Part shown: positions 1 through 64,000 of the stretch, piece after piece | Layout of the letters: each line of letters starts with the position of its first letter | Numbering within the stretch: the first letter of the stretch is position 1 | Assembly: GCA_965223845.1 (NCBI GenBank) | Contig: CBDCXR010000004.1 | Coordinates: forward strand, 3,360,001-3,424,000 | From: Planctomycetota bacterium | GTDB taxonomy: Bacteria; Planctomycetota; UBA8108; SXIK01 | DNA: 64,000 nt | Direction of reading: 5' to 3' | Notes under the pieces: generated by a model | What the model was told of the DNA's origin: nothing | The model's input: the letters and a program-made list of their open reading frames with translations, nothing else | Database searches by the model: none | Program-made: the position numbers and the translations under genes

Positions 1-299
1 GAGTTCGGGTCGATGCGAACACTGACGATCGTACGGCGAAAGTTCCCCGGTCCTCCGACGAGGGCGATCTCTTCCGGCGCGCGCAAGTTCTCCTCGCGGG
101 ACAGCTCCGAGATCGGTCGGCGGTCGAAGCTGAAAATGAAGTAGCTCTTCGGTTTCGCGCCCGAGGAGACACGCAGGGCGTCCTCGGAGAGCGCGACCCC
201 GAGTCGGAGGAGATCCTCCTTCACGATCGCTTCACGCGGAACGTCAGGGTACTCTTCGGCGAGGGCGTCGATCGACGTCACTCGACTCACGATGGCCAT
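1..299 (-). CDS. 5' part of a radical SAM protein, NikJ/PolH-like (runs off window edge)
   Basis: Manual translation from ATG at 299: MAIVSRVTSIDALAEEYPDVPREAIVKEDLLRLG...KPKSYFIFSFD...PEEIALVGGP...RRTIVSVRIDP. This matches, from recall, the N-terminus of NikJ/PolH-type radical SAM enzymes. The Cys motif would lie outside the window. Not in the ORF track. Confidence 0.7.
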   Translation of the reverse strand, partial: MAIVSRVTSIDALAEEYPDVPREAIVKEDLLRLGVALSEDALRVSSGAKPKSYFIFSFDRRPISELSREENLRAPEEIALVGGPGNFRRTIVSVRIDPN

Positions 300-813
300 C
301 GCTCAACTCGCTTCGCGGCGGCGGGCTAGACCGCGCCGCCGGCTTCGTTCTCCGGTTTCAAACCGGTCCACGGACGTAGTTTCACCGCGCGGATCCGGCA
401 AAACGCGCGGCCGGACCGCCCAACTCGGTCGGACGACGGCGCCGACCGATCGGGGCTCGGTTGTACCGCCGGCATTCGCGCGGCGCAACCGAGGGACATC
501 CTCGCCCCACCGGCCGAAACCGCAGACCCGAGACCGGACTAACAGATGCCTGAACGAGCGCGGAGGCCTTTTCTCTTACGGATCGCTCCCTGTCGCCCTA
601 TCATCGGCTCGATTCAGGCACTCGCGGGTGACGAGATGCCTGCACTCGAGACCTCCTTCCCGCCGGCCGGAGGATCTCCTTCGGAGAGTGCAGCCCCCCG
701 GGGAAACGAGGCAGGATCGCCGCGTCAGCTCGCGGCCGGGGCACACTACGGGCAATCGTGGCTCGACACGTCTAAAGAATACCGATCGAAACCAAAACAG
801 AGGGTGACTTCCG

Positions 814-1479
814 ATGAAGTTCGCGAGTTTACGAACTCGTCTCGTGGGTACGTCATGTTTGGTTGCGGCGAGCCTCGCCGCCCTCTCGCTCGACGTCGCT
901 CCCGCCCGGGCCGCGCTCGTTCCGCTCGGCCTCAAGTCTCTCACGCAGAAATCCGACCTCGTCGTCACGGGGAGAGTCGTCGGCGCTCGGTCGTACCTCG
1001 GCTCCTACTACCATCTCGGCGAGATCGCCTACACGGACGTCACCATCGAGATCGATCAAGTCCTCCGCGGCGAGCTCGCCGAGCGCACGAAGACGATCGT
1101 CGTCCAGACCCGCGGCGGGGTGTTCACCGACTGGAAGCAGGTCTGGCCGGAGGAAGCCCGCTTCGAACGCGACGAGCGAGTGCTCCTGTTTCTCCGCCGG
1201 TCGAAGGACGCGCGCTCGGGGAACAAACTCCGCGCAACGGGCTGGCGTCAAGGGAAGTACCGTCTCTCGAAAGACGGGACGGTCGTCCTCGGGCAGTCGG
1301 ATCTACCGATCGGTCGGTCGACGCAGCTCTCCCGGGTGGAGCTTCAGATCGATCTCTACGCGGCGGCCAGCGCGTCGACGGCGGAGGGGAATGCGCCCGA
1401 CGCCGCGAGCGGCAGCACGAACACGATTGAATCGACTCGTTCTCGAGTCGATTCGGAGACGGGAGGGACGGAACGATGA
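814..1479 (+). CDS. Secreted hypothetical protein (OB/TIMP-like fold suspected)
   Basis: Signal peptide followed by SLTQKSDLVVTGRV...ERVLLFL pattern. Overlaps the start of the downstream protease gene. Confidence 0.7.
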   Translation: MKFASLRTRLVGTSCLVAASLAALSLDVAPARAALVPLGLKSLTQKSDLVVTGRVVGARSYLGSYYHLGEIAYTDVTIEIDQVLRGELAERTKTIVVQTRGGVFTDWKQVWPEEARFERDERVLLFLRRSKDARSGNKLRATGWRQGKYRLSKDGTVVLGQSDLPIGRSTQLSRVELQIDLYAAASASTAEGNAPDAASGSTNTIESTRSRVDSETGGTER

Positions 1480-3398
1480 TGCGCCCGCGCCGTCCGACTC
1501 GACTCCGCCACCGCCGGCGGACGATTCCGTTCGTCGCCGCGCTCGCGTCGGCACTCACCGTCATCGCGCTCGTGCCGGCATCGGCGTTCGAGGTGATCGG
1601 GAAGTGGGAGTTCAACGAGCTCCGCTTCCGCTTCAACCCGAACTTTCCCGCCGGCGAGGAAGACCTTCAAGAGCAGATCGTGCGCTGCGCGGCCGCGGTC
1701 TGGGAAGAGCAAACGGCGGCGCCGTTCACCTTCCGGTACCTCGGCCGGACCGCGATCGCGGAGCTCGATCGAACGGATGGGGTGAATGCGGTTTTCTTCG
1801 CGGACGTGGACGGCGACGGCGCGCTCGCGTCGACGGCGCTGATCGTCGAACGGACGACCGACACGGTGCGGTCGTTCGACATGATCTTCTACGGCTCGAC
1901 TCTCGACAAAGACATCGACTGGACGACGGCGAGCACACCGCCCCCTGGGACTCACGACATCGGCGGCGTCGCTACCCACGAGCTCGGTCACGGAGCCGGA
2001 CTCGACCACTCGGCGGTCCCGGCGTCGACGATGTTCGAGGCGACAGCCGGGAGCGGGATCCATCTCCGAACTCTCGATCCGGACGACATGGCCGGACTCG
2101 AATTTCTCTACGGCGCAGAGCCCGGGCACGAGGGGGCCGAGATCCGGATCACGTCACTCGACCCGAGCGGCGGCCCCGGACAAGGCGGCAACGAAGTGAT
2201 CGTGCGCGGCGCCAACTTCACCTACAGCATCGATACACGCGTCTTCGTCGACGGGCTCGCGGTCGACCGGTCCGATTGGGAGGTCGTCGCGTGCGACGAG
2301 ATCCGCATCGCGAGCATGCCTCCGGGACCGGAAGGACGTGTCGATCTCACCGTTCTCAACTCACTCGGTGAGACCACCCTCGCGGCCGCGTATCGCTACG
2401 GGGATCCCGCCCCGCTCATCACGGGGATCGATCCGAGCGAGAGCGGGATCGAGGGCGGAGTCGAGGTCACCGTCAACGGTCACGCGTTCACGGAGAACGC
2501 GGTCGTCGAGATCGACGGCCGTCCGCTCGAGGACCAGGTCTTCGTCGACGCCGAAACGATCATCGGCATGGTCCCCTCCGGCGAAGTTGGTGGGCTCGTC
2601 GACGTCACTCTGCGCCAGGAAGGTGACGTGAGCACGCTCTCCGAAGCGTTTTTCTACAATGCCTACCGGATCGTCATCGGCCAGTCGACGGCCGCTCCCG
2701 GTGAAACGAGCGTTCCCGTTCCCGTCTTCTCGTCGAGCCCCGACCCGCTGCAATCGCTCTCGTTCGTCATCGACTACGATCCGGCGGCGATCGCGCTCGA
2801 CTCGGTCTCGACCGCGCCGAGCGAAGCGATCACCGGCGAAGCGCCAGGATTCGCGCAGGCTAAGGTCGACTCGGAAACCGGTCTCGCGACGATCGGCGTC
2901 GTGTTTCGCTTGAGTGGCGAACCCGATCTTCCCGCGGGCGATGGCCTCCACTTCGCGGATCTGCTGTTCAGCGTCGCCGACGATGCCGCCGAGACCGAGC
3001 ACTCGATCACTCTCCTCGAGCGCGGTGGCTCGCCGGAGATCATCACGCTGGTCAACCCGAGCGTCGGCGGAACGTCCGAGGTCGCTCCGGTCCTCGAGGG
3101 CGGCTCCCTCACCGTCGCGGTCGCGACGGACCGGTTTATCCGCGGCGACTCAAACGGCGACGCCGACGTGAACGTCGCCGACGCCGTGTTCTCTCTCAAC
3201 CGTCTCTTCGGGGACGGGATTCCGCCGCCGTGCGCGAAGGCCGCCGACGCGAACGACGATGGCGACTTCAACATCGCCGACCCCATCCGCGTGTTGAACT
3301 TTCTTTTCGTCGATGCGATCGCGCTGCCGGCGCCGTATCCAAACGCCGGGAACGATCCGACCCCGGACGAGCTGACCTGCGAGAAGCCGCTTCCGTAG
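1476..3398 (+). CDS. Secreted matrixin (M10)-type zinc metalloprotease with 2 IPT/TIG domains, a cohesin-like domain and a C-terminal dockerin-like domain
   Basis: Signal peptide; HELGHGAGLDH zinc motif plus STM Met-turn; ITSLDPSGGP and ITGIDPSES IPT starts; VPVPVF...LQSLSFVIDYDP cohesin-like segment; FIRGDSNGD...DANDDGDFNIAD duplicated Ca-binding loops. Confidence 0.88.
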   Translation: MMRPRRPTRLRHRRRTIPFVAALASALTVIALVPASAFEVIGKWEFNELRFRFNPNFPAGEEDLQEQIVRCAAAVWEEQTAAPFTFRYLGRTAIAELDRTDGVNAVFFADVDGDGALASTALIVERTTDTVRSFDMIFYGSTLDKDIDWTTASTPPPGTHDIGGVATHELGHGAGLDHSAVPASTMFEATAGSGIHLRTLDPDDMAGLEFLYGAEPGHEGAEIRITSLDPSGGPGQGGNEVIVRGANFTYSIDTRVFVDGLAVDRSDWEVVACDEIRIASMPPGPEGRVDLTVLNSLGETTLAAAYRYGDPAPLITGIDPSESGIEGGVEVTVNGHAFTENAVVEIDGRPLEDQVFVDAETIIGMVPSGEVGGLVDVTLRQEGDVSTLSEAFFYNAYRIVIGQSTAAPGETSVPVPVFSSSPDPLQSLSFVIDYDPAAIALDSVSTAPSEAITGEAPGFAQAKVDSETGLATIGVVFRLSGEPDLPAGDGLHFADLLFSVADDAAETEHSITLLERGGSPEIITLVNPSVGGTSEVAPVLEGGSLTVAVATDRFIRGDSNGDADVNVADAVFSLNRLFGDGIPPPCAKAADANDDGDFNIADPIRVLNFLFVDAIALPAPYPNAGNDPTPDELTCEKPLP

Positions 3399-3439
3399 CT
3401 CGCTGCCGCGCCTTGGATCAGGCCCGAACGGCGCGCCCC

Positions 3440-6400
3440 CTAACGCGCCGTAGAAGAGTCCGGCGAGAGAAGCGGGCTCGTCGGAGTCCCGCGTCCTCGC
3501 GGGCCGGCTCCGTCGTAGCCATCGAGGAACGTCCCCTCGACGACGCGCGTATTCCACTTCTCGCGGTAGGCTCGAGATTCCGGCGATGATGGATACGCTT
3601 CGCCGCCGGAGTAGGGATAGCTCGCCATCGCGCGGAAGGGGAGCGGCTCGACGCGCTCCGGGTGCGCGGTGTAGAGATCCGTGTCCTTACAGTAGCCGGA
3701 TGTCTTTGCGAAGAAGGTTCGCTTCCAGCCGTCGGGAAGGGGTGGGAGGTCGTCCGCGGGGAAGCGGAGTCGAATCCCGTCGCCGGGGCCAAAGATCACG
3801 AAGCGATCGTCGCTCTCCGCGAGGAGCTCGCGCACGTCCCCGAAGCGCGTGTAGGCGCCGGGGAAAACCTTGAAGGTCATGTTCGGGATCAACTCGCCGT
3901 GCCCGTAGATCTTGGGCCGCCGGCCGTCGGGAGATCGCTCGGGGATGAATCCGTGGAACTCGAGGTCGGCCACCCGAGCGGCGAGATCGTGCTCGACGAA
4001 CGTGGCCGCTCTATCCACACCCGCGAGGAACGCTTGATCCCAGTAGATCTCAAGGTTCGTGCGAACGCGGATCCTTCGGTCGCCGGGCTCGAGGAGTTCG
4101 GCGAAATCGACGCTCATGTAGCGCGGGTACCCCGCGGGAAAGCCCCAGTTCTCGCGCAGCGGCCGCCACGTGCCGTCTCGCTCGACTTCGAACGTCGGAA
4201 ACTCGAAGGCCGCGTTCGCCTGGGACGCGGCGAAGTTCGACGTCGAGTAGCCGTACTCGATATACCCGTAGAGAAAAAGATACGGAACGATTCCCGGCGA
4301 GCGGACGAGTGCGTCGAGCTCGTCGCCGAACTCGAGAACCACGCCGTGGGCCTCGCGCGCGAGCCCGGAAAAACGCTCGTCGAGACGGACCTCGTTCCCG
4401 TAGACGCGATCGACGTCGCGGAGACTCGCGGTAACGTCACGACCGCGGAGGTCGAACGCGCGCAGGGGGGTGAGCTGATCGCGAAACCCGAGCACCTGGA
4501 AACCGGGCGGAGGCGGCCCCGCGATCGCGAACATCTCGTCGGGAAGCACCGTGACGTCGCCGGGATGGTCGACGACCGTCAGCTTGAACTCATCGAGATA
4601 CGTGCACTCCTCGAGCGGCTCGAGGATCTCGAGGCGGTATTCCGCGCGCCCGTCCGCTCCCGGGACCTCCGCGAGCTCGGGAAGAAGTAGAAACTCCGTC
4701 GGGTCAGGGCGGTTGTACCGACCCGGCTCCTCGAAGTAGCCGATCCCGCCGACGCCCAGAAAGTCACCGGCGAACTCGTAACCGTCCTTCGTGAGTGCGA
4801 AGAGAATCGGGCACGACGAAGGCTTTCGCTCGACCTCGGGAATCTCGTAGCGCCGGTCGCCCGTGAGGCGGAGCTCCCCCTGAAGAATCCCGTCCGGCCA
4901 CAGGACTCGGACGTAGTCCGCGGAGTCCTCGCCGCCGAGACCGATACTCAGTCGAGGGGGCAGCCGCACGGTGCCGCCTCCGCCCGAGTCGAGCTGGACG
5001 ACCGCGCTGCGTTTGCCGGCGCGGACTTCGACCGTCGCGCCGCGTCCGGCGGTGTTCGCGCGCTCCTTTCCGGGGATCGGGGTCGTCGGCCCTTGAAGAT
5101 CGATCGTGAGCCACCGCGTCGTGAGGTCGAGCGGCCACGCGCGCACTCCCACGTGGCGATCGTAGACGACGAACTCGGGAGGACCGCTTTTCGCGATCGC
5201 GACGAGAGCTGCACTCGAGTCGTCCGCCGCGCGGACGTCTACGCTGAGGGTGTCCACCGCGACGAGGTCGGCCTCGGGGCTCGCGAGGAGCTCGGCCGGC
5301 CGAGTCGCGCCGGCGGGATCCACCGAAAGAAAGACGAGCTGCGGGGCGAGGACACCGAGCGCGTCGCCCGCCGCGGCGACGCGTGCGCCTTCGATCGTGC
5401 GCAGCTCGCGGAACCGGAGCTGCCCCTCATTCGCGATGAGCTTCACCGCCGTGTCGGTGAGAGCGACGAGGTCCGGATCGTCGTCGCCGTCGAGATTACA
5501 GGTGACGACGGACCGGAGTCCGGCGAGCGTCGGAATCCCGCTCGTCGCGGCATCGATCGCGCGGTACCGCCACACACGCTCGTTCGAGTACACCGTCGCA
5601 ACGCCGTCGCCGTCGAACACGATCAAATCTTGGTCGATGTCCCCGTCGAGATCGGAAACGACGAGCTCTCGAGCGGCAAAGGGAAGATCGCTCATCTCTT
5701 CGGAGGCGACATCGGTGAACGAGCCATCACGATTGTTGTTGAGGATCTCGATGCGGCTTCGGACGGCCCCCTCGACGCTTCGCTGGCGGAGGACGACGAT
5801 GTCGAGGTCCCAGTCGCTGTCGGCGTCGACGGGAATCACGCGCAGCGGAGTTCCCTTGAGCTCCGCACCGAGGTTCGACCGCATCTCACTGAACGTCGTT
5901 CCGTCGCTCGACCGGAAGAGGCGGAGCCCGTCGACCTCCCCCGCGATGATCTCCGGCCGCCGATCGCCGTCGAGATCTCCCGAGGCGCCGACCGTAGCAT
6001 CCGCAGCGATGACCGCAAGCTCGCGAAACGCTCCGTCGTCGCCGCGAGCCACGACGACGACTTCGGAGCCGCCGCCGGACTTCGCCGCACCGAACAGGAT
6101 CGTTTCGAGCTCGCCGTTTCGCGTAAGGTCATCGAAGCTCACCGCCGGCGCGATCGCACGACCATCCGGTGCGGTTCGAGCGATCGCTCGCCGCGTCGAG
6201 ACGACGACCGGAGCTCCGAACTTCGGCGTCCCCGGCGGCTTCCACGCAACGGGGGTCGGGTCCGTCCACCCGGGTGGAACCGTTCCGCGGAGCGCGAGCA
6301 TGTACCGCCCGCCCTCGCCGTACTTGATCCCGGGCTTGATCGCAGCGCCGGCATCTTCGAGTCGCTTGAACTCTTCGAGCGATGCGGCAATGCGGTCGCG

Positions 6401-6961
6401 TTTCTTCGTCTTTAGATACACCGTGCGAAGGCGGTAGTGCGCCGATGCAAGCGAGGGCTGGAGTCGCAAGCTCTCCTCGAGCGCCGCGCGGGCATCTTCG
6501 TAGCGCGCAAGCTCCATGAGCACGCTGCCGCGATAGTAATGGATGTACGGTTCGCGCGGATCCTTCGCGGCCGCGCGAGTGAACACGTCGAGGGCCTCAT
6601 CGAAGCGTTCGGTGTGGAGGTAGAGGATCCCGAGAGGAACGAGCGCGTGCGGCGTCTCCGGCTCGAGCTCGAGGGCCCGTTTGAACGCACGTTCCGCGAT
6701 CTCGAGATGTTCGTCCTGAATGTTCAGCGCAGCGAGACCGCGATTCACGTGCGCCGCGAGCCAATCGGGATGGCGATCGGCGAGTGCATCGAAAAACTGG
6801 AACGCGAGCAAGTAGTCGTAGCGCTCGAGATAGCCGATGCCGAGGTTCATCGCGCGCACCGAATCCTCCGGGACGTCGGGACCGCGAGTGCACGCCTGGA
6901 ACGCCAGTGCCCCTAGCGCGAGGAGTACGACGGAAACGATCGAGAGAAAGAATCGACGCAT
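3440..6961 (-). CDS. TPR + FG-GAP/VCBS repeat + ASPIC/UnbV (CRTAC1-like) domain protein, probable lipoprotein
   Basis: Signal peptide ending FQAC; TPR helices; repeated DxDGDxDxD motifs; GLG...VRVLWPDG UnbV motif; SSCP-starting C-terminal domain. Confidence 0.88.
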   Translation of the reverse strand: MRRFFLSIVSVVLLALGALAFQACTRGPDVPEDSVRAMNLGIGYLERYDYLLAFQFFDALADRHPDWLAAHVNRGLAALNIQDEHLEIAERAFKRALELEPETPHALVPLGILYLHTERFDEALDVFTRAAAKDPREPYIHYYRGSVLMELARYEDARAALEESLRLQPSLASAHYRLRTVYLKTKKRDRIAASLEEFKRLEDAGAAIKPGIKYGEGGRYMLALRGTVPPGWTDPTPVAWKPPGTPKFGAPVVVSTRRAIARTAPDGRAIAPAVSFDDLTRNGELETILFGAAKSGGGSEVVVVARGDDGAFRELAVIAADATVGASGDLDGDRRPEIIAGEVDGLRLFRSSDGTTFSEMRSNLGAELKGTPLRVIPVDADSDWDLDIVVLRQRSVEGAVRSRIEILNNNRDGSFTDVASEEMSDLPFAARELVVSDLDGDIDQDLIVFDGDGVATVYSNERVWRYRAIDAATSGIPTLAGLRSVVTCNLDGDDDPDLVALTDTAVKLIANEGQLRFRELRTIEGARVAAAGDALGVLAPQLVFLSVDPAGATRPAELLASPEADLVAVDTLSVDVRAADDSSAALVAIAKSGPPEFVVYDRHVGVRAWPLDLTTRWLTIDLQGPTTPIPGKERANTAGRGATVEVRAGKRSAVVQLDSGGGGTVRLPPRLSIGLGGEDSADYVRVLWPDGILQGELRLTGDRRYEIPEVERKPSSCPILFALTKDGYEFAGDFLGVGGIGYFEEPGRYNRPDPTEFLLLPELAEVPGADGRAEYRLEILEPLEECTYLDEFKLTVVDHPGDVTVLPDEMFAIAGPPPPGFQVLGFRDQLTPLRAFDLRGRDVTASLRDVDRVYGNEVRLDERFSGLAREAHGVVLEFGDELDALVRSPGIVPYLFLYGYIEYGYSTSNFAASQANAAFEFPTFEVERDGTWRPLRENWGFPAGYPRYMSVDFAELLEPGDRRIRVRTNLEIYWDQAFLAGVDRAATFVEHDLAARVADLEFHGFIPERSPDGRRPKIYGHGELIPNMTFKVFPGAYTRFGDVRELLAESDDRFVIFGPGDGIRLRFPADDLPPLPDGWKRTFFAKTSGYCKDTDLYTAHPERVEPLPFRAMASYPYSGGEAYPSSPESRAYREKWNTRVVEGTFLDGYDGAGPRGRGTPTSPLLSPDSSTAR

Positions 6962-7188
6962 GATTCAGAACGTGGCTCCGGAGGACTAGGGGAAAAACTC
7001 GCCGCGGCCCGGGTCCGCGTCGCGCCTCGGAATCACGCAGCGACGCGCACGACGAACCACCGGAAGGCTAACCGATCCTCCCCGAACATCGGAGCCGAAC
7101 CGGGCGCGGCCGCTACCGCTCGCCCGCGCGGCGATGTCCCGCGATCGCCTCACGGCCGGGCGCGGACCCCCGGCTACCGCAAAACTAC

Positions 7189-7217
7189 TGGCATGAGCCC
7201 CTGACGGGAGTACGATA
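7189..7217 (+). promoter_or_regulatory. Possible sigma70-type promoter
   Basis: (C)TGGCA(T)-N16/17-TACGAT upstream of a structured leader. Confidence 0.3.
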
Positions 7218-7627
7218 CGGAAACGGGAGGTATAGAACTGGTGAGAGTCGGCGGCTGACGACCGAGCGATCAGTCCGGTGCGTAGCTGTCGATGGACGAG
7301 TGTCCGGCGATTCGCCAGAGCTCGGGGAGACCTTCGGGACGAAGGGACTTCGAGCCGAAGACGGCGGCGCGCGCTCGGCGTTCGTCGCTGCGTGCGTGCG
7401 TTTGACGGCCGCGTCGAGGTCGGGCGAGCGCTCGGTGGGTGCGTAGTCATGCCGGTTTCCATCGACCGCCGGAACTCACTCCTCCGGCGGATCGAGTGAT
7501 TGCTCCGAGAGCCAAACCCTTGAGAGAGGACTGCGTCTTGGGTCGAGAACCGGACGGCTGGAGAGAGTGCGAGGCGGAGAGTTCGGCGGGAGACGCGACT
7601 CACGAACCGCTCAGTCCCGGAAGCGAG

Positions 7628-8356
7628 ATGCATGCTTCTCCATCGTCACCCGAGCTCGCGCGTCCGCGCGAGCCCGCCGGGAAGCGCGGCGATGGACCGC
7701 GCAACGACGATGAGAGTGCGTGCGACGTCGAGCCCTTCGACCGGATCGAGGACTCCGGTCTCGCCTTCGAATCCGACGAAGCGGAGTCACTCGTTTTCGC
7801 CGGAGACGCGCAGATCGTCGTCGAGCCGCGCCCGATCCCGTCGACGCTTCACTCCGCGTTCCTCGAACGGCCGTTCACGCACTGTACGATCTGTTCGCGC
7901 GCACTTCGCTCTCCGTCACCCCCGGGGAGCGAGGGACCCCCGGAGAGCGAGGGACCGCTCCTCTACGAGATCCAAAAGGTCTTTCGCGGCACGGAAGTCC
8001 TCTTCGAGATGGCGATCTGCCGTCACTGCAGTGACGCGATTTCCCGCGAGTTCTCCGAGGAATCATTGAACGCCATGAAGGGATTCCTCCTCGCGAACTT
8101 CCGTCCGAGTGGGGACGCCGCGACCTGCCATTTCTGTCGAGTCCCCGTCGATCTTCCCGGGCGCTGGACCGTCGTGGGCGCTTGCCATTCCGATCGACTC
8201 CTCTTCCCCGAGTTCGTCGCGTGCGAGCCGTGCACGGAGAGCCTTCAGCTTCAGCTGTCGCAGAAGACTCGGGACACTCAGGATGAGTTCATCCGCGACC
8301 ACTTCCCCGGCGTGCCCGCCGACATGGACGTGAGTCCGCGGGTCTTCGGGATCTGA
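7628..8356 (+). CDS. Hypothetical Cys-rich (putative double Zn-finger) protein
   Basis: Four CxxC pairs (CTIC, CRHC, CHFC, CEPC) with coding-like composition. Start uncertain (the ORF track begins at 7439). The stop codon lies inside the downstream inverted repeat. Confidence 0.7.
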   Translation: MHASPSSPELARPREPAGKRGDGPRNDDESACDVEPFDRIEDSGLAFESDEAESLVFAGDAQIVVEPRPIPSTLHSAFLERPFTHCTICSRALRSPSPPGSEGPPESEGPLLYEIQKVFRGTEVLFEMAICRHCSDAISREFSEESLNAMKGFLLANFRPSGDAATCHFCRVPVDLPGRWTVVGACHSDRLLFPEFVACEPCTESLQLQLSQKTRDTQDEFIRDHFPGVPADMDVSPRVFGI

Positions 8357-8411
8357 TTGAAAGTCCGACCAAGCGCGGAGCGCTTGGTCGGACTTTCAAT
8401 CAGATCTTTTT
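8350..8411 (+). terminator. Perfect 27-bp inverted repeat followed by T5
   Basis: GATCTGATTGAAAGTCCGACCAAGCGC-gga-GCGCTTGGTCGGACTTTCAATCAGATC-TTTTT. Confidence 0.7.
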
Positions 8412-8990
8412 AGGGGGCTTTCGCGAAGCCCCCTCGTCGCGGCGGAAAAGCCGCCGCGACTCACCCCGACGAGACCTCGCCTTCGGCTCGGGGGCGAACG
8501 GCTCGGGCGCGAGCGAGTCAGGCGCACATCCGCGCTTGGTCGGACTTTCAATCAGATCTTCTTAGGGGGCTTTCGCGAAGCCCCCTCGTCGCGGCGGAAA
8601 AGCCGCCGCGACTCACCCCGACGAGACCTCGCCTTCGGCTCGGGGGCGAACGGCTCGGGCGCGAGCGAGTCAGGCGCACATCCGCGCTTGGTCGGACTTT
8701 CAATCAGATCTTCTTAGGGGGCTTTCGCGAAGCCCCGCTTTCGCGAAGCCCCCTCGTCGCGGCGGAAAAGCCGCCGCGACTCACCCCAACGAGACCTCGC
8801 CTTCCGCTCGGGGGCGAACGGCTCGGGCGCGAGCGAGTCAGGCGCACATCCGCGCTTGGTCGGACTTTCAATCAGATCTTCCTAGGGGGCGTTCGCGAAG
8901 CCCCCTCGTCGCGGCGGAAATCCGCCGCGACTCACCCCGACGAGACCTCGCCTTCGGCTCGGGGGCGAACGGCTCGGGCGAGCCCGAGCA
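8380..8990. repeat. Tandem array of ~152-bp palindrome-rich units (REP/BIME/MITE-like), about 4 copies
   Basis: Units start at 8380, 8532, 8684 and 8852. Unit 3 is 168 bp because of a 16-bp internal duplication, and unit 4 diverges after ~8980. Each unit contains several hairpins. Confidence 0.93.
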
Positions 8991-9089
8991 CCCGCGGGTG
9001 TTCAGACCGCAGATCTCGTTCTTTCGAGGGCGCCGGGGAAAGTCCCCCCGACGCCCCCCCGAGGACTGAGGTGCGAGCGACGCCATCCG

Positions 9090-9597
9090 ATGTCCTTCGT
9101 GCCTGTTCGATTCCCGGACCAGTTTCCTCACAGCCCCGTCAGACCGACGGGCTGCGGCCAGATCGGCTCACCGCGATGAGCCGTCGCGTGAGGCCTTGTG
9201 GGGCGAGACGCGAGAGATTCGCGCGCGCGGTTCCGTGATCAGGCTCGGCCGTGCGCGCTCTCCTCGAGCGACTTCACCGGTGGGCTCGAGCCGTTCCCCA
9301 CGCCCGGCGTCGGAAAACCCGACATCCCGCGCGGCAACATCAAGCCATCGACTCGCTGCTCGAGCGTGCGACCGCCGTCCCGAACGTGCAGGATCGGCGC
9401 CTACCGTCACTTACGAAAAAATGCTCGCTCGTGGCCCTTGGGTTGCATTCCTCGTTTCGCGACCGGCGAGGAGAAGTAAATCGCGCTGGTCACGATAACG
9501 ACCAAAGACCTCGTGCCTCCGGAGCCGCGCGCTCCTTGACCGGCCGGTCCTCACGCAACCGGCGAGAACGGGGAAGCCGAGGGTAGAAGGGTTTTGC
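9090..9597 (+). ncRNA. Candidate large structured non-coding RNA (family not recognised)
   Basis: No credible ORF. 9093-9115 pairs with 9571-9591. Nested multibranch stems are present, G-U pairs favour the + strand, and a terminator follows. Confidence 0.5.
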
Positions 9598-9613
9598 GCG
9601 CCCGCGTTGACGG

Positions 9614-9652
9614 AGTCGGCCGGCGATTCATTTCGTCGGCCGACTTTTTTTT
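9614..9652 (+). terminator. Rho-independent terminator
   Basis: 13-bp stem AGTCGGCCGGCGA/TCGTCGGCCGACT, 6-nt loop, then T8. Confidence 0.8.
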
Positions 9653-9896
9653 CGAGCGAGCCGCGCGCCGTCGAGCCCGCGAGTTCCCGACGGCCAGTCC
9701 GAGGCACGATCACGCCGGATCTCCTTCCCGGCCGCCCCGCGCACACCCCGATGTCGGATTCTCCGACATCGGGGTGTGGACTCGCGGCGAGCGCACTGGC
9801 GTCCGTTCACGTAGAATGCGCTCCTCCGCCCCGCCCAATTCGGCGGACCCGCTTCGCGGCTCCGACCAACGAACCGAGGACGAGCGAGCCAGATCC

Positions 9897-11348
9897 GTGC
9901 CCAGTCGACCCGAGGCCCCTCGCCCCCCGTCGCCCTACGACGAGCTTCTCGAGTGGATTCCGGCGGACCGGCTCGTCGCCGATCCGGCGCTCCTTCGACT
10001 TTACGAGTGCGACGGGTTCCCCCTCCACAAAGAGCTCCCGCCCGTCGTCGTTCGCTGCGCGTCCCGCGACGACGTGGTCGCGGCGGTACGCTGGTCGAAC
10101 GATCGCGGCCTCCCGTTCGTCCCCCGAGGCGCCGGCACCGGCCTCAGCGGCGGCGCGACCCCGGTCCGCGAAGGAATCGTGCTCGACATGAACCTCATGC
10201 GGCGGGTGATCGAGGTCGATCCGGCGAACGGATTCGCCGTCGTCGAGCCCGGTGTCGTCAATCTGAACATCTCGCGCGCCGCCGCACCGGACGGTTGCCA
10301 CTACGCACCCGACCCGTCGAGCCAGAAGGCGTGCACGATCGGCGGCAACGTCGCCGAGAACGCCGGCGGCCCTCACTGCCTCAAGTACGGCATGACGACC
10401 GACCACATCCTCGGCCTTGAGGTCGTCTTTCCCGACGGCAGCATCGCTGAACTCGGCGGACCCACGGCCGGCGTCGACGGCTACGACCTCGTCGGACTCT
10501 TCGTTGGAACGGAAGGAACGTTCGGCGTCGTCACCAAGGTGACCGTTCGTCTCCTTCCGGCGGCTCCGAGCGTACGCACCTTTCTCGCGATCTTCGACTC
10601 GATGAACCTCGCTTGTCGGTCGGTCGCCGAGATCACACGCACCGGAATCGAACCTGCGGCGCTCGAGATCCTCGACCAGCTCACGATCCGTGCGGTCGAA
10701 GCCTCCGTCTACGCCGCGGGGTATCCGCAGGACGCGGCGGCCGTCCTCCTCATCGAGATCGACGGTTTCGAAGCGGGACTCGACGGCGACGAGCGGCGCG
10801 TCCGCGAGATCGTCGAGCGGCACCACGCGCTCGAGTTTCTCGTCGCGAAGGACGAAGCGGACCGGCAACGACTCTGGCGTGGCCGGAAGGGTGCCTTCGG
10901 CGCGCTCGGACGCATCAACACCGACCTCTATGTTCTCGACGGCGTCGTTCCGCGCACGCGCCTCGAGGCGGCGCTCGAGGAGATCTACGCAATCGCGGAT
11001 CGCCACCGGATCGTTCTCTCGAACGTCTTTCACGCCGGCGACGGGAATCTCCATCCGAATATCTCTTACGACGGCCGCGACCCCGACGAGCGCGAACGCG
11101 TCCTCGCTGCGGGCCGCGAGATTCTCGCCGCGTGTGTAAGGGAGGGCGGCACGATCTCTGGGGAGCACGGCGTAGGAGTCGAGAAGCTCGAGTTCATGCC
11201 GCTCGTTTTCTCCGAGTCGGACCTCGCGCTCCAGCGCGACCTCCGCGGCGCCGTCGATCCGAAGATGCGGTCGAATCCCGGGAAGATTTTCCCGGACACC
11301 CGGGGCTGCGTGGAAGTCGGACGGAACCAACGGACGGTCGCGTCGTGA
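9897..11348 (+). CDS. glcD: Glycolate oxidase subunit GlcD (FAD-linked oxidase)
   Basis: PRGAGTGLSGG, PDPSSQ.ACTIGGNVAENAGG, HAGDGNLHP and GEHGVG motifs. Start must be downstream of the 9652 terminator (GTG 9897 or ATG 9816). Confidence 0.93.
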   Translation: MPSRPEAPRPPSPYDELLEWIPADRLVADPALLRLYECDGFPLHKELPPVVVRCASRDDVVAAVRWSNDRGLPFVPRGAGTGLSGGATPVREGIVLDMNLMRRVIEVDPANGFAVVEPGVVNLNISRAAAPDGCHYAPDPSSQKACTIGGNVAENAGGPHCLKYGMTTDHILGLEVVFPDGSIAELGGPTAGVDGYDLVGLFVGTEGTFGVVTKVTVRLLPAAPSVRTFLAIFDSMNLACRSVAEITRTGIEPAALEILDQLTIRAVEASVYAAGYPQDAAAVLLIEIDGFEAGLDGDERRVREIVERHHALEFLVAKDEADRQRLWRGRKGAFGALGRINTDLYVLDGVVPRTRLEAALEEIYAIADRHRIVLSNVFHAGDGNLHPNISYDGRDPDERERVLAAGREILAACVREGGTISGEHGVGVEKLEFMPLVFSESDLALQRDLRGAVDPKMRSNPGKIFPDTRGCVEVGRNQRTVAS

Positions 11349-12748
11349 ACACCGAGAAGAGGACTCCTGCGCCTACGCGCGCGGCGAGCGAGCTCGAGCG
11401 ATCGTTCTACCGCGCGGACGCGGCGCTCACGCCGAGCTCGCTCGACGACCTGATCGAGATCGTCGCCGACGCCCAGAGTGCGGGGCGCACCATCATCCCC
11501 TGCGGTACGGGCACGCGCGCGTACCTCGGACGCGCGCCCTCGGACCGAGTCACGCTCGTGTCGACGGCCGCGATGCGCGAGGTCGCACAGTACCGCCCGG
11601 ACGATTTCACGCTCGGCGTCGAGGCTGGTGTCCCCCTCGCGGAAGTGAAGGCGATGCTCGAGGAAAACCGCCAGGAGATCCCGGTCGACACCGACTGGAC
11701 ATCCGGCACGGTCGGCGGCTGGGTCGGGTCGAATGACGCCGGGCCCCGGGCGCGAAGCTGCGGCACGCTGCGCAACTTCGTCATCGGAATGGAAGGGCTC
11801 CGCGGCGGCGACCCGCCGAGCTCGTTTCGATCGGGCGGAATGGTCGTCAAAAACGTCGCCGGCTACGACGTCGCGAAGTTCCTCATCGGTTCGCTGGGGA
11901 CGGCGGGAATCGTTCTGCGCATCAATTTCAAGCTGCGCGCGATTCCTCCCGCGCGCCGCCTCTGGGTCGCGCCGTGCGCCGAGCTCGCATCGGCGTCGAA
12001 GTGCGCCGAAGCGATTCGCGACGCGCGCTTAGAGAGCGCGTTCGTGACGATCGTCGACGGACCGGCGAGCGGACGGCTCGGAGCCGCGGTCGGCGCGGAG
12101 CTCCCACTCGGCCCGCTCGCCCTCTGGTCGTTCGAAGGGAACGAGGACGTCGTCGCTTGGAAGGGACGGGAATCCGAGCGCGTCGCCCGGGAAGCGGGTG
12201 CCGAATCGCCCCTCGAATTCGACGACGCCGCGCGCCGTCGCGCGGTCGAGTTTCTCTGCCGCTCGACGAGGCCGCGAGTGCTCGTGCAGAGCGACCTCGA
12301 CGCCGAGGCCGAGGGATTGACGACGCTTCGCGTCCTTCCGACGAGGGCGCCGAGCGTCTCGCGAGCCGCGGCCGAGATCGTCGGACGGACGAACGAGCTC
12401 GATGTCGCTGTCGTCGACGCACTCGACGGAGCGATCCATCTGCGCTGGAACGCGGGCGACGTCCGGCGCCCGCTCGCGGCGCTCCGAGACCTCACCGCAG
12501 AAGAGCGCGGTTCTGGACGCGTGACCTACCTCCCGCCGGCGTTTCGATCGGAGTGGCCTTCGGCCCTCACCGAGAATCGGGCGAGCGCGATTTGGGCCGG
12601 GCGGCTCCGCCGCGCGTTCGATCCGCTCGGCGTGTTTTCGGCGGATCGCCTTCTCGCGACCGGAGCGGAGGCTGCGCCGCGATCCACGGCGAGCACGGTT
12701 CCGGGAGAAGCGAAGGAACCAGGGAGCGATGGAGGACCGTCGCCATGA
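11345..12748 (+). CDS. glcE: Glycolate oxidase FAD-binding subunit GlcE
   Basis: GG.VVKNVAGYD...GSLGT motif and C-terminal FDP.GVF. GTGA overlap with the glcD stop. Confidence 0.88.
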   Translation: MNTEKRTPAPTRAASELERSFYRADAALTPSSLDDLIEIVADAQSAGRTIIPCGTGTRAYLGRAPSDRVTLVSTAAMREVAQYRPDDFTLGVEAGVPLAEVKAMLEENRQEIPVDTDWTSGTVGGWVGSNDAGPRARSCGTLRNFVIGMEGLRGGDPPSSFRSGGMVVKNVAGYDVAKFLIGSLGTAGIVLRINFKLRAIPPARRLWVAPCAELASASKCAEAIRDARLESAFVTIVDGPASGRLGAAVGAELPLGPLALWSFEGNEDVVAWKGRESERVAREAGAESPLEFDDAARRRAVEFLCRSTRPRVLVQSDLDAEAEGLTTLRVLPTRAPSVSRAAAEIVGRTNELDVAVVDALDGAIHLRWNAGDVRRPLAALRDLTAEERGSGRVTYLPPAFRSEWPSALTENRASAIWAGRLRRAFDPLGVFSADRLLATGAEAAPRSTASTVPGEAKEPGSDGGPSP

Positions 12749-14031
12749 CGATCTCCGACGAGCGGACCGCCGAATTCCGGGCGCGCTTCGACGACTACAC
12801 CCGCACCCTCGACTGCGTGCACTGTGGACTGTGCGTCCCGCACTGTCCGACCTACGAAGCGACTCTTCACGAGGCGGACTCGCCGCGGGGACGGATCTAT
12901 CTCATGCGTCAGTTCGCCGAAGGCGCACTCTCGCTGAGTCCTCTCGCCGGCGAGCATCTCGACCGCTGCATCGTTTGTCGCGCGTGCGAGACGGCGTGTC
13001 CCTCGGGCGTCCGCATGGGCGATCTCATGGAATCGTTTCGCGCTCTCCAGCGGCTCGAGACACCTGCCCGCGGCGTTCGAGCCGGTCTCGGCCGCTGGTT
13101 CCTCCGTCGAGTCCTCCCCCACCGCCGGCGAATCGCCGCGTTTACGGATCTCGTCTATGCGGCGCAACTCTGCCGCTTCGATCGCGTGGCGCGCTGGCTC
13201 GACCGCGTTCTCTGTCGCGGTCGCTTTGCGTCCGTCGTCGGACTCTGGCCGCCGATCCCTCCGTTGAGCGAGCGCCGTCTTCCGACGGACGCGGATCGCC
13301 CCGAAGGGTTTCCCGCCCACGGGACAGCTCGGATGCGCGTCGGCCTCTTTCTCGGGTGCATCGCATCGGAATGGTTCGCGCACGTCCACCGCGCGACCGT
13401 ACGCGTTCTCCAAAAGAACGGCTGCGATGTCGTCCTTCCCGCCGCGCAAACCTGCTGCGGCGCGCTCCACCGCCACGCCGGGCTTCGCGCGGAAAGTGTG
13501 CCGCTCTGGGAGCAGAACGCCCGCGCCTTCGCTGCGGCCGGAGTGGACGCGATCGTCGTGAACGCGGCCGGCTGCGGCGCGGCGCTCAAGGAGGCACCGC
13601 CTGAATCGACCCGCGGAAGCCTTCCGGTGCGCGACGTTTGTGAGCTCCTCGACGAAATCGGACTGATTCCTCCGACGGAGCGGGTCGAGCGCACCGTCGC
13701 GTACGATCAACCCTGCCACCTCGTTCACGGCCAACGCATCGGGAAGGCTGTCGTCGAAGGTCTACTCGCCGAGATTCCGGGCCTGCGGCTCGTCGACTTG
13801 CCCGGGAGCGAGGACTGCTGCGGCAGCGGCGGTGTGTACAACCTCGCCCAGCGCGAGCTCGCGGCGGCGATCGGCGCGAAGAAAGCCGCGGCGATTCGCG
13901 CGAGCGGTGCCGAAACGATCGCGACCGGGAATCCCGGCTGCTCGCTTCAAATCCGCGCCGCGCTGGGGGACGGGGCGATCGAAGTGGTCCACCCGATCGA
14001 GCTCCTCGATCGCGCGTACGGCGATCGCTAG
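12745..14031 (+). CDS. glcF: Glycolate oxidase Fe-S subunit GlcF
   Basis: CVHCGLC...CP and CIVCRAC...CP ferredoxin motifs plus two CCG domains. ATGA overlap with glcE and a GGAGG RBS. Confidence 0.92.
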   Translation: MTISDERTAEFRARFDDYTRTLDCVHCGLCVPHCPTYEATLHEADSPRGRIYLMRQFAEGALSLSPLAGEHLDRCIVCRACETACPSGVRMGDLMESFRALQRLETPARGVRAGLGRWFLRRVLPHRRRIAAFTDLVYAAQLCRFDRVARWLDRVLCRGRFASVVGLWPPIPPLSERRLPTDADRPEGFPAHGTARMRVGLFLGCIASEWFAHVHRATVRVLQKNGCDVVLPAAQTCCGALHRHAGLRAESVPLWEQNARAFAAAGVDAIVVNAAGCGAALKEAPPESTRGSLPVRDVCELLDEIGLIPPTERVERTVAYDQPCHLVHGQRIGKAVVEGLLAEIPGLRLVDLPGSEDCCGSGGVYNLAQRELAAAIGAKKAAAIRASGAETIATGNPGCSLQIRAALGDGAIEVVHPIELLDRAYGDR

Positions 14032-14039
14032 AGCAAAAG

Positions 14040-14818
14040 TCCGCACGCGAAGCGAGGCGATGCGACGAAACCGAAGCGAACTCGTCGACTTCGTGACAAA
14101 ACCAGGAGAGGCGGCGCTACCGTCGTTCCGCTCGTCCGAGTGACGACGGACTCCGTCTCAACGTCTGAACGCTGAGCGCGAAGGTGCGAACCACCACGCG
14201 CACCCGCGCTCGTGCCCGAACGGCTCGGCTTGTGTCGCCACGCTCCACTCGCGACCACCGAACTCCGTCCGTGTGCGCGCGGAGTCCTTCCGCGCACACC
14301 GGCAAGAGTCATCGCGCTCACACTCTCCCGGTCGATTCCTACCCGTAACCCAGATTCCCGCCGGCACTCAACAAGAGCACGGTCCGTGCGGCGCCACCTC
14401 CCTGTCCATTCACGCCTCGCGGCGACTCGCCGCTTCGCTCGCCGAACCCGGTGAGAGGTCCGGGTTGAGCGCCCCTTCGACTCGGAGTCCTTCACTCCGC
14501 GATCCCATCGCGCAGAGAACGAACGGCGACAACCGGCAGCGCGTCGCTCCCGGCAGCGCGCGTATCAGCTTCCCTGTCGCTCCGACCTCGCTCCGATCCC
14601 CGCACCCGAACACGGAAGATCAGCGGTCTCGGAAGATTCGGACGGAGAAAGACCCGACTCGCAGACGACGTCTGAAGCCCACCCTTGTGCGAAGACCCGC
14701 GCGCGCTCGCAACGTCGTCGAGATCGCGTTTTAACGCGGCCTCTTGGTCCGGTCAATACGTGAGGCGGTTACGGCTCCGAACGCCGTTTTCGACCGAAGG
14801 GTGCAAGGGTTTTTTTGC
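14040..14818. ncRNA. Candidate structured non-coding region
   Basis: About 780 bp without a credible ORF and with many hairpins (14120-14149, 14271-14299, 14445-14466, 14483-14499, 14664/14719). Strand unresolved. Confidence 0.35.
14728..14756 (-). promoter_or_regulatory. Sigma70-like promoter pointing into the ORF-free region
   Basis: TTGACC-N17-TAAAAC on the minus strand. Confidence 0.45.
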
Positions 14819-15035
14819 TACGATTTGATCCTCGTTCCTTCCGTTTCACGCTCGGTGAGGGCTCGGCGGGTCGTCGCCGCTCCTTCCGACCGAACCGCCT
14901 CGCGGTATACTGTCGCGCCCGTCGTCGTGCCGCGCGCCGAGTTCCGGTCGCGCTCGTCACGCGGTTGCGCTGTAGCTCCTCTCGATCCACGCGGAGAGCA
15001 CGGCGTTTTCGCCCGTTCGGCTCGAGGCTCTCCGT

Positions 15036-16673
15036 ATGGCTCAGCGTTCTTCCCACCGCGGACTCGTCGTCGCGCCGCAGGCCGAAGCGGCCCGCGCGGG
15101 AGCACGCGTCCTCGAGGACGGCGGAACCGCGGCCGACGCGGCGGTGACGGCCGCGCTCGTCCAGGGTGCGGTCGACCCGCATCGCTGCGGGATCGGCGGC
15201 TTCGGATGCGCGACTCTCCACCGGAACAAGGCCGGAAAGACCGAGTGCTACGGTTTCCACGGACGCGCGGGGAGCCGCGCGCGGGAAGATCAGTGGACGT
15301 CGATCTTCCGCTCGGTCGCCCCGGACGGCTTCGGCTTCGTCGTCGACGGCAAGGTGAACGACGTCGGCTACCAGGCGATCACCGTTCCCGGAGTCGTCGC
15401 CGGCCTCGCGGCGATCCACGGCGCGGCGGGCCGAATGCCGTGGCGAGAGCTCGTCCTCCGCGCCGTTCCGTACGCCGAGGACGGCTTCCTCGTCACGAAG
15501 TCGCTCCACGAGTTTTGGCGGCGGCCCGGACTGTTCGATCGAGTGAGCACCGCGCAGCGGCTCGGTCTTACCAGCGCAGGGAAGAAGGTCGCGTTGAAGA
15601 ACGGCGAGCCGTACAAGGCCGGCGAAGTCTTCCGTCAACCCGAGCTAGCCCGCACCTACCGGCGCCTCGCTGAAGAGGGCGCGGAGAGCTTTTACCGTGG
15701 CGCTTTAGCGGACGAGATTGCGCGGGACTGGGATGCGAACGGGGCACTCGTCACCTCGGACGACCTCCGCGACTACTCGGTCGAGATCGAGCCTCCCGTC
15801 GCCCGCACCTACCGCGGCGCAGAGGTCCGCAGCTCGCCGCTTCCCGGCGGGGGCGTCGCGCTCCTTCAGACGCTCGCGCGCTTTGAAGCGATCGAATTCG
15901 ACCGCCTCCGTCGGGGCGGGAGCGAGTTCGTCGACGCCGTTGCAACGGTGCTCCACGCGGTGTCGGCGGACCGCCTCGAGAATCACGGCGACCCGCGGTT
16001 CGAAGGGAAGTCCGCGGAGGAACTGCTCGCGCCGGAGTGGATCGCTCGATTGGGCGCAACGACGACCGAATCGACGCCGGCGGGCGCAGACAGCCCGGAC
16101 ACGACTCAGCTCACCATCGTGGACGCCGAGAACAACGCCGTCGCATTCTCCCATTCGCTCGGATACGGCTCGGGAGTGTTCACGCCGGGTCTCGGCTTCA
16201 TGTTCAACAACTGCATGAGCGCGTTCGATCCTCGTCCGGGAAAACGCAACTCGATCGCCCCGGGAAAGGCGCGCTCGACGGCGGTCGCCGAGACGATCGT
16301 GCTTCGGGACGGAACGCCCATCCTCGCGCTCGGTTCGCCCGGCGCGGCGCGCATCACGGCCGCGCTCGCGCTCGTGATCGTGGACGTTCTCGATTACGGT
16401 AGGAACATCGCGGAGGCCGTCATCCAGCCGCGTTTCGACTCGTTCGGGGAACGGCGGCTGTTGCTCGAGTCGCGGATTCCACTCACGGTAGCGGACGAGC
16501 TTCGCGGCCGCGGCTGGAACGTAGAGCACCGCGAGATTTCCTTCGGAGTCGTAGGGCGAGTCTACGCGATCGAGTGGGACCGCCGCGGGGACGGCGAGCG
16601 ACTCGTCGCGGGAGTCGATCCGGGTGAACCGGGCGACGCCGGTTGGCCGGTCGAGCGTCCCACGGGGGGATAG
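15036..16673 (+). CDS. ggt: Gamma-glutamyltransferase family protein
   Basis: GGTAADAAV, GIGGFG and VPG motifs; DTTQLTIVD autoprocessing Thr site; GSPG motif. Confidence 0.92.
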   Translation: MAQRSSHRGLVVAPQAEAARAGARVLEDGGTAADAAVTAALVQGAVDPHRCGIGGFGCATLHRNKAGKTECYGFHGRAGSRAREDQWTSIFRSVAPDGFGFVVDGKVNDVGYQAITVPGVVAGLAAIHGAAGRMPWRELVLRAVPYAEDGFLVTKSLHEFWRRPGLFDRVSTAQRLGLTSAGKKVALKNGEPYKAGEVFRQPELARTYRRLAEEGAESFYRGALADEIARDWDANGALVTSDDLRDYSVEIEPPVARTYRGAEVRSSPLPGGGVALLQTLARFEAIEFDRLRRGGSEFVDAVATVLHAVSADRLENHGDPRFEGKSAEELLAPEWIARLGATTTESTPAGADSPDTTQLTIVDAENNAVAFSHSLGYGSGVFTPGLGFMFNNCMSAFDPRPGKRNSIAPGKARSTAVAETIVLRDGTPILALGSPGAARITAALALVIVDVLDYGRNIAEAVIQPRFDSFGERRLLLESRIPLTVADELRGRGWNVEHREISFGVVGRVYAIEWDRRGDGERLVAGVDPGEPGDAGWPVERPTGG

Positions 16674-16752
16674 AGTCACACGCCCCCTGAGAGCGAGACA
16701 CTCACGCAAAGACCGCGAACGACGCGAAGCGAAGCGGTAGCTAGGAGAACAC

Positions 16753-18003
16753 GTGATCGCAGACGTCGCCGTCTTGGGGGCCGGGCCCGCCGGAATCGAA
16801 GCCGCGCTCTACGCATACAAGCTCGGTCTGTCGGTCGTTCTTCTCGAGGCCGGCGAGCGACCCGGCACGAACATCGAGCGCTGGGGCTTCGTACGGCTGT
16901 TCACGCCGTGGAAACTGCTCGTCTCTCCGCTCGGGCAGTCGATCCTCCGGCGACGCGGACTAGCGGCGCCGGAGCCCGAATCGTTTCCGACGGGGCGCGA
17001 ATACATCGCGACGTACCTCGCGCCTCTCGCCGACGAGCTCGGTGATTCGCTCCGTATCCGGTCCGCCGTCGTCGGTGTGGGGAGAGTCGGTCTCCTCAAG
17101 ATGGAGAACATCGGCGGACGGAGACGGAGAGAGGCGCCGTTTCGCATCCTCGTTCGCTCGGCGAGCGGCGAGGACGAGGTCCGCGCGCGCGCGGTCATCG
17201 ACGCGACCGGAGTGTTCGCGACGCCGAACGCGCTCGGGGACGGAGGTGTCGCCGCTCGGGGAGAGCAGGCGAACGCCGATCGCATCGAATATCACGTCGC
17301 GGATCTTCGCGGTGAGGATCGAGCGCGCTTCGCGAATCGCTCGACCCTCCTCGTCGGCTCCGGGTACAGCGCCGCGACGATGCTCGTCGACCTCATCGAT
17401 CTCCGGGATTCCGCGGGCGAAACGTCGGTGATCTGGGCGCGCCGATCGTCGGGCCCCGCGCCGTTTCCGCTTTACGAGAACGACCCGCTGCCCGAGCGAG
17501 ACGCACTCGGTCGCCGCGCGAACATCGTCGCTGCCGATCCGCCGGAGGGTTGCCGCGTTCTCCCGGGCGTCGCCGTGGAAGAGGTCGCGCGCACGGAGGA
17601 CGATCGGCTCGCCGTCTCTCTCGTCCCGGTCGACGGCGGGGGCGCGCCGGAGACCGTCGTCGTCGATCGCATCCTCGCGAACGTCGGCTACCACCCGAAC
17701 GTCGACCTCTTTCGCGAGCTGCAAGTCCATCAGTGCTACGCGTCCGAGGGTCCGATGAACCTCGCCGCAGCCCTGTTCGCGGCGGCCGGAGGTAGCTCGG
17801 ACTGTCTCTCTCAGCGAGGACACGGCAGCGACGCACTTCGGAATCCCGAGCCGAACTTCTTTATCATCGGCCAGAAGAGCTACGGGCGAAGGAACGACTA
17901 CCTCCTTCAAGTCGCGTGGGAACAGATCCGGGACGTCTTTCGTTGTCTTCGAGACGATCCGGAACTCGACCTCTACCGCTCGCAAGAGACGACACCATCG
18001 TGA
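16753..18003 (+). CDS. FAD/NAD(P)-binding flavoprotein (FMO-like monooxygenase/oxidoreductase)
   Basis: GAGPAG, DATG and GSGYSA motifs; HQCYASEGP...DCL...NPEPNFF.IG.KSYGR C-terminus; AGGAG RBS. Confidence 0.88.
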   Translation: MIADVAVLGAGPAGIEAALYAYKLGLSVVLLEAGERPGTNIERWGFVRLFTPWKLLVSPLGQSILRRRGLAAPEPESFPTGREYIATYLAPLADELGDSLRIRSAVVGVGRVGLLKMENIGGRRRREAPFRILVRSASGEDEVRARAVIDATGVFATPNALGDGGVAARGEQANADRIEYHVADLRGEDRARFANRSTLLVGSGYSAATMLVDLIDLRDSAGETSVIWARRSSGPAPFPLYENDPLPERDALGRRANIVAADPPEGCRVLPGVAVEEVARTEDDRLAVSLVPVDGGGAPETVVVDRILANVGYHPNVDLFRELQVHQCYASEGPMNLAAALFAAAGGSSDCLSQRGHGSDALRNPEPNFFIIGQKSYGRRNDYLLQVAWEQIRDVFRCLRDDPELDLYRSQETTPS

Positions 18004-18926
18004 CGCCGCCGACGACGACCGAATCCCCGCGCGCACCTTCACCGCCGCTCGTCGGGCTCGATCGGCTCGACGAGCTGTGGTTCCAGGTCGGCGGAACGCG
18101 GTGCAACCTAGCCTGTCACCACTGCTTCATCAGTTGCCACCCGGGGAACGACCGCTTCGGCTTTCTCGGGCTGGATCGCATCGCCCCCTTCCTCGCCGAA
18201 GCGGAGGCGATGGGCGTGAAGGAGTTCTACTTCACCGGCGGGGAGCCGTTCCTCAACAAGGAGCTCCTCAGCATCCTCGACGCCACGCTCGCGATCGGTC
18301 CCGCGACCGTACTCACGAACGGAACCGTGTTCACCGAGCGCACGCTCGAGCGCCTGGCCGAGATCGAGGCGCGGAGTCGATACTCCCTCGAGCTTCGCGT
18401 CAGCATCGACGGCTACGACGCCGCGACGAACGACCCGATCCGCGGCGACGGCACATTCGCGGCGGCGATGGCGGGTGTTCGCGGATTGGTCAAGCACGGG
18501 TTTCTACCGATCATCACCATGACGCAGACTTGGCCCGAGCGCGAGACGATCGAAGTCCTCCGCCGCTTCCGCGGTGTACTCCAAGATGCCGGCTACGACC
18601 GGCCGCGGATCAAGATCCTGCCGACGATCCATCTGGGGGAAGAAGAGAAACGAACCCGCGCCTACGCGCCGGACGAAGTCGTGACCGAAGAGATGCTCGA
18701 TGGGTTCGACAAAGATCACCTCCTCTGCCACCACAGCCGCATCGTGACCGATCGCGGCGTCGCGGTGTGCCCGATTCTCATCGAGAAACCGGACGCACAC
18801 CTCGCCCCGACTCTAGCGGAAGCCGCCCGGCCGTTCGCACTCGGTCACAACGCGTGCTTCACGTGCTATCTCTACGGCACGATCTGCTCGAACGCAGGAA
18901 GCTCGCTGGGCGGGTCGGATCGCTGA
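18000..18926 (+). CDS. Radical SAM protein with Cys-rich C-terminus
   Basis: CNLACHHC motif, TGGEP, SIDG; C-terminal C...CP...CFTC...C. GTGA overlap with the upstream stop. Confidence 0.92.
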   Translation: MTPPTTTESPRAPSPPLVGLDRLDELWFQVGGTRCNLACHHCFISCHPGNDRFGFLGLDRIAPFLAEAEAMGVKEFYFTGGEPFLNKELLSILDATLAIGPATVLTNGTVFTERTLERLAEIEARSRYSLELRVSIDGYDAATNDPIRGDGTFAAAMAGVRGLVKHGFLPIITMTQTWPERETIEVLRRFRGVLQDAGYDRPRIKILPTIHLGEEEKRTRAYAPDEVVTEEMLDGFDKDHLLCHHSRIVTDRGVAVCPILIEKPDAHLAPTLAEAARPFALGHNACFTCYLYGTICSNAGSSLGGSDR

Positions 18927-18927
18927 T

Positions 18928-19776
18928 ATGGGGAGGCCGCGCGTCGCTTCGGATTCGCGTCTCACGGAAACGATTTCGCTCGACGAGTCGACGCAGTGCC
19001 TCGCGCTCTTCGGCGGAGTCTACTCGAACTGGCTCGCGCTCGAGGCGGCGATCGCAGACGCGCGCGCGTGCGGCGCCAGGGCTCTCTTTTGTCTCGGCGA
19101 CCTCGGCGCGTTCGGGCCGCACCCCGATCGCGTGTTCCCCATCCTCAAGCAACACGACGTGGTGACGATCAAGGGCAACTACGACGACTCGCTCGCGCGC
19201 GGACTCGATGATTGCCAGTGCGGTTACACCGATCCCCGCGACAATCATTTCGCGAGTATCAGCTACCGCTACACCTTCACCGGCACCTCCGCCTCGAACA
19301 AGCGCTGGCTCGGCGAACTCCCCGATCAGCTCGTCCTCGAGCACGCCGGCCGCCGAATCATCCTCTGCCACGGCTCGCCGCGGCGGACGAACGAGTTTCT
19401 GTGGGAGTCGACGAGCTCCGACTCGTTTCTCGAGAAGATTTGCCGCGACGCCGGCGCAGACGTCCTCGCGTGCACGCACACCGGGATCCACTGGCAGCGA
19501 CGACTGCCCTCGGGGCGACTGGTCGTCAACGTGGGCGTGCTCGGGCGACCGGCCAACGACGGCTCGACGTGCGTCTGGTACGCCCTCCTCCGCCGCGGAA
19601 GGGAGGGCGGTTGGAGCGCCGAGTTTCGTCCCGTCGGGTACGATCACGAGCGGCTCGCGGAAGCGATGATCGCCGAGGAGCTGCCGATCGAGTTCGTCGA
19701 CACCATCCGAACCGGCTGGTGGACGACGTGCCTCGAGATCCTTCCCGCGAAGGAGCGCCGCCGAGGGCGCTGGTGA
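18928..19776 (+). CDS. Metallophosphoesterase-family protein with non-canonical metal motifs
   Basis: GGVYSN, LGDL, GNYD, HGSP, THTG and VNVG motifs; DCQCGY insert. Confidence 0.85.
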   Translation: MGRPRVASDSRLTETISLDESTQCLALFGGVYSNWLALEAAIADARACGARALFCLGDLGAFGPHPDRVFPILKQHDVVTIKGNYDDSLARGLDDCQCGYTDPRDNHFASISYRYTFTGTSASNKRWLGELPDQLVLEHAGRRIILCHGSPRRTNEFLWESTSSDSFLEKICRDAGADVLACTHTGIHWQRRLPSGRLVVNVGVLGRPANDGSTCVWYALLRRGREGGWSAEFRPVGYDHERLAEAMIAEELPIEFVDTIRTGWWTTCLEILPAKERRRGRW

Positions 19777-19895
19777 GCACGGGACACTGTGTCGCGGCGA
19801 TCCCTCCCGAGCGCCCGCGGGTTTTTCGTCGATAGGGTCCAAATCCGGTCGCTATCATCCGTCCTGAACGGTGGCAGAAGATAGGAGATCGGACG

Positions 19896-20879
19896 ATGGC
19901 TGAGCGATCGTTTCTCGTAGCCTTCGTGCTCGGGAGCCTCGCGAGTTCCGCCGGCTTCGGTCAGGACGAGCCGTGCGCGGGCGACGAGAGCGCGGAGCTG
20001 ATCTTTCAAGTGGAGAATGTTGGGCAGACGAGCGAGCCCTTCGCGGGCGCGAGCGCGGAGCGGATCGACCGAGCCGCCGGCGAGCGCGAGCTCTACGTCG
20101 GGATCGTCTCGAACCTCGATCGCGGCGCTCAGGGGTGGATGTTCGGTTTCGACGTCCGCGGCGACATCGACGTGTTCGCACCCTCGACCGATGGCACGGT
20201 CGGAAGTCCGGCCGAAAACGGTCCGCCGGGTCTGTTCGCGGTCGGATTTCAAAAGACCGAGTCGAAGCGAGACGTGTGGGGTTACGAGCGCGGGGTGGTG
20301 TCCTCGGTGATCCTGAGCTTCCAAGATCCTTCGATCCGCCTCGATCCGGTCGGTACGGCGACCGTGCTCGCGTTCCGGGTGAGCGGCGAACCGGGTTCCG
20401 AAGGTACGCTCTTCTTTACCCTCGGCGAGTTTGGCGGACCGATCGATGGCGATCCCCCTCCCGGCGCGGCGGACGAACCGGATGGCGAGGCCGGATCCCT
20501 TCCCCCGAGTCAGGCCGGCGTCCACCTAGACCTCGCCGATAGCGAGTTCCTTCTTTTCTGCTCGGCGAGTCGAGTCACGGTGCGATTCCACGACGCGGTG
20601 TTCGTTCGCGGGGACGCAAACGACGACGGCGCCTTCAACATCGCCGATGCGATTCACATGCTGAACTACCTCTTCGACTTCGGGCAGACGCATCCCCTTC
20701 CCTGCGCGGACGCCGGAGATACGAACGACGACGGCTCGCTCAACATCTCCGATCCGATCTACGGTCTCGGGCACCTCTTTCTCGAGCTGCCCATGCCCCC
20801 GCCGCCGTTCGAGCGCTGCGGAGCGGATCCGACGAGTGACGCGCTCGGCTGCGAAGCGAGCGCCGGGTGCGGGGAGTAG
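19896..20879 (+). CDS. Secreted protein with cohesin-like region and C-terminal dockerin-like domain
   Basis: AGGAG RBS; signal peptide; AQGWMFGF beta-sandwich segment; [10 protein letters not shown]...DTNDDGSLNISD...DPTSDALGC tail. Confidence 0.82.
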   Translation: MAERSFLVAFVLGSLASSAGFGQDEPCAGDESAELIFQVENVGQTSEPFAGASAERIDRAAGERELYVGIVSNLDRGAQGWMFGFDVRGDIDVFAPSTDGTVGSPAENGPPGLFAVGFQKTESKRDVWGYERGVVSSVILSFQDPSIRLDPVGTATVLAFRVSGEPGSEGTLFFTLGEFGGPIDGDPPPGAADEPDGEAGSLPPSQAGVHLDLADSEFLLFCSASRVTVRFHDAVFVRGDANDDGAFNIADAIHMLNYLFDFGQTHPLPCADAGDTNDDGSLNISDPIYGLGHLFLELPMPPPPFERCGADPTSDALGCEASAGCGE

Positions 20880-20922
20880 CGACGGCGCTGCCGCAACGAG
20901 CTTCCACTCGCCGGCGGGCCGA

Positions 20923-21369
20923 TTACTCCATGTCGTCGCGAGCGAGCGCGACGATGACGAGCACCTGATCGCCCTCTCGCTCGACGATCTCGAAATCGAC
21001 GAGATCCCAGGTCTCGTCGCGCGCGAGCAGTGCTTCGAGCTCGTCGGCGATGCGGTCCACCGTCGTCGCGATCTCTTCGACTCGATGGCGGATGCGTGGC
21101 TGGCGGTACTCGAGGTTCTCGAGGAGCGCGTTCAACGCGCTCAGGCGCGCGCTGTAGCGGTCCTCGATCTCCTGCAGCTCGAAGCTGAAGGCGCCGTCCG
21201 ATCCCGAGGCGTGGAGAAGGCCCTCGCGGTGGGAGAGGATATCCTCGGTCATCTGCGCGAGAAGCATCTCACGCGCTTCGAGGAGAACGTGGAGAGCGTC
21301 TTTCATCCGACGACTCTCGCGGAAATCGGCGTCGAGGTCGGAATCTACGCCGGAAGGTTCTCTGCGCAT
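20923..21369 (-). CDS. Hypothetical acidic coiled-coil protein
   Basis: Coding-like composition from MRREPSG; no family recognised. Confidence 0.65.
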   Translation of the reverse strand: MRREPSGVDSDLDADFRESRRMKDALHVLLEAREMLLAQMTEDILSHREGLLHASGSDGAFSFELQEIEDRYSARLSALNALLENLEYRQPRIRHRVEEIATTVDRIADELEALLARDETWDLVDFEIVEREGDQVLVIVALARDDME

Positions 21370-21570
21370 GCGCTTCTCCACGCAACGTCGCGTCGACTCT
21401 CCGCCCCACGAGTCCACCGCGTCAATCGGCGCTACGGACGCCGGCACAACTGAGGGACTAATGTAGCACGGGCACCGCCGACGAAACAGCCCCAACCGAG
21501 CCGCGTTCTCGATCCGCGCAGTGGTTTGGTCGCCCGCGCGTCCAGTCGAGATCCGCGGGGCGCCAGCCCG

Positions 21571-22353
21571 CTACCACTCGAGCGAGAGACCGACGCCGAT
21601 GTTGATCGAGTCGAACTGAATGCGGTCGTCGACCTCGCGACGGTCACCGCCGATCTTGACGTCGATCTTGTCCTGCGGAACGAAATCGTAGGTGACGTTC
21701 GCGAACAGGTGACCGTTCTTCCACAGGCGGTACCGCACCTCGGCGGACGGCCGGAGCACGAAGCCGAAAAACGGAACCAACTCGAACTCGGAGCCTGCCG
21801 CCGCGAACTGATCCTCGAGGAACGGATCCTCGTCGCCCGTGATCGCGACGAGACCGGCGCCGAGGCCGAAGCGAAAGCCCCACGCACCGGGCTCGGTCGA
21901 AGGCTTCGAAAGCGGGACATCGTAGTCGAAGTGGAGAAGAACCGAGTACCGGTCGATCGTATCGTAGAGCGAGGATGCCTCGGTGCTGTCGAGGTCACTT
22001 CCCGCCCCCTGATCGATGCCGTGGTGGGAGTAGGAGAACGACATTCCCGCATAGAGATTCTTGCTGATCTCGAGGGCGAACTTCGCGCCGACACCACCGC
22101 CGACGTCGATGTTGCTGTCGATGGGAATCGCGGCTCCGCCGTAAATGTCGAATTGAGCGTGCTGGTGGAGCATCGCGTTCTCGGCCACCGACTGCTCGGT
22201 GATCGGATCCGTTTCGTAGCTCTCGCCGAACGCGTCCTTGTACTCGGGCGGGTCGATCTCGTTCTGCGACGCGCAGCTACCCAGCGCTACGGCCAAGAGA
22301 CAAAGACCAAAGCTCCTCAACGCGAGCGGAGCTCCAGAGCGGAGAACGGACAT
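21571..22353 (-). CDS. Outer-membrane beta-barrel (OmpA/OmpW-like) protein with lipobox
   Basis: AAAGGAGG RBS; LGSC lipobox; amphipathic beta-strands; C-terminal beta-signal GVGLSLEW. Confidence 0.82.
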   Translation of the reverse strand: MSVLRSGAPLALRSFGLCLLAVALGSCASQNEIDPPEYKDAFGESYETDPITEQSVAENAMLHQHAQFDIYGGAAIPIDSNIDVGGGVGAKFALEISKNLYAGMSFSYSHHGIDQGAGSDLDSTEASSLYDTIDRYSVLLHFDYDVPLSKPSTEPGAWGFRFGLGAGLVAITGDEDPFLEDQFAAAGSEFELVPFFGFVLRPSAEVRYRLWKNGHLFANVTYDFVPQDKIDVKIGGDRREVDDRIQFDSINIGVGLSLEW

Positions 22354-22574
22354 TCTTGTTCCTCCTTTGACGTCCTCGAGGGAAAACTCGAGGGCTTGTG
22401 CGCGCGGCTGAATCGGGGGCGACCGGTGACGGCGAGGACGAGCTCGATCGACGCGGCTCGGTGCGTGCGGTCGGTGCGGTGGAATCCCTTGCAGACGACC
22501 CACGCCGCGGCGTCGCGTCGCCCCGAAGGGTTCGCAACTCAGTTCGTTCGGTTCTCTAACTGGGGGATAAGCTT

Positions 22575-23063
22575 AGACGTGTGCTGCCCTGCGGCAGGAG
22601 ACCCATTCGCCGGCACCCCATCGGGGATTTCGTCACGAGAAGGAGCCGCCGTCCCTGGCCTCGGGCGATCGCGGCAAACCATCTCGCGAAGCGGAGTCAA
22701 CACTCCTTAGGCGAGACGACACGCAGCGAGCACGCCGATTCGATCACACGAGAGTCAGATCGAGCAAAGCGGGGAGACGGATCCGTTGCGACAGAAGCCG
22801 ACGCAAGGATTGGTGAGAAGATAGAACCCAACGGTATCATTCGGGTGTCGCCTTTTCAATGGGCTACCCCCGCGACGCTGGCGTACGAAACTTCCTGTCG
22901 CACCAACCGTTGCGTCGACGCGAAACGAGCCGAAACGCAAGCGGCGGGCCGAACTCGGGCGGGGCTCGAGTCCGCACCGGCGAACTTGCCGAATCCTCAT
23001 TGGAGGTCCGCTTCGCTGGGCAAACATCGCGCAAACTGGCCGGCGAACGGGCAGAGGGTTTGC
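22575..23063 (+). ncRNA. Candidate structured non-coding region
   Basis: ORF-free, lower GC, many hairpins with G-U pairs favouring the + strand; ends in a motif shared with the 9.6 kb and 14.8 kb loci. Confidence 0.3.
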
Positions 23064-23098
23064 GAGAGCGGCACGTCGCCTGACCAACGGGCGCCCGG

Positions 23099-24637
23099 TC
23101 AAGAACCGAACAAGGTCTCGAGGCGCGACATCCAGCGATCGTCGAATGAATCGGCCGCGCGCTCCGACCCGCCAGCGAACACACAACGAAAGAGCTGCTC
23201 GCCGAGGCGATCGGGATCGATCGCCGACGACGTACCGCCGCCCGCCCGCGCGATCCGCTCGAAGTACGGGACGCGTTCGGTCGCGCCCTCGGTCCGAAGC
23301 TCGACCGCATGAAACCGCACGCCCTCCTGGTGTCGCGCGTTCTCGACGAGGCTCGCGAGATCGCGCTGCTCGTCGTACGGAGGAGCCGCGTCGCCGACGA
23401 CGATCACATGCTTCGCGGCGCGCGTTCGCCACGGGAATCGCCCGCGTCCGAGCGACGCCCGAACCGCGGCGTGAACGGCTTCCGGAACATCGCCTCCACC
23501 CTCCGCGGTCAGCTCCCGGATTCGGGCGAGCTGCTCTTCGACGGAGACTTCGAATCCGCTCGTTGCGACGACGCGATCACGGTAGACGATCACGCCGAGG
23601 CGCGCACCGGGCAGCCCCCACGCGATCGCCGTCCAGGCCCACGCGAGCTCGCGGACCACCGCACGAAACGCCGGCTTCATGCTCTCCGACGCGTCGACGA
23701 GGATCACCAGATCGAGCCCGTCCCGCTCTCCACTCTCGATCGTCGCGAACGATCGTTCGCGCGCCGTAGCTTGATCGGCGTGCGAACGCAAATCCGCGAT
23801 GACCGCATCTGCGTCGGTCCCGCTCATCTTCGGCGTGTCCCCGTCCGGATAGAGCGCCGACAGCGCGGAAGCGAGCGCGCGTCTCGACGGATCCCGCTCT
23901 AGCTGTGCACGTACGTACGCGATCCAGGCGAGCGCTCGCGGACCGGGGGCTGCGGCAACTCCACCGGACGCTACGTAGGCCTCGAGCTTCTCGATCGCGC
24001 GCGCACGGATTCTCGCGTCTCCGTCGAGCAGGAATGCGCTCCTCCATTCGGCCCCGCCACCTTCGCGTTCGAGGAGAAAGAGTCGACTGAGCGGCGCCCG
24101 GTCGGGAAAGACACCTCGCGGGGACTCCGCGCGCACCGCGACGGCAGTCTCCGCCGGAGGTTCGGAACTCGCGTCGGGCGCGTCGACATGTTCGCTCGAC
24201 CGAGAGTCCTCCGGCGCCGGAGCGCGGAGCGGCTCGGAATCGTCCGGCGAGGGAAGAAGACCGGAGCCGACACGCCGAGAGTCCGCGGCCCCGTTCGGGT
24301 CGGCCGGCGGGACGCTGAGTGCACGGGTCTCCGCTTCGATCACGCGGGTCGAACCGCGCGCTCTATCCGCGTTCGATTCGTCGATCGCGGGTGTACCCAC
24401 GGTCGCGCCCGCGGCGTCGCCCGCGGCGCCCGCGGCGCTCGTCTCGACGCGCTCCGGCGCGGCGCGCTCCGCCTGCGAGTCACCGTTCGCGAGGCGATCG
24501 AGCTGAAGGTACAGGAGAAGGAGCCCGATCGAGTTCACGAGCAAACAGAGGACGACGACGCCGAGGAGCACGTACACCCACTCGCCGTAGCGGAGCTGAA
24601 GCTCCTGCCCACAACGGCACCGCACTTTCACGGACAT
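23099..24637 (-). CDS. Membrane-anchored vWA domain protein
   Basis: N-terminal CRCG plus TM helix; low-complexity linker; MIDAS DASES, GGGDVPE and VVGDA motifs. Confidence 0.85.
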   Translation of the reverse strand: MSVKVRCRCGQELQLRYGEWVYVLLGVVVLCLLVNSIGLLLLYLQLDRLANGDSQAERAAPERVETSAAGAAGDAAGATVGTPAIDESNADRARGSTRVIEAETRALSVPPADPNGAADSRRVGSGLLPSPDDSEPLRAPAPEDSRSSEHVDAPDASSEPPAETAVAVRAESPRGVFPDRAPLSRLFLLEREGGGAEWRSAFLLDGDARIRARAIEKLEAYVASGGVAAAPGPRALAWIAYVRAQLERDPSRRALASALSALYPDGDTPKMSGTDADAVIADLRSHADQATARERSFATIESGERDGLDLVILVDASESMKPAFRAVVRELAWAWTAIAWGLPGARLGVIVYRDRVVATSGFEVSVEEQLARIRELTAEGGGDVPEAVHAAVRASLGRGRFPWRTRAAKHVIVVGDAAPPYDEQRDLASLVENARHQEGVRFHAVELRTEGATERVPYFERIARAGGGTSSAIDPDRLGEQLFRCVFAGGSERAADSFDDRWMSRLETLFGS

Positions 24638-24768
24638 GGACGCTCTCCGGGCCAGGACGAGACTCACCCTTACGTCGTTCTACCGTCGAGTCGACGAGCC
24701 AACAAGGGCCGCGGCCGAACTGAGAACGAGTCGACACGCCGGCACGAAGGGCTCTCGGTGAGACGACG

Positions 24769-24804
24769 CGAGGCCCGACGACTCATCGGAGTCGTCGGGC
24801 CTCG
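24769..24804 (-). terminator. Perfect 16-bp hairpin downstream of lexA
   Basis: CGAGGCCCGACGACTC-atcg-GAGTCGTCGGGCCTCG; no U-tract. Confidence 0.5.
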
Positions 24805-24838
24805 TTCACGAAGTCGTGCTGCCTACGGAGCGGGAATC

Positions 24839-25498
24839 TCAGGCGGACGCCGCGTCGCTGCCAACGGCCGGCCACGAACCGGGGTGGCGGCTCGTTTGGT
24901 TCTCGACGTGACGCAGCACGCCGATCACCACGCCGCGGATCTCGACATCCTTCACGTCCATCGTGTCAGACGCGTCGGCGATTCCACAGAGATAGGGCTC
25001 GTCGCCGCTGTTGTGGTAGCGCTTGAGGGTCGCTTCTCCGCCCGCGAGTACCGCGATGATCGTCTCGCCATCGTGGGGCTCGGTGCGGCTCTCCGCAATG
25101 ACGTAGTCGCCTTCCGCGATGTTCGCGTCGCGGAGGGAGCTGTCGGAGACGCGCAGAACGTAGTAGCGCTTCCCGACGGGAAGCAGGTCGGCGATGTTGA
25201 GGTGCTCTCGCTTTTCGGCGACCTCGAGCGGCGAGCCCGCGCTGAACGAGCCGAGCATCGGAATCTGAAAGCGGTTGTTGCGCTCCTCGACGGGAACGAG
25301 AAGCTCGATCGAACGCGCCCGGAACTTCTCGCGCTTCAGCGCGCCCTTGCGTTCTAGCTGGTTGATGTGTTCGTAGATCGTGATCTTCGTAACACCGAAG
25401 TACTCAGCGATTTCCTCGAGCGTGGGGCTGATTCCGCGCTCGGCTCGGAACTGCTGAATGAACTCCATGATGTTCAGCTGTTTCTCAGTGAAGTACAT
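24839..25498 (-). CDS. lexA: SOS repressor LexA
   Basis: TEKQ...GISPTLEEIA...EHINQLERKG wHTH; SAG cleavage site; DSSL Ser and EATLKR Lys of the S24 domain. Confidence 0.93.
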   Translation of the reverse strand: MYFTEKQLNIMEFIQQFRAERGISPTLEEIAEYFGVTKITIYEHINQLERKGALKREKFRARSIELLVPVEERNNRFQIPMLGSFSAGSPLEVAEKREHLNIADLLPVGKRYYVLRVSDSSLRDANIAEGDYVIAESRTEPHDGETIIAVLAGGEATLKRYHNSGDEPYLCGIADASDTMDVKDVEIRGVVIGVLRHVENQTSRHPGSWPAVGSDAASA

Positions 25499-26867
25499 GA
25501 AGCGAACCTTTCGGGGAAAAGACCCCCCACGCGCGTCAAGAGGAGTGTGAGTTTGTCGGTGATTGCGCGCTGGAGGTAGGAACGGAATGGGGACCTTCGT
25601 CGGAGACGAACAACTCCCGCGACACGGGTCGCGGGCTCTAACGCCGCCCGTCGCACGCGATCCACGGATCGGTGGGATCGCTCGACTCTCTGTCACCCGT
25701 GAGGACTCCGTCTCGGTCTCTCCCCCCGGAGAGATCGCGCCGCCGATCCGAAGGATCGAGCGCCGCGCCATCCCGAACGTCGACGTTCCGCGTTCGCAGA
25801 AGATAGCCCGCCGCGCTTCACGTCAGCGCGGCCGGATAGAGCGAGTCACTCTCGGAAGCAAACTCTTATGTCAATTCAAAGTAGTAATAAATAACGATTC
25901 TTTCTTCCGAACCGGAGCGAGTCATACCGCACCCGGAGGCATCGGCAACTGTGTGGTGATTTCAGGTGATCGGAATTCGAATCCTGCTCGTCAGCGGGGG
26001 CCGGCGGAGAACCGGATGCCGAGAGCTCCGCGCGCTTCTCGACCGCCGACGCTCGGTCCGCTCGGGCGAGCGGCCGGGTACCGTCCGGCGGCCGTCCCGA
26101 CGCGAACCACCACTGCGGTGGACGTCTGGGTCGGCGATCGATCGAAGTCTGCTCAACGTCCGCGCTTCGCAGAGGCGAAGCTCCGGGATCCCGGGGCCCC
26201 GCTCGTCCCCGCGATGAGGCCGCGAGGAAGGAGACAGGCACCCGTGCGATCGGGGTGAACGTCGAACTCGAGAGACAATCTTGCGTCGAGAAACACGCGA
26301 TCAACGGCCGGCGGTGCACTGGGGACAGCGCGGCGTGTCCGGCCGGATCGTCCACCTCGCGGAACCGCCTGAATTAAGGCGTCCGGCGGGGCCTGAACGA
26401 CGGGTTCCATCCTACCACCAAAGCCCCACCTTCCTACCCGCTTTCTGCTTACGGTTCGCCGTCCGAGACTCTAATCTCGCGCCCGACCGCACCCGAGCGG
26501 CGCAGGCGGCCGGAGTCTTCGGTGTGATCTCGACGTTTGGGGCGTTCGACATCACGACCATGACTTCGAGCGCGAGACAAAAGACCATCGCCGGCGCCGC
26601 CGGTGTACGTGGGCATCGCCGCTCTGACCCGCGCGCTCACAGGCGTTCGCCTCCTCCGCCTTCTTCTCTCACCTCGTCCACGCTGACCTCCGGTGGAAAC
26701 GACGGGTCTCTTGTCACCCGGCTCGTCGTTCCGCGCGCCTCGGACCGCGTCGACCCGACACGCCGCGCCTGGTTTACCTGCTCGGCTTGCTTCTCCAATC
26801 GCCCTTTGGTTCAATCCACCGCGATCACCTTACGAATACCGAAAAACGCCGCGGAGAACCGGACGCG

Positions 26868-27905
26868 ATGGCAAGCGCGAAGAAGGGTATCGGATTCGGA
26901 ATCGTCGGTATGGGTTTCATGGGAAAGACCCATCTCGACGCGGCGGCGAAGATGCGCGGGGGGCGCGTGCGCGCGTTCGTGACGTCGGATCCGCGAAAAG
27001 CGAAGGGCGACTTCCGCGGCGTCGGCGGAAACTTCGGCGGCTCGGGCACTCGCGTCGACGTGTCGCGGATGAACGTCTACCCGACGCTCGACGAGCTGCT
27101 CGCGGACGACGCGGTCGACGTCGTCGATATCTGCCTCCCGTCCTACCTCCACGCGAAGACGGCCGAGCGCGTTCTCCGCGCCGGAAAGGACGTCCTCGTC
27201 GAGAAGCCCATCGCCCTCGCGACGAGTGAAGCGGACCGGATGATCCGAACCGCAAAGAAGAGTCGCCGCCTCCTTCTCGTCGGACAGGTGCTCAAATTCT
27301 TTCCCGAGTTCGCCCGACTCGAGCGCGCCATCGAGACGGAAGAGTGGGGAAAGCTGCTCTCGCTTCACCTTCGCCGGATCATCGCGAAACCGAGCTGGAG
27401 CGCCGATAGCTGGTTCGCCGACGCGAAGCGATCGGGCGGAATGACCGTCGACCTCCATATCCACGACACCGACTTCATGGTGTACCTCTTCGGAAAACCC
27501 CGTGCCGTTTCGTCGAGCGGACTCATCCGCGACCGGACGCTCGACCGCATTCGGACGACCTACCACTATCGCGGGCGCGGGAAACCGCTCCTCACCGCCG
27601 AAGCCGGCTGGATCAACGGCGCGTCGCTTCCGTTCGAGCACGGCTACGACGCCTACTTCGAAAAGGCGTCGCTCCACTACAACTCCTCGCACGCACCCGT
27701 TCCCGTCCTCTACGGGGCGAAATCAGCGCGCAAGCTGAAACTCCCGGCCCGCGACGGGTTCACGGTCGAGCTGGAGGCCGCGGCGGGCGCGGTGCGCGCG
27801 CGAAAGGTTCCGCGAGGTCTCGCCCCGGAGATCGCGGCGATGTCCCTCGCCGTCTGTCGCGCCGAGGAGAAATCGGCTCGCTCGGGGAAGGCCGTCGAGC
27901 TCTAG
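26868..27905 (+). CDS. Gfo/Idh/MocA family oxidoreductase
   Basis: GMGFMG, VEKP and DLHIHD motifs. Confidence 0.92.
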   Translation: MASAKKGIGFGIVGMGFMGKTHLDAAAKMRGGRVRAFVTSDPRKAKGDFRGVGGNFGGSGTRVDVSRMNVYPTLDELLADDAVDVVDICLPSYLHAKTAERVLRAGKDVLVEKPIALATSEADRMIRTAKKSRRLLLVGQVLKFFPEFARLERAIETEEWGKLLSLHLRRIIAKPSWSADSWFADAKRSGGMTVDLHIHDTDFMVYLFGKPRAVSSSGLIRDRTLDRIRTTYHYRGRGKPLLTAEAGWINGASLPFEHGYDAYFEKASLHYNSSHAPVPVLYGAKSARKLKLPARDGFTVELEAAAGAVRARKVPRGLAPEIAAMSLAVCRAEEKSARSGKAVEL

Positions 27906-28028
27906 CGCCGTCCCGGTGCTCCGATCGCCGCTGGTCGCGGACGGATTTTCGAACGACGATCGTTATAATTCGGGCGTACCCACGACCGCCTTCGAGGCTC
28001 TCTTCGAACTCTCCCCGAGGCCCGTATC

Positions 28029-28976
28029 ATGATTTCGACTCGTCGCCTGCTTCCGCTTGCCGCACTCTTCGTCCCGACGCTCGTGATCGCGCAGACCCCT
28101 CAAACCGCGCCTCCGCAGCAGACTGCGCCCCGCGATCGGCCGTTTCTCGGCCTCCAGACGATCGCCGCCGAGAACGCCGACCGCGGTATCGACGTCCAGT
28201 ACGTGTTTCCCGGATCGGCGGCCGAGTCGATGGGATTTCGCATCGGCGACCGCGTCCTCGCGCTGAACGACGTCGTCCTGCGCACCCGGGAAGGGTTCAT
28301 CAACGAGCTCAGAGGGGAGAACGTCGGCGCGACGCTTCGCTTCATCATCCAGCGCGACGGAAAGAAGCAGGCGCTCCGGGGAAAGATCGGAAGCTACACG
28401 AAGACCATGCGAGCCTACGAGAAGGTCCTCCAATCGAAGCAACTCGGAAAGCCGCTTCCGAAGTATCCCCCGATCGAATGGTGGGACGCGGAGTCGATGA
28501 GCTTCAAGAAGAACCCGCAGGGGCTCGAGACGACGGGAAAGCCGGCGGTGATTTTCTCTTTCGATGGCTGCCCCAATTGCCGGCAGCGCCGCATCGGGAA
28601 GCTCTCCGCGATGGCGCAGACTCTCGAGGGATTCGGATCGCCCGCCGAGTTTCGCGGGATCTACTTTGTCCCGGAGCCCGATCTCGACAAGGCTCGCGCC
28701 GCCGCAAAGAAACTCTACAGCGGTCTGAAGACGACCATTCCGATGGGAATCGCGCTCTACACGAAGGAATCGCAGGACGTCTCGAAGCGCGACGACCACG
28801 CCGTCCTTCACCAACACGGCGTAGCGATCCTCGACGAAAAGGGAACGGTGCAGTATCTCCAGGTGCACGGACTTCCCGAGCAAGTTTTCTGGGGTGCCTT
28901 CCAGCGCATCTTGAAGCTCGAGACGCCGAAAGCGCCCGAAAAGTCGACGGCCCCGGACGCGCCGCCTGGATCGTGA
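28029..28976 (+). CDS. Secreted PDZ + thioredoxin-like (CPNC) domain protein
   Basis: Signal peptide; PFLGL...PGSAA..GFRIGDRVLALN PDZ motif; CxxC; TATAAT at 27964 upstream. Confidence 0.8.
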   Translation: MISTRRLLPLAALFVPTLVIAQTPQTAPPQQTAPRDRPFLGLQTIAAENADRGIDVQYVFPGSAAESMGFRIGDRVLALNDVVLRTREGFINELRGENVGATLRFIIQRDGKKQALRGKIGSYTKTMRAYEKVLQSKQLGKPLPKYPPIEWWDAESMSFKKNPQGLETTGKPAVIFSFDGCPNCRQRRIGKLSAMAQTLEGFGSPAEFRGIYFVPEPDLDKARAAAKKLYSGLKTTIPMGIALYTKESQDVSKRDDHAVLHQHGVAILDEKGTVQYLQVHGLPEQVFWGAFQRILKLETPKAPEKSTAPDAPPGS

Positions 28977-29013
28977 GTGGGCGCGTGACCCTGATCTCCC
29001 CGCCGATTCACCG

Positions 29014-29547
29014 ATGACGGATTCCGCCGACGAAACTCGACCGCGCCGCCGATCGCGCGTTCCGCTGGCGCTCGCGGCGATCGTCGCGGTGGGGTTCGTC
29101 GTTGCGTTCCTGCTTCTTCGCGACGCGACTCCCCTGCTGTCGAGCGCAGATCTCGAGTCGGCCCGGACGCGCTGGGAAGCTCTCGCCATCGACAGCTACA
29201 CCATTCGCCTCCACAAGGAGGCCGGAGGGGCGATCGACGAAACGATCACGACCGTCGTCGATGCCGGTCGGCCGACGTCGATGTCCATCGACGGTCGGGA
29301 TGTGAATCCGCCCCGCGATTCGTACACGCTCCCGAGCCTCTTCGAGATCATGGAGCGAGAGCTCGTGATCGCCGAGGGTCGCGAGTCGCTACCCGGTCAA
29401 CCGCAGAACCCGGTTCTCAAAGCGGCCTTCGACGGGAAGACGGGCGTGCCGCTCGTCTTCAAGCGCATCGCGTCCAAGCGCAGCGTGTTCATGACGGTGC
29501 TCAGCGTCGACGTTCCCGGTCGCGGCGATCTGGTCGCGAGCGATTGA
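29014..29547 (+). CDS. Hypothetical membrane-anchored protein (DUF6174-like)
   Basis: N-terminal TM helix; ARTRW...SY; FD..TGVP pattern. Confidence 0.65.
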   Translation: MTDSADETRPRRRSRVPLALAAIVAVGFVVAFLLLRDATPLLSSADLESARTRWEALAIDSYTIRLHKEAGGAIDETITTVVDAGRPTSMSIDGRDVNPPRDSYTLPSLFEIMERELVIAEGRESLPGQPQNPVLKAAFDGKTGVPLVFKRIASKRSVFMTVLSVDVPGRGDLVASD

Positions 29548-29604
29548 ATTCGGGCTCGCCCGCGGCGGAATTCGGAAGCGAACTTCGAAAAGAGGGAGAG
29601 ATCC

Positions 29605-31149
29605 ATGGCCAAACGCCGCTCGAAGCGTCCCGGAGGATCCCTGATCCTCGCGATCGATCAGGGCACGACGGGAACGAAGGCGCTCCTCATCGACGCGAAG
29701 CTCCGCGTCGTCGCCGAGCACAGCGAGGAATTCCCCCAGCACTTCCCCAAGCCGGGTTGGGTCGAGCACGAACCCGACGAGATCTTCACGAGCGTGAGCG
29801 GCGCGGTGAAGGGGGCACTCCGACGCGCAAAGCGACCCGCGAGTGCGATCGCCGCGATCGGCATCACGAATCAACGCGAGACGACGGTTCTCTGGGACAA
29901 GAAAACGGGGCGGCCGCTTCACCGAGCCATCGTCTGGCAGGATCGACGGACCGCGGACCGCTGTCGCGCTTTGAAGGAGCGTGGCCTCGAGCGGACGATC
30001 CGGCGAAAAACGGGCCTCGTCCTCGACCCATACTTCTCCGGGACCAAAGCGGCTTGGATACTCGACAAGATCCGCGGCGCGCGCCGGCGAGCCGAGCGCG
30101 GCGAGATTCTGTTCGGAACGATCGACACTTATCTTCTGTGGCGTCTCACGGGCGGAGAAGCGCACGCGACGGACATCTCCAACGCGTCGCGAACTCTGCT
30201 CATGGATCTCAAGATCGGCGCGTGGAGTCCGCAGCTCTGTGCGGCGCTCGACGTCCCGGTGGAGATTCTCCCCGAAATTCGGCCGAACGACGCGACATTC
30301 GGACACACGCGCGGAGTCCGGTTCCTTCCCGACGGGATCCCGGTTACGAGCCTGATCGGCGATCAGCAATCGGCCCTCTTCGGCCAGGTTTGTTTTCGCC
30401 CGGGTGAGGCGAAGTGCACTTACGGGACGGGCGCCTTCCTCGTCGTGAATACGGGTGAGGAGATCGTCCGCTCGCGTCACGGCGTTTTGACGACCGCGGG
30501 GTGGCAACTCGGATCGAAGCGCACGTACGCGCTCGAAGGCTCGTCGTTCATCGCGGGTGCGGTCGTCCAGTGGCTCCGCGACGGGCTCGGCCTCATCGAC
30601 TCGGCCGCGGAGATCGAGTCGCTCGCAGCCTCGGTGGAGAGCTCGGACGGCGTGGTCCTCGTTCCGGCGCTCGCCGGTCTCGGCGCTCCGCACTGGGACG
30701 CGGACGCGCGCGGCCTCATCTGCGGCCTGACTCGCGGTACGACGCGCGCGCATCTCGCCCGCGCCGCGCTCGAGGGCATGGCGCTTCAGATCGGTGATCT
30801 CGTCCGGGCGATGGAAGCCGATCTCGGGCGGCGGTTCCGCTCGCTCAAGGTCGACGGCGGCGCGAGCCTGAACGATCTCCTGATGCAGTTCCAAGCGGAC
30901 ATGCTCGGCGTCAAGGTCGTCCGGCCGAAGATCACGTCGACGACGGCGCTCGGCGCTGCGCTCCTCGCGGGACTCGGAGTCGGGATGTTCTCTTCGCCGA
31001 GTGCGATTCGATCGATCTGGGCGGAAGAGCGGTCCTTTCGCCGAGCGATGGCACCGGCAGCAGTGCGCCGCCACACCGCGCAGTGGGAGGACGCGATCGC
31101 GCGGACTCGCTCGACCGAGAGGAAGGCCGGCAATCGCGCGGGAAAGTGA
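29605..31149 (+). CDS. glpK: Glycerol kinase
   Basis: IDQGTTG, ITNQRET, VWQDRRT, DPYFSGTK, GDQQSAL, KCTYGTG and DGGA motifs. Confidence 0.97.
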   Translation: MAKRRSKRPGGSLILAIDQGTTGTKALLIDAKLRVVAEHSEEFPQHFPKPGWVEHEPDEIFTSVSGAVKGALRRAKRPASAIAAIGITNQRETTVLWDKKTGRPLHRAIVWQDRRTADRCRALKERGLERTIRRKTGLVLDPYFSGTKAAWILDKIRGARRRAERGEILFGTIDTYLLWRLTGGEAHATDISNASRTLLMDLKIGAWSPQLCAALDVPVEILPEIRPNDATFGHTRGVRFLPDGIPVTSLIGDQQSALFGQVCFRPGEAKCTYGTGAFLVVNTGEEIVRSRHGVLTTAGWQLGSKRTYALEGSSFIAGAVVQWLRDGLGLIDSAAEIESLAASVESSDGVVLVPALAGLGAPHWDADARGLICGLTRGTTRAHLARAALEGMALQIGDLVRAMEADLGRRFRSLKVDGGASLNDLLMQFQADMLGVKVVRPKITSTTALGAALLAGLGVGMFSSPSAIRSIWAEERSFRRAMAPAAVRRHTAQWEDAIARTRSTERKAGNRAGK

Positions 31150-31226
31150 GCGAGGCTTCGAATCGCGCTACGGAGCCTCGATCCAGCGAGACGAAGTCTA
31201 CGGTCCGTGGGCGAACGCGCGGTTCT

Positions 31227-31481
31227 TCAAACCGTTTGCGAGTGTGCCGACGCGCGCCGCATCTTGTAGATGCCCTCGAATGCGAGGCAGAGGCAGAGGC
31301 CGATCAGGAGCGCGCCCCAGAACTCACTTCGGATCGAGAGGTAGTCCGGATCGATCGCAAAGCTCGTCGCGGGCATTCTCAGCGCCTCGAAGTTGTCGTA
31401 GACGTAGTTCCAGTAGAAGAGGTGATACAGTCCGGCAACGAGTGCGACCGCAGCAAAGATGAGGTAGACGACACCAAGCAT
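31227..31481 (-). CDS. Small two-TM membrane protein
   Basis: Two hydrophobic helices; GAGGA RBS upstream. Confidence 0.55.
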   Translation of the reverse strand: MLGVVYLIFAAVALVAGLYHLFYWNYVYDNFEALRMPATSFAIDPDYLSIRSEFWGALLIGLCLCLAFEGIYKMRRASAHSQTV

Positions 31482-31997
31482 GGGGTGAGAGTCCTCGTGG
31501 TGCGAAAAGCGGATTCGGCGCGGTGGGATTCAGCCGCCGCTGAACAGACGTTCGGTCTTAGGGAAATCGTCGGCAAGCGGGGGCGGCGCGAGCGGGATTC
31601 TACCACACGAGTCGGGCGCGAAGGAATCGTCGCGGTCGACCCTGCGGGTGAGCCGGACGATGCCTGGGGAAAGTTGGGACCGACTTTTTTCCGGTAACCG
31701 TGCGGACCGACCGCCCAGTTTTTCCCCACCCGGTAAAGACCGGATCTCCGGACGAGGGGAGCGCGAACCCGACGCGGCGGCGAAGCGTCTCGACGCCCAG
31801 CCACGATGCGCGGGGGTTCGCGGCGGCTCGATCGTTGCCCCGCAACGACTTGGAGCCTCGTTGGTTCAGTCGCAGCCGCATCTCGTGCGGCCGCGAGGAC
31901 ACCTCTCCGGACGGTATCGGCACGCGCCTTGCCCGCGCCCCGGGTAGGGGAAGGACTCGAACGAGGAGTCTTCGCGAGGTCGAGGAGGAGAGAAGAG

Positions 31998-33326
31998 ATG
32001 GAAAGAGTGGGAGCGAACGCGCGAACCGGCCGGGCTTCGGGGCTCGCTTTCGGAATCGGACTCGCCTCTCTGATCGGACTCGTCGCGACTCCCGGTGCCG
32101 CGCAAACGATCGAGACTCTTCCCTCGACGTACGACGTCGAAGCGCTCGACGAGCACGCACTCGAGCGAGCGGCGCGGACGCGCGGAGACTCGATCGCACT
32201 TCTCGTCGGGGGCCGGATGCGCGACGTCGAGCTCGAGCCGGTCGACCTCCGCTCGTATCGATTCACGGCGACCGAGAGCGACTCGCGCGGGCCGCGGCCG
32301 GTGTTCCCAGCGCCGCCGAAGACTTACCGAGGCCGCGTCTCGGGCGATGCGGAGAGTGTCGTGCGGCTGAGCGTCACTCCGGGCGGAGTGCGCGGGTTCA
32401 TCCGCTGCGAGGAGGGCTGGACCTTCGTACGCCCGGCGCCGACGAACGGCGCGTTCACTCGCGGTGAGCATCTCTTCTTTTCGGACGCGGACCTCGACCC
32501 GAGTGAGATCGGCGCATGCGCGGCGGTCGGACCGGCGACTGCGCAAGCGATCGCGGAGGAAGCGGAGCTTGCCGAAGCGACGGGTCTCCGCGTCGTCGAG
32601 CTCGCGATCGACGCCGACGTCGAGTACAGCTCGAAGTACGGCTCGACGACGGTGAGTGAGATCGAAGCGATCATGAACGAGGTCGACGGTATCTTCCAAG
32701 ACGACCTCGGGCTCACCATCGAGCTCGTCCACATCAATACCTGGACCGCCGAGGAAGATCCCTACACGCACACGAACGCGAACGACCTCCTCAGTCAGCT
32801 CGCGAGCTACTGGAACAGCAACTTCTCGTCCGTCGATCGGGATCTCGTCCACCTCTTCACAAACAAGGACCTCGACAACTCGACCGTCGGGATCGCGTTC
32901 GTCGGGGTCGTCTGCAGCACGGGGTCGGGATACGGCCTGTCGCAGGATCTATCGGCGCGCTCGCTCATGCCGATCCTCGTCGCGCACGAACTCGGACACA
33001 ACTTCAACGCGTCTCACGACCCGAGCGGGAGTGACCCGCGTTACGTCATGTATCAAAGCGTGAGCTCGCTCAACCTCGATCAGTACAGCGACGCGAGCAA
33101 GACGGCGATCGCGAACTTCGTCGCGAGCCGGAGCTGCCTCGAGCTCCTCGACGACGGCGGCGGCGATCCCGACCCGCCGGGCGGCGGCGGAGGCGAGACC
33201 GGCGGGGGCGGATCGAGCGGCGGAGGTGGCGGGGGCGGCGGTCCCGTCGATCCACTCGTGCTCGCGGCGATCGCGGCGGCCTACGGACTCCGCCGCCGGC
33301 AGCGGGACCACCGCTCCGCGTCGTGA
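31998..33326 (+). CDS. Secreted M12/reprolysin-type zinc metallopeptidase with GlyGly-CTERM sorting signal
   Basis: GAGGAG RBS; signal peptide; propeptide; HELGHNFNASHD and YVM Met-turn; C-terminal GGGGGGG-PVDPLVLAAIAAAYGL-RRRQR. Confidence 0.9.
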   Translation: MERVGANARTGRASGLAFGIGLASLIGLVATPGAAQTIETLPSTYDVEALDEHALERAARTRGDSIALLVGGRMRDVELEPVDLRSYRFTATESDSRGPRPVFPAPPKTYRGRVSGDAESVVRLSVTPGGVRGFIRCEEGWTFVRPAPTNGAFTRGEHLFFSDADLDPSEIGACAAVGPATAQAIAEEAELAEATGLRVVELAIDADVEYSSKYGSTTVSEIEAIMNEVDGIFQDDLGLTIELVHINTWTAEEDPYTHTNANDLLSQLASYWNSNFSSVDRDLVHLFTNKDLDNSTVGIAFVGVVCSTGSGYGLSQDLSARSLMPILVAHELGHNFNASHDPSGSDPRYVMYQSVSSLNLDQYSDASKTAIANFVASRSCLELLDDGGGDPDPPGGGGGETGGGGSSGGGGGGGGPVDPLVLAAIAAAYGLRRRQRDHRSAS

Positions 33327-33964
33327 TGAATCCCGCCGCCGACTTTCGGCGATCGCCCGTCACGATCGTCGCCGGCGCCGCGGCGATTCTCGCGACTGCC
33401 GCTCCCGCTTTCGGCGCACTCCTCGAGGACGTCCGGCCGCTTCCGCACGGTGAGATTTGGCGGCCGTTCACCGGGCACATCGCGCACGCGAGTGTCCTCC
33501 ACCTCGCGCTCAACCTCGCGCTCTTTCTCCCGCTCGCGTGGCTGCGAGAGCGCGCCGTAGGCTCACGGCGCTTTGCGTGTGAGCTCGTGCTCGTCGCGGT
33601 CGTCACGTCGGCGGGAGTTCGGTTCCTCCACGATGATTGGACGACCTATCGTGGGCTATCGGGTGTCGTGTACGGGCTCATCGCGCTTCAACTGCTTCCT
33701 TCCGAACGATCCCGCTTCGCTGACTTCGGCGTACTCATCGTCGCTGCACTCGCGCTGAAGTCGGCATGGGAGCTCGCGATCGGCGGCTGGATCGTGGGCG
33801 CGGATTCGCTGTCGAGCGATCTCGGAGTGCGCTTTCTCCCCGGTAGTCACTGCGCGGGGCTCGCGGCCGGCAGTCTTCTCTGGTGGCTCGCGCGCTGGTC
33901 GACGGCGTGCGTGAACGAAGCTCGATCCGGCGAGGGCATCGCCGGTCTCCGCTCGGAGAGTTGA
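33326..33964 (+). CDS. rrtA: Rhombosortase (rhomboid-family intramembrane serine protease)
   Basis: GEIWR.FTGH..H...HL.LN, YRGLSG catalytic Ser, K...E and catalytic His in SHCAG; TGATG overlap with the substrate gene. Confidence 0.85.
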   Translation: MNPAADFRRSPVTIVAGAAAILATAAPAFGALLEDVRPLPHGEIWRPFTGHIAHASVLHLALNLALFLPLAWLRERAVGSRRFACELVLVAVVTSAGVRFLHDDWTTYRGLSGVVYGLIALQLLPSERSRFADFGVLIVAALALKSAWELAIGGWIVGADSLSSDLGVRFLPGSHCAGLAAGSLLWWLARWSTACVNEARSGEGIAGLRSES

Positions 33965-34014
33965 GCTCGGGAGACCTAGCTCAGCTTCGCGCCTCGCCCG
34001 TTATCGTTCCTCGA

Positions 34015-34659
34015 TCACGGCTTCGATTCGGACTCGACGAGCGCCCGCACCACGCCTTGTGGATCCCGCGCGTCGACGACCGCTCCGATCACTGCGACAC
34101 CCGCCGCGCCCGCATTTCGCGCCGAGCTCGCGTTCTCCGCCGTCACTCCGCCGAGCGCGTACACGGGAAGCGCCGAGAGTCGGCACGCCGATCGCAATCC
34201 TTCGAGCCCGACCGGCGGGAGAGGGTGCACCTTCGAAGTCGCGCCGAAGATCGGAGAGTAGGTCACGTAGTCCGCGCCGGCTGCCGCAGCGCGCGCGAGC
34301 TCGTCCTCGCGGTGGGCCGAGTAGCCGATGATCGCTCTCGCTCCGAGCGCGTCGCGCGCCGTCGCAACCGCGCTCGGATTCCCCCCACCGACGTGGACGC
34401 CGTCGAGGGCGTACTCCTCGCAGAGGCCGACGCTCCGGTTGACGACGACGATCGCGTTCTCAGGCCGCGGGGCCGTGAGAATCGCCTCGATGAGTTCGCG
34501 ATCCTCGCCTTCCCGAACTTGAAGAAACCGCAGCCCGCCCGCCCACGCGCCAGCGAGGACGCGGAGGAATCGATCGAGCCCGACGCGGCGCGCGTCGGAG
34601 ATCAGGAGCACCGAAGGAAAGCGCGGACGGCGTCTCGTCGAGCGACCGTCGTCTGCCAT
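34015..34659 (-). CDS. thiE: Thiamine-phosphate synthase (ThiE/TenI family)
   Basis: LQVRE, DGVHV, GYSAH, GADY..YSPIF..TSK and ALGG motifs. Confidence 0.82.
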   Translation of the reverse strand: MADDGRSTRRRPRFPSVLLISDARRVGLDRFLRVLAGAWAGGLRFLQVREGEDRELIEAILTAPRPENAIVVVNRSVGLCEEYALDGVHVGGGNPSAVATARDALGARAIIGYSAHREDELARAAAAGADYVTYSPIFGATSKVHPLPPVGLEGLRSACRLSALPVYALGGVTAENASSARNAGAAGVAVIGAVVDARDPQGVVRALVESESKP

Positions 34660-34671
34660 CGCTTCGCCCGC

Positions 34672-35757
34672 TCAGGCCTCACCGCATTGCGCGCGATGGC
34701 GCAGCCAGTGATCGACGAGGACGAGCGCCGCCATCGCTTCGACCATCGGCACGGCGCGCGGAAGGACGCAGGGATCGTGGCGCCCCTTCGCGGCGAGCTT
34801 CGTCGCTTCGCCGTCCACGGTGACGGTGTCCTGCTCCTTGTTGATCGTCGCCGTTGGCTTGAAGCCGACCCGCGCGACGATCGTCTCGCCGTTCGAGATG
34901 CCACCCTGCACCCCGCCCGAGTGATTCGTGCGCGTGCGAATTCCGTCCGCCGTGGTCACGAATGCATCGTTGTGCTCGCTTCCCCTGAGAAACGTCCCCG
35001 CGAATCCAGAGCCGATCTCGAAGGCCTTTGTCGCCGGCAAGGAGAGCATCGCCTTCGCGAGGTCCGCCTCGAGTCGATCGAAGACCGGCGACCCGAGACC
35101 CACGGGAACGCCGCGGACGACGAGCTCGACGACTCCGCCGACGGAATCGCCGCCCTTGCGGATCTGCTCGATGCGCTCGATCATCCGCGCCGCCGCTTCG
35201 GTGTCTGGACAGCGAACGGCGTTCGCCTCGATTGCGTCGCGATCGACCGACTCGCTGTCGACGTCCGCTTCGATGTCCTGCACCCGCCGGACGTAGGCGA
35301 GGATCTCGGTCGAGTGTGCGTCCGCGAGAATCCGCCGCGCGATCGCACCGGCGGCGACGCGCCCGATCGTCTCCCGCGCACTCGCTCGGCCCCCACCGGC
35401 GCGCGAGCGGATGCCGTACTTCTTGTCGTAGGTGTAGTCCGCGTGCGACGGGCGGTAAACGTTCTTCAGGTGGTCGTACGCGTCCGAGCGGTGATCGACG
35501 TTGCGAACGAGAAACGCGATCGGCGCTCCGGTCGACTGGCCCTCCTCCACGCCCGAGAGCAGCTCGAGGGTGTCGTCTTCTTTTCGCTGCGTGGTGATCG
35601 CGCTCTGTCCCGGCCGCCGCCGCGCGAGCTCGGCTTGAATGTCTTCGATCACGACGGGGACGCGCGGCGGGCAGCCGTCGATCACGACTCCGATGCCCGG
35701 ACCGTGCGACTCGCCCCACGTCGAAATCTTGAAGATCCGTCCGAAGACGCTTCCCAT
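34672..35757 (-). CDS. aroC: Chorismate synthase
   Basis: [38 protein letters not shown] and GRHDPC motifs. Confidence 0.97.
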
Positions 35758-35960
35758 CTCGCGCTCCACTTCTCGCCGTCCACTCGTCTTCGGCGCCGCA
35801 GCGCGGCGACTCGATCGGGCGATTGTAGCGTTCGCGCCGAGATGCGTCGAGGCGGGAGAAGCCCGGAAAACGAAGGCGCACGCGCGAACACCAACCAGTA
35901 CCATCGGTCGCGGACGGTCGCTCGAGGCGAGGGACGAGACGCGCGGAGGACGTCGGGAGA

Positions 35961-38900
35961 ATGGCCGAAGGGATGCGCAGCGGAACGAAGCGCCGGTCGA
36001 GTGTTTTGCGATACGCGGCTCTCGCACTAGCGATCACCGGGGCGGTGGGATCCGACCCCGTCGGCGCGCGCGAGGGAGACCTGATCGCGCGCCGTCCGTT
36101 CGCGCGCCTCTCCCCTCAGGACATCGCGCACGACGAAACGGACGGCACGTTCTGGATCACGGTGTTCCTCGACAACGAGATCTACCACTACTCGCCCGAT
36201 CTCACCGAGCCCTTGGGCTCGATCGACTCACCGTTCCAGCCCGTCGGATTCGCGACCGGACTCGCCTACAACAGCCGCGACGACACGCTGCTCGTCGCCG
36301 ACGCGCTCGCCGAAACCGTCATCGAGATCGACAAGACGGGTACGCCGACGGGGCGCGAGATCACGCCCGAATTCCTCGACGGCCCGTCGGATCGGTTCCT
36401 GCGCGGAATGAGTTTCGATCCGAATGGAGACGGCGGGCGCGGGTCGTTCTACGTCGTCGAGATGTTGGGCACGGTGATCTACGAGTTCTCGCTCACCGGC
36501 GAGCGGCTTCAGCACTTCGTCCACCCCGACGATCCCGACGGGTTCCCCGGCGATGGCGGCTCGACCGTCTCGAGCGATGTCGAAATCGTGCGCGACGGCG
36601 CGGGTGACATCTCCGGCTACTACGTGACGGGCGGGAGCGGCGGGAACTTCCTTCGCCGACTCAACCCGTCGGGTGAGTACGAGGGAACCGTTCTCTCGCT
36701 CGCCGATTCCGGAGGCAACGTGAGCGGCGTTCTGCGGCGGCCGCACACCGTGCAGGCCGGGGAGGAGCCCCGCGATGTCTTTCTCGCGGTCGTCGACTCG
36801 AACGCGGACATCGCGATCCTCGAGGGCGGCGATCCGCCCCACCACGAGATTCTCGACTTTGCGTGCCAAACCGTCGATCGCGAGATCGCTCTCGCGTGGC
36901 GGAGCTTCACGACGTACGACCGGATCGAGGTACGGCAGAGCTGCGACGTGCTCGCGACGCTTCCCGGCGACGCCCGCGAGTGGCGCACTCCCGTCGAGAT
37001 CGACGGCGTGTACTCGCTCCATCTCGTCGCGTTCGCCGGCGACGACGAGTTCGTCGCGCCGACGTGCACCGCCGTCGTCGGAGTCGGCGAGGTGACGTCG
37101 TGGGCGACCGTCGAAGGCGAGCTGCTCGTCGATGCGACACGTTTCGGCGAGAACTTTCTCGTGACCGACGCGCGCGCGAAAGCTCTCCTCCTCTTCGGGA
37201 GTGACTTCTCCCTTCTCGGCAACGTCCCGTTCAGCGAAGAATTCGTCGGCGAGGACGAACTCGTGACGGGCGTCGCGTGGGCGCCACCGGATCGAATCTA
37301 CGTCGCGAACGCATCCGCCTCGACGATCGCCGAGCTCGATGACGTGGGGATCGCGCTCCGCGTCTTCGATCTCGCGCTCCCCGATCTCGCGGAGGAGCCG
37401 GAGGAAGGCGAAGAGCCCGAACCCGATCTCGGATTTGTACTCGGGATGACGTTCGACGCCACGGGAAACGGCGGCGAGGGGAGCCTGTGGGTCGTCGAGA
37501 TCGTCGAGGACGTGGTCTTCGAAGTCGACCTCGACGGTCGAGTGATTCGGTCGTTCCGCCATCCGTACCTCGAGATCGAGCCCGCGCCGACCGGACTCCC
37601 GGACGGAATCTCGAGCGGCGGGATTTCGGAGGTACTCGAGCGCCCGGGTGAGCTTTGGCTGAGCGGCGGTACGTTCGAGCGGCGATCGCAAGTCCACGTC
37701 TTTCGCGTCGAGAAGAATTCCGGGCGAGTCGTTCCCGGATCCGAGATTCGCACCGCCGGCGTGTCGGCGCTCTTCGGTACGTCGTCGCTCGGCTTCGTGG
37801 CGTTCCGAGAGAACGAACGGGACGAGATGCTCCTCGTCCCGCGCCCCGGTCGTCGTCCCCGACTCGCGCGGTGGACGACCACCTCGCCTCGGGCGGCCGT
37901 CCCGACGTTCGTGCGCGCGGAGCAGACGAGCTACACGAACGACGTCCGCATTTCGTACCGGCCGCCGCCGGATGTCGATCGCGTCGAGCTCTTCCGCGAC
38001 TGCCAGAAAATTGCCGATGTCGACGCCGACAGCGCCTTCGCGATCGACGCCGACGCTCCTGCAGGCCTCCACGAGTACGCGGTCCGCGGTGTTCGCGATG
38101 GCGTCCCGGGCGACTTCGAACGCACGTCGGTCCACGCCGGACCGGGCGCAGTTCTGCAGACGGGCGAGCTCTTCCCCCTCCTCAGCCCGCAGCAGGTTGC
38201 GGTCGATCCCGTCGACGACTCCGTCTACGTCGTCGTGAACGACCCCGGATCCGAACGCGATCTTCTTCACCTCGATCGCAACTTTCGCTCGCTCGGCGTT
38301 CGGCCGACGGTCGTCGCGGAGCCGTGGGAGATTGCGACGCTCGCCGTGCGCCCGGACGGCGCGGGCGACCGATCGTTCTTCTTCATCCTCTGGCAGCAAC
38401 CGGTTCCGTTCGACCTGATCGGCGAGGAGCCGTTCCTCCTCGTCGAGGAATCATCGAACGGCGAGCTCGTGCGGGAGCTCCCCTTTTTCCCGCCGCGCTC
38501 GGAGCACGGATTCGTCACCTATCCGACGGGGCTCACGTGGGATCCCGCGACCGACACGTTCGTCTACCTCGCTCGCACTTCCGATCTCTTCGTTCGCGCC
38601 ACTCTCGCGGGCGAGACCATCGAGACCTGGCCGCACCCGGCACCGCCGTTTCAAAACTTCGTCTACAACCTCGGGATCGCCGCCGCGCCCGAACGCGGCA
38701 CGTTCTTCATTTCCGGATCGGGTCGACACGATCGGCGGGTCACGAAGATCATGGAGATGCGACCCGGCGGGGAACTCACCGGCGAGGAAATCCCGCTGGA
38801 GAACGTCCGCTCCGTCGTGACCGGGATCGCCCTTCGCGGACCGGATCTCGTCGCCGTCGGCAGAGAGTCCGGGCGTGCGAAGGCGTTCCGCATCAAGGCG

Positions 38901-39176
38901 TTCAGCGAGCTGCCGCCGAGCTTCGTGCGCGGCGACGCCAACGACGACGGCGGCGTCAATTTGTCCGATGCGATCTACACGCTCGAGTATCTCTTTCAGG
39001 GAGGTCCGGTGCCCGCCTGCGAAGACGCCGCGGACGTCAACGACGACGCCGACCTCAACCTGAGCGACGCCGTCTACCTCATTCTCCATCTCTTCGTCAG
39101 CGGAGCTCCGCCCGCGGCTCCGTATCCGGACGCCGGCCTGGATCCGACGCCCGACGGCGTTCGCTGCGGGACGTGA
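35961..39176 (+). CDS. Large secreted beta-propeller/Ig-like repeat protein with C-terminal dockerin-like domain
   Basis: Signal peptide; repeated GM.FD..G.GG.GS..VVE blades; FN3-like linkers; [10 protein letters not shown]...[12 protein letters not shown]...DPTPDGVRC tail. Confidence 0.85.
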
Positions 39177-39206
39177 GATTCGTTTCGGAACCCGCGTCGG
39201 GCTCGG

Positions 39207-40097
39207 CTAGGGTCGAAACAACGGCTCACCGCGAAGGATCGCGAGCGACTCCGTCGCGAGACGCGTTTCGAGCGAGTTCGTCCCCGCGCGGCGAAACGCC
39301 TCGAGCGCGGCGATGGCGTCGGGATGCCGGATACGCCCGAGTGCGCGGATCGACGCCAGCCGAATCGATCGTTCGTCCTCCCCGAGAAGCTCGCGGAGCG
39401 GGACGATGGCGTCGGGATCGGCGATCGTTCCGAGCGCGGTCGCCGCGGCCGCGCGAACGCGAGCGTCCTCTCGACTCGCGCCGGCGAGCCGAGCGATTTC
39501 CGCGACGTTGCGCCGGAGATGTGTCGCCCCGAGCGCCCGGACCGCGGCCGCCCGCAGATCGGGTGAGGCGGCCTCGCGCCGAACGACCTCGAGGAGCGCC
39601 GGTTCGCAGCTCCGCCCCTTGAGACGCGACACTCGGACGGCGACGTCGCTCGACCAGCGTGCGTCGCGCTCCCCGAGCGCGACCAAAGCGCGGACGGCCT
39701 CCGGCCCGCTCAATCGCTCGAACGCGCGTAAGACCTGCTGAATCACTTCCGGCCGCGGATGCGATTCGGCAACCTGCGCGAGTAGCTTCGCCTTCTCCGA
39801 CTCGCGTGGCGGTCGTACTTGTTCGAGAACCAAGGCCCAATCGGCCGGGAGAGTTGCGGAGACGAGCGCGCGGAGAGCGTCGAGGGAGCGATCGTCCTCG
39901 TCCATGGCGTTCGCGCGAGTGTCGCTCTCGCGGCGTTCGCCGGCGACGGGGCCTTCGCGCGGCGACGAATCAGCTCTCGCCGATCCCTCGAAGCTCACGG
40001 GCTGATTCGGAGCGACGGAGCGTTCGAGTTCCTCGCCTGGCGATTGCGGTTCGCATCCGACGAGCGCGGCGACGAGGCACCAGCGACGCCAGCTCAC
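39207..40097 (-). CDS. HEAT-repeat lipoprotein
   Basis: LVGC lipobox; VRAAAA.ALG repeats; GTGA overlap with the upstream glycosyltransferase. Confidence 0.78.
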   Translation of the reverse strand: MSWRRWCLVAALVGCEPQSPGEELERSVAPNQPVSFEGSARADSSPREGPVAGERRESDTRANAMDEDDRSLDALRALVSATLPADWALVLEQVRPPRESEKAKLLAQVAESHPRPEVIQQVLRAFERLSGPEAVRALVALGERDARWSSDVAVRVSRLKGRSCEPALLEVVRREAASPDLRAAAVRALGATHLRRNVAEIARLAGASREDARVRAAAATALGTIADPDAIVPLRELLGEDERSIRLASIRALGRIRHPDAIAALEAFRRAGTNSLETRLATESLAILRGEPLFRP

Positions 40098-40858
40098 GAG
40101 GAGCGTCCGACTCTCGCCGCTGCGGGGCTCCGCGCGCTCCTCAGAGGCGTACACGTGGGGTCGCGTTCCCGCTCGAGGCGCATGCGCCGGAACGATAGCG
40201 CGGCGTCGAGCTGAAGTCGCGCGAGCCGGAAGACGTGGTAGCGCGACGTGCCGTGAACGCGCGGCTCGTGCTGCACCTCGATCGAGACCGGGCTCTCCGC
40301 GTAGCGAAGGGCGAGTGCCGTGATGAACTGCATTCGCTCGAAGCCGCAGCTCATCGCATCGACGAGGGCGCGGCGGTAACCGCAGAGCATGCAGCCGTGA
40401 TCTCGGATCGAGAAGCCGGCGATCCAGCTCGACAGCCGATTCGAAGCACGCGAAGCGTGACGGCGAAAGAACGAGTCGCGCCGGCGCACCCGATACGTGG
40501 TCACGAGATCATGACCCGCGTCGAGCGCGTCGAGGAGACGAGGGATCTCCTCCGGCGGATTCTGTAGATCCGCATCCAGCGTGACGACCGCGTTGCCGCG
40601 CGCGGCCCGAAATCCGCGGACGAGAGCGCGGTACTGGCCGCCGTTTCGCGCGAGCGTCACCGGAACCACCCGCCCGTCTTCGGCTGCGAGCTCCGCCAGG
40701 ATTCGGCTCGTCGCGTCCGTGCTGCCGTCGTCGACAACGACGAACTCCGACGCCCGCCCCGAGGCGCCGAGACGGTCGAGAACCGCGGCGACCCGCCCGT
40801 AGAGAAGCCGGAGGCTTCGCTCTTCGTTGTACGCCGGAGCGAGAACGGTGAGATCCAT
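40094..40858 (-). CDS. GT2 polyprenol-phosphate glycosyltransferase (ArnC/GtrB-like)
   Basis: PAYNEE, VDDGSTD, DADLQNPPE and R..G.SRY motifs. Confidence 0.88.
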   Translation of the reverse strand: MDLTVLAPAYNEERSLRLLYGRVAAVLDRLGASGRASEFVVVDDGSTDATSRILAELAAEDGRVVPVTLARNGGQYRALVRGFRAARGNAVVTLDADLQNPPEEIPRLLDALDAGHDLVTTYRVRRRDSFFRRHASRASNRLSSWIAGFSIRDHGCMLCGYRRALVDAMSCGFERMQFITALALRYAESPVSIEVQHEPRVHGTSRYHVFRLARLQLDAALSFRRMRLERERDPTCTPLRSARSPAAARVGRSS

Positions 40859-41011
40859 GGCCTCAGTCGATCGACGTAAAAGAACTCCCGAGTCGGCAGA
40901 AGGACTCCATGGCTCCCGCCGAATCGCGGCAATCCTATCCCGGGAAATATCGCCGCGCGAGAGTTTCCTCCCCCGCGCGCACTCCGGGAGCTCGGGCGAG
41001 AGCGAACGCGC

Positions 41012-41962
41012 TCAGCACTCTGTTCGCGGACGATTCGCTCGATCTTTGCGGTCGAGAGAGGCGATGTCGATCTCGACCCGCGCGCGCCGCGGCGAGCGAG
41101 CGCCATCGAGCACGGCTCGAAGGAGAGCGGCGCCCCGCGCTCGTCTCCCGGTCGCCGCGGCGACCACCGCACCGAGCATCGTGCGCAACGCGAACGAACC
41201 GCGAGCGAGCGCGCCGCGCCAGCGGTACGGATTCCACCGGCGAGAGAATACGAGCCGATTTCGCGTCCGGTAGTAGGAAGCGACCGCTCCCGTTCCCGTC
41301 GCCGCGCCGCCGATGTGCCACGCACGCGCTGCCGGCACGACGACGGTTCGAAGGCCCTCCCGGCGCGCACGGTATGAGAGGTCGGCGTCCTCGAAATAGA
41401 GGACGAGCTTCGGATCGAACCCGCCGAGGCGTTGGAGCACGCCGGGTCGAAAGCACACGCACGCGCCGCAGACGAAATCGACGTCTCGCGCGCCCGCGCG
41501 TACACCGGCGGCCCGTCCGCAGTAGCGATCGCCGTGCGCAAGACTCCCCGGACGCCCCGACGGCCAGCGCACAAACGAACCGACGTTCCAGCACACCCGG
41601 GGCGACTCGGCGCGCAGAAGCGCGGGGCCCGCGACACCGACGCGGGGATCCGAGACGACCGACTCGAGTCGGAGGAGCGCGTTTCGACCGAGGCAGACGT
41701 CGCTGTTCATCACGGCGAGCATCGAGAGCGGCCGGCTCGTCAGATGGGCGACCCCGGCGTTCGCGCCCGCGGCGTAGCCCAAGTTTTCGCGATACGACAA
41801 GTAGAGGCCGCCCGACCGGCGAACGTCTCCGCGAAGCGAAGGACTCGGGGCCGGATTGTTGTCGACGAACACCACGCGGGCGGCGAGGCCCGATCGCTCG
41901 ATCGAGTCGAGGGCCGCGCGGCCGTAGTCGTCACGACCGAAGTGGACGACGACGACACCCAC
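41012..41962 (-). CDS. GT2 glycosyltransferase (WbbL/rhamnosyltransferase-like)
   Basis: VDN, ENLGYAAGAN, NSD and GAC...GGFD...YFEDAD motifs; start uncertain (ORF open to 42253). Confidence 0.8.
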   Translation of the reverse strand: MGVVVVHFGRDDYGRAALDSIERSGLAARVVFVDNNPAPSPSLRGDVRRSGGLYLSYRENLGYAAGANAGVAHLTSRPLSMLAVMNSDVCLGRNALLRLESVVSDPRVGVAGPALLRAESPRVCWNVGSFVRWPSGRPGSLAHGDRYCGRAAGVRAGARDVDFVCGACVCFRPGVLQRLGGFDPKLVLYFEDADLSYRARREGLRTVVVPAARAWHIGGAATGTGAVASYYRTRNRLVFSRRWNPYRWRGALARGSFALRTMLGAVVAAATGRRARGAALLRAVLDGARSPRRARVEIDIASLDRKDRANRPRTEC

Positions 41963-42173
41963 TCGCGGCGAGGCATCTCGACTCGCGGAGTCGTCGCCGG
42001 ATTGACGCGTAGACGAAATGGGACGAGATTCCTCAGAGAGTTTCGGTCGATCGGCGCGCCCTGTACCGTGCGGTGGCCGACGGGTAGAGTATCGTTTCTC
42101 GGCCGCGCCGGCGCGCCGAGAACGAAAGAGAAGTGGAGGCCGGCCGGCTCGACGAAGGGGCCGGCGAGGAACG

Positions 42174-42431
42174 ATGCAGCGCGAGAACGAGGAGCAGGCG
42201 GGAGTCGCCGCGAGCGCGGGACGACTGGAGAGCGGACGACGATCGTTCGTCATCTACCTCGCGATCTATTCCGTTCTGTGCATCGCACTCGGCGTCGCGG
42301 GCTGGGCGCTCCGCGACGGGGCGACGCTCGCCCCGCCGGAGGAGGGCGACCGAGCGTCGCTCCCCGCCGAGCCGGGGTCGTCGAGCGGCGGGCGCCTGCG
42401 AACGCTCGATCCAGGCGCCGAGCCTCGCTGA
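42174..42431 (+). CDS. Small single-TM membrane protein
   Basis: GAGGA RBS; hydrophobic helix FVIYLAIYSVLCIALGVAGWAL. Confidence 0.5.
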   Translation: MQRENEEQAGVAASAGRLESGRRSFVIYLAIYSVLCIALGVAGWALRDGATLAPPEEGDRASLPAEPGSSSGGRLRTLDPGAEPR

Positions 42432-42507
42432 GCGGCGACGACCTCGCTGGCTCTCCGCGCAGGCGATTGCCAAAATCGACAATTGCCAAAAAAGCCTGAG
42501 CCCCGAG

Positions 42508-42536
42508 TTGACAATTCGGCAATTCCGGCTTACGAT
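42508..42536 (+). promoter_or_regulatory. Sigma70 promoter overlapped by operator-like repeats
   Basis: TTGACA-N17-TACGAT; ATTGCC/GGCAAT/GACAAT half-sites at 42466-42523. Confidence 0.8.
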
Positions 42537-42754
42537 CCTCCACGTTCGATCGACCCTTTCGCGCCGCCCGGGTTCGCGCGTTCGCGCCGCAGGAGCGGGC
42601 GCGGCAGAGCGAGAGCTGGCGCGGTTTCGCCGCAGCGAGCGTGGTAGGATCGAGCGAACTCGGCCGCGCCCGGCGTCGATCGCGGGCGCCCCGCCTGCCT
42701 CCGGTGCGTCCGAAGCAACCCACGAGATCTCCCCCCTTAGAAGGAGTCCGTCAC

Positions 42755-44368
42755 ATGGCGGAGTACGACGACGACGTCTATCAGGACGAAGACGAATACG
42801 ACGAAGAGTACGACCGCCCGCAGTGGCTGCGAGAGACTCCCTACTGGGCGATCTCGGCGGTTCTCCATCTCATCCTGGTGCTGATCCTCGTCGCCATCGT
42901 CATCGAGGTGGAGCAGCCGAAGAAGGAGCAGGTCGCGATCCAGATGCGCGAGAAGCCAAAGCCGCCGGAATACGACCGGAGGCTGAAGCGCGACATCAAG
43001 AAGACGCCGAAGATCCTCCACGAGCGTCAGATCAAGGATCCGATCCAGCAAAAGAAGCCCGAAGAGATCACCCCGGATATCCCAAAGGGGACCGATCTCA
43101 ATAACCTGACGAACCTGCACCTCAACAACACGAGCGTGAACAGCGCGATCGGTGTCGGCGGCGGCGCGGCGGGCGCGTACGGCGAGCGCACTGGTAAGGG
43201 TTCGCTCATTCGCGAGGGCGGGAGCGAAGGCACCGAAGAGGCGGTGCGCGCAGCACTCGAGTGGCTTCGGCGGCATCAAAACGCCGACGGCAGCTGGAGC
43301 TCCTTCGACTTTACGAAGAACTGCAAGAAGATTTGCGCCAACAAGGACGCGAAGCGCTACGGCGACGGACGCGGCTTCGAAGACCACGACGTCGGCGTCA
43401 CTGCGCTCGCGGTCCTCGCCTTCACCGGGTACGGACACACCCACCGCTACGGCCTCTATCCCGAGTACGTCCAGGTCCTCAAGAAGGCCATGCGCTACCT
43501 GAAGCAGGTCCAGGTAAAGAGCAACGACCCCGAGACGAACGGCCGCTACGGGACTTACAAGGAAGATACCGAGCAGTGGATGTACGACCACGCCATCGCG
43601 ACGATGGCGATGGGCGAGCTCCTCGTCATGTCCGGCGACGTGATCGGACTCAAGAAGTCCGTCACCGACGCCGTGAAGCTCATCCTCCGCGCGCAGAACG
43701 ACGGCTTCGGCTGGCGCTACGAGCTGAAGAGCGGCGACAACGACACGTCCGTCACCGGCTGGATGGTTCTCGCACTCAAGACGGCGAAAAACGCTCGGCT
43801 CGATATTCCGAAGTCGGATTACGAGCGCGCGTTCGCCGGTGCGCTCACCTGGTTCAATCGCGCGACGGCGACGAACGGCAAGACCGGATACATGGTGCCC
43901 GGAGACGAGGGTTCGCGTCTCGCCGAAGGGTACGGCGAACCGTATCCCTACTCGAAGGACCTCTCCTGTATGACTGCAGTCGCCGTCCTCTGCCGCCTCT
44001 TCTCCGGCGAGACGCGGTCCGACCGCTCGATTCGCGACGGAGTCGGGATCCTCATGCGGCATCCGCCGAAGTGGCTCGAGCAGCGGGGAAGAGTCCTCTC
44101 GACGATCAACATTTACTACTGGTACTACGGCTCCTACGCCGTCTTCCAGTACGGCGGCAAGGAGTGGGAGACCTGGAACGAGCAGATGATCAAGACCCTC
44201 GTCGAGACGCAGCGGCAAGGAAACATCGATGAGGACGGGAGCTGGGATCCCATCGGAGAGTGGGGAATCGCCGGAGGGCGCGTCTACTCGACTGCGCTCG
44301 GCGCTATGACACTCGAAGTCTACTATCGCTTTCGGCGCGCGCAGGAGGGACCCGGCGGCGGGTTCTGA
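42755..44368 (+). CDS. Membrane-anchored prenyltransferase/squalene oxidase repeat (alpha/alpha toroid) protein, copy 1
   Basis: AAGGAG RBS; TM helix with SxxxH; K/P-rich linker; QW-like repeats (HQNADGSW, AQNDGFGW, DGSWDP); DTSVTGW. Confidence 0.9.
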   Translation: MAEYDDDVYQDEDEYDEEYDRPQWLRETPYWAISAVLHLILVLILVAIVIEVEQPKKEQVAIQMREKPKPPEYDRRLKRDIKKTPKILHERQIKDPIQQKKPEEITPDIPKGTDLNNLTNLHLNNTSVNSAIGVGGGAAGAYGERTGKGSLIREGGSEGTEEAVRAALEWLRRHQNADGSWSSFDFTKNCKKICANKDAKRYGDGRGFEDHDVGVTALAVLAFTGYGHTHRYGLYPEYVQVLKKAMRYLKQVQVKSNDPETNGRYGTYKEDTEQWMYDHAIATMAMGELLVMSGDVIGLKKSVTDAVKLILRAQNDGFGWRYELKSGDNDTSVTGWMVLALKTAKNARLDIPKSDYERAFAGALTWFNRATATNGKTGYMVPGDEGSRLAEGYGEPYPYSKDLSCMTAVAVLCRLFSGETRSDRSIRDGVGILMRHPPKWLEQRGRVLSTINIYYWYYGSYAVFQYGGKEWETWNEQMIKTLVETQRQGNIDEDGSWDPIGEWGIAGGRVYSTALGAMTLEVYYRFRRAQEGPGGGF

Positions 44369-44598
44369 CGCGCACGCAGCGACTTCATCTCGATCGAAGC
44401 TGCGATCGCGGGCTCGTTTCCTGACGAAACCCTCGCTCGACGGCGCAGCACTCATCTGAGTCCGTTCTCGCGATCACGGATTCCTCGCGCTCGCGGTGTG
44501 CCCTGAGCGCTTCGGTCGATCGTTCGGACTCTCGTACCCAGACGGCCGCGCCCGCTCGCGACCGCCGCGACGTCACTCAGGACGGAAGGAGTCCCGCG

Positions 44599-46212
44599 AT
44601 GGCGAACCCGGACGAGATTCTCGCGCCCGATGATGATTACGCATACGAGTACTCACGGCCGCGCTGGCTGCTCGACACCCGCTACTGGGCGCTGTCGGCC
44701 GTCGTCCATCTCGCGCTCGTTCTTCTCCTCGTCGCGATCGTGCTCGAGGGGGAGTCGCCACCGAGGGAGGGCGTCACGCTACGAATGCGAGACAAGCCGG
44801 AGCCGCCCGACTACGAACGAAAGAAGAAACGCGACGTCAAATCGACGCCGAAAATCATCCACGAACGAACGGTCGAGCGCCCGATCCGCCAGATCAAGCC
44901 CGAAGAGATCACACCGGAGATTCCCCAGGGCACGGATCTCAACAATCTCGCCAATCTTCACCTCGCAAGATCGAGCGTGAGCACGGACATCGGTGTCGGC
45001 GGCGGCGGCGCCGGAATCTACGGCGACCGAGTCGGCCGCCCGGCCCCTCTCGAAGGAGGCAGCGAGGCCACCGAGCACGCCGTGCGCGCCGCTCTCGAGT
45101 GGCTCCGGCGCCATCAAAACGCCGACGGTAGCTGGAGCTCCTTCGACTTCACGAAGAACTGCAAAAAGATCTGCGCCAACAAGGACTCGGCGCGCTACGG
45201 CGATGGGCGCGGCTTCGAAGACCATGACGTCGGCGTCACCGGCCTCGCCATCCTCGCCTTCACCGGTTACGGACACACTCACCGCTACGGCCTCTATCCC
45301 GAGTACGTCGAGGTGCTCAAGAAGGCCATGCGCTACCTGAAAAGAGTTCAAGTAAAGAGTAGCGACCCTGAGACCCATGGGCGCTACGGCACGTACAAGG
45401 AAGATACCGAGGACTGGATGTACGACCACGCGATCGCCTCCATGGCGATGGGCGAGCTCCTCGTCATGTCCGGCGACGTCATCGGACTCAAGAAGTCCGT
45501 CACCGACGCCGCGAGATTCATCCTTCGCGCTCAGAACGACGGCTTCGGCTGGCGCTACGGCTTCAAGCGCGGCGACAGCGACACCTCGGTCACGGGCTGG
45601 GCGGTCCTCGCTCTCAAGACCGCGCGGAACGTGCGACCAAGACTCGACATCGCCGAGTCCGATTACGAACGCGCGTTCGCCGGTGCGCTCACTTGGTTCG
45701 ACCGCGCGACGGCGACGAATGGGAAGACGGGATACATGTCCCCGGGCGATCCGGGATCGCGTCTAACGGAGGGATACAGCGAGCCGTACCCCTACTCGAA
45801 GGATCTCTCTTGCATGACCGCCGTCGCCGTGCTCTGCCGGATCTTTTCCGGTGAGACGCGCGCGGATCACGCGATCCGCGACGGCGTCGGCATCCTCCTC
45901 CGCCATCCGCCGCGGTGGCTCGAACATCGCGGACGCGTCCTCTCCACCGTCAACCTGTACTACTGGTACTACGGTTCTTACGCCGTCTTCCAATACGGCG
46001 GCAAGGAGTGGGAGGCGTGGAACGAGCAGATGATCCGAGCCCTCGTCGAGAATCAGCGGCAGGGAAACATCGACGAGGACGGCAGCTGGGATCCCATCGG
46101 CGAGTGGGGAATCGCCGGAGGGCGCGTCTACTCGACCGCGCTCGGCGCGATGACACTCGAAGTGTACTACCGCTTCCGGCGCCTCGAATCGGGAACCGCC
46201 AACGGATTCTGA
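44599..46212 (+). CDS. Membrane-anchored prenyltransferase/squalene oxidase repeat protein, copy 2 (paralog)
   Basis: AAGGAG RBS; same architecture and same length (1614 bp) as copy 1. Confidence 0.9.
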   Translation: MANPDEILAPDDDYAYEYSRPRWLLDTRYWALSAVVHLALVLLLVAIVLEGESPPREGVTLRMRDKPEPPDYERKKKRDVKSTPKIIHERTVERPIRQIKPEEITPEIPQGTDLNNLANLHLARSSVSTDIGVGGGGAGIYGDRVGRPAPLEGGSEATEHAVRAALEWLRRHQNADGSWSSFDFTKNCKKICANKDSARYGDGRGFEDHDVGVTGLAILAFTGYGHTHRYGLYPEYVEVLKKAMRYLKRVQVKSSDPETHGRYGTYKEDTEDWMYDHAIASMAMGELLVMSGDVIGLKKSVTDAARFILRAQNDGFGWRYGFKRGDSDTSVTGWAVLALKTARNVRPRLDIAESDYERAFAGALTWFDRATATNGKTGYMSPGDPGSRLTEGYSEPYPYSKDLSCMTAVAVLCRIFSGETRADHAIRDGVGILLRHPPRWLEHRGRVLSTVNLYYWYYGSYAVFQYGGKEWEAWNEQMIRALVENQRQGNIDEDGSWDPIGEWGIAGGRVYSTALGAMTLEVYYRFRRLESGTANGF

Positions 46213-46228
46213 TGCTCCGCCGGGTCGG

Positions 46229-47182
46229 TCACTCCGAGCACCGCGCGACGTGCGCCGCGAGCACCCAGGTTCCGAGGATCGCGCTGCGCTCGAGCGTCGC
46301 CGCGGGGTAGCTCAGGTTGAGCGGCTGGAGTCGCACGGCCGCGCCCGATTCGAAGAACACCTGACGAAAGACCGCGCTCTCGTCGGCCACACGCACGAAC
46401 GCGAAATCTCGGCTCCGCAGCGTCGCGTCCGAGAACACCAGGAGATCGCCCTCCCGAAAGCTCTCGGCGGACGGCGACTCCATGCTGTCGTCGACCGCTC
46501 GGAGGGCGAACGCGGCCTCGTCTCCGAGATCGGGAAGGTAGAGGTAGTCGGCGACGTCTCCGATCGGGCGGCCGCCCGCATCGAACTGGGAGGGATATCC
46601 GGCATCCGTACGGAAGACCGGGATGCCTCGCCGCGCGATCGCCGCGTCCTCGCTCGGCGCAGCGAGCTTGAGCTCGCGATGGGTGACTTCCGAGAGCGCA
46701 CTGTTGAGACGCTCGACCTGGGCCTCGAGCGCACGGATCGCCTTCTGCTGCGCTTCGATGAGGACGCTCGGAGATAGCTTGAGCGTCTTCAGGATGCGAT
46801 CGAGAAGCTCGGGCGACGCCTCGCGCTTTCCGACTTCGATGCTTTGGATGACCGTTTTTGGCGCTCCGACCTTACCCGCGAGATCTTCCGCCGACACGTG
46901 TCGCCGACGCCGCTCCGAGCGGATGAGGCGTCCGATCGCCGCCGGCACGGGCGCAGGAATCTCCCCCGCCTCGGGCACGGCCGCAGACTCACCGAAGAAG
47001 TACGACGGCTCGACCCCGAGGGCGTCCGCGATCTTCCGGAGAACCTGCGTGTCGATCCGTCGCTGCCCTTTCTCTAGGCGCGAGATCTGAGACTGCGAGA
47101 CGCCAACCTTCTCCGCGAGCTCCTTCGCGGAAACCTGCAGTCGCTCGCGCAGAATGCGAATCTCGAGACCGATATCGAGCAC
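46229..47182 (-). CDS. XRE-family regulator with two HTH domains and a C-terminal S24 domain
   Basis: Two Cro/C1 HTHs (SQSQISRLEKG; TVIQSIEVG); AG site; DSM Ser; GAAGGAGG RBS. Confidence 0.88.
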   Translation of the reverse strand: MLDIGLEIRILRERLQVSAKELAEKVGVSQSQISRLEKGQRRIDTQVLRKIADALGVEPSYFFGESAAVPEAGEIPAPVPAAIGRLIRSERRRRHVSAEDLAGKVGAPKTVIQSIEVGKREASPELLDRILKTLKLSPSVLIEAQQKAIRALEAQVERLNSALSEVTHRELKLAAPSEDAAIARRGIPVFRTDAGYPSQFDAGGRPIGDVADYLYLPDLGDEAAFALRAVDDSMESPSAESFREGDLLVFSDATLRSRDFAFVRVADESAVFRQVFFESGAAVRLQPLNLSYPAATLERSAILGTWVLAAHVARCSE

Positions 47183-47279
47183 CGCGGCCCTCCTTCGATT
47201 GCCGACGCGTCAAACTATCGACAAAAGCGTATCCTGTCGGTCGCAGATTGTCCGGAGGGAATCGGCCGCGGGACGTTCC

Positions 47280-48131
47280 CTAGGTCGGAGCGGCGTTCTC
47301 CGCCAGCTCGAGTCCGAGCAGGGCGACGAGCGACATGCAGTTGAAGAGGCCGTGGAAGACGACGGCCACCCAGAGGTTATCGGTTCTCGCGTAGAGGTAG
47401 CAGAGGAGGATGCCGAGGCCGCCGAGCGCGGCGATGAGCCCCGGCTCGAGGTGCACTCCCGCGAACACGAGGCTCGAAAGCGCGGCCGCCCGCCAGAACC
47501 CCCACCGCTTCTCGAACGCGCGGAAGAATATGCCCCGAAACACCAGCTCCTCCGTGATCGGGGCGAAGACGACGGCCCCGAGAAACGTGGCGCCGATCCA
47601 GACCCAATCGCCGTTTGCGACCGACTCGCGGAAGCTGGTGATCACCGCCTGCTCCGTCGTCGTACCGCCGGCGAGGGCGAACAACAATTGCCAGAACGCG
47701 GAGAACGGACCGATGAGAAAGTGCGCAACAAAGAAAAACGGAATGACGAGAAGGAGATCTCTCGGACTCGGTGCGCCGAATCCGAGCGGCTCGACGAGAC
47801 CCGCGGGCTGACCGGAGGACACGCGGACGACTCCTACCGCGAAGACCACCACGATCAGCGTCGTCGAGCCGAGCACGAAGGGGACCACGGCCGCGTCGCC
47901 GAGACCGAGGCCGGAAGCGAGAGCCGCGGCGAATGTTTGCGCGAAAAGCCAGCCGAGCACCATGAACATCACTTCGGCTCCCCCCCAACGGGCGGGATCG
48001 CGCGGACGCCGAGGCTCGAGGAACCGGCGATCGAGAGCTCGAAACGCGATCAGCGTGAGAGGAAAAACCAGCACGAACCAGCCGGCGACACGCGCGAGGT
48101 GCGCGATCTGAAGAAACTCGAAGGACGTCAA
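47280..48131 (-). CDS. CPBP (Abi/CAAX) intramembrane metalloprotease
   Basis: EELVFRG, FAGVH and HGLFN motifs; multiple TM helices. Confidence 0.9.
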   Translation of the reverse strand: MTSFEFLQIAHLARVAGWFVLVFPLTLIAFRALDRRFLEPRRPRDPARWGGAEVMFMVLGWLFAQTFAAALASGLGLGDAAVVPFVLGSTTLIVVVFAVGVVRVSSGQPAGLVEPLGFGAPSPRDLLLVIPFFFVAHFLIGPFSAFWQLLFALAGGTTTEQAVITSFRESVANGDWVWIGATFLGAVVFAPITEELVFRGIFFRAFEKRWGFWRAAALSSLVFAGVHLEPGLIAALGGLGILLCYLYARTDNLWVAVVFHGLFNCMSLVALLGLELAENAAPT

Positions 48132-48153
48132 GGGCGCTCGCTCCCGTCGGTCC

Positions 48154-48963
48154 TCAACGCGTCACCGGGACGCCCTCTTCGGGGCTCGAGGCGGATCCGT
48201 AGAGCTTGCGGGGAATCCGACCCGCTCTCGCCGCGCGCCAGCCGGCTTCTACACCGTGACGCATCGCGTGCGCCATCTGCACGGGGTGCTCGGCGAGGGC
48301 GATCGCGGTGTTGAGAAGAATCGCGTCGACTCCTAGTTCCATCGCTGAACACACATCGGACGCCGTGCCGACGCCCGCGTCGACGATGATCGGCACTTTC
48401 AGTGTCTCGAGGATGATCCGAATGTTGTTCGGATTGAGCACGCCTTGCCCGGATCCGATCGGCGATCCGGCGGGCATCACGCTCGTCACGCCGACGTCTT
48501 CGAGACGCTTCGCGAGGATCGGATCGTCCGAGGTGTAGGCAAGGACCGTGAACGATTCGCCGACGAGCTGCTCCGCCGCACGCAGCGTATCGACTGGATC
48601 CGGCAGCAGGGTCTTCGGATCGCCGAGCACTTCGAGCTTGATGAGATCGGTGCCGAGAAGCTCGCGCGCCATCCGGGCGACGCGGACGGCATCGTCCGCG
48701 TCGTAGCACCCGGCGGTGTTGGGGAGAATCGTCATCCGTTCGCGGTCGATGAACTCGATGAGGTTCTTCGACGGATCGGAAAAGTCGACCCGGCGGATGG
48801 CGACAGTGACCATGGACGCCCCCGACGCCTCATGGCACGCGCGCATCTCCTCAAACGAACGGTATTTTCCCGTGCCTACGATCAGTCGCGAGATGAGCTC
48901 GTGCTCACCGAGCCGGAGCGGCTCGGGGGCCGGCGCAGCGAATTCCGGGGAGTTGTCGTTCAT
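48154..48963 (-). CDS. thiG: Thiazole synthase
   Basis: [29 protein letters not shown] and VDAGVG motifs. Confidence 0.96.
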
Positions 48964-49005
48964 GGTCTCTTTGGTTCCGTCGAGGACGCGTTCGCGCGCG
49001 AGCCA

Positions 49006-49209
49006 TCAACCACCGCCCACGAAAGTCACCACCTCGATGCGGTCCCCGTCCTCGACGAGACGCTCAGAGTGACTGGCTCGCGGAACGATCGTTTCGTTCA
49101 CTTCGACGGCGACGATCGCCGGGGAAACACCCAGCTCGCGGAGAAGATCGACGATAGTCGGTCTCTCCACGAACGTCCGCTCTTCACCGTTGAGGACTAC
49201 GCGGACCAT
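49006..49209 (-). CDS. thiS: Sulfur carrier protein ThiS
   Basis: LNGE...VAVEVN...GDRIEVVTFVGGG C-terminus. Confidence 0.92.
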   Translation of the reverse strand: MVRVVLNGEERTFVERPTIVDLLRELGVSPAIVAVEVNETIVPRASHSERLVEDGDRIEVVTFVGGG

Positions 49210-49440
49210 CCGTCGACCGAGGGACTGGGGTGAACAGGAACAACGCGAAGGAGCGGCTCGCGCGAGCCTCCCCGCGAGAGCGACGATCGGTAGGATAGCG
49301 ACCGCGGACTGCGGCCGCAAGAAACGCCGGGGAGCGGGGTCCGAGTCTGCGCGGCACCGCTCTACGCCCGCCATCGCCGAGGGGGCATTCGGCACGCTCG
49401 GGCTGAGCGCCCGCCGGATTCGGCACAAGAAATCTGTGCG

Positions 49441-51966
49441 CTACTCGTAGTGAATCGCCGTCGTCACGGGAATTCGAGCGGCTCGGCGCGCCGGAATAAA
49501 CGCCGCGAGCAGCGAAATCCCGATGGTCAGAGCGAAGCAGCCCAGCAGGAACCAGGGCTGAATGCGAAACGGGAGATCGATCCCGTTCACGACTTCGTTG
49601 GCGAGATTCATCGCGTAGGAAAGAAGAATGCCGATCGCTGCGCCGGGAACGATACTCGTGAGAGCGAGTGCTCCAGCTTGCGTCAGCACCAAGGTGAGAA
49701 CTTGGCGACGCTTCATTCCGACTGCGCGCAGAAGTCCGAGCTCGCGAGTCTGTTCGAGCGTGTTCATCGAAATCGTGTTGACGACCCCCAGTGAGGCAAC
49801 GACGAACGACAGAATGATGAGCCCCCAGAGGAGTCCGGTGATCTCGTCGACGAGCTTATCCACGACCGCCTTGAAGTCGCCGCTCGTCTGAAACAGAAGC
49901 CCTCGTGCCTCACAGAACTCACGAAGAGAAGAGCTCGCCGCCTCCGCCTGCCCCGAGCGCGCGCTCACTCGGAACACGTGGACTCCGCTGAACTGAAGCA
50001 GGCGTTTCGCGGTGTCCCAATCGATGTAGGCGGCGAACCCGGCCGACGTGTACTCGGCGACGATTCCGACCACGGGGATGTCGCGCGGACCGTCTCGAGT
50101 CTCCAGCGAAAGGCGGCTCGACAGGTCGAGTCCCTGGTTTCGTGCGAGCGTAGTTCCGACGACGACGCCACCCGCGCTGAATCCTTCGGCGATCTGCTCC
50201 GGGTCGCCTTCGACGATCTCGATCGGAGGGGGTGAGTCGCGATCGAGACTCGTCGCGATCAGGGTCAGAAATCGATCTCCGCTGCGAGCGGGAACCCAAG
50301 TCACCTTGTCGACGCGACGAATACCGTCCAGCTCTCCGAGCTCGTTTCCCAGGCTCTCGGGCATGGGAGTCGGCAGCACGAGCGAGGTCGTCGGCCACGC
50401 CCCTCGAACAAAGAAATCGTCGCGCGCGATCGCAGCGATGTTCGAGCGAATGTGCTCGATACCTCCGACAAGCGAGGTTCCCATGGCGACTGCAACCGCC
50501 AGCGCGATGAAAAGGACGGAGACGGTGAGGTCGGTCCGCGCCGGATTTCCGTCGAGTTGTCGCAGCGCGAGTCGATTTACCGAGCCGAGGAGTCGGCGGA
50601 TCACAAGCGATACGAGCTTCAGCAGGGCCGGCGCGACGAGGGGAATGAGTAGCACGAATCCGACGAGACCGACGGCGAGGGCCGGACCGAGGATGCGTGG
50701 CAGCCACGCTCGATCGAACCACTCAAGAAGCATGCCGACTTCAGTGAAAAGCGGAAACATGAGCAAGCCGGTCGCGACGGCGAGAGTGGTCGGCTCGAGC
50801 CTTCGCGCGCCGCGCGAGCGTCGCTCGAAGATCCCCGCGAGAATGGTCTCTCGAGCCGCCCGGCGAGCCGGAACGAACGTCGCGAGGACCGACAGACTCG
50901 GTCCGAGAACGAGTCCGGTGATGATCGGCGAAAGTCTGAGCTCGAATCCCGAGCTCCCGGAGCCGAATCCTTCGTTCAGGCTCTGCGCCAATCCGAATGA
51001 AAGCGCGATCCCGAGCGGGACACCGACCGCCGAACCCACGAGACCCACGACGAGCGACTCGCGGACGAGCAGCGCCGAAAGCGCTCGAGGCCTCATGCCG
51101 AGCGCGCGAAAGATCGCCAACTGGCGTCGGCGCTCGCCGACATTCATGAGAAACGTATTGAGGATGATGAACGCCGCCGCGACGAGCGAGACGGCGCTGA
51201 GTGCGCCGAGACTCTGACGAACGCCTTCGAACGACGTCTGCGCCAGCGCGCCGCGCGTCGCCGGCGTGCGAACCGAGTAGCCCGTCGGAAGCTCTCGAGT
51301 CAATCGGGACCTGAGGCCGTCCGAGTCGAGCGGATCCCGTACTCTCAGATGAACGCTGTTGACACGCTCCTCAAGCGCGAAGAGTCGTTGTGCCTCGGCG
51401 AGCGTGGTGAAGGCAACGGCTCCGCCGTTAGCGTTCGCCGCACCCCGACTCTCCAAGATCCCGAGCAAGGGTACGGATTCGAATCCCGAAGTCGTCCAGA
51501 GATTGACGGTGCTGCCGACCGCCGCGCCGCGTCCTCCGAAGTTCTGCGCCGCAAGATTCTCGGGGACGACGATCCCGGGTCGGGAGAGTGTGGGGAGCTG
51601 ACCTCGGACCAGAACGACGGCGGTTTCCAGGCGGTCGTGACCGAGAACGAGGATCGGGACCGGCCCGCGGTCTCCCACGAGCGCCGCAGCGGATTGCACG
51701 ACGGGCCGGGCCTCGACCACTCCTTCCGCATTCGCGATCCGCTCCGCGATGCGGGGATCGAAACCACCGAGTCCTTCCGCGACGACCTCGAGTGCGGCAT
51801 CCCCCGTCGCGTCGGCGAACATCGATCCGAAGGCGGCCCGCGTGTTCTCCAGGCTGGTCGGAACGGCGACGACCGTCGCCACTCCGACCGTGATCCCGAG
51901 AAGCGTGAGCAGGCTGCGGCCGGGTCGCCGCCTCAGCTCCTTCAAACTGAGCGTAGAGAGCTTCAT
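49441..51966 (-). CDS. ABC exporter permease (duplicated MacB/FtsX-like)
   Basis: RSLLTLLGI, ERRRQLAIFRALG, RELGLLRAVG and PARRAAR motifs. Confidence 0.92.
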   Translation of the reverse strand: MKLSTLSLKELRRRPGRSLLTLLGITVGVATVVAVPTSLENTRAAFGSMFADATGDAALEVVAEGLGGFDPRIAERIANAEGVVEARPVVQSAAALVGDRGPVPILVLGHDRLETAVVLVRGQLPTLSRPGIVVPENLAAQNFGGRGAAVGSTVNLWTTSGFESVPLLGILESRGAANANGGAVAFTTLAEAQRLFALEERVNSVHLRVRDPLDSDGLRSRLTRELPTGYSVRTPATRGALAQTSFEGVRQSLGALSAVSLVAAAFIILNTFLMNVGERRRQLAIFRALGMRPRALSALLVRESLVVGLVGSAVGVPLGIALSFGLAQSLNEGFGSGSSGFELRLSPIITGLVLGPSLSVLATFVPARRAARETILAGIFERRSRGARRLEPTTLAVATGLLMFPLFTEVGMLLEWFDRAWLPRILGPALAVGLVGFVLLIPLVAPALLKLVSLVIRRLLGSVNRLALRQLDGNPARTDLTVSVLFIALAVAVAMGTSLVGGIEHIRSNIAAIARDDFFVRGAWPTTSLVLPTPMPESLGNELGELDGIRRVDKVTWVPARSGDRFLTLIATSLDRDSPPPIEIVEGDPEQIAEGFSAGGVVVGTTLARNQGLDLSSRLSLETRDGPRDIPVVGIVAEYTSAGFAAYIDWDTAKRLLQFSGVHVFRVSARSGQAEAASSSLREFCEARGLLFQTSGDFKAVVDKLVDEITGLLWGLIILSFVVASLGVVNTISMNTLEQTRELGLLRAVGMKRRQVLTLVLTQAGALALTSIVPGAAIGILLSYAMNLANEVVNGIDLPFRIQPWFLLGCFALTIGISLLAAFIPARRAARIPVTTAIHYE

Positions 51967-52823
51967 CGCCCGTTCTTCGGATCGGCCTCGGACGGGCCAG
52001 TATCTGCTTCGGCGGAATGGCGTTCGTCCGCCGCTCGATCGAACACTACGCCGAATTCGCTCGCGATGAGATCCGCGGCGCTCTGACGATCGGGAAGCGG
52101 CTGATCATCGACTAAGCGGCCGTCGCGGAGTCGAAGCACCCGATCGGCAGCCGCGGCAACGCGCGAGTCGTGAGTCACCATGACGATCGTTAGTCCCGTC
52201 TCGTCGACTAGCCGTCTCAGGACCCCGACGATCTGGTCGCCGTGCGAGGTGTCGAGATTCCCCGTCGGTTCGTCGGCGAGGAGGATCTTTGGCTCGATGA
52301 CGAGAGCTCTTGCGATCGCGACACGCTGCACCTCGCCACCAGAGAGCTCCGTCGGCGTATGATCGCAGCGCGCACCCAGGTCCATCTCCTCGAGAGCGCG
52401 CCGGGCGCGCGAGTGGGCATCGCTCTCAGAACACCCTGCGATGAGAAGGGGCAACGCCACGTTCTCCTCGGCCGTGAGCATGTCGACCAGATTGAAGCTC
52501 TGAAACACGAATCCGATCGTGTTTCGACGGAGCTCGGTGAGCTCGTGATCTCGCATCGATTCGAGGGGCTCGCCCCCCACTTTGACGTGACCGACCGCGA
52601 TCTCCTCGAGTCCACCGATGAGATGGAGGAGGGTGCTCTTCCCCGAACCCGAGGGTCCCATGACGGCGACGAACTCGCCGGAACGGACCGTCAAGTTGAC
52701 GTCCTGCAGCGCCTCGACCCGATTCGAATCCCGCCCGAAAGACTTCGAAAGCTCACGCACCTCGATCGCGGGCTCGTCGACCGCGAGTCCGCTGAGTTCA
52801 CCGCAGCGCTTCGGATCGCTCAT
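51963..52823 (-). CDS. ABC transporter ATP-binding protein (LolD/MacB-like)
   Basis: GPSGSGKS, LSGGE.QR, ADEPTGNLD and VTHD motifs; ATGA overlaps on both sides. Confidence 0.93.
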   Translation of the reverse strand: MSDPKRCGELSGLAVDEPAIEVRELSKSFGRDSNRVEALQDVNLTVRSGEFVAVMGPSGSGKSTLLHLIGGLEEIAVGHVKVGGEPLESMRDHELTELRRNTIGFVFQSFNLVDMLTAEENVALPLLIAGCSESDAHSRARRALEEMDLGARCDHTPTELSGGEVQRVAIARALVIEPKILLADEPTGNLDTSHGDQIVGVLRRLVDETGLTIVMVTHDSRVAAAADRVLRLRDGRLVDDQPLPDRQSAADLIASEFGVVFDRAADERHSAEADTGPSEADPKNGR

Positions 52824-53380
52824 GATCGACCTCGAAGTCTCTCTTCGCAGTGGTCGAGCCACTTCAGGTTGGCTTCGAGCCGGAGCGCGGAGAGATCGAG
52901 GAGCATCGCCGTCGCTTCGGCGATGCCCTTCGCGGGAACGCCCGTCGGAGAAGTCTCATCCGGTCGCCGGACGCTCGACTTCGCCCCGATGATCTCGTGA
53001 AGACGCGCCATGCAGGCTCGCCGTTCCGACTCGATGACGCGCAGTGGATCCGAACCCTCGAGCCGCCGTGCGATGACGAGCTTGAGAAAGGTCTCGTCGC
53101 GACGATCGATGGCGGTTTCGCTCGGGCGCCCGAGCCAACCTTTGAGCTCCTTCCGGCCGGCCCGCGTGATCTCGTACACCTTCTTGTCGGGCCGGACGTC
53201 CTGCCTCACGAGGGCGTGGGACACCATGCCGTCACGGCCGAGTCGATCGAGGCTCTTGTAGACCTGGCCGACGTTCAGATCCGCGCCGGGGACGAGCTCA
53301 TCTTCGTACGCGGTCTTGAGCTCGTACCCGTGACGCGGACCGTTCGCCAAGAGTCCGAGCATGGCGTGCTTGATCGACAT
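52820..53380 (-). CDS. PadR-family transcriptional regulator
   Basis: HGYELK, GQVY..L.RL, PDKKVYEIT.AG and C-terminal WL..C helix. Confidence 0.92.
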   Translation of the reverse strand: MSIKHAMLGLLANGPRHGYELKTAYEDELVPGADLNVGQVYKSLDRLGRDGMVSHALVRQDVRPDKKVYEITRAGRKELKGWLGRPSETAIDRRDETFLKLVIARRLEGSDPLRVIESERRACMARLHEIIGAKSSVRRPDETSPTGVPAKGIAEATAMLLDLSALRLEANLKWLDHCEERLRGRS

Positions 53381-53498
53381 GGATCGCGCCCAAAGACCTA
53401 CGGATCGAGTCGTACGTACGAGAGACCGGCGACACCGACGAGGATGCGATACGGCCGCGCGCGCGGCCTCCGGGTCGCCCACTTGAATTCTCAGTATT

Positions 53499-53515
53499 TA
53501 GATACAGGGTATCTA
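53499..53515. promoter_or_regulatory. Putative PadR operator
   Basis: Perfect inverted repeat TAGATAC-agg-GTATCTA in an AT-rich stretch upstream of padR. Confidence 0.6.
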
Positions 53516-53879
53516 TCATCCTCACAGAGGTTCCACAAGCGAATTCCGTCGCCGCGACGATCGGATTCGCCCCGCCGCCGGAGGCGGCAGACCTCGCCGG
53601 GAACGTGCGCGCCACGGAGCCCGGGCGACGCTTCGACGCCGCCTGGCGTCGCTCTACGCGGCGGTCTCCGACGGCAGGGGTCCGATCTCAAACGCCTCCA
53701 CTGAACCATCGAGACTCGAACGAAGGATTTCGATGTCGAGCATCCCGTCTCGGACCGTCACGCTCTCCCCGACCACGACCGATCGACCACGCGGGACGCG
53801 GACGGGGCGACTCAGCGTTCGCGCAACCTCGAGGACGAGGTGTACGAGACTGTAGGCGGACCACCCGTTCGAGGTCAGC

Positions 53880-53946
53880 CCCAGCGACCGGCGACAACAG
53901 CTCGCACCATTCGGGTGCGATCTACGTCTTCGACATCGCTCCATAA
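53880..53946 (+). pseudogene. Possible C-terminal remnant of an FG-GAP repeat gene
   Basis: GDNSSHHSGAIYVF...stop resembles the last FG-GAP blade; upstream sequence is not convincingly coding. Confidence 0.3.
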
Positions 53947-54068
53947 GACACGAAAGTGCGAGCGAGCCGAAAGCGCCTGAGAACGACGCCCCGCGACGGA
54001 TCGGTCGAGACTGTCGTGGGGCCCGTCCCTTGTTAACATGACTCGCCGCCGTTCATTGCGAGGAACCC

Positions 54069-54767
54069 ATGCTCACCGTTCGACGAAGCGAAGACCGAGG
54101 CCGAGCGAGTTTCGGCTGGCTCGAAGCCCGTCACACGTTCTCCTTCGGATCGTACGTCGATCCCGACTGGAGTGGCTTTCGAAGCCTTCGCGTGATCAAC
54201 GAGGACCGCATCCAGCCGGGAACGGGCTTCGGGACCCACCCCCACCGCGACATGGAGATTCTCACCTACGTGATCGAGGGAGCGATCGAGCACAAAGACA
54301 GTCTCGGCAGCGGTTCTGTGCTCGTCCCCGGCGAACTCCAGCGAATGACCGCCGGCACTGGGATCTCGCACAGCGAATTCAATCCGTCTCCGGCCGAGCC
54401 GCTGCATCTGCTGCAGATTTGGGTCGAGCCGGAAACGAACTCGCTCGCTCCGAGCTACGATCAACGCGCGTTTCCCCTCGACGAGCAACGCGGCCGGTTC
54501 GTGCTCGTCGCGTCCCGCGACGGCCGTGAAGGCTCTCTCGTCGTTCACCAGGACGCCGCGCTCTTCGCCGGTCGTTTCGACCACGCAAGCTCCGTGCGGA
54601 CGGAGCTCGTCTCCGGGCGCCACGCGTGGATCCAAGTCGTCCGCGGCGAGGTCAGCGCAAACGGAACGTCTCTTCGTGCCGGCGACGGCGCCGCGGTGAG
54701 CGAGGAGCTGTCGATCGACCTCACCGCCGAAAGCGACGCCGAGGTATTGCTCTTCGACCTCGGCTGA
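54069..54767 (+). CDS. Pirin family protein
   Basis: HTFSF, LRVINED, HPHRDMEI, MTAGTGI.HSE and LLQIW motifs. Confidence 0.95.
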   Translation: MLTVRRSEDRGRASFGWLEARHTFSFGSYVDPDWSGFRSLRVINEDRIQPGTGFGTHPHRDMEILTYVIEGAIEHKDSLGSGSVLVPGELQRMTAGTGISHSEFNPSPAEPLHLLQIWVEPETNSLAPSYDQRAFPLDEQRGRFVLVASRDGREGSLVVHQDAALFAGRFDHASSVRTELVSGRHAWIQVVRGEVSANGTSLRAGDGAAVSEELSIDLTAESDAEVLLFDLG

Positions 54768-54775
54768 CGGCGATG

Positions 54776-55534
54776 CTAGGCGTCCGAGGGCGGCGCGACG
54801 ACGTTCTCGTGTTCGGCCATGAACTCTTCGAACGTGAGGTCGCTGTCCGCCGGAATCTCGATCTCGGCGACGTCGACACCGCGCCGCTCGAGGACAAAGA
54901 GCGCCCGCTTTCGGTGCGCTCGTCCCCCCTTCTCGAGATACTCGCGGTAGTACCGGATCACGTCCTCGTCGCTGTCGAGCACGTCGTGAAGCGAGCCCAA
55001 GTAGTAGTAGAAAGAGGCGTTGTTCGGCTCGATGCGAACGCAGGCCTCGAACTGCTCGATCGCCCGTTTCACTTCGTTGAGCTTCCAAAGCGTAAAGCCG
55101 AGCACCGCATGCGGACCCGAATAGCGCTCCTTCGGCATCACGTCGCACGCACGCTCGAGCTCCGCCTTCGCCTTCTCGAGCTCGCCCATGAGTAGGTACA
55201 CGCGACCCAGTTGGAAGTGATACTTCATATCGGTGGGCGCAAGTTCGATCGCCCGGTGAAGCGCTCGTTCCGCTTTGTGGTATTCCGTCTTCTCGAAGTG
55301 AATTCCGGCGATCGAATAGTGAAGGTCGTGGCGCTTCGGATAGAGCTCGGCCTCTTTGACGAGAACTTCGAGGCGCGAGTCCAGGATCGAGTTCTTGGAC
55401 TCCTCGGTGGGCAGCGAGTACCCGTTCTTCTCGAGGGTCGTCGTCCGGCAACCTCCGGCAAAGACGAGAGCGAAGAACGATCCGGCGACGAGGAGACGAC
55501 AGCTACGGCGGGAACGAGCGGCGGGACGGTGCAT
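54776..55534 (-). CDS. TPR-repeat lipoprotein
   Basis: AGGC lipobox; tandem TPR helices. Confidence 0.82.
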   Translation of the reverse strand: MHRPAARSRRSCRLLVAGSFFALVFAGGCRTTTLEKNGYSLPTEESKNSILDSRLEVLVKEAELYPKRHDLHYSIAGIHFEKTEYHKAERALHRAIELAPTDMKYHFQLGRVYLLMGELEKAKAELERACDVMPKERYSGPHAVLGFTLWKLNEVKRAIEQFEACVRIEPNNASFYYYLGSLHDVLDSDEDVIRYYREYLEKGGRAHRKRALFVLERRGVDVAEIEIPADSDLTFEEFMAEHENVVAPPSDA

Positions 55535-55779
55535 GCAAGGATCTCCTGGTCCGGTATCCACCGGGTTCGGTACGGCCGAAAAGAACGATGCGTTCACTTA
55601 CCACTTCGGCCGTACCTCAGTTCGAGTTGACCGGAAACTCGCGGACGAGCGGCACATCGGGATCCGCTCGCGGCGCACGCGACGACCCGCTCGTCGCACG
55701 CCTTCGTCCATCGGTTCGGCGAGCGCGTTCCCGTAACATCCGACTCCACGTGATCGCGCTCGAGTCGACACGGGGGAGG

Positions 55780-56367
55780 CTACTCCGAGAACTCGTCCTC
55801 GAGATCTCGGACTTGCGGGCAGTCGTGAAGAACGTGCTTCACGTCCGTCATCAACACGGCGTACTCGTCGAAGCGATCCGACAGGCGCCTGAAAGTATCG
55901 CGCGCTTCGACGTCGAACAGCCGCGCCGTCTCGGCGGCGCGGCCGTACGCGTTGCTCCCCTCGGCGAGGTAGTAGTCGCTCGGACGCGTGAAGCGGACGA
56001 ACACGCGGCCGACGCGCGAAACGAGAGGCGCCTCGGCGGAATACTTCGCCGCCTGCAGTGCGCCGGGAAAGAAGCTAACCATGAACAGCGTGAAATCGCC
56101 GATGAAGCGATCCACCTCGAGTCGACGCTCGGGCCCCTCGGGCTGCGCCGACGCGTGCAACATCTCCGGGAGCTCCTGGAGCGGCGTGCCCGCGGAATCC
56201 TTGAGACGCTGAAGCGCGTCCATGCGCGTGAATTCGCCGAGGATCCCCTCCGCCAGGTGCTGAGCGACGCCCGGCGAATAGAGCTCCGTTCGCCGCTGGA
56301 ACTCCCGGTGGAGAGCCGCGCGAAACAGAGTGTTCAGCGATTCAGAGTCCGCATTGATTCCGGGCAC
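55780..56367 (-). CDS. Conserved hypothetical protein
   Basis: GAAGGAGG RBS; R.IGDFTLF...FFP...YY...G..AY..A pattern of an uncharacterised family. Confidence 0.75.
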   Translation of the reverse strand: MPGINADSESLNTLFRAALHREFQRRTELYSPGVAQHLAEGILGEFTRMDALQRLKDSAGTPLQELPEMLHASAQPEGPERRLEVDRFIGDFTLFMVSFFPGALQAAKYSAEAPLVSRVGRVFVRFTRPSDYYLAEGSNAYGRAAETARLFDVEARDTFRRLSDRFDEYAVLMTDVKHVLHDCPQVRDLEDEFSE

Positions 56368-56562
56368 GGTGACGCCACCTCCTTCATCGGGACGCAGATG
56401 GGACGGTGCCAGCCTCTACATCAATTCTTCCCCACGGAACCGAGGCGCGCCAGTGATCGAGCGGGCCGAACTTCGTAACTTAATTCTGATAAAGAGCTAA
56501 CAACATCGGGCGACGAGCCCCGATGCGCCGCGGCGAGACGCCGTTCACGCGTCCGGCGTCGA

Positions 56563-58527
56563 TCACCGCACGACCTCGACCGACTCGATCCGATCCCCCG
56601 GCGCAAGATCGTCGACGACGCGCATCCCGAGGACGACGCGACCGATTCGAGAGGCCGCGCGGAGCCGTGGACGCGGGACGAGCGCGATCCAGAGCTCGCC
56701 GGCGGTGGTCACCGGTACGCCCGGCGCGACGAACGGGACGAAGAGGGAGCCGCGCAGGATCGGTTCGTGGACGCGCGCGGCGGGAAGCGGCTCGGCCGCG
56801 AGGGGAAAGTCCGCCGACACCGCGGGCGCGGTGACCTCGATCCCGCTCCGCCAGTCCGCCGAGACGAGCTCGCGCCCTTCGAAGTATCCCGTCTCGGCGA
56901 GAAGAACTAGAGCCGAGGCGTGGAACGGCGCGGCCGCAGCATCGAACTCGACGACGAACTCTCGATCGTCACGGAGGCGAACTACCGCACGGGGATGGCG
57001 GTGCCGATAGTCGAGCCGCCGGCGAAGGAGCGGCACCGGAAACGTGCCGCGGGAAAAGACCGAGGGATCGAGCGACGCGCGTTCTCCGAGCCAATTCGCC
57101 GCCGCGAGACGAACCGGCCAGCTCAGGTCGCTGAGGAGTCCCCTGACGAAAACTCGATGCGCGTCCGAACGCTCGAGTCGAGTGACGGCAATCGCGCGAG
57201 CCTGCCAGTCGTCAACGGTGCCGGAGCGGAGGATGGCGCGCGCGGCTTCCCGCTCGAGCTCCTCTCGCGATCGAGCGGCCGCGTGGAGCGCGTCGGCGCG
57301 CGCCGACGCGTCGGCACGGCGAATGAGCTGGCGTGCTTCGTCTGGCGTCCGCACGCGCGCGGAACGAACCGCGCTCCGGCGAACCGCACCGGCCGGATCG
57401 TCGAACGCCCACGCGAGCGGCTCCTCGAGCGGACCCGCGAGCTCGACCGCCGCGACGCGTTCGTGTGCTCGCGTCGACTCGCGCAGCTCGGCGAACCACT
57501 CGCGCGCGAGGTTCGTCCCGAGCGGCCACGGATCCCGAGCGCCTCCGATTCGGGCGACCAGCCCGCGCACGAGCGAATCGCGGTGGCGATCGCTTCCCTC
57601 GCGCGCCAACTCGTCGAGCGCAGCGGCCTCGGACAGCACTTGTGGCAGCGCGACGGCCGCCGCGCGAGAGAGCGCCGCGGGCGCGTCTTCAGCCCGGATC
57701 ACCGCGGTGAGAACGTCACTCGCGAGCATTCGAATCTGCTCGTCGCCTTCGCTCGCGCGAACCGCCCTCACGAGAGCCTCGATCGCTGCGGCGCGACGCG
57801 CCCAAAACCGCCCCCCCGCGGCGACGGCCGCGACGCGCGCCACGTCGTCCGGCGCTGGCGCGGTCGTCGGCCACGGCGCGATGCCGAACACCGCAACGAG
57901 AAAGTTTCGGTCCGCGAGCGCCGCGAGCGGATCGCCGGCGAGCCCGAGCGCCGCGTACCACCAGCGGACGCGTTCGTCCTCCTCGCGAGTGAAGCGCGCC
58001 CGGCCGTCGGCGGGTCCGCGCCCGAGCTCGAGAGCTCGGCGCAAGGCAGCGCGGCGGACCTCGGCCGCGGCATCGTCGAGGTGCGACGCGAGGTCTTCGA
58101 TCGTTTGCCGCGCCTCCGCGGCCGCCGCTCGGACGACGACGTCCTCGTCCGTGGCCGCCCGGTCGATGGCTCTCCGCGCCGCCGGCTCGGTGCAGTCGCG
58201 CAGCGCGCGAACGATCGCCGCGCGTACGTTCGCATCCGTCTCGCGCACGAGCACGCCACCGATCGCGGTCTGGACGTCGCAGGCGAGCTCGCCGAGCGCT
58301 TGCGCCGCACGGGCGCGCACCGCGGCGCTCGGGTCGTCGAGGTAGGAGACGACATCGGCGCCGCCGATCGCGCCCCACTCGCGGAGCTCGACTTCGCGAA
58401 AGCTCGCCTCCTCCTCGCCGATCGTCGGGCCATCGGGCGTCGTGGGCGACTCGCGGCATGCGGACAGGAGAACGAGGCCGACGAGTCCGATCGTCGACGA
58501 ACGCGTTCGATCACGTCGGGCCATCAC
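56563..58527 (-). CDS. HEAT-repeat lipoprotein with degenerate C-terminal cyclophilin-like domain
   Basis: LSAC lipobox; HEAT repeats; AP.HA..L..LA..GYF.G and IGRVV.GM.VVD.L..GD.I motifs. Confidence 0.75.
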   Translation of the reverse strand: MMARRDRTRSSTIGLVGLVLLSACRESPTTPDGPTIGEEEASFREVELREWGAIGGADVVSYLDDPSAAVRARAAQALGELACDVQTAIGGVLVRETDANVRAAIVRALRDCTEPAARRAIDRAATDEDVVVRAAAAEARQTIEDLASHLDDAAAEVRRAALRRALELGRGPADGRARFTREEDERVRWWYAALGLAGDPLAALADRNFLVAVFGIAPWPTTAPAPDDVARVAAVAAGGRFWARRAAAIEALVRAVRASEGDEQIRMLASDVLTAVIRAEDAPAALSRAAAVALPQVLSEAAALDELAREGSDRHRDSLVRGLVARIGGARDPWPLGTNLAREWFAELRESTRAHERVAAVELAGPLEEPLAWAFDDPAGAVRRSAVRSARVRTPDEARQLIRRADASARADALHAAARSREELEREAARAILRSGTVDDWQARAIAVTRLERSDAHRVFVRGLLSDLSWPVRLAAANWLGERASLDPSVFSRGTFPVPLLRRRLDYRHRHPRAVVRLRDDREFVVEFDAAAAPFHASALVLLAETGYFEGRELVSADWRSGIEVTAPAVSADFPLAAEPLPAARVHEPILRGSLFVPFVAPGVPVTTAGELWIALVPRPRLRAASRIGRVVLGMRVVDDLAPGDRIESVEVVR

Positions 58528-58994
58528 GCTCTCTTCTTCCCGTCCGCGCTCCCCTCACCCCCAACGAGCTTCTCGATCGCGTCCGCCGAGTAAAATCGGC
58601 CGCTACCGACTCCCGGACACTCGGCGCCGACCTCGTTCCACGCGGATTCCGACTGGAGGTTCTCGGGCCAGAACGGATAGGTCCTGCACTGCGCGGGGCG
58701 CGCCGCGTAGACCGTGCAGCCGTGGTCGTAGAACACGCAGTCGAAGTTCGGCTTCTCGACGAGCGAGTAGCGCCGCCCGACCTTTCGCAGATACTTCCTC
58801 CCGAAAGCGTCGAGCTCGAGACCGAGATGGGATGCGAGCGCGCGCACCTCGTCCTCCCCCACCCACACGTAGCCGGGCGCGCCAGTGCAGCAGCGACCGC
58901 ACTGGGTACACTCGAAGTGGAGGCCGCCTCGGTACCAGCGCCGATCGTCCACCGAGTCGTGCGAGCGGGGATCACGGCAATCGGGCTTCGACAT
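58524..58994 (-). CDS. YkgJ-family CxxCxxCC cysteine-cluster protein
   Basis: CTQCGRCC, CVF, C.VY.ARP.QCRTYPFW and CPG motifs. Confidence 0.9.
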   Translation of the reverse strand: MSKPDCRDPRSHDSVDDRRWYRGGLHFECTQCGRCCTGAPGYVWVGEDEVRALASHLGLELDAFGRKYLRKVGRRYSLVEKPNFDCVFYDHGCTVYAARPAQCRTYPFWPENLQSESAWNEVGAECPGVGSGRFYSADAIEKLVGGEGSADGKKRA

Positions 58995-59138
58995 ATCGAC
59001 TCATACGTCCGAGGGGGCGGTTCACGGAGCGAGGCCGCACGTCCTCTCGATATGCCGGAACGCGCGCGCGAATGCAACGAAGCACGGTCCCGGACCAACT
59101 CGTTGACGTTTTCTCGAGCGCTCATAGAATCTCAGGCC

Positions 59139-59606
59139 ATGGCTCCACTGCCGGCGAAAGCACTGGTGAACCGCGGACTCCTGACGGCACTCGCCGCGAT
59201 GGTCTGTGCGTCGGCGAGCGGCTGCCTCACACGGACTCTCCAGGTCCGCTCCACGCCCCCGGGCGCCGCGGTCTACATCGGAGGAGAGGAAGTCGGAGTC
59301 ACTCCGTACGACCACGAGTTCCACACCTACGGCACGCTGGACGTCGAGCTTCGCAAACCGGGCTACCGCGCGGCTCACGTCGAGAAGCGCCTTCCGATTC
59401 CGTGGTACGAGCACTTTCCGCTCGACTTCGTGAGCGAGTTTCTCGTCCCGTGGCCGATTCACGATGAGCACGAGCTCGCGGTCGAACTGGAACGATACCC
59501 CCCCGATCGAGGCGCCGAGCAGACAGTTCTCGATCGCGACGAACGCGCCGCGATCGGAGACCGGATCCGCGCGCTCCGCGAGAGCCTGAGCAGCGACGAC
59601 TCGTAG
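59139..59606 (+). CDS. PEGA-domain lipoprotein
   Basis: ASGC lipobox; STPPGA.VY..G..VG.TP; KPGY. Confidence 0.82.
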   Translation: MAPLPAKALVNRGLLTALAAMVCASASGCLTRTLQVRSTPPGAAVYIGGEEVGVTPYDHEFHTYGTLDVELRKPGYRAAHVEKRLPIPWYEHFPLDFVSEFLVPWPIHDEHELAVELERYPPDRGAEQTVLDRDERAAIGDRIRALRESLSSDDS

Positions 59607-59662
59607 GTCCGGGGATCGCGCGGGTCCGGACGAACGAGCTCTTCTCGAGACTCCGAACCGCC

Positions 59663-61072
59663 ATGTTCCACCGGGAGATCGACCCCCTCGAGTCCTTCCG
59701 CGGCCGCAAGGTCACGGTGATGGGACTAGGTCTTTTCGGCGGCGGGCGAGGCGTCACCGAGTTTCTCTGCGAGCGAGGTGCGGTCGTCACCGTGACGGAT
59801 CGCCGCCCCCCCGAAGACCTCGCCGAGGCCGTGGCCGCCCTCGAGCATCTCCCGATCCGCTGGCGGCTCGGACGACACGAGGAGGCCGACTTTCGGGACG
59901 CCGATCTCGTCGTGCCGAGTCCCGCCGTGCCGCGCGACGCCCAGCTCCTCGCCGGCTGCCGGCGCCGGGGAGTCCCACTCGACACCGAGATGAATCTCTT
60001 CTTCAAGTACTGTCGCGGTCGCATTTGCGGAGTGACGGGAACGAACGGGAAGACGACGACGACGAGCCTCCTCGGACGGATTCTCTCGGCCGAGTGGCCG
60101 AGCACTCGGGTCGGCGGAAACCTCGGGTGCTCGCTTCTCCCTCGGGTAACGACAATCCGCCCGGAGGACTGGATCGTGCTCGAGCTCTCGAGCTTCCAGC
60201 TCGAGGATCTCGCCCCGCTCGCACGCCGTCCCGAGGTCAGCGTCGTGACGAACGTGTCGCGGAACCATCTCGACCGACACGGCACCTACTCCGCTTACTG
60301 CCTTTCGAAGCGCGAGATCCTTCGTCCGGGGCCGCATCCGAATGTCGCGGTCTTGAACGCCGAGGACGCTGCCGTCCGCTCCTGGGAAACGTCGCGCGAC
60401 GTCGTCTACTTCGGCCGCACGGGGAGTGTACGTCCGCGTGCGTCCGGCGTTTGGGCGGACAGCGAGACCGGCGAAGTGCGCCTGCGAGACCGCGGGGGCG
60501 ACGAGACGCCGCTCTTCGTTCGCGACGACCTCGTGCTTCCCGGGACCTTCAATCTTCTGAACGCGGCCGCGGCCGCCGCGGCTGCAGCGAGCATCGGAGT
60601 TTCGGCGGAACGCATTTGCAGTTCGATTCGATCGTTCGAAACGGTCGAACACCGACTCGAGCCGTTTCACTCGGCCGGCGGAGTGCGCTATCTCAACGAT
60701 TCGATCGCGACGACGCCGGAATCGACGGTCGCGGCGCTCGAGGCTCTCCCGGGCGGTATCGTGCTCATTTGTGGTGGAGCCGCGGGAGGGGAGCGATCGT
60801 ATCGACGACTCGGACTAGCGATCGCTCGGCGAACGCGCGCGACGATTCTGATCGGTGAAACCGCAGACGAGATCGAGCGCGAGATTCCACGCCGACCGGG
60901 TGGACCGATGATCGCGCGAGCCGAGAATCTCGAGACCGCGGTGCGCGCCGCGAACGCGGCCGCTCGCCCGGGTGACGCCATCGTTCTCTCGCCGGCGGCG
61001 GCGAGCTACGACATGTTCGTGAACTTCGAAGCGCGCGGACGGCGCTTCAAGGAGCTCGCTCGCGGGCGGTGA
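59663..61072 (+). CDS. murD: UDP-N-acetylmuramoyl-L-alanine--D-glutamate ligase
   Basis: GTNGKTTT, GGNLG, ELSSFQLE, HLDRH, EHRLE, NDSIAT and LSPAAASYD motifs. Confidence 0.95.
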   Translation: MFHREIDPLESFRGRKVTVMGLGLFGGGRGVTEFLCERGAVVTVTDRRPPEDLAEAVAALEHLPIRWRLGRHEEADFRDADLVVPSPAVPRDAQLLAGCRRRGVPLDTEMNLFFKYCRGRICGVTGTNGKTTTTSLLGRILSAEWPSTRVGGNLGCSLLPRVTTIRPEDWIVLELSSFQLEDLAPLARRPEVSVVTNVSRNHLDRHGTYSAYCLSKREILRPGPHPNVAVLNAEDAAVRSWETSRDVVYFGRTGSVRPRASGVWADSETGEVRLRDRGGDETPLFVRDDLVLPGTFNLLNAAAAAAAAASIGVSAERICSSIRSFETVEHRLEPFHSAGGVRYLNDSIATTPESTVAALEALPGGIVLICGGAAGGERSYRRLGLAIARRTRATILIGETADEIEREIPRRPGGPMIARAENLETAVRAANAAARPGDAIVLSPAAASYDMFVNFEARGRRFKELARGR

Positions 61073-61390
61073 GGCCGTCACGCGCGGGAATCGCTCCGCG
61101 CTGGGAATCTGTCCACGAGGGAGACGATTCCTCGCACGAGCGCGGCGCGAAAAATGCGCACGAGGGCGTCGCGCGAGAACCGTCGGGCGCCTGGCGGCTC
61201 GGTGCAGCGAGGTCGTGCGCGCCGAGCCGCCGCGACGCAACCGCATTTTCAGCAACGATTTAGGTCGATTCGACTCGCGCTCGGCCGCGCTCTCGCTCGC
61301 GCATCCTCGCATCGGCTCGACGCGCGGTGCCGGTCGATCCGGCACGGAGGTTGGAACAACGATGTCATAACCCTTTCGGAGACATCGCTC

Positions 61391-61522
61391 ATGTCTGACT
61401 CCAATCACCGCGAATCGAGCCGGATCTTCATTCTCACGCTGACCGGAACCGATCTCGTGTACTGCACCGAATCGAACTCGATCGTCTCGGTCGTTCCCGT
61501 CGAAATCCGTCAGCCGAAGTAA
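61391..61522 (+). CDS. Possible small protein (43 aa)
   Basis: GGAG RBS; non-Arg-rich composition, unlike shadow ORFs. Confidence 0.35.
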   Translation: MSDSNHRESSRIFILTLTGTDLVYCTESNSIVSVVPVEIRQPK

Positions 61523-61810
61523 CCGCACCGCGACGCAAGTCGCGCCGGGGTACGCGCGCGAACGTAACTAAATCGCGCGCGCAGCAGCTCGAGCCTTCGG
61601 CCGGCCGAGGAATCTCGTCCGGCGCGGGCGACTCCTTCGGCCGCTCTCTCGTCCGCGGGCGCGCGCCCTGCGGTCGCGGCGGCGGTCGCGTCCGGAACGG
61701 AACGTGCGCGCTCGGCGCGAGCCTCCCGCGCGAAACCGCCTCCTCGACGGCGCCCGCCGACGGCGGCGGCACGCCGATTCCGCGAGGGCAGATCGCGCCC
61801 CCTTAGCGGA

Positions 61811-62167
61811 TCAAGTCCGCACGTTCGAGCGACGCTTCTCGAGCAGCGCGTCGACGTGCCGTGCGGTCGTCAGCACGATCTCGATCTCCCGCTCGTACGG
61901 GGGGCCGAAGAGCTGCGGATTCGCTTCGATGAAGATTCCGTTCAGCGGATCGTCGACGAGGACGACGCATCGCCGCTTCGTGACGACGAGCGGAACGCAC
62001 CGCTTGGTGAGGGCGAGCGAGAGGGGGACGCGACGCAGAGTTCCGTTCGAGACCGCGATCGCGTCGGGATCCACGAAACGCCACCCGAACGCGGCCGCCG
62101 CCGTGCCGTGCACCATCGTCGGCAGTGATTCTTCGAGGGGAGAATGGGGCAAACAAGGTGAGCTCAT
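61811..62167 (-). CDS. Stand-alone GspE/PilB N-terminal (T2SSE_N-like) domain protein
   Basis: FVD......L..VP..LA....VP........DPLN pattern. Confidence 0.6.
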   Translation of the reverse strand: MSSPCLPHSPLEESLPTMVHGTAAAAFGWRFVDPDAIAVSNGTLRRVPLSLALTKRCVPLVVTKRRCVVLVDDPLNGIFIEANPQLFGPPYEREIEIVLTTARHVDALLEKRRSNVRT

Positions 62168-62188
62168 CGGTTATCCGTCGCTGTTCGT

Positions 62189-63775
62189 TCAGCTTAGACC
62201 GTACTTCTTCATTCGGCGGTAGAGCGACTTGCGTGTGATCTGAAGCTGCTGCGCCGCGCGCGACTTGTTTCCCCCCGCAGCTTGGAGCGCCGCCGCAACG
62301 ACTCGCCGTTCGGCCGCGCTGACCGCGCCGTCGAGCGTCAATTCGCCGTCTCGCTCGCCGACGGCAGACCGTAGGACGAGGCTCTCCGGCGCAATCGGAT
62401 CCACGCCCAGCGCGACGAGCCGGCGCACTTCGTTCTCGAGCTCGCGCACATTTCCCGGCCAGTCGTGACGAACGAGAGCGAGCCAAGCTTCGCGTGTGAT
62501 CCGCGGGGCTTCCCGCCCGAGCGACGCGCTCTCTCGTCGCAAGAAGAACTCGCCCAGAGCGCGGATATCCTCGCGTCGGTCGCGGAGCGGCGGGATCTCG
62601 AACTCGATCCCCTTCAGCCGGTAGTAGAGATCCCGACGGAAGCTCCCGAGCTCGACGAGATCGGAGAGATGGCGACGCGCGACACTGACGACCCGAACGT
62701 CGACGCGAACGGCGTCCTTGGCTCCGATCGGCCGCACTAGCCCGTGCTCGAGGACTCGGAGAACCTTCGTCTGAAACTCAGGGCCTGCATCGCCCACGCC
62801 GTCGAGCACGACGGTTCCGCCGTCCGCCTGCGTGACGACTCCGACGCGATCGGCGTCCGCGCCGGTGAACGCACCGCGAACGTGACCGAAGAGCTCGGAC
62901 TCGACGAGCGTGTCGGGAATCGACGCGCACTGAACGGTTGCGAACGCACCGCTCGACCGAGCGGAGGAAGCGTGCACCCCGCGCGCGAGAAGCGATTTCC
63001 CGGTCCCGGTCTCCCCGTGGAGAACGACCGGAAGATCGGACTCTGCGACGCGACGCAGTGTCTCGAACGCGTCGCGCAGATCGGGATTTGCCGAGACGAA
63101 GCCGTGAAAGTCCTCCGTCTCGGCGGGACGGAGGTACTGTTCGAGGTCGCGCGCGACCGGTGACTCCTCGCTGGCACTCGTCGTCTCGCGACTCATGTCG
63201 GCCGCACGCCCGTCGTTTCTCCTCACGACGAGAAGCTCGAACGCGGTCCTCCACAGCGCGAGAAGGTCGTCCGGCGCGAGCGTCACCGTTTGAAAACGAT
63301 GGTCGACGTACACTCCGCCGTAGAGCTCACCGCGGTAGCGGATGGGAAGGACGAGGATCGACCTCGCTGGGCGCTTCCCGTCGAGCGATTCTTCCGCTCG
63401 GTATCGGCGATCGGAGCGCGCCTCCGAAACGAACAGCGGCTCCCCCGCCGTCATGGCGCGTTTGATGGCGTAGTGGCTCACGCGCGAGGCGGGTGCGGGA
63501 AGCGGCTCACCGTCGCGGTACGCCGCCGCCAAGACTTCGAATCCTCCGGACTCGCGCAGACGAAAGAGCGCGACGCGCTCCCCTCCGAGTTGCTCGGCAA
63601 TCGCTTGAAGCACACACCGCGTGGCGGTCGCCCCCGTTCCTCGTGTCGCGATCGTTTCGAGAGCCCGCGCGAGCCTTCGAAGCGCGAGCGCGCCGTCCGG
63701 CCCCGACTCGGCCGCGACGGAAGCATGCTCGTCGCGGTGCGAGCTCGGCACGGAGACCCCTTCTCGATCGCTCAT
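62189..63775 (-). CDS. GAF + sigma54-interaction AAA+ + Fis-HTH regulator
   Basis: GAF domain; GETGTGKS, ESELFGH..GAFTGA, FRRDLYYRL, WPGNVREL and GNKSRAA motifs; degenerate Walker B. Confidence 0.92.
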   Translation of the reverse strand: MSDREGVSVPSSHRDEHASVAAESGPDGALALRRLARALETIATRGTGATATRCVLQAIAEQLGGERVALFRLRESGGFEVLAAAYRDGEPLPAPASRVSHYAIKRAMTAGEPLFVSEARSDRRYRAEESLDGKRPARSILVLPIRYRGELYGGVYVDHRFQTVTLAPDDLLALWRTAFELLVVRRNDGRAADMSRETTSASEESPVARDLEQYLRPAETEDFHGFVSANPDLRDAFETLRRVAESDLPVVLHGETGTGKSLLARGVHASSARSSGAFATVQCASIPDTLVESELFGHVRGAFTGADADRVGVVTQADGGTVVLDGVGDAGPEFQTKVLRVLEHGLVRPIGAKDAVRVDVRVVSVARRHLSDLVELGSFRRDLYYRLKGIEFEIPPLRDRREDIRALGEFFLRRESASLGREAPRITREAWLALVRHDWPGNVRELENEVRRLVALGVDPIAPESLVLRSAVGERDGELTLDGAVSAAERRVVAAALQAAGGNKSRAAQQLQITRKSLYRRMKKYGLS

Positions 63776-64000
63776 CGCGCACCCCTGGCTTCATTTCTCG
63801 CGTGAACCGCCGTCGACGTCGCACCGAACCGGAGGGAGATCGAGACCCGATGCTGCGCGCGAAGTGAACGCCACTCTGAGACGGCAAAGCGGCGATGGCG
63901 CCGTGACGACAAGCCCGGTATTCGATTGTACCAGCTGTCGTAGCCCATCGACTTCGCTCGCCCGCCCCACTTTGAGAAACGAAAACCGTGCCGAATCCGC

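What the first reader, a model, noticed from the sequence alone, without database searches (positions are those of the whole stretch)
9090..9652. Candidate ~500-560 nt highly structured non-coding RNA of no recognised class
Seen: an ORF-free region whose ends pair (TCCTTC 9093/GAAGGG 9586, TGCC 9100/GGTA 9582, TCG 9107/CGA 9578, TTCCC 9111/GGGAA 9571). CCTCAC/GTGAGG (9126/9188) encloses two hairpins. GTGGGG/CCCCAC (9198/9296) encloses three. Further hairpins lie at 9309-9323, 9373-9399, 9448-9473, 9487-9504, 9521-9535 and 9543-9563. G-U pairs favour the + strand, and a strong + strand terminator follows although no CDS needs it. Hallmarks of RNase P, tmRNA, SRP and group I/II introns were not found. 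Inference: a novel large ncRNA.
Basis: partly seen in the sequence, partly recalled or inferred. Interest (0 to 1): 0.8.

Follow-up and report, generated by a model that had tools for sequence, protein, structure and literature searches.

The report
Sigma-54-driven small RNA beside glcDEF
The flagged 560-base stretch is probably not one large folded RNA: it looks like an enhancer site and a sigma-54 promoter driving a roughly 195-base small RNA that ends in an invariant 19-base motif and a terminator, a new family that always sits just upstream of a glycolate oxidase operon in one group of planctomycetes.

Summary
The "large, highly structured RNA" reading does not hold. Without the terminator the region folds no better than shuffles (z -1.05). 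The 5'/3' closing helix is matched or beaten by 189 of 200 shuffles.

Only three blocks are conserved across 15 related loci:
- a TGT-N11-ACA palindrome (window 9308-9324);
- a sigma-54 -24/-12 promoter (9432-9447; 12 of 15 loci within 2 mismatches of TGGCAC-N5-TTGC, controls 0-2);
- an invariant UUUGCGCGCCCGCGUUGAC (9593-9611) followed by a covarying intrinsic terminator (9612-9652).

The palindrome-to-promoter spacing varies in steps of about 10.7 bp. The genome has two rpoN genes and about 30 genes for sigma-54 enhancer-binding activators (bEBPs).

Best reading: a sigma-54-dependent sRNA of about 195 nt (about 9458-9652). It is single-copy and lies upstream of an orthologous glcD in 14 of 15 loci; the fifteenth contig ends too early to tell. 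A second copy of the palindrome precedes glcD, which suggests co-regulation.

Transcript ends, targets and function are inferred, because no RNA data were available. I rate it a new member of a known kind.

The parts
9308..9324 (.). Enhancer-like palindrome (UAS) CGTCGGAAAACCCGACA, of the type TGT-N11-ACA / TGTC-N9-GACA. Presumed binding site of a sigma-54 enhancer-binding activator (bEBP).
   Evidence: It is a conserved block in the alignment of 15 loci (A2; invariant A-C-A). The spacer from its end to the promoter GG is 97-140 bp and is phased at about 10.7 bp. In the own genome only this site (1 mismatch) and the exact copy at 9752 combine the palindrome with an A/T-rich centre at this locus.
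9410..9415 (+). Conserved CTTAnG block about 22 nt upstream of the -24 element. Role unknown; it could be a DNA-bending or accessory site.
   Evidence: Column block 'CTT..G' in alignment A2. Not tested further.
9432..9447 (+). Sigma-54 (RpoN) promoter TGGCCC-TTGGG-TTGCA, with GG at 9433-9434 (-24) and GC at 9445-9446 (-12).
   Evidence: One mismatch to TGGCAC-N5-TTGC. The equivalent site has 2 mismatches or fewer in 12 of 15 loci, against 2 of 15 on the antisense strand, 0 of 14 downstream and 0 of 13 further upstream. The genome-wide rate is 0.049 per 250 nt. The block was first seen as a conserved block in an unbiased MAFFT alignment.
9458..9652 (+). Predicted sRNA of about 195 nt. The 5' end is inferred as about 12 nt after the -12 GC; the 3' end is the terminator U-tract.
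   Evidence: It is bounded by the promoter and the terminator. Homologues are 97-254 nt long with non-conserved 5' domains. It is single-copy in the genome.
9593..9611 (+). Invariant 19-nt motif TTTGCGCGCCCGCGTTGAC. It can form a 4-bp hairpin, GCGC(GCCC)GCGU, at 9596-9607.
   Evidence: Eighteen consecutive invariant columns in 15 of 15 loci (A1). One copy per genome in 9 of 21 genomes of the order, and 0 hits for the reversed control pattern. The hairpin is predicted by RNAalifold but has no variation with which to test it.
9612..9652 (+). Intrinsic terminator: 15-bp stem, 6-nt loop, T8.
   Evidence: Terminator scan. Across the 15 sequences 93.7% of cells pair, 9 pairs show compensatory changes, and 0 of 500 shuffles reach the observed covariation.
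9752..9768 (.). Second, exact copy of the palindrome, TGTCGGATTCTCCGACA, inside a longer perfect inverted repeat (about 9740-9779). It lies between the sRNA terminator and glcD.
   Evidence: It is the only exact match in the 7.9-Mb genome. A similar palindrome lies between terminator and glcD in most of the other loci (regex hits and inspection).
9812..9817 (+). -10-like hexamer TAGAAT (in context, CGTAGAAT). Presumed own promoter of glcDEF.
   Evidence: The 8-mer CGTAGAAT recurs upstream of glcD in L011, L016, L017, L109 and L114, and TAnAAT/TAnnCT variants occur in most other loci (inspection). The simple sigma-70 scan did not call it.
9897..11348 (+). glcD-like FAD-linked oxidase, the first gene of a glcD-glcE-glcF-like operon that runs to about 14031.
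   Evidence: Pfam FAD_binding_4 plus FAD-oxidase_C (E 4e-61). The downstream ORFs carry FAD_binding_4 and CCG/4Fe-4S domains. The orthologue lies downstream on the same strand in 14 of 15 loci.

Best explanation
The locus is a self-contained small-RNA gene and not a 560-nt structured RNA. A bacterial enhancer-binding protein (bEBP) is inferred to bind the TGT-N11-ACA palindrome at 9308-9324. By DNA looping it would activate sigma-54 RNA polymerase at the -24/-12 promoter at 9432-9447. Transcription would start near 9458 and stop at the intrinsic terminator (9612-9652), giving an sRNA of about 195 nt. Its 5' two-thirds vary freely in length and sequence between relatives. The functional core is the 3' module: a U-tract, the invariant GCGCGCCCGCGUUGAC (possibly a 4-bp GCCC-loop hairpin) and the terminator. 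I infer that this module is the business end of a trans-acting regulator, either a seed that pairs with one or more conserved target RNAs or a protein-binding platform. I also infer that the sRNA is switched on together with the adjacent glycolate oxidase operon glcDEF, because the same palindrome lies in front of that operon's own promoter.

Shown by comparison: the promoter, the enhancer site and its helical phasing, the terminator covariation, motif invariance, single-copy status and strict synteny with glcD.

Inferred: the transcript ends, sigma-54 dependence in vivo, trans action and the identity of the regulator.
For: (1) Only the 3' approximately 60 nt are found by DNA search in relatives (5 of 60 other genomes).
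(2) The 19-mer is single-copy in 9 of 21 genomes of the order. The 2 further pattern hits, in genus g5, are coding false positives.
(3) A scan of 185,579 species genomes for the exact 18-mer gave 89 stretches. Only 8 have the terminator, all are planctomycete records and all are loci already found.
(4) A metagenome scan added 6 new loci.
(5) Sigma-54 promoter: 12 of 15 loci within 2 mismatches on the sense strand; controls gave 2 of 15, 0 of 14 and 0 of 13.
(6) The palindrome-to-promoter spacers are 97, 98, 98, 106 (three loci), 107 (two), 108 (three), 118, 119, 130 and 140 bp. The phasing statistic R peaks at 0.86-0.90 at a period of 10.75 bp. Random placement of the 7 non-modal spacers reaches this in 3 of 5000 trials.
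(7) The genome encodes 2 RpoN proteins and about 30 strong Sigma54_activat domains.
(8) Terminator covariation is supported.
(9) A GlcD orthologue (63-73% identity) occurs in 10 of 21 genomes of the order. Nine of these carry the sRNA; in the tenth (G017) the gene starts 238 nt from a contig end. GlcD lies downstream in 14 of 15 loci.
(10) A second palindrome and a conserved CGTAGAAT lie between terminator and glcD.
(11) The motif is not coding: its reading frame relative to glcD differs between loci, and every codon position is invariant.
(12) The architecture mirrors experimentally studied sigma-54-dependent sRNAs, for example GlmY/GlmZ with GlrR sites TGTCN10GACA (passages of PMC3045617).
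Against: (1) There is no transcript evidence at all: no RNA run was listed for this organism.
(2) No target was found. Complementarity of the motif to the glcDEF region (best -26.8 kcal/mol) is within the background of ten other 4.4-kb chunks (-25.6 to -33.2), and no site is conserved across loci. Genome-wide complementary 11-14-mers look like GC-rich chance.
(3) Neither Hfq nor CsrA was found in the 91.7%-complete genome, so the usual partners of such sRNAs are missing.
(4) Three of 15 promoters have 3 mismatches, and the two family-f3 loci have GT instead of GC at -12.
(5) The palindromes assigned to L112, L113 and L120 are weak and were chosen by the alignment, so the phasing statistic partly depends on MAFFT.
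(6) No bEBP gene lies within the flanks available.
(7) The strict linkage to glcDEF fits a cis-acting leader equally well.
Confidence: 0.6

Rival explanations
1. The element is a cis-acting leader or attenuator of glcDEF. The sigma-54 promoter would be the regulated promoter of the operon. The terminator at 9612-9652 would be conditional, and the invariant motif just before it would be the binding site of an antitermination protein (or ligand) that lets polymerase read on into glcD.
For: The element is found only, and always, directly upstream of the orthologous glcD on the same strand (14 of 15 loci; 9 of 10 genomes that have the orthologue). The invariant motif directly abuts the terminator stem. 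No trans target was found.
Against: The 190-630 nt between motif and glcD start contain a second regulator palindrome and a conserved -10-like CGTAGAAT, which implies a separate glcD promoter. No conserved aptamer-like blocks exist between the promoter and the motif: the 5' domains differ in length (whole RNA 97-254 nt) and share no k-mer found in more than 8 of 15. I saw no alternative pairing of the motif with either terminator arm (inspection of A1). The terminators are strong, with U6-U9 in 14 of 15 loci.
Confidence: 0.2
2. One reading: a single highly structured ncRNA of about 500-560 nt spanning 9090-9652 and closed by pairing of its ends.
For: The complementary segments exist, and the MFE fold uses them. 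The z-score is -2.16 on the + strand against -1.01 on the - strand. There is no Rfam match.
Against: Without the terminator z is -1.05. The closing helix is matched or beaten by 189 of 200 shuffles in the window and is significant in none of the 15 loci. Outside the three blocks, nothing in 9090-9430 is conserved in any relative. The conserved blocks inside it have the signatures of DNA sites: a sigma-54 consensus, a palindrome that does not maintain pairing, and helical phasing. The 196 nt before the promoter fold with z +0.58. No sigma-70-like promoter lies in 8900-9950.
Confidence: 0.05
3. The RNA is a protein sponge or decoy. The purine-rich GGAG/GAGG/AGGA motifs of the variable 5' domain, or the invariant hairpin, would titrate an RNA-binding protein in the manner of CsrB/RsmZ or CrcZ.
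For: GGAG/GAGG/AGGA occur 58 times in the 1444 nt of the 15 5' domains. Mononucleotide shuffles give 28.6 +/- 6.2 (maximum 46 in 500), and the antisense strand gives 31. CrcZ is a known sigma-54/CbrB-dependent sponge (search listing and abstracts only, PMC6296734 and PMC8871633).
Against: No CsrA or Hfq gene was found in the genome. No single motif is shared by all loci. Many of the motifs lie in predicted stems.
Confidence: 0.1
4. The transcript encodes a small protein, or the region is a decayed gene.
For: Five ORFs of 55-111 aa lie within or overlap 9071-9746, and a sixth of 87 aa overlaps at 8868-9131. In the window the motif is in frame with glcD (ORF 9594-11348).
Against: No ORF shows the codon-position GC pattern of real genes, and none has a Pfam hit. 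The frame of the motif relative to flanking ORFs differs between loci. All 18 motif positions, wobble positions included, are invariant.
Confidence: 0.02

Closest known systems
GlmY/GlmZ sRNAs of Enterobacteriaceae (sigma-54 plus the bEBP GlrR plus IHF)
   Same: Both are stand-alone sRNA genes with a -24/-12 promoter, upstream palindromic activator sites and an intrinsic terminator. The GlrR consensus TGTCN10GACA (passage of PMC3045617) closely resembles the TGTC-N9-GACA form of the palindrome here.
   Different: There is no sequence or structure match to any Rfam model, these included. The spacing within the site is one bp shorter. I saw a single upstream site where GlmY/GlmZ have three. The phylum and the genomic neighbour (glcDEF) differ. 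The GlmY/GlmZ partners Hfq and RapZ are not expected here; Hfq was not found and RapZ was not searched.
CrcZ/CrcY (CbrB- and sigma-54-dependent) and NrsZ (NtrC- and sigma-54-dependent) of Pseudomonas
   Same: These are sigma-54/bEBP-controlled sRNAs that tie carbon or nitrogen status to post-transcriptional control (search listings and abstracts only: PMC6296734, PMC8871633, PMC4253122).
   Different: Those RNAs act through Hfq/Crc or are processed into repeats. Here no Hfq was found, there are no internal repeats, and the conserved part is a single 3' module.
Qrr sRNAs of Vibrio and Pxr of Myxococcus (recalled from knowledge; not seen in any call)
   Same: These are sigma-54-dependent sRNAs whose most conserved stretch is a short seed region next to the terminator.
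   Different: There is no homology. Qrr sRNAs occur in multiple copies and depend on Hfq. This comparison is a recollection and was not tested.
Large structured ncRNAs (GOLLD, HEARO, OLE, ROOL, raiA, RNase P, tmRNA, 6S)
   Same: The candidate is long, intergenic and GC-rich, with many predicted hairpins.
   Different: None matches in Rfam 15 or ARAGORN. There is no conserved multi-helix core, and the fold is no better than chance without the terminator.

Membership tests
Sigma-54 (RpoN) dependent promoter | GG at -24 and GC at -12 with fixed spacing (TGGCAC-N5-TTGC) | tested here: met
   The window site TGGCCCTTGGGTTGC has 1 mismatch. Twelve of 15 loci have 2 or fewer, against 2 of 15, 0 of 14 and 0 of 13 in the controls. 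The consensus itself is recalled from knowledge.
Sigma-54 (RpoN) dependent promoter | Upstream activator (enhancer) site about 80-150 bp away, acting by DNA looping | tested here: met
   A TGT-N11-ACA palindrome lies 97-140 bp upstream, with spacers phased at about 10.7 bp (R 0.86; 3 of 5000 random trials reach this). Protein binding itself was not tested.
Sigma-54 (RpoN) dependent promoter | The organism encodes RpoN and enhancer-binding proteins | tested here: met
   Two Sigma54_DBD hits (199 and 191 bits). There are 36 Sigma54_activat hits, about 30 of them above 100 bits.
Sigma-54 (RpoN) dependent promoter | Transcription start about 12 nt after the GC, abolished without RpoN or the bEBP | not testable with these tools
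   No RNA run was listed. This needs 5' mapping and mutants.
Intrinsic (Rho-independent) terminator | GC-rich stem-loop followed by a U-tract, with the stem kept by covariation | tested here: met
   A 15-bp stem plus T8. 93.7% of cells pair, 9 pairs have compensatory changes, and 0 of 500 shuffles reach the covariation score.
Trans-acting base-pairing sRNA | Independent transcription unit in an intergenic region (own promoter and terminator) | tested here: met
   Promoter and terminator. glcD appears to have its own -10 element and regulator site. This is sequence evidence only.
Trans-acting base-pairing sRNA | Conserved seed complementary to conserved target mRNA sites | tested here: inconclusive
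   The seed candidate is invariant in 15 of 15 loci, but no target stands out from the background in glcDEF or in the genome. No annotated-genome target prediction was possible.
Any Rfam 15 family (including RNase P, tmRNA, SRP, 6S, GlmY/GlmZ, riboswitches and large ncRNAs) | Covariance-model score at or above the family's gathering threshold | tested here: not met
   There are 0 matches at gathering thresholds in the 64-kb window. The best score inside 9090-9652 in E-value mode is 18.8 bits against a cut-off of 50. In seven related loci the only hit was an unrelated SAM riboswitch.
Riboswitch / transcription-attenuation leader | Conserved aptamer or alternative (antiterminator) structure upstream of and overlapping the terminator | tested here: not met
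   The 5' domains are unalignable and the RNAs are 97-254 nt long overall. The only conserved element is the 19-mer, which does not overlap the stem. The 5' parts fold with z between about +0.7 and -3.5, mostly near -1.
CsrB/RsmZ-type protein sponge | Many GGA motifs in loops, and a CsrA/RsmA protein in the genome | tested here: not met
   GGA-type motifs are about twofold enriched, but no CsrA was found in the 91.7%-complete genome.

The most novel reading that the evidence does not exclude
The invariant 3' module (U-tract, GCGC-GCCC-GCGU hairpin, UGAC, terminator) could be the docking site of a still unknown RNA-binding protein. In that case this sRNA would be the first recognisable component of a riboregulation system in Planctomycetes, in a genome where neither Hfq nor CsrA was found. 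It would be wired by a shared enhancer/operator into glycolate oxidation, so that one sigma-54 activator controls both an enzyme operon and a post-transcriptional regulator.
Probability: 0.25. Interest if true: 0.6.

Novelty: new member of a known kind. Interest (0 to 1): 0.45.

Why it matters
In five full-text literature searches I found no described planctomycete sRNA, no sigma-54-dependent sRNA from this phylum and no sRNA linked to glcDEF. This locus offers a complete regulatory unit that can be predicted from sequence: an enhancer site, a sigma-54 promoter, an sRNA with an invariant 19-nt core and a co-regulated operon. It can be tested directly in a cultured relative. It would give a first entry point to sRNA biology, and to the use of the large bEBP repertoire (about 30 genes here), in a phylum where no Hfq or CsrA was found in this genome.

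Tried and rejected
Rfam in both modes, on the window and on seven related loci, gave nothing relevant. ARAGORN gave nothing.

A covariance model of the 3' module (R1) was searched over all 59 genomes of the class. Only the 9 known loci scored 65-83 bits. The next best scored 30.8 bits, and the 11 weaker hits I inspected were ordinary terminators without the motif. No wider distribution was found in the genomes searched.

Public sequencing runs: no RNA holder was listed. Read laying was not used, because the four holders are contigs of unknown kind from one sample and cannot show RNA ends.

Target search: complementary k-mers in the own genome and duplex scans of glcDEF in 14 loci gave nothing above background.

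I first took the block-1 motif for a common promoter element and rejected that: GGAA..CGACA-type matches are rare in the genome.

I looked for a bEBP gene next to the locus. None lies in the flanks of the 15 loci. The only one in the window is about 53 kb away, at about 62606-63100 on the - strand.

Upstream neighbours have either no Pfam hit or FG-GAP repeats and are not regulators.

K-mer enrichment in the 5' domains found no universal motif. CTTGAA occurs in 4 of 15 and GGAGCC in 6 of 15.

Two weak DNA hits (G060, query 265-323; G002, query 194-252) were not followed up beyond the Rfam scan.

Supplements of papers were not consulted.

Full report
What is there. The stretch 9090-9652 lies in a 1.5-kb gap. 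Upstream is an array of dispersed tandem repeats (8340-9000). Downstream is a glcD-glcE-glcF-like operon that starts at 9897 (Pfam). A 15-bp terminator with T8 ends the region on the + strand. Rfam 15 has no match at gathering thresholds anywhere in the window. In E-value mode nothing inside the region scores above 18.8 bits. ARAGORN finds nothing.

Is the fold more than chance? The z-score is -2.16 for 9090-9652 on the + strand (3 of 100 shuffles fold as well) and -1.01 on the - strand. Most of that signal is the terminator. For 9090-9592 z is -1.05 (14 of 100). The closing 5'/3' helix is not special: the 28 nt before the U-tract pair with the upstream 400 nt no better than shuffled 28-mers (189 of 200 as good). 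The same test is unremarkable in all 15 related loci, where the lowest count is 16 of 200. Five ORFs of 55-111 aa lie within or overlap 9071-9746, and a sixth of 87 aa overlaps at 8868-9131, so "ORF-free" is not literal. None has the codon-position GC pattern of real genes here (0.73/0.47/0.82 for glcD) or a Pfam hit.

What is conserved. A DNA search of 60 relatives matched only the last 60 nt or so, in five genomes. The region is single-copy in its own genome. The core of the match is TTTGCGCGCCCGCGTTGAC. With up to 2 mismatches it occurs once per genome in 11 of 21 genomes of the order, and the reversed control pattern gives 0 hits. Two of the 11, in genus g5, lie inside a coding sequence and lack the terminator. 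That leaves 9 genomes in 8 genera of three families.

An exact-18-mer scan of one genome per 185,579 species gave 89 stretches. Only 8 are followed by the hairpin and U-tract. All 8 are records titled Planctomycetia, Planctomycetota or similar, and all are the loci already found. A metagenome scan for the motif plus a U-tract gave 14 stretches. Seven are true members, one of which duplicates a known locus, so six are new. A covariance model of the 3' module found no further members among the 59 genomes of the class.

Anatomy from 15 loci. An unbiased MAFFT alignment of the 650 nt upstream showed two more conserved blocks.

Block 2 fits the sigma-54 -24/-12 consensus. In the window it reads TGGCCC-TTGGG-TTGCA at 9432-9447. 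Twelve of 15 loci are within 2 mismatches of TGGCAC-N5-TTGC in the 250 nt upstream on the sense strand. The controls are 2 of 15 on the antisense strand (both the same near-palindromic site), 0 of 14 downstream and 0 of 13 further upstream. The own genome carries such sites at 0.049 per 250 nt.

Block 1 is a palindrome of the form TGT-N11-ACA (window 9308-9324, CGTCGGAAAACCCGACA). Its outer bases are conserved, while its inner positions change without keeping complementarity. That pattern fits a dimeric DNA-binding protein and does not fit an RNA stem. The spacer from the palindrome to the promoter GG is 97, 98, 98, 106 (three loci), 107 (two), 108 (three), 118, 119, 130 and 140 bp. These values step by about one helical turn. 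The phasing statistic R peaks at 0.86-0.90 at a period of 10.75 bp, and random placement of the seven non-modal spacers reaches it in 3 of 5000 trials. One caveat applies: three of the palindromes (L112, L113, L120) are weak and were placed by the aligner.

The genome encodes two RpoN proteins and about 30 enhancer-binding proteins. Together these results define an enhancer-dependent sigma-54 promoter. From established knowledge of this promoter class, it should start transcription about 12 nt after the GC, near 9458.

The RNA. From the predicted start to the U-tract the RNA is 196 nt in the window and 97-254 nt in the other loci. The 5' domains cannot be aligned and share no universal k-mer. 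They fold only slightly better than shuffles (window z -0.21, range +0.7 to -3.5). They are about twofold enriched in GGAG/GAGG/AGGA (58 observed against 28.6 +/- 6.2).

The universal part is the 3' module. It consists of U3-4, 18 consecutive invariant positions that can form a GCGC(GCCC)GCGU hairpin with no variation to test it, and a terminator. The terminator stem is 93.7% paired, has compensatory changes at 9 pairs, and beats all 500 shuffles. The motif is not coding. Its frame relative to neighbouring ORFs differs between loci, and wobble positions never change.

Link to glcDEF. The orthologous GlcD (63-73% identity) is present in 10 of the 21 genomes. Nine carry the RNA immediately upstream. 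In the tenth (G017) the gene starts 238 nt from a contig end. The genus without the RNA has only a 47-49% paralogue. GlcD lies downstream on the same strand in 14 of 15 loci, and the fifteenth contig ends 50 nt after the terminator.

Between terminator and glcD most loci carry a second copy of the palindrome. In the window this is the only exact copy in the 7.9-Mb genome, at 9752-9768. It is followed by a -10-like element, CGTAGAAT, that is identical in five loci from different families. So glcDEF appears to have its own promoter, and it shares a regulator site with the sRNA.

Mechanism and rivals. The best-supported reading is a bEBP/sigma-54-activated, terminator-bounded sRNA. Its invariant 3' module would act in trans, by pairing or by protein binding, and the RNA would be co-regulated with glcDEF. 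This reading is analogous to GlmY/GlmZ, whose GlrR sites are TGTCN10GACA (passages of PMC3045617), and to CrcZ and NrsZ (listings and abstracts only).

The evidence against the trans-acting step is real. I found no target. No Hfq or CsrA was found. There are no expression data.

The main rival is a cis-acting leader with a conditional terminator. It is favoured by the absolute synteny with glcD. It is disfavoured by the separate promoter elements in front of glcD and by the lack of any conserved structure upstream of the motif.

The 560-nt structured-RNA model is disfavoured on every test I could run, but only a mapped 5' end can exclude it.

Novelty. Five full-text searches found no description of a planctomycete sRNA of this kind or of an sRNA linked to glcDEF. 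The kind, a sigma-54-dependent sRNA, is well known. This is a new family of that kind in a phylum where sRNAs are essentially unexplored.

Noticed in passing
window 8340-9000: An array of four tandem copies (152-168 nt, 84-100% alike) rich in perfect hairpins. It starts with a 27-bp perfect inverted repeat at 8350-8406, which accounts for the spurious miRNA hits in Rfam E-value mode. The unit is a dispersed family, with similar arrays at 10 or more other places in the genome (for example C4 positions near 268 kb, 2.857 Mb, 3.332 Mb, 3.432 Mb, 5.033 Mb and 6.960 Mb).
   Followed up: partly
window 9740-9779: In this genome the second palindrome is embedded in a 37-nt perfect inverted repeat (16-bp arms, 5-nt centre), much longer than in the other loci. 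It could also act as an RNA hairpin or a transcriptional roadblock ahead of the glcD promoter.
   Followed up: no
window about 62606-63100 (- strand): A sigma-54 enhancer-binding protein gene (Sigma54_activat domain, 190 bits) is the only bEBP gene in the window. At about 53 kb from the sRNA it is not an obvious cognate regulator.
   Followed up: no
window 7439-8356 (+): A 305-aa ORF with a moderately gene-like codon-position GC pattern (0.67/0.52/0.74) but no Pfam family. It overlaps a 215-aa ORF on the other strand (6986-7633) that looks non-coding.
   Followed up: no
G000 contig C1 (15,005 bp): This small contig has 48% G+C against 65% for the chromosome. It may be a plasmid, a phage or a contaminant.
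   Followed up: no
G000:C4:1215301-1216698: A second, paralogous glcD-like gene (49% identity to the window's GlcD). This paralogue, and not the sRNA-linked orthologue, is the one found in the genus that lacks the sRNA.
   Followed up: partly
L006:2941-3046 (- strand; genome G060): A SAM-I riboswitch (75 bits) lies near a weak, probably chance DNA match to window 9324-9382.
   Followed up: no
window 9410-9415 and equivalents in A2: A short conserved CTTAnG block sits about 22 nt upstream of the -24 element in most loci. It may be a bending-protein or accessory site.
   Followed up: no
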